NCBI GenBank assembly: GCA_001244265.2
Contig: CDLV01000012.1
Location: 496,001 to 560,000 of the forward strand
DNA length: 64,000 bases
Reading direction: 5' to 3'
Source: Microbotryum violaceum
Lineage: Eukaryota
The translations under genes and the position numbers were made by a program. Shown here one piece after another: positions 1-64,000 of this stretch. Positions within the stretch are counted from its first letter, which is position 1, and every line of letters starts with the position of its first letter. The notes under the pieces were generated by a model that saw only the letters and a list, made by a program, of their open reading frames with translations, was not told the origin of the DNA and ran no database searches.

Positions 1-1326
1 GTGCTTTTCGTGGGGTCGCTCGTGCGGGAGGGTGGGATCATCGTATTGGACGTGAGTTCGCGAGACGAGTGGCGCGGGAGGCTGGGAGGCCGAGTGACGT
101 GATGGGCCTCCCTTTCGTCGGTGGGGCACCATCCAGCTTCCAGCCCCAGCTCCCGAGGGCGGTCGAGGTTCGCGGATCGCACATCCTTCGCTTGGCAGAT
201 GTTGAATACTCTATTGGTGTCGATCATGCAGTGTTTCAAGCGTTCACGGTCCCCCTCGTGTTGATCCTCGGCGGCACGACCATCACCAGCATCTTGATGG
301 GCGCCGTGCCCGGCTGGTTGATCTCGCCTATCCCCGTCGCAACCTATGGGTGAGTCGGGATCCCACACAACCTATCAAGTCCACCAGAAACACACAACCT
401 AACCCCGAGGCCTATTGCGTAACCTTCAGTCTGATCCCCTTGATCGCCTCGGAATCGGGCCTCGTTTCCTTCCTACTCTCGACTCCTCGTCTCCCGCGAG
501 ACCTCCTCTTCTCCACCGTCGACGGTTTCTCCCGCGTCGTAGGCATGACCACTCTAGGCGTAGACACCGTTCTTGCGCACCCCAACCCTGCCCTCCGCAA
601 CTCCCCTTGGGCCATGGTTCTGGTGGCTACGATCGCCGGAGGTGGTGGAGGAATGCTGGTCCCGGCGATGAAGATGTTTCATGCCGATTGGGGCTTTGAT
701 GCCACGCCCGCTTGGGTGCGCGATGGACCTGGGGTCGATATCTGGGGTGCTACCGTGATTGGTTACGTCTATGCGTTAGTCTTCCCACAAACTGAGCATG
801 TGGAGAAACCGCTGACAGCTGTGGTGTTCGCTTTACATGACCACAGCACCTTAATCGACGCCCATCCTTTCTTCCGCCTCTTGCCCAAATACGTCCTCAC
901 CATCTTCCCCTTCGGGTCTAACTGGTTCCACCTCCCCAAGAGTTACTACGTCAATCCTTCCCCCGTCCCTCTTTTGTCGAACCATGAAGCCAAGATGTAA
1001 GTTCGCTACTCTGAACCTCGTGAGTTCGGCGACGGGCTGAACTGACCCTGACCCGTCAATTTTTGGATCCCCGCCCTCGCAATAGTTTCTGCTCCGTCCT
1101 GCTCTCCCTCATGCTCTGCACCCGTACCCTATGGCCTTACCTCCAATCGAACCGAAAACTGACGGCCTCAAGCTTGAACAAGAAGAACAAGAAGGTCACT
1201 CCGACCTCGGCTTTAACATCTTCCAAAGCCATGGCAGCCGTTGCAGATAAACCGAGTTCGAGTTCGTCGGCTGTGAGTGCGGATGAGAAGAATAAGCAGG
1301 GGTTGAAGGAGAGGAAGACGAAATAA
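1..1326 (+). CDS. Multi-pass membrane protein, TRIC channel/UPF0126-like (5' end outside window; multi-exon)
   Basis: Exons about <1-51, 199-349, 430-773, 848-996, 1086-1326, bounded by GT..AG introns. Hydrophobic helices with two glycine-rich motifs (ILGGTTITSILMGAVPGW; ATIAGGGGGMLVP) resemble the duplicated TRIC repeat; basic C-tail ends KERKTK. Confidence 0.55.
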
Positions 1327-2170
1327 GCGACCAATAGCGAGGAATGAGTGGTAAAATTGGTTAGTGAGAGAACAGGTAAGGGGTTTGGGAGCTGGGTTAC
1401 GTGAGAAGACGAGCAAAGAGGATCCCGAGGAGGGGGGGGGGGGGGGGGGGTCCGTCATGTGAAAATATCGAGTTTCAGTAGTTGTCGTTTGTTGCATTTA
1501 CCAGAGACAACGAGTGTCCTGTGTTCAAAATTGATTGTGTGGTACCTTGCCAGTTCAACTCCCAGTCCAAAATGCAAATGCACTCGGCGACCATGGGCCT
1601 CGGTCGTTCTGAACCAGAAAGGCGGGTTGAACCCGTACGGCGCGAGGGTAACCGACAGGAGGAGAGTGGGGGTACCGGGAGAGCTTGGGTTATTGCAGAG
1701 GTCAAGAAAAAGTGAAATGAGAAACGAACTACCAATGATTCAAAGAGAGAGAAACTAAAAGAGAAGATTGAAAAACGATGATGAATCGGCGACGGGTTGC
1801 GCTTTTAGGTAAAAAGAAAAGGTTGCGAAGACGAAAGTTGCAACCCAAGAACGACTTTGGCGTTTGCAATAGAATATGTACAGCGGGAGGGGGCGAGAAG
1901 GATAGTGGATGTGAAAACCCGAAAAGGAAGTAAAAGGAACGAGAGAAAAGGAACTGATGCGATGTGGGTGATTGACGAGCGGTAATTTTTTGCGTGAGGG
2001 GAACAGTCTTGGCAGGGCTCGGGGTACTGAATGCGAGGAAGCGAGGGTTTGAACACAATTTGGAAGAGCCTTGAAATAAGACGTAGATGAAGCAGATATC
2101 TTGAGGACCCATAAAAGGAATGCGAAGGCGAGAGCGCCGACAACAGAGGACTGGGAGGCGACCCCGTATT

Positions 2171-5100
2171 CTACGGTCGCATGCGCTCGTTTTGAAGTAG
2201 TTTCTCGACTGCGAGTGTTCACCAATCATTCCCAGATTAGATATTGCTACCTTCGACTAAAAATCCTGTGCACTCACTCGTGGCAAGATGCTTGGAGTAC
2301 GTCCCCGAATAGTTGCGCAGGTTTGCGAGTTGCAACGTCGTCTCCTCGAGCACACGCTCACGTTGAGCTCCTGTCGACTGCGTGATAATCTCTGCAGACG
2401 TTGCAAAAAAAGAGGATCAGTAGCCAGCTCAACCAACCCCGGAGAAGTATGCATGAGACGTACTCTGCACAACATAGTTTGCGAAAGGGTGTACGAGCAT
2501 CGAACGAATCGTACTCGTCCCGTCGGCTTGGTACCTCAAGATCTCCTCGATTAACTTCTCACGTTCCTCTTCATTGCCGTGCGAGAGACATTTTTCAACC
2601 ACATTAGACGCGAATTTTTGTTGGGCGAGGTGGTAGACCGAGCCATAGAGGGAGGAGACGACGCGCGATCGATCGGCGGCGTCGCCCTTTTCGATGACCC
2701 ATTGTACGACGTACTGCGACAAAAAAAACAGCAGCAGCATCAGTTGCATTCTTACTTGAGTACACATCATATCTGAAGGCCAACTCACGTTTCCGTACTG
2801 ATCTTGGATCAAATGCTGCGTGCAGGTGTGCAACTCGTCGAGTAACGGCCTCGACCGCGCCGAGGGGCAATGCTCAAAGATGCGTTGCAGAACGCGGCAG
2901 CCGTAGGTGTGCGTCGCGAGCATGTGAACATTCGTCAAGCAGGCGTCCGAGATGAAGGCGATCTTCTCGCTTGGAACGCGCTCGATTGCTCGCTGAAGGG
3001 AAAGAGAAGTCGCAAAGCGGTTAGGAGTGAGAAACGTCACGTCGGAGGAAAATAAGGGACCCACCTGGATCACATGGTTGGCCTGTGCGTCACGCGCACA
3101 CTTGAGAATCTGGCCATCGAGTTCCTTGACCAACCGAACTTGCTGGTCGAGAAGGAGAAATTCGATGGCCTATGAAGCAGTCACAAGAAGATGTAGTCAG
3201 ATGGTGCCCGAAGGATGACTAACGCCGCACACGACGCACCTTTTGAATAACACGACATCCGTACATCTGAAGTGAGAGTTCCAACACATGTCCTTCAAGT
3301 ACATTCGCCATCGCAGTCTTTTGCAACTGGCTTCCTTGCTCAAAGAATTTTTGTACGACGTCTGCTCGGCGAGACGTGCAATTTCGATCGGTCATGTCAG
3401 CCACCGAGCACGGTGGAACAAGTAACCAACGCCAAGGTCCAACTCACAGTTCGCAAACACATCCGTAGATAACTGCAACAAGTTGGGCAACATTTCTTGG
3501 AACGACATGTCCTTCTCGTCCGGCGAGGCCGTCTCGAGCTTGTTCTGGATGAACCTCGACCCGAGCTGATCGCCGGAAAACTCGACGATGTGACCCGAAA
3601 TATTCTATCAAAAGCAAGAGCGAGCCAACATCAGGACCACTCAGGCAATCAAGCCATCGGCGCAAGAATGACTGACCGACAACTCCCAATGCTTATGCTT
3701 GGCGTTCCTAAACTCGTCCAACAACTGACTCCTCAACGCGCGACCCATCGTCTCTCCTGCACCGTAACCAGCACCGTACCCAACGCCATAAGGTCGAGCC
3801 ATATCGTAAGCTATGATCCCCTGCGTTCCGATCCCGTTCGAAATGAGGTTGGGTTGCAAGCCGTTGCGAGGACCGGGTGCGATGTACTCGGCGTTCGAAC
3901 GCAGTTGACGACCGAGAATGATCTGGTGTTGTTGCGCGGGCTGGAAACCGTTCGCGGCGCCGACGCCGTTAGAGTGGTGGTCGAACGTCGCCGAGAGGTG
4001 ATTGCCTGCACCCATGTTGTACGAGTACGCCGAGGGCTGGGGTGACATCGCGGGGGTGTAAGGGATCGAGAACGAGCCGTGGCGAGAGACGGCGGCGCTG
4101 TTGGCAGAGGAGGCATAGTCCAAGGCAGACATGCCCCACGACAGAGGCAGGGATCTATGGGACGAAGTGCAAGCGAGGCCAAGAAGACAGAAACAGATGA
4201 GTATGGAAGCGAAAAGGATAGAAAGGGGAGGTAAGCGGACTGACTCCGAGTCCCGACGGCCCATTGACGGCTCCGCTGCTTGGGCGGCGTAGTAAGTCGC
4301 GTCCGGCTGGGCGGCGTAGTAAGCGTCGGAGGGAGAAATATAAGGCGTTGTAGCATAGTAGATACCGTAAGGCGTCATCTGAGCGGTCCCTAGGCTCGTG
4401 TTGAGCGCATTCGAGCCGCCGTTTGTGTCCCCGTTCGCGGGCGCGGCAGTTCGCCAGTCGGCACCGAGCGAGAGAGGAGGTGAAGCGTAGGCGTCGAGGC
4501 GCGCTTGTTGCGACTGCAGCACGGGGGGATGAAGTTTTTGCGACGCATTGCTGGTGTTGGAGGAAAGGCTCATGCTACTCAGACCAGTGACGAGATCATC
4601 GGGCGACAACGAGTGGGTGGTGGCCGGTCCCGCCGAGCTGTGGCGCTGCTGCTGGGAGTGAGGTAGCTGGTGCTTGTAGGAGTCAAATGCGCACAAACTC
4701 GGCTGAGCCCTCGACCGGTCCAACGATCTGGGGTCGGCACTACGGATGCTCGGCACGTTCGGCACTTTGGTGTTGATATAGGCGGACGTATTCTTGCCGC
4801 TCGAGGCCGAACTGTAAGGGACGACCTCCGACGCTCCGCTCGCGCCGGCGGCGTTGCCCGAATTCGGTGCAGCCGCCGCCGAAGCGGAGGCGGAAGGCGA
4901 GGTCGCAGAAGTGGTGATCGTGCCATGATAGTCGATCCCACCCGGGAACTTGAAGAAAGATTCGGCACTTGCAGCCGACGAGAGTTGGTTGACGCGACCT
5001 TCGTGCTGCTGATGCGGTGACCCCTCAGCGGCGCCGGGGTGGGTGTCGTGACCGCCGTGCGGTGCTGTGCCACTTGCCACTGCCGGCGGGGCCGGCCTCG

Positions 5101-6592
5101 ACGCAGCGAGGGGCGAGGTCGACCTAAGGTGGCTGCTACGTTCGCCGAACGACAAGTCGTAGCGGGGCAGGCCCGACTTGGAGCGGGGCACCGACGGTCG
5201 ACTCGACGCGAACGAGGACGTGGACGAGCCGTTGACGAGGTCGTTGTCGAATGGACTTGATTTGGCCGAGCCGGACGCGGACGAGGAGAAGACGCTCGAG
5301 CGCAAGTCAATTGATGACCCTGACTGCTTGATTGTCGGGCGTGTGGTCGTCGACATGGTTGTCACGTGGTTGCTGCTCGTCGTGTTGAAGTGGTGGTTCT
5401 GATACACGACAACAGAGGGGGAGGGGGAGGCGAGGGTGAAATCGAAGTGCACACACACACACACAACACAAGAGGCAAGGTCCAAGTTGTTGACAAGTGG
5501 CCGAAAGCGGGAATACCACACCGCGAGCAGCACAGACACGCGAGGAGCCAAAAACCAAAAAAAAAAAAAAAATCAGTGTGCGCGGTTCGAGAGACAAACA
5601 GTAGCTTGGAGCCGGCGGCGGCGCTGGGAGGGTGAAGGGGCGAGGGGGCGGTTTTGCCCAAAAAGCAGAAAGGCTGTCTGTAGCAAGGCCAGGCCTAGCA
5701 CATCGTCTTGTCCCGGGGAGTCGGCGACTGTGAAACCGGACAGATTCCGCCGCCCGCTAGCGCGGAAATACAACCTCGGAAAGGAGAGTGGCCATAACGC
5801 ACCGTCGCCGGCTACTGCGATAGGGGGCGCGACCGGGTGCACGGCTGAGACGCCTCCACTGCCCCCGCCCCTGGCCCCCTCTGTTCTCCCGAGTCGGCGA
5901 GGCCCCAAAGCCGAGACACCGTTGCGGTGTTTTTTCACCCTCTCGTATGACACCATACTGGTGGGAGACAGAAGAGGAAAAAACAAGAGGGGATATTCGC
6001 TCACCAGTCTGTCCACAGAGTGCCGTGACGGCAGTTGATTCGGTTCGGTTGGCCACCCATTCGCGGGCGCCGCGACCGCGACCGGTACAGTGGCCGTCGG
6101 TGTCGTTCCATTCGAAGCCGAATGCCCGTCAGAATCCTGGGGTAGCCTCGTCGAATCGAGCCCGACTGCCGCCTCGTCATCGCCGTTCCACCTCGACTTG
6201 ACAAGCGATTCTTTGCTCGCCGATTCGCGGACCGTCTTGAACCCGAATACCTCTTCACCAATTGCCAAGCTGCTCCCGCCGGGCGTGCGTTGCCCCTCGT
6301 CGGCTATTCCATTCGAGCGCGACGAAGTAGGGGTCCCTGGTCCGCAGACGCTTCGCATCGAGCCACCGTTCGTCCCATTCGGTAAGCCCAACTTGGAGTT
6401 GGATCGCGTGGCACCGACGAACAGATGAAAAGAAGAAGCTTCGAAGGCGGGAACGCTTCGTTGCCCTGGTCCGAACCGATCGAAAACGGGCGAGGGCAAC
6501 TTGCCGAGCGAGAGCGACGACGCTAAAGAAGTGGACGAGGTCGACAAGGGTTCGAACGACTGTCTCCTCGGGAGTCCCATCGGTCGAGACAT
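2171..6592 (-). CDS. PUF3: Pumilio/PUF RNA-binding protein (Puf3-like), multi-exon
   Basis: PUF repeats across exons: [87 protein letters not shown]; ends [12 protein letters not shown] at 2171. Exon 6592-6006 splices in phase 0 to 5399; alternative ATG at 5356. Confidence 0.85.
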
Positions 6593-7918
6593 GGCGTATA
6601 TTCTGCGATGTCAAATGAACAAATGAAACACATTGGATCAGTCGCTGCGATAACTTTTGATGCAACCAACGATTTGACTCGAACGGCCACAGACTGGTTG
6701 CTAGTGCCAAGTCGGAACTTGCCCCGGGACCGAGCGCGCGCGCGCGCGCCTGCCAACGTCTCGCTCGAACCTCGAAAGCCCGCGACAAAGGTTCGAACGG
6801 GGATGGGTCAAGAGGAGTACTAACCCAATAGATATGTCAACGAGATAGGGATAAATACCAAGAAGGCGAATACTTGAGCGTGGTAGAAGAGGTACGGACG
6901 ATCCACTTGCTTGATGTGTCAGGCTTGAGGCAACAGTGTTAGGTTGGAAGCGGCCGAGTCCGGAGAGATGCGAGATGCGCTAAGGACGAATAATTGATCA
7001 ACGGACGAACGCCAGCTTGAGGCTGTCCAAGCTTCCTTGAAAGTTGAAGGTGGGGGGAAGAAAGAGGCCGTCGCAACACGTCGAGGTGAGGGGCGAGGTA
7101 GATAGATGAAGAGGATGACCCCTCGAACAAGAAAGTGAAACACCAGAGTCCGACACCGCCCTTGTCCGATGCGAGAGAGGAGAGACACGCAGGCGTCGTC
7201 GAAAGGGAGCAGCTAATACGCGCTCGAAGTGAGATCCGATCTTGGAACTTCGAAGTCGACCGCCGAACACGATGCAATTGCGGTTCTACAGTAAAGGAGG
7301 GCTTGCGGAAAAGGTCGCGGACGAGAGAAGTCGAGCCAATCCGATCGATAGTAGCTTGAGCTCTCGTAAGGAATCGGACCAAGCCCAGAGCTGCGACGCA
7401 CACCGGCTAGCGAGCAGGCTGAAACGGGGCAGGAACGAGTAAGCTCAAGGAGCGTTCGCGGAACGCCGACGGCGCCAGGCGCGGCATAATCACGGCCTAG
7501 AGCTACGTCATGGCATGTGCTAAGGCCTTTTTTTCGTTTCTTCTTCTTCTTGTTTTTGGACATTTGGAAACAGCACGATGAAAGACATCGAAACAAAGAT
7601 GAAGTGGAGCGTGAGTCTTTGAGGACCAAGCGCATTCTCCGTTTTAAGTTCGTCGCTTCGGGGCGTGCCACATGGCCCCAATTTCGGACTTGCTGGTTGC
7701 GCACGGAGCTTCGCCTGCTAATCGGTGCGCGCCGTGTCCCCGTCAACCTTGAGCTCGGAGCTCCTAGAACCTGATTGCGACACGGATGGGCCATAGCTGC
7801 AAGATAGAACCGACGGGCAGGCTTAATGTAGTGCCTTTCTCTCGGACTGTGGGATGATTTTGGTGAGGAATAGGTGGGTCAAAGCCGACTTCGATTGCTC
7901 ATCGCTATACGGTGTCTA

Positions 7919-9063
7919 CTAGGGTGCAGCAGCAGTCGCAGCCTTGGCGCCAGCGGCAGTCGAGGCTCGTACCGTCGTAGCCCCCGACTTGGCCATACCC
8001 ACGTTCCAGCTGCAAGTGGCCAACGAGAGAGTACACCATCAAGTCAGCTTGAGTGAAAAGGAGAAAACGGAGAGGAGCTCGGCGGAATCGCGAGCCTTAC
8101 CCCCAGGATTGCAACGTTCGGACAAACTTGGGCGTAATGGCGACCTGGTTTGTAAAAGACCGAGCAAGTCAGAGTACGTACAGAGTACGGTGTACCCGAC
8201 AAGCCACGAGAGTCACCTACCGTGAGCCCGACCCGTACGGGCAAGAGCAACGTCTTGTGGATCGCATACGCTAAAACGGCGGTCGTCGCAATCGCCGAAT
8301 ACCCATCCTGGTGCTTCCCACTCGCATCAGTCCCCACAACACCCTTGACGCCTTCTGCGAGCCCATCCTGCGCGTGCTCGACCTTCTTCTCGTGTTCCTT
8401 ATGGCTCAACTTTCTCCTCGCGCCTTCGACGAGGTTGCCCGCTCCGGGATGTCGTTCCTTCCAATCCTCGAATCCGACCTTGAGTTTGCCCGGTTCGCCC
8501 GTATCTTTTCTTCGCCAGCCCAAAGCATCCAAGACGTAGTCTTCGGCGATGCGAACCTTGTCGGCTCCGATGGCGTAGATGAGTAGGAAGGTGAGGGAGA
8601 AGTCGATGGCGGAGAGGAGGAGGTAGATTGAAAGCGCGGACCAGCCGTGGGTGCGGAACGAGGTTTTCAGTCGTTGCGAGAGTGACTCGTTCTTGGGTTT
8701 CGAGTCCGGGTCCGCGGTGGGGTTGGAGGACGAAGACGACGAAGACGAGGATGCCGTAGACGCGTCAGCGAGCGGCAAGTTGGTGGTCTCGGCATTCCGC
8801 AGTGGAGAGGAAGAGAAGGTGCGGAAAGCGATCGAGGGTGGGGAGCGCGCGAATGTCGAACGCTGTCCCAGCCATAGCGAACGTTTTAAAGAGTAGGATC
8901 GAGCGAGATGCAAGGGGATCCAAGGTGGTGTGGGGGCGGCCGTCGACGCGAGGCGGCGCGAGGCGATTCGGCACGTTGCTGGCGTGGACAGTGGGGCTGC
9001 ATGTTGGGGAAGCTGGGCGTGAACAAGCTTGGAAGCGATGTTCCATCGTGGGAGGGCGAGCAT
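7919..9063 (-). CDS. FAM210/Nat2-like (DUF1279) mitochondrial membrane protein
   Basis: Arg/Ser-rich N-terminal presequence, then RLKTSFRTHGWSALSIYLLLSAIDFSLTFLLI and AVLAYAIHKTLLLPVRVGLTV(AITPKFV) motifs typical of DUF1279; two short 3' exons end at TAG 7919-7921. Confidence 0.8.
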
Positions 9064-9150
9064 GGGTGCGAACACTTGATAGACGTAGTGCTGGTAGGAG
9101 GGAAACGAGCTATGATCCGTCTGCGCGGCAGACGTTTCCTGCGTGCCCGA

Positions 9151-9210
9151 TGCCCAATTGCCAATAGTGGCCCAATAGTGGCCCAATAGTTGCCCAATAG
9201 TTGCCCAATC
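9151..9210. promoter_or_regulatory. Tandem CCAAT-containing repeat (11-bp unit) in a divergent promoter
   Basis: CCAAT at 9154, 9161, 9172, 9183, 9194, 9205, within the 236-bp gap between divergent ATGs at 9063 and 9300. Confidence 0.5.
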
Positions 9211-9299
9211 CTCTCCCGCTGTCCAGTCGGCCAAGCCTGGCGAACGTCTTGCTCTCGCCGATCCCTTCGCCCCATCATTCCCGCCTCGTTTGCCCAACC

Positions 9300-10941
9300 A
9301 TGCGTCTCTGGGCTATCCTTTATCTCGCCTCCATATCGAGCCCTGCACTTTTTGCGCAGACGTCCTTCGCTCAGCAACAGATCCCACTCCAGGCTCCCTT
9401 CTCGGCCCCCTCAACCTCCTCGTCAACCTCCGGCGAGGCGAATGTGCTGCATCGCTTGACGTTCCCTTCCCGAGCGGCAACTCAGGCCGCTCGGGATTGG
9501 CTGCAACACGACTATGACGTATGGAAGGCGACCCCATCAACGATCGACGTCCTCTTACCAATGTGGACCGATCGATCCGTATCCGTTCCGTTCGAGTCGT
9601 GGCTCCTCGACTTGGGCGCTACGTCCTCCTCCATCATCATCCCTTCCCTCTCCCATCTTCTTCGGACATCACCAACATTAGGTTCATCTTACAATCGCAT
9701 GTTGTCCTCCGCCGCTCTCGCCAACTGGACCTCCTCGTCGGAAGCCTCAGCGACCCAAAGTGGGGCCTCTCGGCAACGCCGCGCTCTCGACGCCTCGACG
9801 ATCCATGACTCGTACCACCCCCTCGAAGCCATCGAGAACATTCTCCGATCGTTCGAACAGGATTTTCCGGGCTTTGCCAAGGTCGTTGTCATTGGCGCGA
9901 GCAGTGAAGGAAGAACTATCTGGGGTCTCAAAGGTACGTTCGGGCAGCAAATCTTTACCTCGCCAACTGTTTAACATCGAGCTGAACCTTCTATACTATC
10001 ATACAGTGACCAACTTTGCTTACCAACCCGAGTCTGCGCCGTTGAATTCGGAGCAGACGACGATGGACGAATTGCTCAACAAGCGCAAGACCAAGAAGAA
10101 GAAGAAGAAGAAGAAGGAAGACGAACGACTCGCAGCCAAACACGGCTTTGTCGTCGTCGGAGCCCAACACGCCCGCGAATGGATTGCGCCCGCTACAGCA
10201 CTGTACGCGATCCACGACCTCCTGCTCTCAAGCCTGCCCGATGAAGCGTCGGACAAAGCGTCGGACAACACGCGACAACTGCTCGACGAGATCGAATTTA
10301 CCTTCATCCCCGTTTTGAATGTCGACGGCTACGCCTACACCTGGACCAACAACCGCTTGTGGCGCAAGAACCGTCAACCCGTCGGATCCGACTGCTTCGG
10401 CCTCGACCTCAATCGCAATTGGCCTTATGCCTTCTCCTCCCCTCGGCCGAACCCTTGCTCGGAGGCCTATCCTGGATCCGAACCATTCCAATCGCCCGAA
10501 CTGCAAGCGCTCTCGGCGTACCTAACGCACGAAAAGCACAACATCAAAGCCTTCCTCGACCTGCACAGTTTCGGCCAATTCATTCTCTTCCCTTACTCGT
10601 ATTCATGCGACCACGCCTCGCCGGACCAAGAGAATCATTTCGAAGCCGTCGTCGGAGCGCAAAAAGCCCTTCGTGCCGTTCACGGTCGATCGTTCGACGT
10701 GGGATCGGTGTGTGAAGTGTCGTTGACTGCGCCAGGGGGATCGTTGGATTGGTCGTATCAGACGGCGGGGATAAGGTGGTCTTTTTCGATCGAGTTGAGG
10801 GATCAGGGCGTATTTGGGTTCCTTTTGCCGCCGAGTCAGATCAGGGCTAGTGGGGAGGAAACGGCTGAAGCGTTCAAGGATTTGGCGGCTTACGTGGTCA
10901 GGAAGGAGGCGGGGGGGAGGTTCAGCTTTGATGAGGAGTAA
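9300..10941 (+). CDS. M14 zinc metallocarboxypeptidase (CPA/Ecm14-related), secreted preproenzyme
   Basis: Signal peptide MRLWAILYLASISSPALFA; motifs HAREW, WRKNR, DLNRNW, LDLHSFGQ, GGSLDW, IELRD; one intron about 9934-10005. Confidence 0.9.
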
Positions 10942-11252
10942 AGGAGGTCTTTTCGTTGCTCTGCATCCGCCGGCACGTGTGTCTTTGTTCGTTTTCGTAC
11001 TTGTAACTTTGCTGTGTGTTACATGTTTGTGTCTAATTGCAGCATATTCTCTTCCTGCAAGTCCTTGAGTACTTTGAGCGCACGGCACGACACGGGCAGA
11101 TTAAAGTTTGCTCGGGGCGGTTGCTTGGTTGCTCGGCATGCCGGCCAAGACCAAGCTTGGATCAACGTCGTGCCGGGCTCCCGGCCCCACTTTGACCCTC
11201 GCTTTCGGGTACTCGCAACCTCACTTCCTCCCTCGTACTGTCGCCTCAAACC

Positions 11253-13221
11253 ATGTCACCCACTCTTGACGTCCCCGGAGCTCTCAACGCCCTCCACTCG
11301 ACCTTCTCCTCCTCCCAACTCTCCCAAGACACCCCGACCTTGACCCAATTCGGCTCGACCTTCGGCTCGTTCGCTCCCCCCACCCCACCTCTGATCATCG
11401 TCTATGCCGAATCGACTCAAGACGTCGTCGCATGCGTCAATATCGCGACAAAGTTCGGTATAGTGATCATCCCTGTTGGAGGGAGGACCTCTTTGGAAGG
11501 ACAGTTCCTTCCCCCTTCCATTCCCGAGGCTCCATCATGTTGTCATCCACCGCTCGAAGATCGAACCTTACCCCGAACCGTCGAACCCGAAAATTCGTCC
11601 GGCACCCCATTGGAAAAGATAAAAATATCCCCCCCACCATCACCATCATTCACTCCCAACCCCTCCCGTCCAACGATCCACCTCTCGCTTTCCCGAATGG
11701 ACAACATCCAACTCTTTCCCTCCGATTTCAGCGCCATCGTCGGTCCGGGGGCAGGTTGGCAATCGCTCAATGAACGTCTCGCAGAAGAGGGGGTCAACCA
11801 ATTCTTCCCTATTGATCCGGCGCCGAGGAGCGAGTTTGGGGGGATGGTAGGCGTGGGAGGTAGTGGTACTAATGCGGTGGGCTTTGGGACTATGAGAGGG
11901 GAGTGGGTCGGGGGGATGGAGGTGAGTTTCGGGGTTGAGAGCAAAGTGCGCGAGGGGTGGGTTCAGGAGGTGAAGATTTTCTCAAGCTGATAAGAGTGAG
12001 GCTATTTGCATGTCTGATCGTACAGGTGGTGCTGATGAGTGGAGAAGTGATCAAGACCAAAGGTTCGAGTCGGGCTCGTGAGTTGAACTGCTGTCATAAC
12101 CGTTCAGCGAACACTCGAACTAATCCCCCCACCTTTGACGTCGTCGCTCCTCCACATCAAGGCAAATCCTCAACGGGTTGGGACCTTGGTCGTCTCTTCC
12201 TCGGCTCGGAAGGCACACTAGGCGTGAGTGCAATACAAGGTGTCGCTCCTCTGTGGAGAAACAGCCTCTGATCATCATCACTTCCCCCTCCTACCTAGAT
12301 CATCACCTCCATAACGGTCCGGTTGGCCCCACTCGTCCCCCTAAAAGTCGCCATCGCTTCCTTCCCCAGCATCTCCCAAGCCGTCCTCTCCGTCGTTTCC
12401 ATAATTCAAGCCGGCCTAAACCCCACCTCCCTCGAACTCCTCGACGGTCTCTCCATCAAAGCGATGAACCTAGCCGAAATGATGCCGAAACCGTTGGAAG
12501 AGATCCCGACGGTGATGATGAGGTTCGGATCACCCTTCCCGGAAGCGGTCAAAGGGGCTATGGAGAGGGTCGGGGAGATTGTAAGGGGTTTTGGATGTAG
12601 GGAGTTTAGGGTCGCGAAGGATGATAGGGAGAGTGAGGTGTTTTGGAAAGCGAGGAAAGTAGGTACTAAATGGCCAGGCATGAAGATCTGACTTGTCTTT
12701 CGGACAAAGATTGATCGCAAACTCGTTCCAATTCGCAGGCACAATACTGGTCTCAACAACTACTCCTTTCCCCTTCACCCACCTCAACCCCATGCCGTAC
12801 CTTGATAACCGACATTTGCGTTCCCATATCCCAACTACCCTCCTTCATAACCCAATCCGAGGCTTTAGTGAACCCTCTCGCTTCTAAAGGGATCCTCGCT
12901 CCCGTCGTCGCGCACGCAGGCGATGGCAACGTTCATCGAGCTATACTGTACCTCCCTCATCCTCGAACGGGGCTCGCTCCTAAAGAAGTGGGCGAATTAG
13001 CAGAGGCTTTGAGTTCGCTCGCTTTGGAACTTGGGGGTACGGTCGCGGGTGAACATGGGATTGGGATGACGAAGAGGAAATACCTCAGGAAGGAATTGGG
13101 GGAAGGGACTTTGGGATTGATGAGGAAGGTTAAGAGCTTGTTGGATCCGTTAGGTTTGTTGAATCCGGGGAAAGTGATTTACGAGACGGTGGAGGAGGAG
13201 AGGAGGGAGAGTCGGTTGTAG
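11253..13221 (+). CDS. FAD-linked oxidase, D-lactate dehydrogenase (Dld1-like), multi-exon
   Basis: IPVGGRTSLEGQ, FFPIDPAP..GGMVG, KSSTGWDLGRLFLGSEGTLG, TDICVPIS, AHAGDGNVH, GEHGIG, LDPLGLLNPGK. Confidence 0.9.
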
Positions 13222-13324
13222 AATGGATGCGGGAGCAATTGGGGAGTAGACCTTGAGGTCAAATTGAAAATGGGGGAGGGGGTTCTTTTTTGTTCTTTCT
13301 ACGATTTCACTCCTATTTTGGTCC

Positions 13325-15131
13325 TTACAACCCAAAGATTCTGATCGCACCATTCTCCCCCGCCGCATACGCCATGATTGTTTTGCTTGGATGCCAAGCC
13401 AAGGCCTCCACCGGTTGAGGTGTGGAGATGACGTGTGCGCGGGAGAGGGAAGGGATCTCCGACTGTGAGAAATGGAGGCGAGTTAGAGGGTGGGGTAGTT
13501 GGGTGGGTTAGTATGAGCAATGTAATGGTGGTGTAGTTTGGTAAGCGGCTCACAATGATAATCTTGTCATCGGACCCTGAAGCGGCGGCTGAAGTTGCGA
13601 GGTATTGTCCATCATGGGAGAAACGACATGCTCGGATAGGATCCCTATCACACAAAGGTGGGAGAGTGAAGAGGGTCAGCGAAAATCTTTCTGGACCGAT
13701 GAAATTGTAGTTGAGAACTTACTCATGTGCGCCCATTGAAGAAACGCAACAAAATTCGTCAGTCTCCCACAACGTAACCAGATTATCGTTCGAGCCAGCA
13801 GCGACGTATCTACCTCACCCGTTCGACAAAGTCAGCCGCTACTCCTTTATAGCACCACCAGGAAATATCAAGCGCTACGACGTACCTCCCTCTCGGATCC
13901 AAATCCAAAACGGTCGTCATGGCGGGTGATATTCGGACTTGATGGATCTCGTCCTCGGAAGGAAAATCGGCGATGTTGAGGTTCCCTTCGATGGCGGTCA
14001 TGAGGATCTTGCCGTTATGGGTGAAAATGGGCTCGTTGGTCTGTGAGGTTCGGAACCTTTATGGCTCAGAGAACGCTTGCTTCTTCGTGAGCGAACTGAG
14101 ACGATTTCCCCCTTGCTCACCTCGGTGGGCATTACTTTTTTCTTGATGATCTGATGGGTCTTGACGTCGATCCAAGTAACGACGTCGTACCGACTGGAGA
14201 GAATAATTGTCTCCCCATCCGGTGACCAAGTGAGGTGGATCGTCGATCCGTCGGTATCGACCGAGTTGGTGGGTTTGTCCTCTGTGTGAACGAGTGGGGT
14301 ATGGGTGAGGGCAAGTTTATAGAGTGGGGGGAAGTGGGGCAGGAAGCAATGTCGTACGTCTCATATCCCTGCGCGTTCGAATCGTTCAAAGAGGTCAGTT
14401 TATGTATGGCCCAAGTCGTGGATGGTGTTGACTGACCAGAAATGCAACTGTTTATCGCCCTCTGATCGAAGGTGCGAACCCAGCGAAGAAATGTTCAGTC
14501 TCGCCGAGTGCTCGGCTCGGAGCGGGTGTAAGCCGACTCACTCAATCCACTACATGTCGCCAATCGTTCGGGATGGGTCGGTTCCCACTTGACGCACGAT
14601 ACCTCTCCGACATGACCTCGATAATCGACGGAGGTTTTGAGGTCTGTCGCCCCAAGTGGAGTGGCCGAATACACTTGAGCTCGGACTGGGGGTCGAGGTG
14701 TTCTCGGCCTGCTGAAAATCTTACCTTTTTCAGGAACCCATACCCGGAGTGATTTATCGACTGATCCTGAAGCCAGCCTCCTCCCATCGGCGTTCCCTAA
14801 AACTTGGAGAATCAGCTGTGAAGATTCTCCAGACCAGGCAAGGGGAAGGGGAGAGGCGAAACGAACAAGCTAATGATCGGACGACGGCTCGATGGCCCAA
14901 GAGTCGAGCCGTGGGCAGTTTCGAAAGAGGGTGTGCGGAGGAGGTGGAAGGCCCAGCAGCTGCGGTGGTGGTAGGTGTCGTTGTTGAGGGCAGAGTAGGA
15001 ACCGAGGTGGTCGTCGTCGTCGGAGCCGCTCGACTCAGCACATTCACATTGGGGGCGGAGGATCGATACGAAGGTGTGGCATGCCCCGGTCGACTGGGAA
15101 GAGAGCTTTGGGGTTGCGCTCGGTGATACAT
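13325..15131 (-). CDS. WD40 protein, THO complex subunit 3 (THOC3/Tex1)-like, multi-exon
   Basis: LLGHRAVVRSLA, TVLDLDPRGRY, AAGSNDNLVTLWETDEFCC, PIRACRFSHDGQYLA, VEALAWHPSKTIMAYA ... IRIFGL*. Confidence 0.75.
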
Positions 15132-15666
15132 GATCGGTTGCGCAATGTCCGAGCGATAAGGTGAAGGGAAGCCACGAGCGCGAGAGAGAGACGAGATGAA
15201 GATGAACCAACCGCGCGAGGTTTGAGGTCGGCGCTGGTCGGGGGGCGGCGCTCGTCTCGTCGACGGTTGAAAGTCGCTTGAAAGGGGGAAAGGGAGGGAA
15301 AGGGGGGCCGATTGCGTGGGCGCCGGCGTGATGCACCGCTCTGGCTTAGCTTACGTTCCCTCCTGCACTTGGCGCACCCCTCACTCACGACCCGACGTAA
15401 TCGCACCGCATCCTCCTCGCCTAGACTGATCCTCACTCGCACTCCCACCCACGTGTCGACTCGGTGCTGCTTCTGCGCGTGTGCGTGCATCCTTGCCGCT
15501 CCCCACACGCAGCCCCTGGTCCGGTCTCCCCTCCCACCTCAAGTCTAGGTACGCCACGATCGCCGGCTCACTACAGACTACATGACACACTGCTTATGCA
15601 CCTGCTCCTCCCACAGAAACCTTCGAACGGCCACCGTAGCTTCTCCTCGACCTTGGGTGTGACATC

Positions 15667-17456
15667 ATGTCCGGCTCTCGCTTGGCCCCCGTCGTACTCG
15701 ACAATGGAACAGGTTACACCAAGATGGGGTCAGTCACAACACCACCAGTGGTGTCTGAAGTCGCTTTTGGATCACACCGAACGAGGGAGCAGTAGTGTTG
15801 CGCACCCGCCCCACTATCCTCCAGACCGGTCACCGCAGCCCACGTCGTCATCATCACCACCACCACCACCACCACCACCACCACTACTTCGCGACGCGAG
15901 GTCCAGTCCACCACGAGCTGCGCCCGCCCCGACCACCCAAACTGACCCCATACTCTCGTCCATCCTCTCAACAGTTTCGCCGGTAATTCGGACCCATCTT
16001 TCGTGATTCCGACTTGCATCGCAACCCGTGGCTCTCCCTCCGGATCGGCCTCACGAGCGCCCGCGGTCCCCTCCAAGCCGTCTTCGCTCGGCTCTCTGGG
16101 CTCCGGCTCGTCCAACATCGCTACCAAGCGAGGCATCGAAGACCTCGACTTCTTCATCGGCGACGAGGCCTTGGCCAACAACAAGACCTATGCCATCAAC
16201 TATCCGATCAAGCACGGCATGATCGACAACTGGGACCACATGGAGCGCTACTGGGAGCAGTGCATCTTCAAGTACCTCCGCGCAGAACCCGAGGACCACT
16301 ACTTTCTGCTTGTAAGGCATGCACAGTATGAGTCTACCTTTATATATTCCATCCTAATCCCTCGCTACGGCCCGTCCACTCTAGACCGAGCCCCCTTTGA
16401 ACCCTCCCGAGAACCGTGAAGCGACGGCCGAGATCATGTTCGAATCCTTCAACGTCCAGGGTCTCTACATCGCCGTGCAGGCCGTGCTCGCCCTCGCCGC
16501 ATCGTGGTCCTCCGCCAAAGTCACCGACCGCACTTTGACCGGTACCGTCATCGACTCGGGAGACGGTGTGACCCACGTCATCCCCGTCGCCGAAGGTTAC
16601 GTGATCGGGTCCTCGATCCGTCATATCCCCATCGCCGGTCGCGACATCTCGTCCTTTGTGCAGCAGTTGCTTCGTGACCGTGGCGAAACGGGGATCCCTC
16701 CCGAGGATTCGTTGAGGGCCGCCGAAAAGATCAAGGAGGATTATTCGTACGTGTGCGGCGATATGGTCAAGGAGTTTTCCAAATACGACAAGGACCCGAG
16801 CAAATTCTTTGGCCTCTTTGAAGGTTTGGATGCGAGGACGGGCAAGGTAAGCACTTGCTCACGGCTTATTTGGTGGAAGGGGCAATGCCCCGAAGTGCTA
16901 ATATCAGAGCGTCCCATGGGCCTTGCAGAAATATTCGGTCGACGTCGGTTACGAACGTTTCCTCGCGCCCGAGATCTTTTTCAATCCCGAAATCGCCTCG
17001 TCCGATTTCCTGACACCGCTGCCCGAGGTCGTTGATTCGGTCATTCAAACCAGTCCAATCGATGTTCGTCGAGGATTGTACAACGTGAGTCGAAGGAGCC
17101 TCTCGAGAGATTTTTGTTCGACCCAAGAAACTGAGAGGACTTTTCCTCCACAGAACATCGTCCTCTCCGGTGGTTCGACCATGTTCGACCATTTCGGCCG
17201 TCGTCTGCAACGTGACCTCAAGCACCTCGTCGACACGCGCATCGCGACGTCCGAAACCTTATCCGGTGGACTCATGCGTTCGACCGGAGTCAACGTCAAC
17301 GTCGTCAGTCACAAGAAGCAAAGGTACGCCGTGTGGTTTGGCGGTTCTTTGCTCGCTTCGACGCCCGAATTTTATGGGTATTGTCATACCAAGGCCGATT
17401 ACGAAGAACATGGACCTAGTTTGGTCAGGAGGTTCGCGATCTTTGGTCAGAGTTAG
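15667..17456 (+). CDS. ARP3: Actin-related protein 3 (Arp2/3 complex)
   Basis: [90 protein letters not shown]; four GT-AG introns. Confidence 0.97.
15849..15885 (+). repeat. (CAT/CAC)n microsatellite in ARP3 intron 1
   Basis: catcatcaccaccaccac... read directly. Confidence 0.8.
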
Positions 17457-17885
17457 ATGGTGTGGGAGGGAGAACAAGGTCGAAGAAGTTTATTTCGGTG
17501 TTTGCAATCATATAGCTGGGTCATCGAAGGATCGTCCACAGAGCACGTGTCATTGGGACGAAGAGTCCGGGAAAGGCAGTTATCGAGCGTGCGATCGCGA
17601 ATGCACGGATAAGCAATCTCATCTCTCGGTGTTCTGCCCTGGATCAGACGCTTGTGAATCTCCGCGATCAATCGTCGAGCCCAGACTGCACCGGACATTC
17701 GGCATCCATCTTGCCGCTTGCCGCTTGCCGAGGGCCGCGGGGAGAGGGCGATCGGGCGGTTTCAAACTGTTTGAAAGCGACGTCACTCTGCCGAGCCGGA
17801 CTTGAAGCTCTCTGCGGCTCTTCCTCCTTCGTTCAACTCGTGACTAGAACCTCATCGCGCTGTTCGTCTTGGAAGGAGTGACGAT

Positions 17886-19422
17886 ATGCCTAATCTCAAG
17901 CAAGCGCTCAAGCTGGAACCGGTCGAATCCTCGGCCAATGAGGGGCCGTTCAGGTTCAAGGCTGAGTTGTCGGTGGTTTGGACTGTTGGTGGGTGAGTGG
18001 TTGGACCTGCGAGGGTGGTTTATATTACAGGCAAAGATCTTCAAGCTGATTCAACCTGGTCCCATCTTCCCGTGCTCGCCTCCATTCCCTCCCTCTCCCC
18101 CTCTCTATTGCAAATCCTCCCGCCCGCCCTCTCCCCCTCTCTATTGCAAATCCTCCCGCCCGCCGATGGCGATCTCAGTAAACCGCACGGCGGCTACCTC
18201 CTAGCCCTCATCACATCCGCCTGTTCGCTCATCATGAAAGATTCTACCACTCCCGATCCGGCGCAATTGATGACGAGTTTCTTGATGGGCTGTGATAATG
18301 GTGCGGCGGAGGTCGTCGTTACGGTCGTTAGGAAGGGCAAGAGTTGGACGAATTTGGAAGCGAGGATCATTCAAGATGTGAGTACGGTGATTGGGTGTTC
18401 GCGGCTAAAGTTTGTGAGAGACGGTGTACTGACGTTTTTTGTTTTTTTTCCCACCACTCGTTTGTGCCCGATCGTGTGCAGGGCAAAACGACCGTCGTTT
18501 CACAAGCGCTCTACACGTCCTTCCCCACGCTCCCCACTTCCTGCCCCCACCCACCCTTCTCCACCTCGAACCAATACCTCCTCCCTCTCACCCCCTCCCC
18601 CTACGCGAAACGTATACCCCATCTCACTCACCCCTCCCTCTGCGACCCCAAAGCCGCCCACGCGCGTAAACACGACGAATTCGGTCGTCGTTGGGGCAAG
18701 AATGAGAACTCGGCCATGTTCATGATCGTCGAGGGGGAGATGGAATGGGTTGAGGATGAACAGATCAAGAAGAGGAGGGAGGAGGGGGATCAAAGCGGGA
18801 GGAAAGAGTTGGAGTGGGCTAGCTGGGTCGAGTTCAAGGATTTGGAAGGGGAGGCGTTGAACATGGATATGATGCCTGTGGGTAAAGGGATAGTGGAGAG
18901 GCAGGCGTGAGGAGATCATCGGCGGCTTGGGAGCTGACTATTTACTTCTACGTTGTTCCTGCGGGTACTGGTTCGGTTCACAGTTTTTCTCAGACATCAT
19001 GTCTTCCATTCCGGAACTGTTGCCACCGGGTGAAAGGGTTGAGCCTCAGTGCGTGTGACCTTGCCAGCCGTCCGACGAGAAAGGCAAAATTCTATTCCGA
19101 GGAATGCTGATCGAATTTGCCTCCACACAGCTACTACCCAACCTTGACCATGTCGATCCACTTCCACGCCAAACTCCCCTTCCCTTCCAACTCGCCCTAC
19201 CTCTTCTCCCCCAAAACCGTCGGCGTCTATTCAACAGGCCACCATGTTCAAGCCGGTCGACATGAACAATTGACCGAGGTGTGGACCGCGCCTTCCGGGT
19301 TGGGTCAGGGGGATGTGCAAGAAGGGTGGAGGGAAAGGAGCATGTTGCTGATTACGGGCACGCAATTGGCGGTTAGTGTCGATATTCGGAAAATTTTTGG
19401 GGGCAACTTTGGGAAAATGTGA
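17886..19422 (+). CDS. HotDog-fold thioesterase-like protein, multi-exon
   Basis: Spliced N-terminus gives WTVGGKPHGGYLLALI; PDPAQLMTSFL, VVRKGKSWTNLEARIIQ; C-terminal YPTLTMSIHFH, GRHEQLTEVW. Confidence 0.75.
18091..18164 (+). repeat. Perfect 36-bp tandem duplication inside thioesterase intron 1
   Basis: ccctctccccctctctattgcaaatcctcccgcccg at 18091-18126 and 18127-18162. Confidence 0.9.
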
Positions 19423-19861
19423 GGAGGGGAGGGAGGGTCACGTGACTTCAGACTTCTTTCTCGTGAAGGTTGGTCGGCGACTCACCGTTCACGTAGCTGA
19501 CGAGATACTGAAGCGGAGGACCGGGACTTGATTCCTTCATTGTAGAGTTTGAAAACAGTTCCTAATGATCTAGACTGGACTCCTCTCATGTTCCATGGCC
19601 TCAGTCATGACAAAGTGACGGAGTGCGATGTGAGGAGATCCGTGCGCCGGGCGAGAACTGATTTGTCACGGGCCAAAACTCCGACGGCGGTCGACGGCGG
19701 TGAAGAGTCGTACGATCCAAAGCCCCGGAGAGCCAATCTCGCGAGGCGCGTCATTCCCGTCGTGTATTGTATCCCCTCCTCCTGTTCCGCAATCACCGAC
19801 TTAGCGATCTCCTCAATAGGTACACGGACAATCCTCCGTGGTACGCTGCTTCCCGACCAGG

Positions 19862-22800
19862 ATGCTTGAGTCGATGTACGCCCCATCGCAGCACGCGCAT
19901 ACGCACAGCAATGGGCAGAGCCACGCCACGGCGAGCGGCGACTTTGGCTCGGGGACAGCGAACGACCATCTCGATGCGATGCTCGCCGACTACAACGACA
20001 CATACCACAACGGCAAGACCCTCTTGGACCAGGATTACTACCAGTCCATGACCTATGGCCACGACGACGACCTCATGACCTTCATATCGAACCATCGAGC
20101 TGAGGACGGGGCGCTCGGTGGTGGCGCCGTGAGCTCATCGAACCCGAACTATGACTCGCCGTTCGGCACCACGACCAGTAGCAGTGGCATGTCGACTACC
20201 TCGAGTCTGTCCAACATGGGTTCGCCGCAATACTTTGCCGCTTCTTCTTCGACCACTTCGAATGGCAGTCACGCGTTCGGATCGCATGGCAACGCCGGGG
20301 CCGGAACCACCACGGCGCCTTCGCCGAGATCGGCACAGTCGACCTTTGCTGCCGAAAACCCGGCCGCGAGTTCCTACGCCAGTGCGTCCCCGCCTTTCGG
20401 GGCCGACTCTTCTGCATCTTATGCAAGCGATCCGAGGTACCCATCTTTGCCGTATGGACAATCTTTGGAGTACGCGAACGCCACCGGTCGGGGAGTGACC
20501 GGTGGCCAACTCGATGCCTACGCTCAGGGTCTCACTGCCGCTCATGCCGACTCGTCGAACTCAAACGGAGGTCTATCATTGAATGCACTCAACAACAGCA
20601 ACGGTACCCGAGCACGGACCGCGGCCTACACGCAGATGCAGAGCGGGATCCCGTCCTTCCAACCGGCAGGGTTATCTTTCCCGAGCCAAGGCCAGGCCCA
20701 GGAAAATGCCTATTTCAGTCCGGACGCACAAGAGCAATTCGCCTCAGCTGCTCATCAGTACAGGCTCTATTCGATGGCCCAGGCTCAAGGCCAAACGCAA
20801 GCACAGGCCATTGCTCAAGCGCAAGCCGTCGCGCTCGCGCAGAATCATCAGCCTGCGCAATCGTTCGCGGCGGCTCAACAGGCGGCTCAGCTTCAGGCCA
20901 CGGCATCACTCGAGAGTCGCATGGCGGTCAATTTGATTCCGATATCTACCAAGATGGATGCGACCTCGGGTCGACCAATGAAGAAGTCCTCACCGGCCAA
21001 GAGAGCGGCCGTAGCTCAAGGAGGTGCCACTGGCGGAGCTGCAGGAAGCGGTCCCACTGCAGTACAGCCATTGTCAGAGGCGCCTCGACCTGCGTCTGTC
21101 GCCCTTCCTACCTCAGCACCCTTCAATTTTTCGTTTCAACCCGCGACTGGCAGTGGTACGCGGGCTGCTGGAAGCGATGATGTGATGAATTTGATTGCGA
21201 ATGCAGGGACGTCGATGGCGCAAGCGTCTTGTGAGTCCGCTAGCGCAAATGACCGAAAGCGGGCCAAGAAATGTGATAACTGACTCAACTCGCTTTTTTC
21301 AGCTGAAGCTCTGCGAACTAGCCTGAACGCCAAGATGGGTGAGGCGACGTCGGAGGCACAGATCAGAGCCGAACAGGGTAATGGGACATCCCCTACCTCC
21401 GACGGAAAGGCCAAGAAGAGCGATAAGGGGCACAGTGGGTGTTTGGGATCTTGTCCAGGGTGTGCTCGCGATACTTATTCCACACTCCTTTTGGATCAGA
21501 TGCCGTCGAGCGAAGGTACCGCAACAACATCAACAATCATCTGTCAGCTCTCAGGGACGCGATCCCGGCCCTGCGTCACCTCAAGCCTTTACCTTCGATG
21601 CCCGTGTCTCGTCGCCGCGCCTCACAATTCACTCTGACGACAGGACATCAGCTCCCCACACCCGAGGGCCTGATCGACGGTATCCCTGCGGCCAAGACGT
21701 TGTCGAAAGGAACGGTCTTGGGAAAGGCGATCGAGTACATCCATTACTTGCAACATGCGCGATCCGACGGCCAAGAGGACGTCGAGATGTTCAAGAAGAT
21801 CATCCTGGAGATGGTTGGCAATGGGCAAGCCTTGGTCGATATATTTGAGGCGCGTCGAGTGGTCAGGAATACCGAGCGCGTGGCATTGAGAGAGAAGGAG
21901 AGGGTTGAGCAAGAAGCGCTTGATGAGGAGGACGATACGGGCAGTGGCGAGGACGACGCCGACGAAACCGCGGCGAAGAAAATCAAGGCCAAACCGGCGA
22001 AAACGTCACTCGCGTCCAAGAAAGGAGTAAACAAGCGCGAGGCACCGAGCGACATGACGCCGAGGCCTGCTCCGGCCACTGGACTGCCACCTTCGGTCGT
22101 GTCCAACTTTGCACAGCTTCGTCAGCAGCAAGGCACATCAACGAAGGCCCGCGCGGTCTCATCGTCCGGTACGACCGATGGGTTCTCGCCGTCGTCGATC
22201 TCGTCGACGGATGACTTCACAGTCCCAGTCATGCGTCAGGGTCAATCTGCGCAAACCTCCCCGAGTGGCATTCACTCGGCGCATTCTGGACGGCCACGCG
22301 TCTTGCTTGCGAGCTTTTTAGGTCTCAGCTTCGCGGGTGGGCTCGGGTACGATTGGACCTACTCGGATGCTCCTGTCGCGCAGGGTTCGGAGACGGCTCG
22401 GGCATGGGCCGGCCGTCTGGTTGGTCGTTCCCTTTCGACGCCGTCATCGGGAAGTGCTGTGCGATCATCGTCAATCATCTCAAGCGATGTTCTCCACCCA
22501 GGCATCTTGTCGGGTCTCGTCTTCCTCGGCATTGCATCGATCTGTGTCGTCTTGTACTTTGTCTTGAACCCCAACGCCACTCGATCCAGCTTGACCAAGT
22601 CGTTTCCCATCTCATCTTCCGAAGTCGCTCAATCTCGCAGTGTCTACCGACAACGGCGAAGGGCACAAGCGCTTGCTGCGCTCGCGAGCTTGACTGAACA
22701 AACCTCGACGATGCCGCTCTCGTTCGAAGCCGAATGCCGAGCTGCTCTGGCCGCACGTAAGCAGCTGCTCAAGTTGGTCGGGGCTCCTACTTATGCGCTG

Positions 22801-24266
22801 GTCCCTAGTTTGGCGAAGGAGACGCTCGCTGCGCTATTGAGGAAGGTGACGACCATCAGGGTTGGTTCGTTCGCAAGGTGGAATGAGAAGGATCGAGTTG
22901 AGGCGGCGGTGGCTTGGGTCAGGATCGCGGAGATTGAGGCCACTGTTGGTGAGTACATTGCTGAAATTGGCTTCCCTTGCGGATATCGGCTTACCACTTT
23001 TTTGTATCGATTCCAGGTGCCGATGATGTCAACTTCCTCGCCCGGTGCTATACCTTCCTTCGCCTGTTCAACCTGTCCCATTCGACTTCTTGGCCCGAGA
23101 CCACGCCATCGACGAACCGAGCATCCGTGAATGCGAACCTATCGGTCCATTTGCTTTCACTCGGCGAGCCTCTCTCAGCTCATGCACTCTTCAACAAAGC
23201 GGTCCGCCACATGGAACGAAGTCGCAAAAAGATGGATGCGCGCCTCCACCCCTGGGCCGAAATTGCGCTCGCCACGGACTGGTCTCAATTCCGACAGATC
23301 GTTCGCGATGCCTCGAACGAGACCGTGGATGGATCTGCTCGTCGTTCGACGCCGTCTGACACATCTCCTTTGTTGCAAGTCGCCGAAGCGAGGTGCAGTG
23401 CCGCGTTGTTGGAAGCTTGGGCTAAGATTTTTGTAGGCGTAGTGGCGACGACTTGCCCTCCTCCTCCTTCAGCGTCGCGAGCTCCTGTCGAGCGTTTCGC
23501 CGACTTGGTTGACCAGCCTTTCCTTGAGGAGACCGTCGCACATGTGCTTACCTCCACGGTCGCTGGCTCGACCGTTCACACCATGGCTCAAGTCACCAAG
23601 ACGGTCTGCGCCTTTTACAACGGCGACCTTGCCCTCGCCAACTATCTCATGCACCCTTTGAAGCTTGAGTACAACGCCAACGGTCCCGCGAGGGACATGG
23701 CCAGCGTCAAGTTGCTTTTCAAAATTTTGCCTTCTTCATCTTCCCTTTCCTCGTCTTCGCTTTCGTCCCAAGAGGATTCGTCGTCGACACTTTCGTCCCC
23801 CACGCTCTCCACCCCTTCGTCCTCCCTTTCCGACGAGCTCAACTTTGACTCGAGCTCAGACGACGAATCGACCCCCTCCCTCGGTTCAAACGACGTCGAC
23901 CACCTCGCTTCCATCGTTCTAAACTGGCTCCTCATCCGTCGCCGGCTCTCCTTCCCGATCGAAAAAACCCGGACCTCTTCCCCTAAAGCCGACCCAGCCT
24001 TACATCGCGATGCGCTCGCCGTGCGTCGTCAATTCGCTCACGCGCCCTACCTCAACTCGACCTCCCTTCGTGAATTTTGCGAATACTTTGACGGAGGAGA
24101 CGATACCACGAAGTTGGTCGGTCGATTAAGTCTCGATGCGGCCGTAGATGCGTGCTTGGAATCGTTGACGAGCGTAACGAGAAGAGCGGCCGGTTTGAAG
24201 GCTTTTGATTTAGAGCGGTCGGCTTGGGCTGATGGGGGGGCTGATTCGGGCGTCGAACTGGATTGA
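19862..24266 (+). CDS. SREBP-like membrane-tethered bHLH transcription factor (Sre1-like)
   Basis: Spliced bHLH KGHNAVERRYRNNINNHLSALRDAIP...SKGTVLGKAIEYIHYL carries the SREBP-diagnostic Tyr (ERRYR); two TM segments (LLASFLGLSFAGGLGY; ILSGLVFLGIASICVVLYFVL); introns about 21231-21302, 21436-21499, 22949-23017. Confidence 0.8.
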
Positions 24267-24772
24267 GTCGCTCTTCATGCTTCATGTTCCTAATCGATTT
24301 GTATCACCATCGTCCACACCTCTGTTGACACTCTTGTCTTTGTTTCGCATGCTCTACCTACACCTGTATCAAAATATGCCTTCCTTTTTCTTGTTCTTCG
24401 TGTAATCAACTCCTGTCCGTGCAATCAGAGTACTCTCATCATAGATCGCGAACAGAAAATGATTCGATTTGATTCGTCGCGAAAGACCGCTTTGTCGTTG
24501 AATTTGCAGCAGAGTAAAAAAGAACACCGAACCAGAAGAAAGAAAAGACAGCAAAACTCTCCCTATCGATCGAGCAAACAACTACTTTCGGGCCAAAAGA
24601 GTCCTTATCAAGTAAGAGGGCAGAAAAGACTATATTCGGAGGGAGATGAAAGAAGAGGCAGAACTGGCAGGAGGGGACCAAGGGAGGACTGAACTGAAGA
24701 AGAGTGGAAGAATGGAAGGGCAAGACGAGGAGCTTCATCTTTGAGGGCGCCTAGAAACTAGGGAATGGACCT

Positions 24773-26359
24773 TTACGATTGCTTGCACCTGAAAGAATCG
24801 GACGCGGGAGAGGTCAGTATACCGAGTCGTCCATGTATTGACGAGGGCGAGATCTTACTCTTGCGGGTCCTGTGCCGAAGCAGGGGTGACGCCCGAAGGC
24901 GGCATGGGTGCTTTCCTCGAAGCACCTCGACCAACAGGGAGTCCCTCATCATCCTCATCCGAGTCCTCCTCCTCATCCTCCTCCTCATCAAATTCATCAC
25001 TGTCGAACTCGTCCATCTGCTCGTGCCTCAACGCCGAACCGTCAAAGTACGACACGGCTCGGGGCACAACGCGCTCCTTGATGTCCTCGCCGATCTGGTA
25101 GTCGAGCTCGAGCTTCTCGTCGATGTCCTCGTCGATATCGTTCTCCGAGTCCTCGTCCGACGGCGGCGACGGGGGGCTGAAGAAGCTGAAGAACGAGTCC
25201 GTAGGCACCACTTTCTTGACGATACGGGTTTGGTTGGTGTCTGTTCGGGCCCAAAAAGCGCATTGTATTCAGCATTGCGCGATGACGATACCTGCAATAG
25301 TCAAATGCAGGGACTGCTCACTCTTGTTTCGCTGCTTCTTGGTCTCGACTCGTGTAGTCAAGTCCTTGCCATCGACCCACTCAATCGTTGTGCCGACGGC
25401 GTGGTCGTAAACAAAATCGCCCTCGTATCCAACCTCGTCCTGGTAGTAGTAGGTCTTTTCGAGCTTGGTATTGGAGAAGAAGGCCTTGGCGCCGGCGGCG
25501 AACTCGAACACGAGCGTGAAGCCGGGCTTATCGGCCGGGTAGGCGACTCGGATGTCGGCCAAGAATTTGAGCGCCTCCTCGTCGCGCTCGGTGATGAGCT
25601 CCGACAAGCCGAGGTGGTTCTTGAGCGCGGTGAGCCAGAATTGGGGGATACCCTTGGGGGCCTCGGCAAGTTCCTCCTCAGTAGGCTTGGCGAGTCGCTC
25701 CTTTGCGGGCTTCTGTTCATCCTCATTGTCCTCGTCGTCCTCATCCTCATCTTCATCCTCCAGGGCATCCTCTTCGGCGTACCCCTTCTCGACCTCTTCC
25801 TCGGTCGGCTCGGCGGTACCGTCGATCAGGGCGCGGCGTCGGTCGTACAGGGGCGCGTACTTTTCGGCGTACTTCTTCTCGAGCTCAAAGATCTCCCTCT
25901 GGAACTCGGCCTCGATCTTGGAGTGCTCGGCTTGGACACCCTTGAGGCCGGTGATGCGGCGGCGGACGGGCAGAGGGAGCGACTCGATGTAGCCCGAAGA
26001 CTGGCCGACGAGACGGTCGAGCTTGCCCTGGATGAGATGGGCTGTGATGTAGGGTCAGGAGTCGAGCCAGGCGGAGGCGGGCGCGGTGCGGCGTAGAGAT
26101 CATGATGAGTGTGGGGCAGAGGTGGGGAGGCGCAAAGGGAGAGCACGTGGGAGAGAGAGAACAGACAGACGGTCAAGGTCAGGATGCTGCGAATGGGCAG
26201 ACGAGAGTAGGGATCAAGAGGCGGGAACTGACTGAAGGCGGGGTGGCCCGAAAGAGCGGCGAGAGCACCGGATGCGCCATCGGTCTGGATCGTGGGAAGG
26301 TCATCGTCCTCTTGCTCCTCGGACAAGGTCGAAGGGACTTGAGGGCGGCTGGAGATCAT
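24773..26359 (-). CDS. NAP1: Nucleosome assembly protein 1
   Basis: LVGQSSGYIESLP, KGIPQFWLTALKNH, ITERDEEALKFLADI, FFSNTKLEKTYYY, DSFFSFFSPP, LELDYQIGEDIKERVVPRAV, C-terminal PQE|CKQS* (CaaX-like). Confidence 0.95.
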
Positions 26360-27575
26360 GAAGGGGGGGGGGGAGCAGACAAGGCGAGGTCAGCTACAGA
26401 GTCTTTGATGTGGGTTCATGCCACCAACGGGAATGTATGGATGGGAGGGTGCCGAACGAGGTGGGTAGGGCAGGGCTCGAATGCGGATCGAGTCGAGTCG
26501 CGTCGTCCGGAGGTCAGCTGAGCAGTTAGTCGTCCCCAAGGAGGCCAGCGTCTGCCTGGCTGGCAACCTGGGCCGCTGCGCTGAGGCCGCACGCTCGCTG
26601 GACTGGCGCGCAACTTTTCTCTTTGGGGGAAGGCGAGCGCAGAGCTGAGAAGAGCCCCAAGTGGGCCGCGCCTCGAACGACAGAGAGCGCGAGTCGGCCA
26701 TCGCCGCTCGGGGTTGAGCGAGGGCCGGGAATGTACCGCGCAAGAACGACACTTACGACATGACCGAGTGGGACAAATGCGCCGCAGGGGTGTCTGTAGA
26801 GCGCGAGATGCGAACACGGCGACAAAGTCAGCACTACGAGAGCGTCACACGTGCGATCGCGACGAGCGGCGTTGGGTCTCGAAGACGGGGGGCGAGGGTG
26901 CAAGGGTCATGTACGCACTTTGAGGTGTACTGTGGGAAGAAAACGAGATCGAAGAAAAGATGGGCGGGTGGGAATCACGTGTCAGTCAGACTGGTGGCCG
27001 AAATGGTCGCGACCTCGTTCGGTTGGTCCGGTCCAGTCAATCAATCAATCAATTGCTCGGTCGGTCGGTCGCACGAACCGAGGGCCACGCCAGCCAGCGG
27101 AGCGTACACGGCACGGATGAACGTGAAACAGACTGCAAAGTGTAGACGAGATCACTCACGGGGCAATGCCACCGGGGACGTCGTTGCGGTTGGGGATGTT
27201 GGTCGCCGACATGATGACTTGGGGACAGTGCCTCGTCTGATGCAGTGGGATGTAGGCGTGGGAAGGGGGGAGACTGCACTCGGTGGCTCTGGACGCGCCT
27301 CGGGTGAGCTCGCAGGATGTTGCAGCAGGCAGGTGCAGGCTGTTGCATAGGCGGGCGACTGGCGAGCGACTAGCCACGCATTACTAATCAACCCGCTGTT
27401 CAGGCGGCGCGCCACTAATCGTAATCACCAATTGAAAGACCCAATTGTCTGCCTTCCGATCGCGTGTGGGGGTGGGTGAGGTTGGGTGGGACCCCGACGG
27501 CTCGGGCACGGTCAATCATCGTCACCCGGCACCCGCCTTGCTGCTCGGCTCTAGCGGATCAGCTATACCTGTCGC

Positions 27576-29600
27576 ATGTCGGCGCACTCGAAAGGAGGTA
27601 CAGACAAGGGTTCAGGTGGAGGTGGGATGGGATGGAGTACGCCCGAGACCCTGTCGCCACGAAGCTACAGCCCCGTCAAGCCGACGTACCCGTCCTTTTC
27701 GGCCACGGGCTCACGCTTCAACTCTCGCGCGGGCTCACCGATCGCGACGACTAACATGGCCGCTACAAGTGCAGGACCGAACCATCCATTGCATCTCCCA
27801 CCGGCGCCCAAGTCGGCCCAGTTTCCCTTCGCTTCGACCTCGACTGCGACGTTGGGCTCGACGATGACGAGCTCGACTTCGACCTCGAGCTTTCGGCTCA
27901 CTAAATCGTCCGACGCGATCACCGCGGCCACGAGCTCAACCGGGCTTAGCGATGGCGGCATTGGTCAATCCACCGTGCGCATACGACGCGCTCATTCACC
28001 GAACCCATCCGTCAACTCTTCCGGGGTCTTTGCCACCACCAGCATCGACTCGGATGTGACGCGCCCGAGTCTACGCCGACTGACGAACGAGACCTCTTCG
28101 AGGGTCGCTTCTCCTTCAACGACCGCAGCAGTCGGCGCGTGGAGCGGCAACGGTGGTCCTGGTTCGGGAACAAACTCGACTCGCGCAAGCTTGGACAACC
28201 TATCAAGACCCTCTTCTTCCTTGAGGAACCCTGCCGCTGAAAGAGAAGTTGTCGTGCACAAGGTCAGCCCTTTCCTCTGACCGCACTGATTTCCCTCGAC
28301 CACGCGCCTCGACGTGCCGGCTAAACTCGTCGGAATTTTCCATTACTGCACACAGCTCGTCAAGACGGACACGTTGGCATCGATATGTCTCAAATACGGT
28401 ATTAGTGTGAGTGGAAGGATCTGAGTGGGTTCTACGCTCAGACGCGGCTGTGAAGCTCATTGTAAAGCCCCAATATTCGTGCAGGCCCAAGCCCTTCGGT
28501 CTTCGAATCGGCTATGGCCTTCGGATCCGATCCATCTACGAGCGACGCTCAACATCCCTCTGGATCAATGCCACTTGCCTTCCGCATCTGCCGGGATGGA
28601 GCGTATCGTACGCGAAGAAGATGGCAACTTGGTCGTATGGGAGAGGGATCGACCAGCCTCGACCTCGACCCGAACTTCCGAGTTGCCGTCTGCCTCAGCG
28701 TCGACATCGACGTCCCCGTGGTCGACTTTCAACACCATCGCTTCGTCGAGGAACGATATCGTCAGCCCTCGAGCCAGAAGAGTTGCGTCAAATCTGCCCG
28801 AGGTGACCGATTCAGCCAGTTCTTCGACGGCGGACCTGCTCAACATCTGGAACAATCCCGAACCTCCTCACTCGCTGCTCGACGATCTCGACGAAGACGA
28901 TGCCAAGACCATCTCGCTACACACTCAGTCGAACGACATCGCGAATGGCTTTGGAAAAGGCAAAGGCCGAGCCATCGATGCTTCTCCCGCCGACTACCTT
29001 TCCTTGACCAACAATCCTTTCGCCTCACCGACTCTTCAAAACAGGCTCATTTCCATCACCCCTGACCCACCGATAGCTCGATCACGGTCCTCGACGATGG
29101 GTTCTTCACCCTCATCGGTCAACCCTTTTGCTGTAGCTTCACCGCCGAGAGGTTCGAACAGTACCGCACCGGATGGTCTTTCCAAACGAACGCTCACGAT
29201 CGAGCGGCTACCCTCCTCGGCGCTCTCATTCTTCCCACCTTCCGCCAACTCCAGCTCCCCCGATAGAAAGGAGTATCTCTCATCACCGTTCTCCTCGCCC
29301 CAAGCATCCCACTCCATACCCTCCTTTGAGCCCTGGTCAAACGGCCACCGCACCCCCGCGCGCTTGAAACGGAAATCCTCCATATTCGGTCCGCTCGTCA
29401 ACACATTAGCCAGATTGACGACACTGGAAAGTGGGGAGGAGTACGCTCGGAGAAGTAGTGCTTCCTCGTCTCCCGCTGTAGCGATGACGGGAGCGAAGAG
29501 TGCATCATCATCGTCGTCGTCCTCGGCGGGTATGCAAAAGGGACAGCGTAAAGGGTGGGATTTGACGTATTTCGGGCAGGAGGAGTATGCTTCGAAATGA
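27576..29600 (+). CDS. LysM-domain protein, Ser-rich, no signal peptide
   Basis: Spliced LysM: VVVHK|LVKTDTLASICLKYGIS|AQALRSSNRLWPSDPIHLRATLNIP; two short introns. Confidence 0.75.
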
Positions 29601-30323
29601 TGGAGCCGCGGGTTAGGATTGGACGGTGTACGCTTACGCTGCTGTGCGAGGGCATTCTTTAATACAAGTGCGGAATTTTTAGTACATGTCAGAACCTGGT
29701 ATTTACACGTTGTTGGGAAGCTCCTACGCTGTGTCGGTGGGTAAGGCGGTACGGTACGCCTCGGCGCATTTGCTCGGACTGTGAAAAAAGGGGATTTGAT
29801 CAGGAGTTAAACTTGCGATTGACAAGTTGCTCGTCCAGAACTCTCACTGGTCGATGCTTCACAGTCGCATCAACAAACATCCGGGTCATTTTTGAGCAAA
29901 TGCTTCGTTGTTATTTTGGGTGTTTTGTGATAGCGCATACAATCACCCATGTTTTGAGTCTCTCGGGCTGATCGCGGCCATGCTTGGCATGCCACAGAGC
30001 GCGAGCGCGGGTGCCAAAACACCTAGGGCCAGTCAAGCAAGCCGGGCGCTTTTGAGATTGAACGAAGCCCGATCGCCTCCTCTTGTCGCTCATACCCCTT
30101 CGATTTACCCGAACCAACCTTCCAGAACGGTTCTCCACCTACTCGTTCGTCGATTCCGAATCTCGGCAGGGAAGAGGTCTACTCCCATCTTTCCTCTCCG
30201 AGCTCGTTGATCGCTCAGCCTCTTCTCGTCATTGAACGCGTCGGGCGCGAGGAGCGCACACGACGACCGAGCCTCAGCGTGCTGCTCATTAGCACTGGCT
30301 GCCAGGGCTGAGGCACCGACAAG

Positions 30324-33297
30324 ATGTCGACTTCCATCACGAACCGTACACCCAATGCACCGACTTCTCGTTTTATTGACTATGCGCCTCCCAAACTGAC
30401 TTCCCGCGTTACCCATTCTCGAACGGCGTCAACCTCGAACGCGATCACCCACACGGCCAACACCAGTACGACCCTCGCCGCTGCTGCTGGTGGTGCGGCT
30501 GGCGCGGGCGGCGCGACGACGGGGACGATGACGGCGGCGCCGATCGGCACCAAGCGTCGATCGCACCTACATAGTTTCGGCGGACTGATCAGGGGGGATA
30601 CACCGCGTTTCAATCTGGAAGGTCTGGACCGATTGACGAATAAGAGGGAACGGAGGTTGGTCGATGAGGACGATCAGGATGCGGTGCTCGTCGTGGAACC
30701 GCCAGCGACGCGCGCGGCGACGGGCACAAGTTCAATGACCACGATGACGACCGCGACGACGATGACCCGTGGCGGTTCGGCATCGGCGGCTCATGCTCAA
30801 GCACCACCACCACGAAAACGACGCGCTCTAGTCGACACGACACAACAGGATGGGGTAGTCGATCTGACCCACACTTCGACGACGCCGGCCGAAAGCCTCG
30901 CGAACGCAAAGGCACGATGGGAAGCCGAGGAAGATGCCGCGTACCGTACCATCTTTGGACTGGATAATAACCCCTTGGTGTCGGAGGATGAGAATGGCAA
31001 TCTTGTCCTCAGTCGTTTGAAAGGTCGTCCTTCGACGAGGCCTGGCACCACCACGGCCTCCACGACCACAACCACGGGCACCGCGACTACGACCACGACC
31101 TCGACCACGACCTCGACCACGACCGCCGCGACGACGATGTCCACTTCGTCCAAGCAATCGAGGGACCCGTGTCGCCAGACCCTCGAGGAGATCAATCGCG
31201 ATCATGAGATCGCATTCAACCCGACCGGTCCGATCGCCATGAAAGCCGCCGAAGATGCGCGCAAACTCGCCGCAGCAACGGTCGCCAAGGCGTCCCAAGC
31301 TGGTGGCGGTGGCGGAGCGACGAAGGACCACAAAAAGTCGATGCGACAGGAAAGAGCGGAGAAACACGACAGGCTCGTCCAGGAGTCCGCGACGTGGAGG
31401 AGCAAGTATAAGAAGGCGTTCCCGTCCTTTGTGTTTTACTTTGATGCTTTGGACGTGTCGACCGAGCTGCACTTGATTCGACAAGTTGAGCGACTCGGAG
31501 CCGTGAGTTACTCTGATCGGCTGCGCGACGGCGCTGGAAGACGTTTTGAACTGAATTTGCCTCTTATGATATCCTTCACAGTCCGTCGACAACTTTTTCT
31601 CCAAAAAAGTGACCCACGTCGTCACGTCGCGACCTGTGCCATCAACGAACAACAAGGAGAACTCGCCCTCCGTTACCGCCGCTTCAAAGAGTGCATCGGC
31701 CGCAGCCCATGTCGCTTACAATCCTGGTCCCGTATCTCATGAATCTACCGCTGGACCATTACGGACGAAGAAGTTGACGGCCTCGAACAAGAGTCCTACG
31801 ACGTATGCGCTGCCGAACGGCCAGAAACTGAGACCGTGAGTCGCTACCTCGCTGCCTGCGCGGGCTGAGGATTCTGCCGCTGAAAGCCAACTCGTCTGAC
31901 CTGTAACTCATCCATCATTGCGTGACAGATTTAGCGAAGGACTGGACAAGAACCCTTTCATCGATTCCCAAGATATCCTCTGCAAGGCTGTCGATTTCAA
32001 GCTCAAGATCTGGCACCTCGACAAGATCCACCTCATCCTCACTCGCATCAACTCGCACTCGCCTTCGAAGAACTCCGCCGAGACGACTCGTCCAGCAGCG
32101 GGGACCCAAGGTCTTTCCCTCCCTTCGTTGTTGCGAGATGAACAGCTTTACGGGACGCGAGAGCGCGATCCTTTCGTCCCTCGAGCCGATATGTACTACT
32201 TCGGTCCCAAGAGCGTGTATCTCCTCGTCGAGGATTCGACGGGCGAACATAGACCGATCGTGACGAAAGAATACGAGCGACCTCGACGGCACGAGGATCC
32301 AGCTTGGCCTGTATTGTGGGGCGGCGTTGAGGGCCGGGGAGGGTTCTACCACTTTGAAGGGGAGATCAAGTACGAACGACGGAAGCCACCGGCACCCAAG
32401 CTTGATCGTTCGACGGCATCGAGGAATGGCAAGTCGCTCAAGGCGATTCAGGCAATGGGCGCCACAGGAGGTCACGCCGTGGCCGCGAATCGTGCAGTTG
32501 GTGTCACTGGCGGTAACGCGGGTTCGGCCCCGAACCTGAGGCGATCGCTGTCGCTTCAGGCCATGACGAGAGGAGGCAAGACGGGACTCGTCGGTGCCGA
32601 CAGTCGAGGAGCGAGCGGTACATCGAAGGAACCGGAGTACCTCGCCGCTTCGGGCAACAGTCAGATCATCACGTCCACGACTGCAACCTCAACGCGTTCA
32701 GGTGCTCCAGTTGGTCGACTTGGCCATGGCGTCGTCGATAAGCGATTAGCAGTCCTCTCGCAACGTACCGTCACCTCCCTCGGGGGAAATTCCGCCTCCG
32801 GTGCTCGACCTGCCCCCGCTGAATTCTCAGCGGCCGGATCTTCTCGCCATCTCGCTATCCCAGGCGCAGCTCTCGGCGGAAACCTCCAAGGCAAGCTAAA
32901 GCGATCCGCCTCCGTCGATGCCGGTCTAAACGCCCGCATCCCCCCACCTCGCGACGAACCCAAAAAACCAGGGTACTGCGAAAACTGTCGTGTGAAGTTC
33001 GAAGACTTCAAGGACCACGTCGTCGCGTCCAAACATCGTCGGTTCGCGCAAAACCCCAAGAACTGGTACGAGTTGGACGACCTGCTCAGTTTGATCAGTC
33101 GACCTTTGGCTGTTCAATCGAGTGAGGATGAGGATGAAGAGATGGAGGAGGACGAGTGGGATGAGAGTGATGCGGATGCGCAGTTGGAAAGCTCTCAACC
33201 TTCGTCTGCGGAAGACTTCTTGGCCGGGGTCGGGGATGACTCCGGCTTCCATGAAGGGGTCGGGAGCGATAGTTGTGCTTCGGATCAAGAGGACTAG
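30324..33297 (+). CDS. DBF4: Dbf4/Dfp1/Him1 regulatory subunit of Cdc7 kinase
   Basis: Motif N (WRSKYKKAFPSFVFYFD...LGA...FFSKKVTHVVT), motif M (YLLVEDSTGEHRPIVTKEY), motif C zinc finger (KPGYCENCRVKFEDFKDHVVASKHRRFA). Confidence 0.92.
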
Positions 33298-33448
33298 AAG
33301 CTAGAGGAGGCCTTGTCATTTGTTCTTGTCAGTACGCAAAGCATCTTTCTCCTCAACAATACGCTGTATGCAAAGCTTGAGAGGTCAACAAGATCTCGAG
33401 TAAATTAAGCCACTGTGCCCAAACTAAGCTGAATCTACACTAAAACAA

Positions 33449-35884
33449 TCAGCCATACACGACCCCACCCGATGCCCCTCTCGTCGACTCTTCATACAAC
33501 GTCATTGTCAAACTCGCCAAGAAGCCCGGCAACGATCTCCTATTATCGAGCCAAAACGCGATGCTCCTCCTGACCTCCTCATTCTTTATGATTTTCTCGT
33601 CCGTCGCACTGACGGGCTTGTAAGGCATCGGCCCACCTGGCCAGGGATCGAAAGCCAACGAACGATCCTTACTCGGCGCGTACAGGGACGTAATCCTGAT
33701 CCGCCCCGATTCTAAAAAGGCGAGTTGGAAGCCAAGAAGGTCTTGCACGGCGAGTCGAAGAGATTCCGTCTTTTCCGCCATGGCCGACGAAATGCGCTTC
33801 AGCATCGTTTCCTTCTGCTGCACCTTCAGTTTGAGCGAGGCGATCGTCGCTTCGGCCGATTTGAGGGACTCGACGGGAACGAGCGTTTGAGCGTCACCAC
33901 CATCTTTTTGACCCCCGAAGGAGAGCTCGCATATCCGTTGCACCAATGAGATGTTTTCGTTCCTCAGCAACTCGAGCGTCGACGTCCTAATCGCATGTTC
34001 CATCCGATCCGGACTGTCGCTGTACTCGAGCACGCGCGTCGTCTCGGGGTTGAAAGCGCCTTTGACCCCGTGATCGCGCTCAAACGAATCGAGTTGCATC
34101 TCGAGCGCTTCCAACTCCTTCTCCAACAATTCGTGCGAGTTCTTGAGCTCGCCCAGCTCCTCGCGCAAAGCCTCGTTCACCCGGAGCTGTTCCATCAGAG
34201 GTGTGTTGCTGGACAGAGCTGAAGATGTCATAGTTGTAGTGGACCCTTCCACCTTGACGTCGGCCGCCTTACTTTGCGCCACTTCTTGCCAGTGGTTGAG
34301 TTGCTCGGTCGTGTCGGCGAGTTGTGCTTTGACACCCTCCAACAACTGCTCGAGCTCTTGGACCCGCGCAGTCTTTTGGGCATCAAAGTTGCCGGCTTGC
34401 TGGATTGCCTCCTCGGTGTTGTAGCTATCGAGATGGCGCTTGAGTAGATCGACTTCCCGCTGTAGGAGCCGCGATCGACCTTGTTCTTGTTTAACCGCCG
34501 CCTTGGCTCTCATTACGGCGTTCTTGCCCTCTTCGACTTGCTGTTCCGAGTCCGCGACACGCTTTTCGAGTTCGCCGATGATCGAGTCGCGCGATTGGAG
34601 TCCGTAGGCGTGCTGCTCAACCTTTTGACGAAAAGCGGCATTTTCTATCCGGGTTGCAGCTAGGGTCCGTGTGATCTTGCGAGGAGAAGAGAATTCTGAC
34701 GTGTCTGACGGGTCCAAAAACGCAGACCTTAAAGGACGCAAAAACGTGAATAATCAGCCATCGGCTACGTCTGGAACATGTGCACAAAAGCACGCTTACC
34801 AGTCCAACTTTTCCCGCTTCAGTCCTTCCAGCTCAACTTCTTGCTCGGCAACTTTCTTGACCAACTCATCGACCGCCTTGACTCTCCGCTCCAACGTTCT
34901 ATTGGCTTCTTTCACCACCTCGACGTTGACATGCTGCTTCTCAAAGACCTCTAGTCTTCGAGCGAGCCTCTGGTTCTCCTTCTCCACCGATTGCATGTGC
35001 GCGACTTGTCGATGCAGTTCATTTCTGATGACGGCAGCGGACGCCGAAGATTCTTCGGTACCCGTTCGCGTGGCCTTGATCGTCTCAATGTCTTGCTCGG
35101 CTTTGATTCTCGTTCTCCGCTCCTCTCCGAGTCGAACCTCCTTTTCTTCCAAAGCGCTCTGCAGCCGTTCGACCTCCGCCGTCAAAGCGCGTTCGTGATC
35201 GAGTGCGGCCTGTACCTTGCTCCTAGCCTGCCGTTCGGCGAACGTCCTTTCCCTCAAATCCGCCTCAACCTCGCTCAATTGGTTCTGCACCTCGACCAAC
35301 TCTTTCCTCGCCAGCCTCTCCAAACCCTCGGCGTCCCTCCTCCCCCGATCCTGATCATTCTTGATCTGAAAAGTCTTCTCTTCAAGCTCCCTCTTCAAGC
35401 TCAACAAGACGGCCTTTTCCCGTGTCGCCTTGTCAAGTTTGGCAGCTTGTTCTTCGAGTTGGACCTCGAGTTTGCGTTGAGCGGTGGTGGTGTCCACCTC
35501 GAGGCGGGCGTGCAGCAGACGCAGTTCCTCGAGTTCGGACTGGGATCGGTTCAGTTGGCGTTTGAGCGAGGCGATCTGGTCCGGATCTGGTGAACGGTGG
35601 GACGATGATCGTAGCCAGTGTTCAGTTTCGATGAAGAAAGAAATTGATATCTAACGATGTGATGTCGGGCTAACTCACCTTGGGAGAGCCCTGCGCTGGA
35701 GGAGCTGCGCTTGAGAGAAGCGAGTCTTCTCGCTGTCGAAGGGGGCGCATCCCCATACCGTTCTGTTCCGAATCAAACGCATCGTGTTAGTGTTCTCTCG
35801 ATCGGGATACGGAGGGAACAGGACGGGGTATGGTGTACCTGCCGAGCCCAGCGCGGAGGAAGGTCGAGCGAGTCTGGAGCCCAT
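33449..35884 (-). CDS. MAD1: Spindle assembly checkpoint protein Mad1
   Basis: Long coiled coil; TRVLEYSDSP (Mad2-interaction region), LELLRNENISL, TMLKR..., LRLAVQDLLGFQL, IRITSLYA, FWLDNRRSLPGFLASLTMTLYE. Confidence 0.85.
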
Positions 35885-36588
35885 CGAAGGGGTTGCTGAT
35901 GATGGGGGAGAGAGTTACTTCAGCTATGGTTAGTCTCCTGAACTATGACCCCATCTTGTATGCAGCTACTGACCCAGTATATCGCCCAGTCTGGCTTGCG
36001 GCCCCCTGCGTGCGACGCTCATCGGGATCCCTGAAGCGCCACTCGTCCCATCGCCTGCATGAACGCACCGACCGCACAGCCGAGAGAGATCATCAGCCCC
36101 TCTGATCAGACGGTCTCTTCAAATCCTGTACCCCCCCTCCCTCACCATTCGTCAAGGAAGACCTGGAAGAAGAAGGGAGAGGGATTCGTCCCGCTTTGGA
36201 CGTGGACGCGGCGGTGGCAGCAGCGGCAGAGAGCAGTGTCCGCGACGAGATCAATGGCGTCCTCAACGAGTCGGAGCCATACCGATCCGACATTTCCTCT
36301 TCCTCTTCTGGTCGGACCAGGTAAGGCGATGGGGAACTCGTGCAACGGTGGGCCGCGATGAGGGCTGGGGTGAGGGTGGGGGGACAACCTACTCAGTCGC
36401 CGATATCTCTTAGTGGGGCATTTCGTAACCGCATCCGAAGAAAAGCTAAGCACCATTCACTCTTTCCTCCGTTCGAGCTGGCGCGAGCCACACTGCACAA
36501 AAGGATACCTATGATATATGATAAAACACATGATACAACATGCCTGACTACTTCAACGGTCGCTGACCACACCCTACACACCTCACAT

Positions 36589-39148
36589 CTACACCCCGTT
36601 TGCAAAGTTGACCAGCAAGTCAAAGTCGACCGTGTCCAACATCTCCTGAAATCTTCGCCCCTCGATCCCCAACTCCAAAGGGTTCATCACCCCACCAAAA
36701 GTCGTCGTCGCCGCTAACGTCGTGGCCCCATGGTCCGGTCCCAACTCGGACACCGACCCATCGGTGACAGGGATCGAGGTCGCGGTTGAAGCGGTTGTGA
36801 CACCAGTCGGCATCTTTTCGACGGGTCGGAACCCGAGCGCGTGATGCTTGAGGTCCTTCTCGGGCAGGCAATGGGAAGGGTTCGCGAGGAGGTATTCAAG
36901 CGCAGTCGAGGTCGAGACGCCGAGGCCGGATTTGTACGCCCTCATTGCCGAGAGGATCATCGTCACTTCCGATCGCAGTCGGGTTTGCCCCAGCACGTCG
37001 ACGTTGCGCTCGATCTTGATCGCCAGTTCTCGGACGAGCGTGCGGCCCGCAACGGCCCATACGAAGTTGGTGAACGGCACCAAAAGACCAATCTCGAATG
37101 ACGAACCTGCGAAAACTCATTCAAAGTAAAATTTCCTGTACTTCCTCGCCGATGCTGTCACAGTCAACTTACTGTAAAGGGTGAAGATCGAGTTCAAGAT
37201 CGCCTTTGCGGATTGCGAGCATTTTTGCATCGAAACGTCGTCATCCCGAATGGTGCAGAAGGGCTCGTGCAAGAGGATCACCGCAGCGTGCGGCAGCGCA
37301 AACACGAGGTACATCCTCGAATCCGGGTTGGGGTGTTGATACAGCTGCTGGTACTCCCTGGGAACGTGGATTTGGTAATCGACGATCATTTGCTCCAGTG
37401 CTTGAAAGGCGGGAAGGTCGCGAGGGTCGGTAACCCGTGCAGGCGCATGCAAAAAAGCCAGATCGTTCGCGAGCGGCCCGTTCCGGAGTCCGAGTCCGAT
37501 CGAGGAACGTCTCAACCACGTGCTGACACGTCCTAGCAGCCAGACCGCTTTGAGGTACAGACCCATCGAGTCGACCAACAGCGGCGGGTTGTCCAAGAGG
37601 AACCGCTCGTTGTGGATCGAGAGCGGCGACGAGTTGAGCGCGTTCACCAGGTACCGCGCACCACGGGACGGCAGCAAAGTCGTGATGTCGTGGTCGTCGA
37701 TAACGTTGGCCCATCCCGTACTTGCACTGCCGAAACGATCGCATGTGAATCCAAGCCAGAACGTTGCTGCTCGCTCATAGAGTTCATCTTCATCTTCCGT
37801 TGGGCCGAGCATATGTGTCTTGAGGTGCTGCTTATCTGGGGGCAAGCTGGGCGCACTTCGTATATGGTTGAGACCGAGAGGTACGGAGAGACGCAGGGCT
37901 TGAGAGACCGCGAGCCATACCTCGCCGAATCGAGCGGCCGAATAGGACAGGAAACACACCAGCACGGCGGTTTGAGCGACCTGTAGAGGATTCGCATCGC
38001 TAATCCATGATGCCTCCAGCGTGTTTTTGGCGACGCGAGCATGCCAATCGGAAGGCGTCTCGAACTGTGACCAGTACCGCTCCTCACCAGCCCAGTAGTC
38101 CTCCGAGACCATCATGGACGCGGTGGCAATGATGGCGTGCAGGAGAGGGGTGATGGGGAACCGAGCGTGTGAAGGCGGCAGCTGAAGCGAGGCGAGGAAT
38201 TTGGCCCGGTTGATCATGCCCGTACTTGTGTGGATCTTATTGAAGTAGATGTCGACCAATCGCGAGACGAGCATCGGGGACGGAAGAGTCTTGGGCCATG
38301 ACGGGTGAACGAGATGGGATGACGGGGTGATGAGCGGCATCGGCATTGGGACAACGTGCCGCTGCACATAATGGGAACGATGAAAGTAGACATTGGGGTC
38401 AATCGGTGGTGGAAGTTCGCTGTCGAGCGCATGAATGAATACGTCGATGAGGTGCTCTGGCGCGTGGTCGAACGAAATCGTGTTGGCCGAAGAAATTGAC
38501 GCTCGCGAGGTGGAGGCGACGGGGGCGCCATCAAGACTGCCCGGCGAGAGGGAAGCGGTTGCTATCTCCGATGTCGACGGAATGACAGATGCGGTAGATA
38601 TCGGTTTGGTGTTGTTGCTGGTAAGGTCAACGATCTGCTTCTCCAGCTCGGCGATCTTGGCCTCGAGCGCGTGGACCTTGCCCCCACCGACGGGCCGCTT
38701 CCGCTTCTCTTCGGCGTCGTAGTCGCAAACGATCGAACAAGGCTCGCTGTGAGCAGGCCATGTTGAAAGAGATAATTTGCGTCAGCGGCATGTTCGATCC
38801 CGGGCCCGCCATCGAGTCCCAGCCAAGAATCGAGGCCGGTCGCAGGAACACCAAAGAGCAGAAACTCACTCTCCCTTGGCCCCGGCCGACTTTCTACACG
38901 GCGAACAAGTCGGTGCAATCCCATCGCACTTGACCTTGCGCGCACGACATACCAAGCCTAAGCAGGGAGCACAACAGCAATAGCAGAAATGTCAGCCTAG
39001 GTGTAAACTACTGGTCGTGTGCTCGACGTCATGACGTACAAGCGCGCCCCCTCTCGAGCGAGGTGTGTTTCAGCCCATGTATCGAGACCGGCCGAGCCAG
39101 CAGCGACTTGTCCGGAGTGGAGCTGGATGCCGCACGGTCTGGCGGCAT
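36589..39148 (-). CDS. Zn(II)2Cys6 transcription factor with fungal TF middle-homology region
   Basis: Spliced ERGRACLVCRARKVKCDGIAPTCSPC...CDY; LVDIYF, ALRLSVPLGLN, ERAATFWLGFTCDRFGSASTGW. Confidence 0.88.
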
Positions 39149-39430
39149 GGTGTATGCCGTGTAATTGTGTCGGTCGCTGTCGGTCGCGCAGATATGCCGC
39201 CACGAAGGCCTGCGAAAGAAAGCAAAGAGGCGCGAGTCGGGGAACGCTGATTGAGCGCCCGAGCGGCGGGCATCGGCGACCTTTCACAAGCGTATAATTG
39301 CGCGCGGTGCCGGCACCGGGGCTCGAGCTCTCCAGGTTGATTTTCGTGACTCGCCGAGAGTCTTAGGCCGGGTGTTCTTCAAGCACTGATTAAGGGCGAC
39401 CTTTACTCAATCTTGCATCGACTGATTACT

Positions 39431-40146
39431 CTAATGAGTTTCATTTCCAATCACTACCGGCTGGCCAGTTCGAGCACTGTGCAGAAGTGCCTCCATCGTT
39501 CTCATGGTCCTTATCGCTTCGCTCGCCGAGCATCCCGGTACCTCTTGGCCCCTGCATACCCCAACAAAGTTCTTCAACTGGCTCGTAAAAGGCGGTACAT
39601 CCTCCACCGAGGCCCTCTCCCCCTTTGTCAGCTCATCGGTCCAACACCCCTTGTCCCCCTTCTCGTAATGCCAAACGTTCAACTGAGGTAGCTCCGCACT
39701 GCCCTTCGTGCCCATGACTTTGTAGCATCCTTGACCCGACTTGGGGAACAATGGGTTCTCTCCCGTCGCCGATTCAAAGTTCCAAGGCGAGACGATTCGA
39801 TCCGAAAAGATGAAGGACCCCAATGCCCCGGGAGAGAATTGGACCGAGATGAGACCGGATTCTTAGACGCGGTCACGGTGCTTCTCGCTATCAGAGGGGA
39901 TAGGTGACAAATGGCAGTAGACTTGAGTGATGGGTCCGAGGAGGAAGATGAGGAGATCCAGATCATGGACCTAGCATGAGCTCGATTAAACTTGGATCAG
40001 GTCAGCCCAGATCGAGCTACCTCGAGGAACAAGCTGCTACTACTACGCACGAGGTTGATCATCATGACGCCCCCTCTTCCCGGCTTGAGGTGGTATATCT
40101 CGTTGATAGGGTTTGGCCGCTTGAGAGGTATTTGGGGAAGAAACAT
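39431..40146 (-). pseudogene. 5'-truncated Gfo/Idh/MocA oxidoreductase (C-terminal half only)
   Basis: GRGGVMMINL|VHDLDLLIFLLGPI...SPWNFESATGENPLFP...MGTKGS. No NAD-binding N-terminal domain fits in the ~250 bp before the neighbouring gene's stop at 40400. Confidence 0.6.
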
Positions 40147-40399
40147 GTGGGGCTCACGGCCGCCACGAGAGATGCGGGGACCGGCCCGGGGGCGCTTTGA
40201 TCGTTGTTCCGCCGTCGCCGCGGCCCACTACGTCGCCCTCGATCAGGCTCGGGTAAAGATCGCCTTTACCAAGGTCTCAAGGGGAACTACAATTTTCTAC
40301 GTACTGATAAAGTTGCAAGATGCGAGATAGAGCTAGGGTTGACATAGGTACAACGGGATGCTTTGCACGCCAGAGCCAAGAGAAAGGCTCGGAGGCAGC

Positions 40400-43387
40400 T
40401 CATCGAAAATTGAGCTTGACCAAAAAGCTGCAAGTGGTATCGAGCCTGATCAGAGGGATGCTTCTTAAAAGGGTGGCAAGCCGAAAGAACCTACAGGAGC
40501 ATATCCATCAGGACGTGGACACTGGTCCAAAAGCACGCAACGACCAGTTCGGGCTATCAATGAAGAACATATGTGTGTGAGCGACGGAATGTCTAACGAT
40601 TGATCCTCGCATGTGTGCTTCAACTGACCAGCTCTCGAAAAGCATCCAAGCCAAGCTGTTTCCGATCCGACGGATTTGTACGTCAGCCAGCGAACAGAGC
40701 GCACACATGCTCGTCTCCTACTCACGTTTGTCACATCCAAACCGTAGATGATCCAGATGACTTGGCGAGCAACGAAGCTCGCTGCAGACAAGGAAGCATG
40801 CAGATCTGTTAATCCCCAGGGGTGTTCCGAGTTGACACTGCAAACACGTACAGCCAAGTTCGGTCGCCCAGATAATCAGTGATGCGGTCGCGGTGAGTTC
40901 ATAGGTATACGAGTCGTCCGTGGACTCGAAGGAGAAGTAGGGGTAAATTTGCTTGTTCGGGCCGAAGTGCAGGATGGTGAGCTAAAAAGTGGCAAGGATT
41001 CGCTGCGTTTAGCTCAAGGCTCGACGAATTGCGACTGAAACGCAGGTGAACACTTACCCAGCCAAGGAAAGCTACCACTAAGAGCGGAACAAGGTTGTTA
41101 GTCAGCTAAGAGGGCGAAGTAGGGTCATGAGGATTCACTTACTGGTGACGTTCTCGGACAGATTGCGCAGGTACAGCACTGCTCGACGAGTGACACCACT
41201 TGTTAACATGAGTGTTGTCTACAGCAAGGGTAAGAATCAAAGTCGTCAACTCACTCGTCCCCACATCCTCGGCATATTCTTCGTATTCTTGCGTCAAACC
41301 CGTGACGAATTTGAGCAGCGAGTGAAAAGGTCGGCACATCGACAGGGGGTACCACAGGATGACGAAGGAGGACGAGAGAAGTTGTATGTAGACGGCTTGA
41401 TTTGGCGACCGGAGACGAGCGAACAGACTACGATAGAAGACCCCGTAGACGAGGTAGTAGTAGTAGCGGAAGACGAAGACGAGGGCGCGAGATCGCACTT
41501 TGCGTTGCAGGATGAAGTTGCTCGTTGCATTGAGAATCTGCACGGTCACGATCCAGGTCCAGACTGTCGAGGGCATTCAACCTCAGCATCAGCCTCGATC
41601 CTGTATCAAGTTTGAATCCACGCTCACCGTATACGAGACCGTCGATGTTGCTATGAGGTAGCGTCGAGAGGTATATTGTCGCAAAACCTTGACCGATGAT
41701 CAGCGCGAAAAGCGAGATCGTCAGCGTCGTCAGGAACCACAGGAATCGCCTGTACGACCTCGGCATCCTGGGGATGAGCTGCCGTTCCAAGAATGTCTTT
41801 TGGGCGACCGTCAGACTCCTCCGCCAAGTCTGTCTTCGGTCCGCACGAAGCTTGATGAAACATGCCAGTGCCGGCAAGGTCATGCAGAAGAAAGCAAGCG
41901 CGACCCAAGTCGTCTTGCGCTCCCAGTCCCACGAGTCTCGATCAGACGGCGGCCGATCGGAACCTTGACGAGAGCGCCGACCCAGGCCATCGAGATTCCA
42001 GTGATGGAGGAGAAAGCCAATGAGGAGCGACAGGCTCCAAAAGAAGAGGTAGGAGAACGATCCACCAAGGGAGGACGGCCACCAATTCAATCGATCTAGG
42101 GTGAGACCGCGAGAAGTCAGAGAGATCGGAGGGGCGTTCGGAGCTATAGGGGCGAGGTGCCCTACAAAGGTCAAACAGTTTGGTCACAAATATCAACGCA
42201 ACGGCGAGATAGATCCCATAGTCTGAAAATCTCGAAAGCTATGCATAAGCGATCGAATTCCATCTGAGGTGGAATGGAAGGGCGCACTCACAAACGAAGA
42301 GAAAAAAGTAGAAATTGGCGTCGACGGGGAGCTCTTCGGTGGGATCACCTCCTGGCGGTTCTACCGGAATCGTCGGCGAGTCTCTATCACTCAAAGATGG
42401 GTTCTTCCATCCGGCGCTGCGTCCCTCAACCCTAACTCCTTCTTCTGTCGCCACTTGTTTGTGAATACCAGCCTGCTCGACAAAGTGCAATAGCACCGAG
42501 GCTCTCTCCTCTCTCCGAGCCTCAATCATCCCGCCCACACCCACGCTTTGCCCAGCTGACCTCCCCATCCATCTGCCGAACGTCCAAACAAACCGCTTGT
42601 GAATGGTCGCAGAACCGTTCGATGTCGGAGGCTGTTCCGGCCAGGGCAGATTCCACGGCGGCGTCTCCTTGTACGGGTCGCTCACAGGGAACGGCATCGC
42701 GCACCAGATCCAGACAATCAGACTCGGAAACAGCACGAGCACGGCCCATCGTTTGTACCAGTACTCGAGCCATGCCTCGACCCTACGTTGACTAGGCCGC
42801 AGCAAGAGCCAGGACGTCTCGTCGTGCTCCGGTGTTGAGGAATCAAAGAGACGGCCTCGCGAGGGAGACGTTCCGAACAGTGATAGCACCTTGGCACCGG
42901 GTCGCGGACGGCCCAGGAAACTTGGATCACTTATTTCGGACGATGGTAGATCGGGCCGTCTGGCGGAGTTCCGGGCCGTTGTGGTCGATGTAGAAGGCAA
43001 AAGCGGGTCTGATTCGAGCGCCGAGCTTGAATGTGGAGCCCGGGAAGTCGATGCAAATCTTTTCGGTGGGATAGAGCTGGGTGGAGGCGGGGGTGAGGCA
43101 AAACGAGCCGGTGGCCGAGGAGCAAGAGCAGCAATTAGTCGACCTTTACGCGTCGAGTGGTCCGGTTCTGCGCGAATCGAGTTGGGCAGCTTGGAACGTT
43201 GCGCTATCGGCGACAGCGATGGTGGGGGTGAGCGCGCGCGAGAGAGGGGCGATCCACTCGTCGAAGTCGAGGCCAAAGGACCGCTCGGGAATCCATGAGA
43301 CGTCGTCGGAGAGGGCAAGACGTGGGCATGAAAGCGTCCTGGGACATAGGAGGGCGTATCTGACGGGGATGGACCGAGGCTGAACAT
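40400..43387 (-). CDS. Multi-pass membrane protein of unknown function, multi-exon
   Basis: Disordered N-terminus then many TM helices (WYKRWAVLVLFPSLIVWIW; YRLNWWPSSLGG; YRRFLWFLTTL; YYYLVYGVFYRSLFARLRSP); last exon FLVKLNFR* ends at 40400. Confidence 0.75.
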
Positions 43388-46300
43388 CAGTCACCGGTGA
43401 CGGACAGGGCTCGAGCTGCGGACCGAGCGGCGCGCATCGACGCGATCCATTCGTCCACCAAAGGCAAAGTCTAGATTGTTGTAACTCACCGTCCCACTGT
43501 TCGACCGCATCAGCTCCTTGCCGGAACGAAGTGAACATCGTGGTATGTGCACCTTAGCCTCAACTTGCAGGCTCCGCCGAGCTGCTCGTGGCGAAGGGGC
43601 GACGGCGATCAGGGAGCGAAGGTCGAACGCGACTGTGCAAAAGACTCACCCGGAAGAGGTGATCGCCTCGATGAGCTTCAGTGGCACGTGCCTTCGGCGC
43701 GCACCTTGTCCGAGGTCGCTCGCACGAAAGAAAGTGGTGTCAGCAACACCGCGAGGTGGTTGACCAAACTCGGTGGATTTTGCGGTCCGCTCAGCAAGCC
43801 CATTTCTTTACATCACATTCAGACCTTTCACAATTTACTGGCTGTTATAACCGTGACTACGTTATCGTCCGGGTGCAAAGGCCTATGGGTGTGGAGGGGT
43901 CTGGTTGTGTATTGACACATTCGATTTGAGCAAATAGCATACTGTCGCGAGCCAAGGACGCGTAAACTAGAATGATGGAGTGGTGAGAAGTACGAAAAGA
44001 GGATTTGGAAGCGACACGAAAGAGCCTCCGCAGCGCGCCAACGTCCCGGACAAGCGACCTCTCGCGACCAAGACATGACACGGCACGAGACCACAAGACA
44101 AGAACCAATGGCCGAAACAAGGTCAACACGGGAGAAGGGGGGTGGGAAGGCCTGGTAGGACGGGAGCGAGACGCAGTCCTGCCAAAGGGGTATTCTCTAG
44201 ATCGAGCGACTACGGGAAAAACGGGACGACTGATCGGAGCGAGTAGGTCTAGTAAGCCACATTTAGGCGGCAGGCTGAGTAGGCTTCCTGATGACCATCA
44301 GGCGCTCTGTTGTCCGCAAACACAAAGATGGGTGGACAGATAACAGTATCAGAGTGTGGTCCGAGGTGCACTAAGCACCTGACAAGATGCCACGAGAGGC
44401 CACGGGGTGACTCACCGTGCTTGGCAAAGTAGTCAGTCTTGTATTCTCCGCTAGGTGTGGTGGAGTTCTTGACCGTCAGTTGCGCCTCGACGTGGACGAG
44501 AGCGCTACATTCAAGAGGGGTAGTAGGTGAAGTCGTGGGTCAGTCTGAGGAACGGCTTTAGTCAGCAGGCGACGCGCAAAAGACTGACCCCTTCTCGAGC
44601 GTTTCGAGTCGGTCAACGCCGGGGCCGTAGGCAAAAATGGTGTGCCACGACGTAGTAGGTTCGGGAGGAGCGGCTGTGGGGGATGCATGTCGGTGAGGGG
44701 TGGGGGGCGAGACAGCAGTCGTCAGCGACAGACATTTTGCACACGAGACGCGTCGAGGGTTCCCATAGTCCTCGAAGGAGGCGGAAGACGCGTGGCTGCA
44801 GCAGACGAGCGCGGGACTAACCTCCTTCCTGGGCGGGCAACATGGCGTCTCTGGTGGCAACCTTGTACATCAAAAAGTCCTTGCCGTTCTTGGTTTGCCT
44901 CCTCTCGGGGGCAGCGCCGAGGCGACCGATGAGGGTGACTCGAGCCAGGTCGCGCGCCGAGACAGCGGATTGCGAGAAGGCCTACCACGGGGGCCACACC
45001 AGGGAGTGGTCAGCGCTACTCTGTTCTCTGTTCTACAATCACTGTCAACGCGAAGAGAAGATGCGTGAAGCCCGCGCACGCGGTGCTGGGTCTACGTCGC
45101 ATTTGACATGTGGGACCTCCCACCCTGGAAGGGGCGCCCTGCGTCGTCTGCATGGTGGACTAGACGGGCAACACCGGCCAGGCTGGGGCCCAGGGATGCT
45201 GACGAGACGAGTCAAGGCAGGTCGACTCACACGAGTGGCAGAGGGACGAAGGGCTCCAATCATCTTGGTGAGGTTTGGTGTTGTGGAAGGTGGTGGCGGT
45301 GATGGAAGTGGTGGTAGGTGGTGGTGGGCAGGAAAGTGGGAGGAAGCAGAAGAGCTAGGCGAGCGGCTTTCCCACCACCGCGCCGCCACCGCGCGCGCGT
45401 TCGATGTTGACGTGTTTCACATTTGGCCTCGGTGCGCGCGCACGGACCCCCGCGTTCAAAGGGAGTCGGAGTCGGGACGCCGCTTCGAATCGCATGTCGA
45501 CAGTCATAGGCAGAGTCCCTCGCCTTTTGTCGACGGACGGCGGAATACATGCGGATCTAACTCCAAAATTATATCTGAGCCTTTGCTCAATAATCCCGAT
45601 ATGTGGCATCATTTTACTTCACTATGTTGAAACTAGGCTCCCCAAAGCCACTTCGGGCACCCTGTTCGGAGTCCGTATTATCATGTGTGAAGGGCTGTCA
45701 TCTCATCAAAGCTGGTACATATTCGTAGGGAGTGAAGTGCAGGCAATACTATCATGACTCGTTTCGCCTCACACTGTATCGAGAACAACGATCTTAGGAA
45801 GCTACACCCCGAGTCAGAGTTCTGCCAGTGAGAAAGGTACTTACGTCAGAAAGCCAGCCTGGCATTAAGCACTGCTGATGCCAATTCGAGCCACGGTTGG
45901 TCGATGGTCGATGATCCCGTGGAGCAATCAAAGATCTCAAGTCAAGACCGATGCCAACAGGGTAGTTACGTGTGGCTCCTTGGCAATCATCGATCCGGTC
46001 CTGCCGACTCCCGAGTCATCAGCTGGACGCGGGCCGGAGGTCGAGGAGTTGGGCAGGCTCGCCAGAACTACAAAGGTTCAGGATCAGGATCGCTGCCGGC
46101 AGTTCAGGGGAGGGCGGAGGCAAGCATTACTTCAATTAATGATGATGACAACCAATCAGCGTTAAGATCGAGTTCAGCCGCTTTTTACAACGACTGTGTG
46201 CACGTTGACTCCGAGGTTGTGCGCAGTGAAAGAGCCTCTATGCGCCAGCTTTGGAACTCGTCCGCTCCGCGCTGGGGTTGCAGAGGGAGGCCGCAAGGCT

Positions 46301-47720
46301 CCGCAAGGTCGGGCACGTCCTCCCGCGTCCCGTGATCCGTTCCGTCGTCCGCTCTTCCGCTCCTTCCTCATCCTTCGCAACCAACAAGGCCTAGGCCTTT
46401 CATCTCCTACCTCACCGGAAGAAAATCGCACCTCACTTGACCTTGCCATGTCTACCTCCTTCGTGACTCGCGAACTCCTGCACACCAGACTGTCGTCGTT
46501 CCCGGCAGCAGCAACAACTTGTGCCGCTTCACCCCGGAATCTACGCGCCGCGGTTCGCCGAGTAGGCATGACCTCGAGCCGCCCGTTCGTCATGCAAGCC
46601 TCCACGTCAGTAAGGGCTTGCCCGCTACCCCACACTATGCGATTGGCGACTGTGGCTGTCTTGTCTCTCTCTGCCGTAAGTCTTGTATTCCCAGCTCTGA
46701 CGGCAGGGGTAGACGGACGCGCCGAAGGCGTCGGGACTCGGGAGGCGGCGCGGCGGCGCGGCCCTGAGCTGGCATGCTCAAAGCTCGTGACCCGTTGCCG
46801 AGATGGCGAACGCCGAGAAACGCGTTCAGCTCGAGCTGACACATCCACCCTTCGACCCTTGAAAATCTCATAGGCATTATTACTATCGAACCCGGACAGT
46901 TTCGATCATACCGCTGGTCCAAGGTCCGGACTCCAATACTACCCAGCTCACCACCACACCCAAGCCGCGTCGAGCCATCGTTGCCTCGCCGTCGCAAGTC
47001 CCGTCGACGTAGCGCCAGGGAGGAGATCCGCCCACTCGGCGACTACATCGCTCCCCAAGGCGACGTCACCCAAGCGCCCTTCGTCGTTGTTGTCGTCGAG
47101 TCGATACGGGAGCAACAAGGAATTAATGTTGGCCGAAAGTTTAGGCAAGACGCTCGCTTCGTCGTATAAGTCATCCTAAGCGTCGCTCGAAAGGATCGAA
47201 TAGGAGGCCAGACGCCAGACAAGGCTGGGCGCTCAGACCATTCACTTCATGCAAGCCCGCTCGGAAGCGCTCTCGTACCGGCTCGCGTCGTATATCATTC
47301 ATGTTCACTCATTAAAATTGCGCAGCCTTTGTAGTCACGATTAAGTTCACGGAGTTCCACCTTCAGTGCCTGTAATAATATGTTCTGTCAGTTCCACAAA
47401 CTTTAGGAGCCCAGACGCCATTGGGAGTCCCAAGACATGTGCAGCCGGACTCGATGCCCGTGTATCACTTCGCAAAGTGAAATTGGACAAAGAACACTGG
47501 GCACATTCAAAACACGGATTCCGATATGCTCCCGAGTGCTCAACCGAGAGATGAGACCAAAAATGACAGGGGTCCTCTTCCGCCTCCTTCCCACTAGAAG
47601 CGCCTCACGATCCGAAGCCAACTGATACGGTTGGTAAAAAAAAGGCTTCAACTCCTCGCGGGGGGGAGGCGAACGACTGAAACCAGTACCAAACTAACAA
47701 ACAAAAATTAGGTTTGTTAA

Positions 47721-47811
47721 TTCTCGTGGCGAGACTTGAACTCGCGACCTTCAAGTCACTTTGGTTTAAAAAGTGCATAAGCATGACGCTCTGCCACTAA
47801 GCTACACGAGA
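47721..47811 (-). tRNA. tRNA-Ile (anticodon UAU) with ~19-nt intron
   Basis: Minus strand TCTCGTG TA GCTT AGTGGC AGAGC G TCATG CT TAT G [CACTTTTTAAACCAAAGTG] A CTTGA AGGTC GCGAG TTCAAGT CTCGC CACGAGA A: 7-bp acceptor stem, A box, B box GTTCAA, downstream T-run (47703-47707). Confidence 0.9.
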
Positions 47812-47840
47812 GGCGCAGAATTTTTCTTGCAAAGCTACAT

Positions 47841-47850
47841 TAATATAAAG
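47841..47850 (-). promoter_or_regulatory. TATA-like element about -30 to -39 of the tRNA gene (putative TFIIIB site)
   Basis: CTTTATATTA on the minus strand in an AT-rich 5' flank. Confidence 0.45.
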
Positions 47851-47872
47851 TCCAAAACACTATTTTTTGAGC

Positions 47873-48175
47873 TGTCTTCGTCTCGACCGAGTGGGAAGTG
47901 GCTGTGGGGTGGGCCTTCTGTCGTTAGTACATTTCTTTTCTTTCTTTTTCTCTTCGTCTCTCTTTCTCTCTCTCATTAGTCTCCTGGGGGGAGCAACCGC
48001 TTGGCTAGGGCATTTGAATCCGAATCTCGGATTGGTGGACTTGGCTCGTTTCTCGCACTTTTGCGGGCGGTTTGTGTTATCATCGTAGTCTTCCATCTAG
48101 TTTTTCCGTAGGCCAAAACAGGGGGAACAGGAACTGGGGCAATATGATGAACGTTTTCTACAAAAAAAAAAAAAA
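47873..48175 (+). mobile_element. Unit 1: 5'-truncated LINE copy (3' UTR end plus A14)
   Basis: Nearly identical to 48764-49066; ends ...aatatgatgaacgttttctac(A)14. Confidence 0.92.
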
Positions 48176-49066
48176 TGTTCAACGCATGTTCGGACTTCCG
48201 AAGCTCAAGGCCAGTCTACGCGATCAAGAAGGAGCGGGGAGGACGATCGAAATATTCACCGGGCTGGTCTTGGAGATGATCAGCAGCGGGAGGTGGGGGA
48301 TGCAGAAGTGGGGGACGAGGATGGAGGGTGTTGGGAGGAGGAGGATCATCTTGGAGGAGAGGTTGAAGCTGAGGGCGGGAGGAGCTTGGGGGAGGAGAGG
48401 GCAGTAGAGGCTGGGTTCGACTTTCCCCCCACCACCACTACACACACACACACACCAAATTCTCGTGACATCATTTTCTCCTACTGTACACTAAATAGAT
48501 CGCTTTCATCTTTCATTTGTTACAGGTTCATCGTTGCGGATCATGGACCATCTCGCGATTTGGCGTCGACTCGGTGTGGCTCGCGCTCTTCGGCTTCGGG
48601 GTTCTGAGTCAAGGGAGGGATCAGCGGACACAGGCAGAAAGTCGGCTTTGAGGGGCCAGGGACTGCCGATGGGGGAGGTTTTGAGGGACCTTCACCGCGT
48701 CTTGTTGTGACTGAGCAGAGACTTGGAGCGTCGAGGGTCGTGGTGGTTGCGCAGTCGTGCTCTTGTCTTCGTCTCGACCGAGTGGGAAGTGGCTGTGGGG
48801 TGGGCCTTCTGTCGTTAGTACATTTCTTTTCTTTCTTTTTCTCTTCATCTCTCTTTCTCTCTCTCATTAGTCTCCGGGGGGGAGCAACCGCTTGGCTAGG
48901 GCATTTGAATCCGAATCTCGGATTGGTGGACTTGGCTCGTTTCTCGCACTTTTGCGGGCGGTTTGTGTTATCATCGTAGTCTTCCATCTAGTTTTTCCGT
49001 AGGCCAAAACAGGGGGAACAGGAACTGGGGGCAATATGATGAACGTTTTCTACAAAAAAAAAAAAA
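48176..49066 (+). mobile_element. Unit 2: 5'-truncated LINE copy (end of ORF2, 3' UTR, A13)
   Basis: Encodes [28 protein letters not shown]...RRGQ*, homologous to the ORF2 C-terminus at about 55570-55799; the 3' UTR is homologous to 55800-56437. Confidence 0.92.
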
Positions 49067-49378
49067 GAGGTTCTCCGTATCCCCAGTAGTGACTTTCTGT
49101 ATACTCTCCCCCTTCTTTCTCTAGGCGCTCTTACCTGGTTTTCGAGTATCTTTGCTCCCGCTCTTGGGACGTGAAGCGGCAGCAGTACTCACCGCCCGTT
49201 GGAGTCCGCGTTAGGTGCTCGGCGGGTTTTGATCTGCGCAGCGCTCTTTGCGCGCAGGGGTTTGACTTTCACCCAACTGCTTGCCGTCGTTGCTTTATAA
49301 CCTCCTTTAGCTCTTTTTGTAGCGGTCCCAGCCAACCCGAAGGATTGCAATTTATGAGCCCCAGTCAAAAAAAAAAAA
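49067..49378 (+). mobile_element. Unit 3: short poly(A)-ended segment, probable 3' end of a different retroelement family (alternatively part of the 5' UTR of unit 4)
   Basis: Starts right after unit 2's poly(A), has GC hairpins, ends in A12 (49367-49378); no obvious similarity to the other units' 3' ends. Confidence 0.5.
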
Positions 49379-49380
49379 TG

Positions 49381-49484
49381 ACTTCACTTCACTTCACTTC
49401 ACTTCACTTCACCTCACCTCACTTCACTTCACTTCACTTCACTTCACTTCACTTCACTTCACTTCACTTCACTTCACTCCACTT
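49381..49484 (+). repeat. (ACTTC)n pentamer array, about 20 units, at the 5' end of the full-length LINE
   Basis: Read directly; a few ACCTC/ACTCC variants. Confidence 0.95.
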
Positions 49485-49535
49485 GGCCCTACCGCAGTCT
49501 TCGATACTCGAGTTAACAAGTGATACATCGACAAG

Positions 49536-51789
49536 ATGTCTACAGGAGACCCTGGGTCCCCACCGCCGGCACCGCCACCACCGGTGTCCGCCACCAGCGT
49601 CCAGCCACCCGCGACCAGATCCCGATAAGCTCGAAGAAGACGCAAGCCACGGGCCCCGCCACCGCCGCACCCAACTATGCCGCCGCTGCGAGTCAGGCGA
49701 CTCAGTCACCTGAACAACAGCAACAACAACAACAGCGTGCCAAGGCTCTGGGCAGCCTCCTACAAGCCATGGGTGCTGTACCCGGAAACCGCATGGATCG
49801 TTGGGTCCAGGCCATCTACTTCGCCGAACTCTACCCCGTCGCCACCGCCACATCGCTAAAACTATCGGCCTTGAACGCGAACCGGTCTGTCGAGAACATC
49901 TTTGATTACGCCCTTGAAGTGACTCTGTCTCACCAGAGCGCCTCGCGAGCGTCTCATGCCGACAAGACCGATCTCGTGGCCTGCGTCACGAGGCTGTTAT
50001 CGCCGATCTCTCCTATCTGCTTTGAGCCTGGAGTTCCTCTGCCGGACCACCTTGCAGCCTATCGACCACAGATCCTAGGCGTACAACATTCATCAATCCT
50101 GCGTAATGGGGCGGCTCACCATCGCGTTACGGTTGGGTTCGTCACCGGCGAGGCACGTGACGCTGCGCTTACGACGCCCCCTGCTCTCACTTGGCGATCG
50201 GCGAAGGCCCGCTTCGCGAAATCTCACAGGTTCCACCATAACATGGTCGAGCTTCGAATCAACGTCGGTGTTCAAGGAGTGCCTTCCATGTATGCCATCA
50301 TCAAATCGTTCCAATTACTAGTGCAGGACTTGTCAGGCAAGGGACATTCGTGCCAACTTGTGCAGGTTCTGCGCATTATCAGCGTGGACAACGCCTCGGC
50401 CTTTGCCCACGTTGCCGGAGACTACTCAGCTTTCCTACACTTCGATGACGACTCCCTGTTCAAACGCCCTAACACGACCTTGAAAGAGATCCTACCTTCG
50501 AGAATCGGCCTTCCCACTCGAGGCATCCCCGTCACCGCCCTTCGCCATGACTATGAGAAGGAGGCGGCTTGCGGTAGGTGCCACTTCGTTGGTCACGTGG
50601 GAACCTGCGGACTGGATCAGGAGAGCAAGCGAAAGGAGGCTCACAACGGCAACGGCAACGGCAACCCCAACGCCAACAAGAACACCATCACCAACGACAC
50701 CAACATTGTGGAGGCCGAGGCCCCCATTCCTGTGCCAGTTGTTAGCAGGATCGCATCACAGAATCGCTTCGCCGGGCTCGAGGTTGAGGAGGGACAGGAG
50801 GAAGCGGTAACTGGCCAGAGCGGACAGGGGCCAGAGGAATCGGGGGAGGAGGACGCTGGTGATAAGGCGGATGACGAGGACTCGGAGGACTCGGAGATGG
50901 AATCAGAGGCGACCACGAAAACGGAGGTCATCAAACTTAAGAGCGAGGACGAGTCGGTTTTAGAGGACTGCGGAGGATCCGATGGAGAGGTGATTGATGA
51001 GGATGAGGTGATGGCGGATGGAAGGGGCGAAACAGAAGGCAAGGTGGCGACGGAGATGGAGGAAAGGGAGGTGGCGACGGAGGTGGACGATGTGGACGAG
51101 GCAGGGGAGCGACGAAAGCGGAGAACGCGGAAGCGACGGACTTAGGGGAGACGAACAGGCTGGACAATGACGACGACAGCGACGCAACAGCAACCGTCGC
51201 CACCGCTTCCCGCGAATCGACACCCCACGAAACAACCCCACCTTTGTCACCCGAAACTCTTGCCAAGTCGCTTCGCGAGGGGGAGGAATGGGACAGGATC
51301 AGAGCTAACTGGGTTGAGCAGGCACGACTCGAGCGGGACCAAAGCATCGAGAGGAGGCTCGACGCTGAAACCCCTTTGGTGCGTCACAACTTTGCCACGT
51401 GGGATGAGGACGGTGAGATACGTTCCATGAATATCAGGGGGACCGCTTCGAAGTTCAAAAAGCCGGTAATGAAGAGGTCGCAGACTGCGGCGGACCTCAG
51501 TGACCCGAGTGACGAACCGACCGACGCCAAGCGAGTGATCATCAAAGGGAAGAGCCGCGTCGTTGTCAAGGATGGAACAGAGGGGCGGAGGGTGACGAGG
51601 TCGATGTCAGCGGCGGCGGCGATGCCGGTTGGCGTGACGAAAGTGGACCGAGGGAAAGCAAAGGGGGTAGCCGAGGAGAAAAGATGGTCCGACCACGAGC
51701 CCGAGGACGATGTCCTGCCCGCCCTCCCCTCTTTGAGGACGTCACCACCGCCAAGAGCGCTTCGACCTCAACTACCCATTAATGATTAA
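49536..51789 (+). CDS. LINE ORF1 (gag-like, single zinc knuckle, acidic linker), two 1-nt frameshifts
   Basis: ATG 49536 [11 protein letters not shown]; frameshifts near 49608 and 51105 join it to ORFs 49520-51145 and 51244-51789; CX2CX4HX3C knuckle near 50570-50610. Confidence 0.75.
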
Positions 51790-54700
51790 GCACACCATCA
51801 TCACCTGGAACGTGAGGAGGGGCATGGGGGTCCCGGAGAAACGACGTGACATTTACAACTACCTATCCCTTTTCAAAGCATCGGCCATTCTCATACAAGA
51901 GCACTTCATCAGACCGCACCTCTGGCAACTCATCAAGGACGAGTACGAGGGCAAGCTCTTCATCAACCAACATTGTCTGACTCTAATTCCGGCTGACTCC
52001 CCCCTGATCGACGCCGAGCTCTTGCGCACCCACTCGGCACTCGACGGCCGGCTCCTCGTCACGTCCTTTCGTCTGCGGGGCGACATCAAAATTCTAGAAA
52101 TCAACAACGTTTACGCGCCCGTTGACCCAAAGCAACGAGCGAAATTCTTTGAAAAACTCTTATTTCACAAAACACAGAAATCCCACCTCCGACTCCTTGG
52201 CGGTGATCTCAACGACTGCCCGCGCCCAGAAGTCGATCGGCGGAACCAAAGTCGGCGCGGCCACCACTGGCCAATCCTGATCGGCAAGCTCGACTCGGCC
52301 TACACGGACTGCATCCGCTACAAACACCCCATCACCCCATCCTTCACTCGACCTAATCCCAATCGCAAAGCGACCCAACTCCTTCTCCCGGCTTGACTAC
52401 TTTCTCCTGCAACGGACACACCAAAAAAGACTCGATCAGGCCTCGACGATCTACGACTATCCCAAGGAGCTTTCCGATCACCGACCGGTCTTGATTGTGC
52501 TGGCTCTCTCAGACGATCCTGATGTGACCCTCCCACAGCTCAGCCTACCTACCACATCAAACCAACCACATCGAATCAACACCACAACCTTTAAGACGGT
52601 GGAATTCCAGCGGATGATGGAAGGATGGTTGGAAGGGGCAAGCGGGGAGGAACCGGTGGGGGAGCTCGAGGTCATTCTGAAGGCGTGCAGGGATAGGGGT
52701 GGGGAGATGGCGAGGAGGTTGCATCGGGAGCGGACGGAACGGATGGAGTATTTGGTGGGGAGGGTGCAGGATCTGGAGGCGATACCGGAATGGGGGGAGG
52801 CGGAAACGGCAGAATGGACAAGGACGTCCGAGGAACTCAAGCGGGCGGTCGAGGAGCGCGCGCGCCTACTCCGGATCCGAGCCCACGTACCCGAGATCGC
52901 CTCCGAGGAACGACTGTCGCGGCCGGTCCACGCCAAGCTCGCGGCGCGGAACTCGGACTCCAAGATCACAGCACTGCGCTTGAGCAACGGAGAGCTAACG
53001 CATGACATTGATGTCGCTTTTGACCACACGCAGGCGCATTTCCAGCGCCTCTACCACATCGAGCCTCGTGACCCGGACCGCGTCGACCGACTTCGGGACG
53101 AATTCCTCGCGCCGATCAGGGCGGCGCGGACTTGCGACGACCCGCGCTCGGATCCTCTCTTTCTGCGCCGACTCTCGGAATCGCAGATCGACTTACTCCA
53201 GCGACCAATCACCGAGGACGAGGTCGTGGCCGCGATCGGGACGACGCACCCGGGGCGATCGCCGGGACCGTCGGGCGTGCCCTACGAACTCTACCAGACC
53301 GCACCCAAGGCGTGGGCCAAGGTGCTGACCAAGGCCTACAACGCGATGATAGAGCGAGGCTCACTCTCTCCCAAGCAGGGCCAAGGACTCGTGCGCCTCA
53401 TCTTCAAGCGACACAAGGAGAATGCTGATCGCGCCGAACTTTCGTCGTACCGGCCGATCACCCTGCGCGAGTGCGATTACAAGATCTTTACCAAGGTCTA
53501 TGTCGCCCGTTTGAACCAGATTCTACCGGATCTCCTCCCGCCGCAGCAGCACGGATTCGTCAAGGACCGCCGATCGGCTGACGCTGCACTACACCTTCGT
53601 CTCCTGTTCGAGGAAGTTGGCGCGCGCAGGACCGAGTTCCCCGCGGCCGCACTCTTATCTCTTGACCAATCGTCCGCCTACGACCTCGTCGAGCATGACT
53701 GGATCTTTGCCATCTTTGACGCTCTGGGCGCTCCTGCCACCTTTCTTCGCGTGCTGAGGATGCTCTACTCGGGTGACTCGACCTCGGCCCGCTACATCAT
53801 CAATGGGTTCTTGACGGCGCCGGTACGACTGACGTGTGGGCTCGGCCAAGGGGACCCGGCGTCGTCGTCGGTCTGGGACATCGTGTTTCAGCCGTTTCTG
53901 GATGCTCTACACCGTCGAAACATCGCGCTGAATCTCTCCGTACCTGCACTTCATCCGTACCCACAGAGCCGCGCCATTACATCGCTTGCTTTTGCCGATG
54001 ACGTTGTCGTCGCCGTCGCGGGCTTGGGGTCACTCAACTTGCTCAATGACCTGGCGCTCGACTGGAGGCATGCAACGAATGGCCGGCTCAACACGGACAA
54101 GACGGTCGTCCTACCGATCGGACGCCGCTGGGACCCGGGGCAACGCCCGCTCGTCGTCAAGGCCGCAGGCGAGTCGCTCGAGTGGATCGGCCTCCCCTTC
54201 GACCCGAGCGGCGACACCGAACTCGCCTACGCGAATCTCATCGAACGCCTCGAGGCGACGCTGGAAGGGGTTCAGCATCGCTGGCTCACACACCACACCC
54301 GTGCCTTTTACGTCAATCGGTACGCCATCCCCAAGATCCTGCACTTCCTTGCAGCCGACATCCCGCCGCCCGAAGTCGTCAAGAAGCTCGATGACATGCT
54401 CGTCGATTTCGTCCGTGGGGGCAAGAGCAGGACCAGCTACGGCAGAGATATCGTGTTCACAGCCAAGCTCAAGGGGGACTCGGGGTGATCAGGATGCAGG
54501 ACGTCGTGGACGCGGTTGCGGCACGGATCTGGGACGTTCTTCTCGGCGGTTCGGGCGCGATCTGGCAAGGACTTGCGCGCGCGGCACTCCAGCGAGCTCA
54601 GTCCGACCTCGACCTGGCCACCGATCTCTGGCCACATCCATCCACTCCCATCCCAGCGACCTCCATCCCCGATGGCGAGCAGCATTGGGGGTTCCGAAAC

Positions 54701-55799
54701 AGCAAGACGCGCAGGTCAACCCGAGGACCTTGACCACCGCAAACCTGCTCGCGCTTCCCACCTTGCTCGGCAGCCTCCACACCCCATCAGAGGGAGACAG
54801 ACCATCGGCGCGGTTCATATACCTGACTACCTTCGTCTCCAGGGCTACCCGAAGGTGACGAATCTCTACCGGCGCGAGTTGTATGCGGGTGGGGGGTTTC
54901 ACCTTTGGACGCCGCCGGCGGATGTGCTCGGCGACAACAGCGAGTACGATCGACGCGGGCTCCCGCAGCGACTGGCAATCGCGGCCTGGTACCGGTTCAC
55001 TGTCGATCGACACAAGAACACGCCCTTGGCGGTGGCGGTGGCGGCAGGACGGCTCAACGTGCCTCCCCGGATCGGCACCAGCGCACCACTCGAGGCGATT
55101 CTCCCCAAGCCCGTGGCCCGCTTCGCAATGGAGCAGCGCCTTCCGGACCCGGTGCTTCCACAGCAGGCGAGCCAGTACAAGCTGCTGAACATGGCTCGAC
55201 CGTACACCATCCGTCGCATCCGCCGGGTCCTGAACGCGAAGGCCTTTACCAACACGCTCGGGCTCCAGGGACCACCGCAGCCGGACGACCTCAGGAGCTT
55301 TTGGAAGGCGGTCAACTCGAAGGCACTGACGGCGAGGGAGAGGGAAGTTTGGTTCAAGCTGATTCTCCGCTTCACCCCGACGCGCAAGCTGCAACATCAA
55401 CAAAATCACGACACTTCTCCCGCGTGCCTCGTCTGCGAAGCGCCGGTGGACGACACCGACCACTACTTTTTCGGCTGCGTTGACTCGCGGAATGTCTGGA
55501 TCGGGGCAAGGGGCGTGCTCTGCGACGCACTCGGGTGCGACACGATCGAGGACGACCAGTACACGACACTGCAACGGCTCTTTGGCCTCCCCAAGCTCAA
55601 GGCCAAGCTCAGCGAACAGGAAGGGGCGGGCTGGACGATCGAGATCTTCACGGGGATGGTTTTGGAGATGATCAGCAGTGGGAGATGGAGGATGCAGAAG
55701 CACGGGACGAGGATGGAAAGCGTGGAGAGGAGGAGAGTGGTACTGGAGGAGAGGATGAAGTTGAGGACGGGAGGAGCAAGGGGCGGGCGAGGGCAGTAG
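51782..55799 (+). CDS. LINE ORF2: apurinic-like endonuclease + reverse transcriptase + zf-RVT, four frameshifts
   Basis: [89 protein letters not shown]-terminal CLVC...DTDHYFFGC. Confidence 0.93.
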
Positions 55800-56447
55800 A
55801 GGCTGGGTTCGATTTCCCCCCCACCATCCCACACACACACACCAAATCACACTTCCTCTTTCAAAACTGTATACTAAATATTTTGCTTTCATCTTTCATC
55901 TATTACAGGTCTGCCTTCGTTGCTCATGGACCGGCTCGCGATTTGGGATTGCCTCGACGGTGCCTCGCGCTCTTTGTCTTCGGGGTTCTGAGTCAAGGGA
56001 GGGATCAGCAGACACAGGCAGAAAGTCTGCTTTGAGGGGCCAGGGACTGCTGAGGTGGAGGTTTTGAGGGGCTTCCACCGCGTCTTGCTGTGACCGAGCA
56101 TAGACTTGGGGCTTCGTGAGTCAGGGTAGTTGCGCAGTCGCTCTCCGGTCTTTGTCTCGACCGAGTTGGGAAGTGGGTGCGGGGTGGGCCTCTTGTCGTT
56201 AGTAAATCGTTTCATTACTCTTTCTCTTTCTCTCTCCATCTCTCTCTCATTCGTCTCCTGGGGGGGAGCAACCGCTTGGCTGGGGCACTTGAATTCCAAA
56301 TATTGGATTGGTGGACACCGGCCCGTTTCTCGCATCTTGCGGGCGGTTTGTGTTATCATCGTCGACTTCCATTTAGTTTTTCCGTAGGCCAATCAGGGGG
56401 AACAGGAATTGGGGGCAATATGATGAACAGTTTCTACAAAAAAAAAA

Positions 56448-56539
56448 CCCCGACTCCTATCTTTTGCGGTTTATGTGGTCGCCAACTCTCCGCGACGCTC
56501 TAGGGCCTAGTGGTGCCACCTTCGCAGCAAAAAAAAAAA
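56448..56539 (+). mobile_element. Unit 5: ~90-bp poly(A)-ended segment, possible extreme 3' end of another retroelement
   Basis: Directly follows unit 4's poly(A); hairpins gtcgc/gcgac and ctagg/cctag; ends in A11 (56529-56539). Confidence 0.45.
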
Positions 56540-56928
56540 GGCTTAGGCAGTGATTCTGAGGAGGATCTATGGATGACGAAATGTTGGTGTGCAGCATATC
56601 GCCTTGATCGCGTCGCGAAGCATTTGGGCCTCCCTCAGCCCGTACACAAGGGCTCAGATACCGGGAAGCGGCCGACTTCACGCAGCACGAGGGTCATGTC
56701 AAGCGGTCGTTACTCAAGACCCACTGTAAAATTATGGTGGTGTCCGCCGGGTCAATCCAGCTACTGTTCAATCCTTGTGTTCAAATTATCACCACAACGG
56801 CATCTGTGAATATCGTCGTGCTCATTTCGTAACGCCTAGCTAACGACACGGATAAACAAAGGGCACAAATCGTGGAACGATCGAATATCGGATAGCTACA
56901 TCGTACTCGTACTTGAATGTCCTTTTTT

Positions 56929-59900
56929 TCACCAAACCTGGCACTTGTGCTCGTTGTTCATCCTGCTTCCGGCCTTGCACTGGAAAGCCTTGATGAATTG
57001 CTCGTTGTTCGAGAGCGGGCCGATGACTGTGATGGGCATCATAGTGCCAACGGCGGCTCAGCTGAGGATCAGGAATATCAATCTCGGTCTGAGAAACGTA
57101 CCTCGGTAATTCGTGGGCGAGTGGGGATCGGTGCGAACCCTCTTGACCGCCTCCGAAGGGTGGATGTTCCTGGCCCAACCTTGGGCATAAGCTGTGGAAG
57201 GAGGACCCAAAGTTTCAGCATCACACGAGCTCGTTCAAAAGGAGCTCTCGCAGAACTCACCGATGAAGAACAACTGCTCCCGCGTGTACTTGACACCAGG
57301 CAACAGCCAGTTCACCCCCTCGCCCTTCTTGGACTCAAAACGATCACTCCAGGCTCGGAAGCTCTGACTGATTCCACCTGCGTCCGCCATGTCTTCACCG
57401 TTCGTCAGCTTGGAGTTGACGTAGACTTTTCGTCCCTTGTCGTCCTGCACGTAGTATTGAGCGTATTGATCGAGCAAGCACTTTTGGAGCCCTTCGAAGC
57501 GCACAACGGTCTCGTTCGTCCACCATTGGACAAGCTTGCCCTCCTTGTTGTACAGTCGACCGGCTTGGTCAAAGGCGTGCGACAACTCGTGACCGGCGAC
57601 TGATCCGAAAGCTCCAAAGGCCATGTATTCCGGCCTGTGCAATCCAAGCCAGAAAGATGGAGACGGTTAGAAGGCAAAATCTTGAGTCATCGACGTCAGC
57701 TTTCAGGATGACCACGTACCAATCCTTGCTAAAGTACGGCGCCTGCAAGATACCAGCTGGGAAAGCAATCTCGTTGGCGGGAGGCGAGTAGTAGGCGTTC
57801 ACCTCGGAGGGGATCATCTCCCATTCACCGTGATCGACCTGCTTGCCGAGCTTGACCCACAAGCGACGCTTTTCAGCGAGACGCGAGCGAAGCACATTGC
57901 CGAAAAAGTCAGTGCGATTGATGGGCAAATTCAAGCTGTAGTAGCGCTCGATCGAAGCGGGGTCCATCGTGTCGGGAGTTGTAGGGAAGCCGATCTGAAA
58001 GGAGAAGGAACTTAAGGGTTCAGCGCACACGACGGGACCGGACTGGACTGTATAATAGTCTCCTTGGGACAATACCGACCTTGTGCTTGATCGCATCCGC
58101 CTTCTCCTCGGCCCGCTTCCTCGTCGTCTCGTCGAGCCAGTCGAGCTCGGGCAAGCGATCCTTGAACGCTTGGATCGTCGCCACGATGATGTCCTCGGCG
58201 TATTCCTTGCTGTCGCCGGCGAACGCCTTCTGAGCATAGTACCGCCCGATCAAAAAGCCGTAGTTTTCCAACAATGACGCCAGGCAAATGTCCCCGCGAG
58301 GCGACGAAGTGCCCTCGGCAATGCCGCCGAGGTAGTTGGACAGCCAGTTGATCTCCTTGCGCACGGTTTGCTTGGGGCCGACCAGATCGCCATAAACCTT
58401 CGCGATCCTGAAGATGATGTACGCCTCGTAAACCTCGGAATCGACGTGCTTGATGAGCTTGGCAAGGTTTTCGAGGTACACAGGACTGGTGACGATGACT
58501 GGCTCGGGATAGCTAGGTCGCGGGGTGAAGCCGGCAAAGTAGTCTTTGAACGAGATCGAAGGGAAAAGAGCCTGCAGAGCGGTTGAATTGTAGGCATTGT
58601 ACGTCTTGCTTGGGTCCTCAAGGTCTTCCTCGTTGAGGAAGATCTTGGCGATCTCTTTCTCCCAAGCCACGACTCCGGACGCGAGTTCTTTGGGGTTGAC
58701 CGAAGTCTCGCCCCGAACGGCGTAGATGCTCTTGAGCGTCGCCCGGATAACTTCTTCATAGACTTGCAACGTGTCCTCGTCCTTGTAGTAGTCCTTTGAG
58801 GGTAGTCCGAGCCCGGCTTGTTGGACCCACGCCACGAGATGGCTGGGATCCTCGGCGACATCGCCTTGAAGGAAGAGCTGGAACAGCGTCTCGACACCTA
58901 TCGGACGCGAAGGATCGCATTGTCAGTCAATTTATAATCCCAATTCCCCAGATTCCCCAGATTCTTTGCTGCTTGGCGCCGTGCAAGGCTCACCTCGAGA
59001 GTGCAAATACATCAACGAGGCCGTCATTCGATCCTTCTTGGTCTTCTCGTCCCACTTGGGCTTCTTGAGCATCTCATCTTGGAACATAGAATCCTGGACA
59101 TTCTTGTCTGCCGAAGCTGACGACCCCCTCCAGGCACTAACGGCCTGTTCAACGAGGTCCATCAACGGGTCGAGGCCTTGACGATCGTGCAGATCCTCAT
59201 CGAGGCATGAGGCCCAAAAATCTTGCAGGTGGGCGATATTGCGCTGATCGGCTTCGTCCATCTTCTTGAGCGATGACTCCGACGTGGCCAAGACGTCGAT
59301 GATGACGCGCTGTAATGTTTTGCATAAAAGTCTTGCGAAGCATCAGCGTCGCGCCGAATCTTACAGGGTCTTGTAGTGACATCTGTCGTGTCCTCGGGTG
59401 GTGCCAGCAAAGGCGGAGGACTGACCTTGTTTCGCACACCGATGTCCTGGGCCGAGCCAAAAAATCCTTGGCCATCAGGGATAGGGTGGGTATCGAGCCA
59501 GCCGCCGTCTATGGCGGAGAGAGCCCACCCGTTCAGATGAGCACTATCATTATTTCAGACCGACGAGGTTCGGGACGCCGACGTACTCGAGAAGCGGTAG
59601 AAGTCATCGCACGGGTCGACGCTCTCGTCGAGCGCAGTCAGTACCGATGCAGCTACGGTGACACAGGTAGGGGTGAGGCAAACGTCCTTCTGTTGGTCGG
59701 TATCAGCCGGTGAAGAGGTGGCGAATGGTGCCGAGCGAGCGCAGGAAGGTAAGTAGGCCCATTCGCAGGAGGCCGATGCGCATCGGAGGTGGGGGCGGTC
59801 GCCGGTAGGCGGCGGGCGGCGGCGGATCGTCGGCAAGAGCGAAGAGACGAGATAGAATGAAGTGGTGCTCGTCAGTCTTGTCGATCAAAAACTTCCCATA

Positions 59901-60282
59901 TTCTCCAATTTCACTGTCGGCCTTGACTCACGTTGTTCTTGGGTTGTTTGGGTGGAGGCACGCCGGTCGAGGTCGGCGCGGGAATGGTGACGGTCGAGGT
60001 GACGGTCGGACGACCCTGACCATGGTGCTTGTGCTTTTGATGGTGGTGGTCCTTGGCCTTTTTGAGCGCGACAGCCTCACCCGCGAACAAGCCGGCAAAG
60101 GTGGCTGTCGTCAAGAGCAACACGACCGCCAACGCCGCCAAAAGCTTTTCGAGGCCGTTCAATCGTTTGGGTGACGACAATGCCGCTTCGATGCGACCCC
60201 GCAGTGACGGAGAGGAGGACGGATCTTCACTCGTCCCAGCAGCCTCGTTGCCTAAAAGGGGCGATCTTTCTACGCCGGCCAT
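56929..60282 (-). CDS. M13 metallopeptidase (neprilysin/endothelin-converting enzyme-like), type II membrane
   Basis: N-terminal TM (LLAALAVVLLLTTATFAGLFAG); CLTPTCV, SVDPCDDFY, VNAYYSP..NEIAFPAGILQ, GHELSHAFD, TNGEDMAD, DPHSP, C-terminal CQVW*. Confidence 0.95.
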
Positions 60283-61676
60283 GATGCTGGCGAGTCGAGA
60301 AGCGATGGTGCGGGTGAAGGGGAGAGGAGCGGAGCGGAGCAAGAGCAAGAGATCTCTGAGACCGGTGGCCGTTGCCGACGGAAGCGTGCCGCAAAAAGCC
60401 GAGCTAAAAGTGTTTCCTGCGAGTCCGCGATGACGAGCTCCCGGAGCGGGGTTGAACAGGTTCGGGCAACGAATCAGGTACAATAGCGCATGGTATTGCA
60501 GGATCACTAAAGAAGCGAATTGTGCGGCTCATATCTAAAGATTTTAAAAAAATGTCGAAACACCAATGAGCCAGACGTGCCATGACCATCATCCGAACCC
60601 TGACCTTCAACGAGAAACTAATCCCGCGTCGGGCCAAAGACGGACGAGGCTCCACCAAAATGAGGGCACGCCAGCCGTCTGATGCATCAGGTCAAGGGGA
60701 GGAAAGCCGACCGAGGTCAACGATCCCCCTCCAGGACAGTTTCGATCTTGGTCACGCTAAAAATTGAGTCGTGGTGGAGGTAGCACCAGATCCAGAGTGT
60801 GGTGATCAGTCAGGTTCAAGGGGGAAGAAAACGGGTCAAGGTATCACACAGGAGGCGATCGGATAAAGCGGGGGCATGATCAGATGTTGTACGATGTGGA
60901 GATAAGATGGCGCATGCCCATCAGTGCTACGAATGCACGTCGAAGCCATGCAGCGGGTCGCGGCGGGCAGCAGGAAAAAAAAGGACACAAGCGGCGTCGG
61001 GGAGGGCATGCCAGCAGTACCACGCATCACTGTCGATGGATAGCACCATGTAGTCAAGTTCTGTGGTCTGGGCCTGCGTTGAACGTCAAGGACGGCGAAG
61101 AAGGGGTGGTCGGGATCGGATTCAGAAACTGCGAATGGGACGAAGGAGCGAACACGCGCGCCCGGGAGCAGTCTCGCAACAGCGCGCATTTGCATAGCTT
61201 ATGGCGTGCTTATGGCAGCTTATGGAGCAAGGAAACGTGACAAAGTGCTTGAAGAGCCGGGCCCACACAGTCACGCACACTCACCGTCCACCCGAGGTTG
61301 CTGGCCGGTGTAGTACTTGCGTGAATCTATGAAAAACACAACAAATTTTTGAGTAGTATTTCATAGAGAGTCTGCCTCACTTTAAACGAATTTACGAGCG
61401 CTGTAGAGCTTTGCGATGCGTTCCCTGAAGGATTAGATGAAGCAACGCCCATGGATCAGGATCTAATCCTCACATAAGGGTGGAGACCATAAGGGGGTGA
61501 CGAGAGCTTGATAGAGCTTGATGCCCGCTTGAGGACTCGGCGTGTGGGGGCGCGCATTCTGCATTTCTACCCCGGCTTGTCTCCGTCCACCCGTCGCATG
61601 CTTCACAAGCGCATCAGCAGCATTTGTTCCACCTCCATTTTGATCCATACGGCGTCACTAAATCCGGCTGCATGTC

Positions 61677-64000
61677 ATGCTGCACATCAAGAATCCCAAG
61701 CGCTACAAGACTGCGATCCGCATACACGATCCTGACAACCCGCGACTATGGCGGCCGGCCGGCAAAACGACGCATACCGACCTTCGATACAGCTTGAATG
61801 CTCCCACGACAAGACTTTTGATGCAGCAGGTTCGTCAGGAACGGGCCGCAGTCAGACACAGGGGTGTCGATGTAGGCCCTAGCGAGGCCACCCCGGAAAT
61901 CTTGGCTGGGGCGGCCTCGGGCTCGTGTCCCGATAACGATCACAACGATTACAACGATCTCGATCAGCGTGATGCTGGGAGTGGTCGCGCGGGCTCCTCT
62001 GACTGTAAGTGGCCTCATTAGATGTACGTTTCAGATTTCCGTTCGAACCTCAGGTCTCGGCGCTCACACCCGTCCAACTTTCCCTAGACACGAGCCGTCA
62101 GCCACTTGCCTCGTAGGTTCGAGCGTGTCGATTTTTTTCTTCTCGTTCTCAGGGCTCTTGCTGATATGTCACGGTATTTAACATCTGTTCGTGGTGTAGA
62201 TCTTCTTCGACTGTTCGCCCCCTTCCCCACAAACGAGTGCCTCCTCGCCGCGCTGCCCGAAGTTATGCCCTGAATACCTGGCTGGCGAACGCGAATTGGA
62301 GATGTGTGGTGCGCAAGCTGGTGGATGAATTCCTCAGAGCAATAGCGGATGATCAAGAGTATATTCCGCTGCGAAGTGTGCCTCCGTGCTCGAACAAGGC
62401 AATGGAGGTTAATCTGATCGACTACTCGGGTGAGCTCACTTGATCGGGTTCCGCACCAATGAATCCCTCGGAAAGGTCTACGTTTTGCTAAACGACGCCG
62501 CTGTCTTGACGTACCTAACAGCACAACAAAGAAAGATCTCATTTGTGCCAAGCAAAAAAGGTGCGATCTCCGATCTCCTGGCAGCTGGATACATGCCTGC
62601 AACGCCGGCCGCACCACGATATGCTTTCTTCATTCCGTTTATTAAGAGCCACATGGCTTCTTACTACGTCACCAAGGCGACACCGCCTGCTGAAGCGAAT
62701 CTCCCAGATCCAAATTCCACGGTGAGCACCATCACTCTGCATAGGGGATCGCAACATGAACACTTTCGAGGACGCTGACACGCGCCACGACCCTCGCTTC
62801 CTGCAGACGCGCATGTCGCCCCACTTGTCAAAGCACTTTTCGGACGCATTGGCTGCCTTCCGACTCTTTGCGGCTTACGTCGACAGCGCGATCCCTCCAG
62901 CCAGGCAGCTTACAATGACGTGTTCTGCATGCCAGCACAAGGTGAGCGACCTGGTGCGATGCTTGGCTTCCACCTCACTCATGTGCTTTGCCGGACTCTC
63001 TACACTTTAGATCCAAGAGGAGCCTCCACTGCAGTACACCGCCCAAGTCGCGATTGACGGCAATACTTCGCAAAAGCGTCTGAAAACCAGATACTCTAAA
63101 GTTGGACAGCATATCCACCCCGACCAGCACACCTTTCCGTCAAAGCTGTTCATCCCGCCGGAGATTGTCGACGAAAGCGAGATCATCGCTGTAAGTCGCT
63201 CGAATACTGAGCTCAAAAGTATTTTCAATTTATTGTCTGAAATGTCCTCATATGCCTTCTTCTATCCGGTAACATCCTCAGCGCTTGGCCTTCGCAGACT
63301 CGTAATGGTAAAGGTCGTCGTATCGTTGCAATTAAGAAGAGGGCCGAAGGAGACAAAGGCGCTTGCGCATCAGCCTCGCGGTCTGAGCAGGTGCGTTGGT
63401 TCTACGTGACGGTGCTCCTGTTTTTTGGCGAAGCAAATTGACTTTGACGTGTATCCAGAGTGGTGGGGCCTCCTCAGGCTGGGACGAGACCGGAATCGTT
63501 GCTGCCGTTTGTCGCCATGGGGTCGTATTGGCGGCATGCGACATGATCCAAAGCGGAGAGAGGTGAGCTCGGTGCGAGGCTGAAAGCCCCCGCTCGGCTG
63601 TCCAATTGACCGCAATGCTTGGCTCGCTGGTGCAGTTCGAAATACCCGCTTGCCCTGATCAAACAAGTGCGCGAAGCATTCTCACCGGGCGATCGCCTGT
63701 TAATAGGCTATGATATTGGCTGTGTCCTCGCCAAGACGTTCGAGACAGCGGAGTCGATCGGGAAACGCCAACGTGACCCCGACGCACCAAGCTTTTCGGG
63801 ACAAGCGGCTGCCAAACCGGCCGTGACTTTTTGCTGCGGAATCGGGCAAGGATGTACTCATAGCCACCCCTGCCAGGTAAGTTTCCGGCTCTATGAAATT
63901 TGCGCACCATAATTCCGCCGGACTAACGCGAGTCGATCACTTCATTACTGTGCTTTCACAGCTACAATCACACCCACGCCTCATGGACGCCGCGGGACTA
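61677..64000 (+). mobile_element. KDZ (Kyakuja-Dileera-Zisupton) transposase gene with CxC-type region, intron-containing, truncated by window end
   Basis: LLAAGYMPATPAAPRYAF, CSACQH, VAIDGNTSQKRL, DETGIVAAVCRHGVVLAACDMIQSGE, KYPLAL...LIGYDIGC, THSHPCQ|LQSHPRL..AGL. Confidence 0.85.

Follow-up and report, generated by a model that had tools for sequence, protein, structure and literature searches.

The window analysed here, a stretch of 64,000 nucleotides (64 kb) of Microbotryum violaceum DNA, contains one tRNA gene and one LINE array, which adjoin each other with their 5′ ends facing across a 61-bp spacer. The features of the locus, in window coordinates, are as follows.

47703–47707, minus strand: run of five T (T5), likely Pol III terminator, 14–18 nt beyond the tRNA 3′ end (from the sequence)
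47721–47811, minus strand: tRNA-Ile(UAU) gene with a 19-nt intron by ARAGORN (Rfam RF00005 and ARAGORN -i)
47812–47872, no strand: spacer from the tRNA 5′ end to unit 1, exactly 61 bp (sequence)
47869–47872, no strand: interval of recurrent 5′ junctions, 58–61 bp upstream of the tRNA (contigs)
47873–48175, plus strand: unit 1, 303-bp 5′-truncated LINE tail ending in A14 (99.0% identity to 48764–49066)
48176–49066, plus strand: unit 2, 891-bp 5′-truncated LINE of the unit-1 subfamily ending in A13 (82.6% identity to 55572–56447)
49067–49378, plus strand: unit 3, 312-bp 5′-truncated copy of a different poly(A) repeat family ending in A12 (contigs)
49379–56447, plus strand: unit 4, 7069-bp near full-length, degenerate LINE of a second subfamily ending in A10 (Pfam, contigs)
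49385–49484, plus strand: (CACTT)n-like microsatellite at the 5′ end of unit 4 (sequence)
49517–51730, plus strand: ORF1, about 700 aa in relatives, open at 49517–51145 and then frameshifted (tblastn)
51737–55799, plus strand: ORF2 with APE endonuclease, RT, and C-terminal zinc-binding region, in three frames (Pfam)
56448–56539, plus strand: unit 5, 92-bp block ending in A11 (A-run end)

The tRNA gene was recognized by the Rfam tRNA model (55.9 bits, E 2.3e-09), this being the sole Rfam match in the 64 kb, and by ARAGORN with introns allowed, which called a tRNA-Ile(tat) with the 19-nt intron. With default settings ARAGORN reported 0 tRNAs in the window, because the gene has an intron. No other Pol III-type gene was detected within the window. 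Pol III terminates at T-runs, such as the T5 run listed above. The initial annotation had placed the tRNA 5′ end at 47811 on the minus strand and the array 61 bp upstream of it, and both positions were reproduced. In the spacer, a TATA-like sequence, TTTATATTAA, occupies 47840–47849, corresponding to −38 to −29 on the tRNA sense strand, and is a putative promoter element judged from its sequence; a T6 run stands immediately ahead of the array junction.

Behind the spacer, five blocks ending in A-runs follow each other on the plus strand, at the coordinates at which five poly(A) retro-units had been annotated. The A-runs are 14, 13, 12, 10, and 11 nt long and finish at 48175, 49066, 49378, 56447, and 56539. 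The whole window holds six A-runs of at least 9 nt, five of them being these unit ends, and no T-run of at least 9 nt. Each of units 2–5 begins right behind an A-run. A search for target-site duplications between the units and at the outer ends found no copy of flank sequence longer than 2–3 nt; after three of the A-runs, 2–3 nt (TG, GAG, TGA) equal the flank end, which is near chance. Within-window comparison and Pfam assigned units 1, 2, and 4 to one APE-RT-zinc-finger LINE with two subfamilies, as unit 1 (47873–48174) and the unit-2 tail (48764–49066) shared 99.0% identity, and unit 2 (48180–49063) and the unit-4 tail (55572–56447) shared 82.6%. The similarity comparison revealed no further LINE copies in the window, and the tblastn matches of eight LINE or LTR gene models were confined to 48174–55763. 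Thus, the annotated presence of at least two subfamilies of an APE-RT LINE, and of no other LINE in the 64 kb, was borne out.

Contigs from four public runs (X1, X4, X8, and X11) were aligned to the locus with the region 49366–49489 masked. X1 carries the species label of X4, and X11 carries another. These are short-read contigs, from which the whole array is not visible in any strain, and their depths are summed contig word depths, not copy numbers. Unit 2 is truncated, because in all four runs high-depth contigs extend upstream of 48176 into ORF2 (joint 55549 to 48176). Unit 3 had no similarity to the other units in the within-window comparison, and its family displayed an identical loose end before 49069 in each of the four runs, together with a high summed contig word depth. 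Compared with multi-copy contigs, unit 4 had at least eight indels and at least 39 listed substitutions, and units 1 and 2 had few differences. The (CACTT)n-like tract probably belongs to the LINE 5′ region; its role as a microsatellite insertion target was considered and rejected, since the tract is missing 3′ of unit 4. Unit 5 had no similarity to anything else in the window. It is not a high-copy repeat, because contigs of all four runs cross it unbroken, and it may be ordinary flank that happens to end in an A-run. Of the five annotated retro-units, units 1–4 stand, and unit 5 is a candidate only.

The copies of 303, 891, and 7069 bp have a common 3′ end, variable 5′ truncation, and A10–A14 tails. 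In unit 4, the APE endonuclease domain (PF03372) was found N-terminally at 51737–52396 with an E-value of 2.2e-06 and 28 bits (cut-off 24.5; up to 60 bits in relatives), followed downstream by the RT (PF00078, E 1.4e-21). The zf-RVT domain (PF13966) reached 26.9 bits in this degenerate unit, under the cut-off of 27.5, and 46–47 bits in the relatives P0002 and P0003; alignment A1 shows no variation at C1202, C1205, H1214, and C1219 of the C-terminal zinc-binding region. The three matches in unit 4 fall in three different frames. By sequence, units 1, 2, and 4 can be classified as a predicted L1-type LINE, with APE, RT, a zinc-binding region, and a poly(A) end with 5′ truncation. The closest proteins were Microbotryum LINE gene models with 90–98% identity. 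Residues 26–676 of one gene model, P0010, cover 49610–51717 by tblastn, i.e. ORF1, for which no Pfam family and no PDB relative (best E 0.5) were found, and the leads from the Atlas, pointing to CCHC zinc-knuckle proteins, were all below threshold (best match 0.90, unnamed). For the intact ORF2 relative P0012, the best solved-structure match was human L1 ORF2p (PDB 8uw3, 8sxt, and others) with an E-value of 1.4e-22 over EN and RT, and the match with R2 proteins was weaker (E 1.1e-16). Human L1 differs in that no L1 ORF1p-type domain is detectable in the Microbotryum ORF1. We know of no position-specific targeting of Pol III genes by human L1.

The array junction on the tRNA side differed between the strains. 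It was readable in three of the four runs (the X8 flank contig ends at 47825), where it took three forms within 4 bp, departing from the flank at 47869, 47871, and 47872. The LINE position that follows the flank differs from form to form, and in two of the forms 2 extra bases lie in between. The X4 flank contig follows the flank to 47872 and enters unit 1 as in the window with 0 differences; X4 may be the window's own source. In X1, the flank is left at 47871 and, after 2 extra bases, ORF2 sequence at 55156 follows, the junction 30-mer fitting one place only in the window. In X11, the flank is left at 47869 and, again after 2 extra bases, the LINE tail at 48993 (equally 48102) follows. The unit 1 junction of X4 is missing from the X1 and X11 flank contigs. 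Both variant contigs have single-copy depth and show 3 and 8 differences over the 1.37 kb of unique flank to which they align, and 30 nt are visible beyond each variant junction. In size, the X1 allele could correspond to a 7284-bp deletion and the X11 allele to a 232-bp deletion of unit 1. At this one locus, the distance from the tRNA-Ile 5′ end to the junction upstream is thus 58, 60, and 61 bp in the three alleles, and all units and both variant junctions are in plus sense relative to the minus-strand tRNA. In the window, X1, and X11, the proximal copy adjoins non-A flank (T6-GAG..). The distal end of the array is old and common to the runs while the proximal end is variable, because in each of the four runs a contig connects the last 8–35 nt of the tail of unit 4, by way of unit 5, with the right flank.

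The three forms of the proximal junction fit repeated insertion beside the tRNA, and the few changes in units 1 and 2 together with the many in unit 4 fit younger copies lying nearer to it. The suggestion of the initial annotation that copies were inserted repeatedly at a fixed distance from the tRNA, older ones being displaced outward, is supported at this one locus by the variable proximal and common distal junctions. In our judgement, the chances are slightly better than even that an L1-type Microbotryum LINE family or guild builds the head-to-tail stack by Pol III-guided insertion beside the tRNA gene. New copies, mostly 5′-truncated, would land at the tRNA-proximal edge, and because each does so, older copies would move outward and the stack would grow. 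The most likely landmark would be the Pol III pre-initiation complex, with TFIIIB bound near −30 at the TATA-like element; insertion would then occur about 10–15 bp past the expected upstream edge of the complex, as with TRE5-A. Other tRNA genes would presumably be targets too.

Junctions recurring within 4 bp prove a hotspot but are silent on what defines it. It could be local and independent of Pol III, the endonuclease or the 5′ joining favouring the sequence or open chromatin (T6-GAGC, AT-rich edge), and the tRNA 60 bp away could be coincidental or an indirect cause, e.g. through a nucleosome-free region or a replication-fork pause. Indeed, an L1-endonuclease-like T6/GA motif lies exactly at the junction, but on the strand opposite to that priming plus-sense copies. 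We regard such a hotspot as unlikely, since the site adjoins the only tRNA gene in the 64 kb, the orientation and distance class agree with the one well-studied tRNA-targeting LINE, and the site received no fewer than two unrelated poly(A) families (units 1/2/4 and unit 3), an outcome easier to explain by a common protein landmark than by a common sequence preference. Stacking without Pol III could also have begun with a chance insertion near the tRNA, later copies entering the resident A-tails, which gives same-orientation arrays without visible duplications. Zorro3 of the fungus Candida albicans, likewise an L1-type LINE with two ORFs, inserts into poly(A) tracts and is not known to favour any region; its copies have poly(A) before and after. 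Units 2–5 resemble these copies in beginning straight after A-runs without flank-derived duplication, and contig joints show LINE tails followed by other LINE or unit-3-family sequence at other loci also. However, tail insertion extends an array downstream and leaves the oldest tRNA-proximal junction unaltered, whereas here the proximal junction is variable and the distal one common to all four runs; moreover, at this variable, newest junction the tRNA-proximal copies of the window, X1, and X11 adjoin non-A flank. The proximal junction forms do not fit stacking purely through insertion into older poly(A) tails, and we consider this origin quite improbable, although tRNA-side and poly(A)-tail insertion may operate together.

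Highly improbable, in our view, is an array that was made once, e.g. through RT switching templates among poly(A) RNAs in one event or through tandem duplication, with the strain differences being deletions or contig artefacts. Template switching, which is mentioned for Zorro3 in yeast, joins copies head-to-tail into chimeras that lack internal duplications; unit 1 and the unit-2 tail share 99% identity, and just those 30 nt can be seen past either variant junction. On the other hand, two independent deletions would be needed, with left breaks at most 3 bp from the edge of an array of 8.7 kb and with 2 filler bases each, and the units comprise two subfamilies and another family with unequal divergence from the multi-copy contigs. 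The junction of the window also recurs in X4 without differences, though the window may itself derive from X4. In favour of Pol III-guided insertion, head-to-tail arrangements of different-family LINEs occur at other Microbotryum loci too, five of 11 gene models of at least 2300 aa holding two ORF2 copies. For one species, 392 LINE copies have been reported.

The initial annotation had compared the array with the TRE5 elements, and orientation, distance class, and extra 5′-junction bases do match the published description. TRE5-A of Dictyostelium discoideum, filed under L1 in the table of a 2018 review, integrates 47 ± 3 bp upstream with extra non-templated 5′-junction bases, 5′ truncation, and a strict 5′-to-5′ orientation. 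Both elements have an APE-RT-zinc-finger ORF2 and an ORF1 of unknown fold, both lie tens of bp upstream of a tRNA gene with the element 5′ end facing the tRNA 5′ end, and both show 5′ truncation, extra 5′-junction bases, and an oligo(A) end. They differ in host (an amoebozoan versus a fungus) and in distance, the 58–61 bp found here being further out; no target-site duplications were seen at the Microbotryum locus, the Microbotryum case comprises one locus, and an ORF1–TFIIIB contact is known for TRE5-A only. The stack and its strain-variable copies suggest a fungal LINE that aims at tRNA genes in a TRE5-like manner, and this likeness, supported at one locus, is probably convergent.

Pol III genes also serve as safe landing sites for Ty3 and Ty1 of yeasts, but these fungal elements are LTR elements with an integrase, and their mechanism and distances are different. 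To our knowledge, the known fungal tRNA-targeting elements are all of the LTR type. In the openly accessible main texts that were searched, we found no description of a tRNA-gene-targeting LINE from any fungus, in agreement with the annotation, which knew of none in basidiomycetes. For non-LTR elements, position-specific integration next to Pol III genes has been documented from dictyostelid amoebae only; the 2018 review table lists TRE5, TRE3, NLTR-A, and NLTR-B. We give an even chance to the wider claim that the first fungal LINEs known to target tRNA genes occur in Microbotryum, where two or more unrelated poly(A) families would dock some 60 bp upstream of Pol III genes, always in the same orientation, having evolved this independently of the dictyostelid TRE5 elements, and would still be active. 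Activity would follow from the polymorphism of the proximal junction among runs of one species label. If true, safe-haven targeting by target-primed reverse transcription would have arisen a second time, independently, and it would become clear whether LINEs in compact genomes generally resort to TFIIIB docking. Such an element could also serve mechanistic work as a naturally position-specific LINE, and it would account for part of the TE landscape in a model of sex-chromosome-like evolution. The targeting of tRNA genes is testable at once by genome-wide mapping, because many long-read genomes and population samples exist for Microbotryum.

Metagenome relatives, with 20–32% identity to the LINE at 80 loci, are too distant to inform on the Microbotryum family. 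They display no association with tRNA genes: a tRNA was present on four of these loci, each time on the LINE strand and never head-to-head as here; in the two that were measured (L009 and L018), the distance from the tRNA to the LINE ORF downstream was 1.7 and 2.6 kb.

A-runs of 10-14 nt terminate all five blocks of the array, exactly where the initial annotation had placed five poly(A)-ended units. They account for five of the six A-runs of at least 9 nt in the window, and no T-runs of at least 9 nt were found in the 64 kb. The blocks and the neighboring features are as follows.

47721-47811, minus strand: tRNA-Ile(tat) gene with a 19-nt intron
14-18 nt downstream of the tRNA-Ile gene: T5 run, read from the sequence
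-38 to -29 relative to the tRNA-Ile gene: TATA-like TTTATATTAA, likewise read from the sequence
47873-48175, plus strand: unit 1
48176-49066, plus strand: unit 2
49067-49378, plus strand: unit 3
49379-56447, plus strand: unit 4
49385-49484: (CACTT)n-like microsatellite of about 100 bp, located at the extreme 5' end of unit 4, which is a near full-length LINE
56448-56539, plus strand: unit 5
57569-58922, minus strand: peptidase family M13 gene (PF05649, E-value 9.7e-59; PF01431)

The 303-bp unit 1 aligns with the final 303 bp of unit 2 (891 bp) at 99.0% identity; unit 2 in turn shows 82.6% identity to the terminal 0.9 kb of the 7069-bp unit 4. These identities indicate one LINE family with two subfamilies and three distinct 5' truncation points, in agreement with the earlier proposal of at least two subfamilies. 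BLASTN and tblastn of the window detected no LINE sequence outside the array, as had also been claimed. Unit 3 matched none of the other units; upstream of 49069, the contigs of all four public sequencing runs compared (X1, X4, X8, and X11) continue with one identical sequence, with a high summed word depth, and unit 3 is a truncated copy of a separate poly(A) repeat. For unit 5, the proposal of a further retro-unit stood as regards the A-run end only: no similarity to it was found within the window and the contigs of all four runs cross it, indicating that it is not a high-copy repeat. The sole long A-run outside the array, A16 at 5557-5572, follows a (CA)n tract; this tract (5440-5572) shows no similarity to the LINE units, has no tRNA gene nearby, and is not obviously a retro-unit.

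The window consists of fungal DNA with a G+C content of 52-62%. The closest relatives of the RT frame of its LINE are annotated gene models of M. silenes-dioicae (at most 98% identity), M. saponariae (94%), and M. intermedium (90%), which identifies the source as an anther-smut fungus of the genus Microbotryum. The tRNA gene is the only RNA gene detected by Rfam in the 64 kb (55.9 bits). The intron-containing gene is missed by ARAGORN at default settings and called as tRNA-Ile when introns are allowed. Between its 5' end and the array lies a spacer of exactly 61 bp, as initially described, from which the five plus-strand blocks start upstream of the tRNA. The M13 peptidase gene follows directly to the right; the array sits between the two genes.

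To distinguish possible modes of array formation, Logan contigs of the four runs, which come from four studies and carry three species labels, were aligned over 46501-57500. On the distal side, a contig in each of the four runs begins 8-35 nt inside the tail of unit 4 and reaches the flank through unit 5. At the edge facing the tRNA, the X4 contig enters unit 1 from the flank as the window does, with 0 differences. In X1, with the same species label as X4, the flank ends at 47871 and is followed by two extra bases and 30 nt matching ORF2 at 55156, and in X11 the flank ends at 47869 and is followed by two extra bases and 30 nt that match the LINE tail at 48993 and, equally well, at 48102. The X8 contig ends at 47825, short of this junction. 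Only 30 nt are visible past each variant junction, since the contigs end at the start of the repeat. The depth of the X1 and X11 contigs is that of single-copy sequence, and over 1.37 kb of unique flank they show 3 and 8 differences, respectively, which places both at this same locus. The proximal junction, 58-61 bp away from the tRNA, therefore occurs in three forms that span no more than 4 bp (window and X4, X1, X11), and the distal junction in one.

Repeated position- and orientation-specific integration beside the tRNA-Ile gene is the best reading of this locus. New LINE copies would insert repeatedly at a fixed position and orientation, shifting older units to the far side, so that the proximal junction would be the newest and the distal one the oldest. 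Three proximal forms against one distal form are what such tRNA-side integration predicts, and the initial suggestion of it is supported at this locus. An array of head-to-tail units that share an orientation and have no duplications separating them can also form when new copies enter the A-tails of old ones, as with Zorro3. However, such stacking places new copies distally and keeps the proximal junction oldest, whereas here the proximal junction is the variable one; stacking alone cannot produce this pattern, and in combination with chance we regard it as improbable. Template switching within one event can yield similar arrays as well, but if the X1 and X11 alleles were deletions, a left breakpoint would have to have arisen twice, independently, no more than 3 bp from the array edge, and even then this would point to recurrent cleavage at that edge; a rearrangement or artefact is the least probable of the explanations considered. 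As to what directs the integration, Pol III-directed targeting of the kind known from TRE5 is somewhat favored, and a local hotspot without relation to Pol III is rather unlikely.

In Dictyostelium, TRE5-A is described as integrating 47 ± 3 bp upstream of tRNA genes (37-211 bp in the reference genome), immediately upstream of the stretch of DNA occupied by TFIIIB, whose subunits are bound by the TRE5-A ORF1 protein. The Microbotryum array resembles it in orientation and distance class, in its truncated copies, and in having extra bases at the junction. It differs in its fungal host, in lying about 10 bp farther from the tRNA gene, and in that no target-site duplications were seen. In a 2018 review, tRNA-targeting non-LTR elements are listed from dictyostelids only, and Zorro3 is described elsewhere as a fungal L1-clade element whose new copies enter the A-tails of resident copies. 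The M. lychnidis-dioicae genome paper counts 392 LINE copies, and its main text does not contain the whole word "tRNA". No report of a fungal tRNA-targeting LINE was found by full-text searches of openly readable main texts. If a genome-wide tRNA association holds, this would be a convergent variant of known targeting and the first in fungi.

At other loci, contig joints and loose ends show LINE tails that lead into either unit-3-family sequence or the 5' end of a LINE. Among 11 very long Microbotryum gene models, five (P0001, P0002, P0003, P0006, and P0011; 2592-3492 aa) are read-throughs of two tandem ORF2 copies, often of different LINE families (30-40% versus 67-88% identity to the intact relative P0012), indicating that same-orientation LINE stacks at other loci inflate gene models. 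As hints of generality, both observations are weak, and the gene models show stacking without indicating its location. Among 80 metagenome loci with distant L1-like relatives, four also contain a tRNA gene, in each case encoded on the LINE ORF strand (L009, 156-226; L018, 1930-2018; L019, 3600-3688; L020, 6960-7033), located 1.7-2.6 kb upstream of the ORF in the two measured, L009 and L018. Targeting of tRNA genes is not evident among these 80 loci, which are too distant to inform on the Microbotryum family.

The coding region of unit 4 comprises an ORF1 without a recognized fold and an ORF2 with an APE endonuclease, an RT, and a C-terminal zinc-binding region. For P0012 (1325 aa), the best match among solved structures is human L1 ORF2p (E-value 1.4e-22; 1.1e-16 for R2). 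The (CACTT)n-like tract is probably part of the LINE 5' region, as one X11 loose end past a LINE tail runs into similar CACTTCAC sequence. The unit 4 copy is degenerate, since its ORF2 is spread over three frames and at least 8 indels separate it from multi-copy contigs of the four runs. Between unit 4 (49517-56447) and these contigs the differences are mostly transitions, with A/T in the window where the contigs have G/C (per run, 18-20 A>G and 14-17 T>C, versus 11-16 G>A and 9-13 C>T in the opposite direction). RIP-like mutation is known in the genus Microbotryum, and the bias fits the G:C-to-A:T decay of an old copy that such mutation would give.
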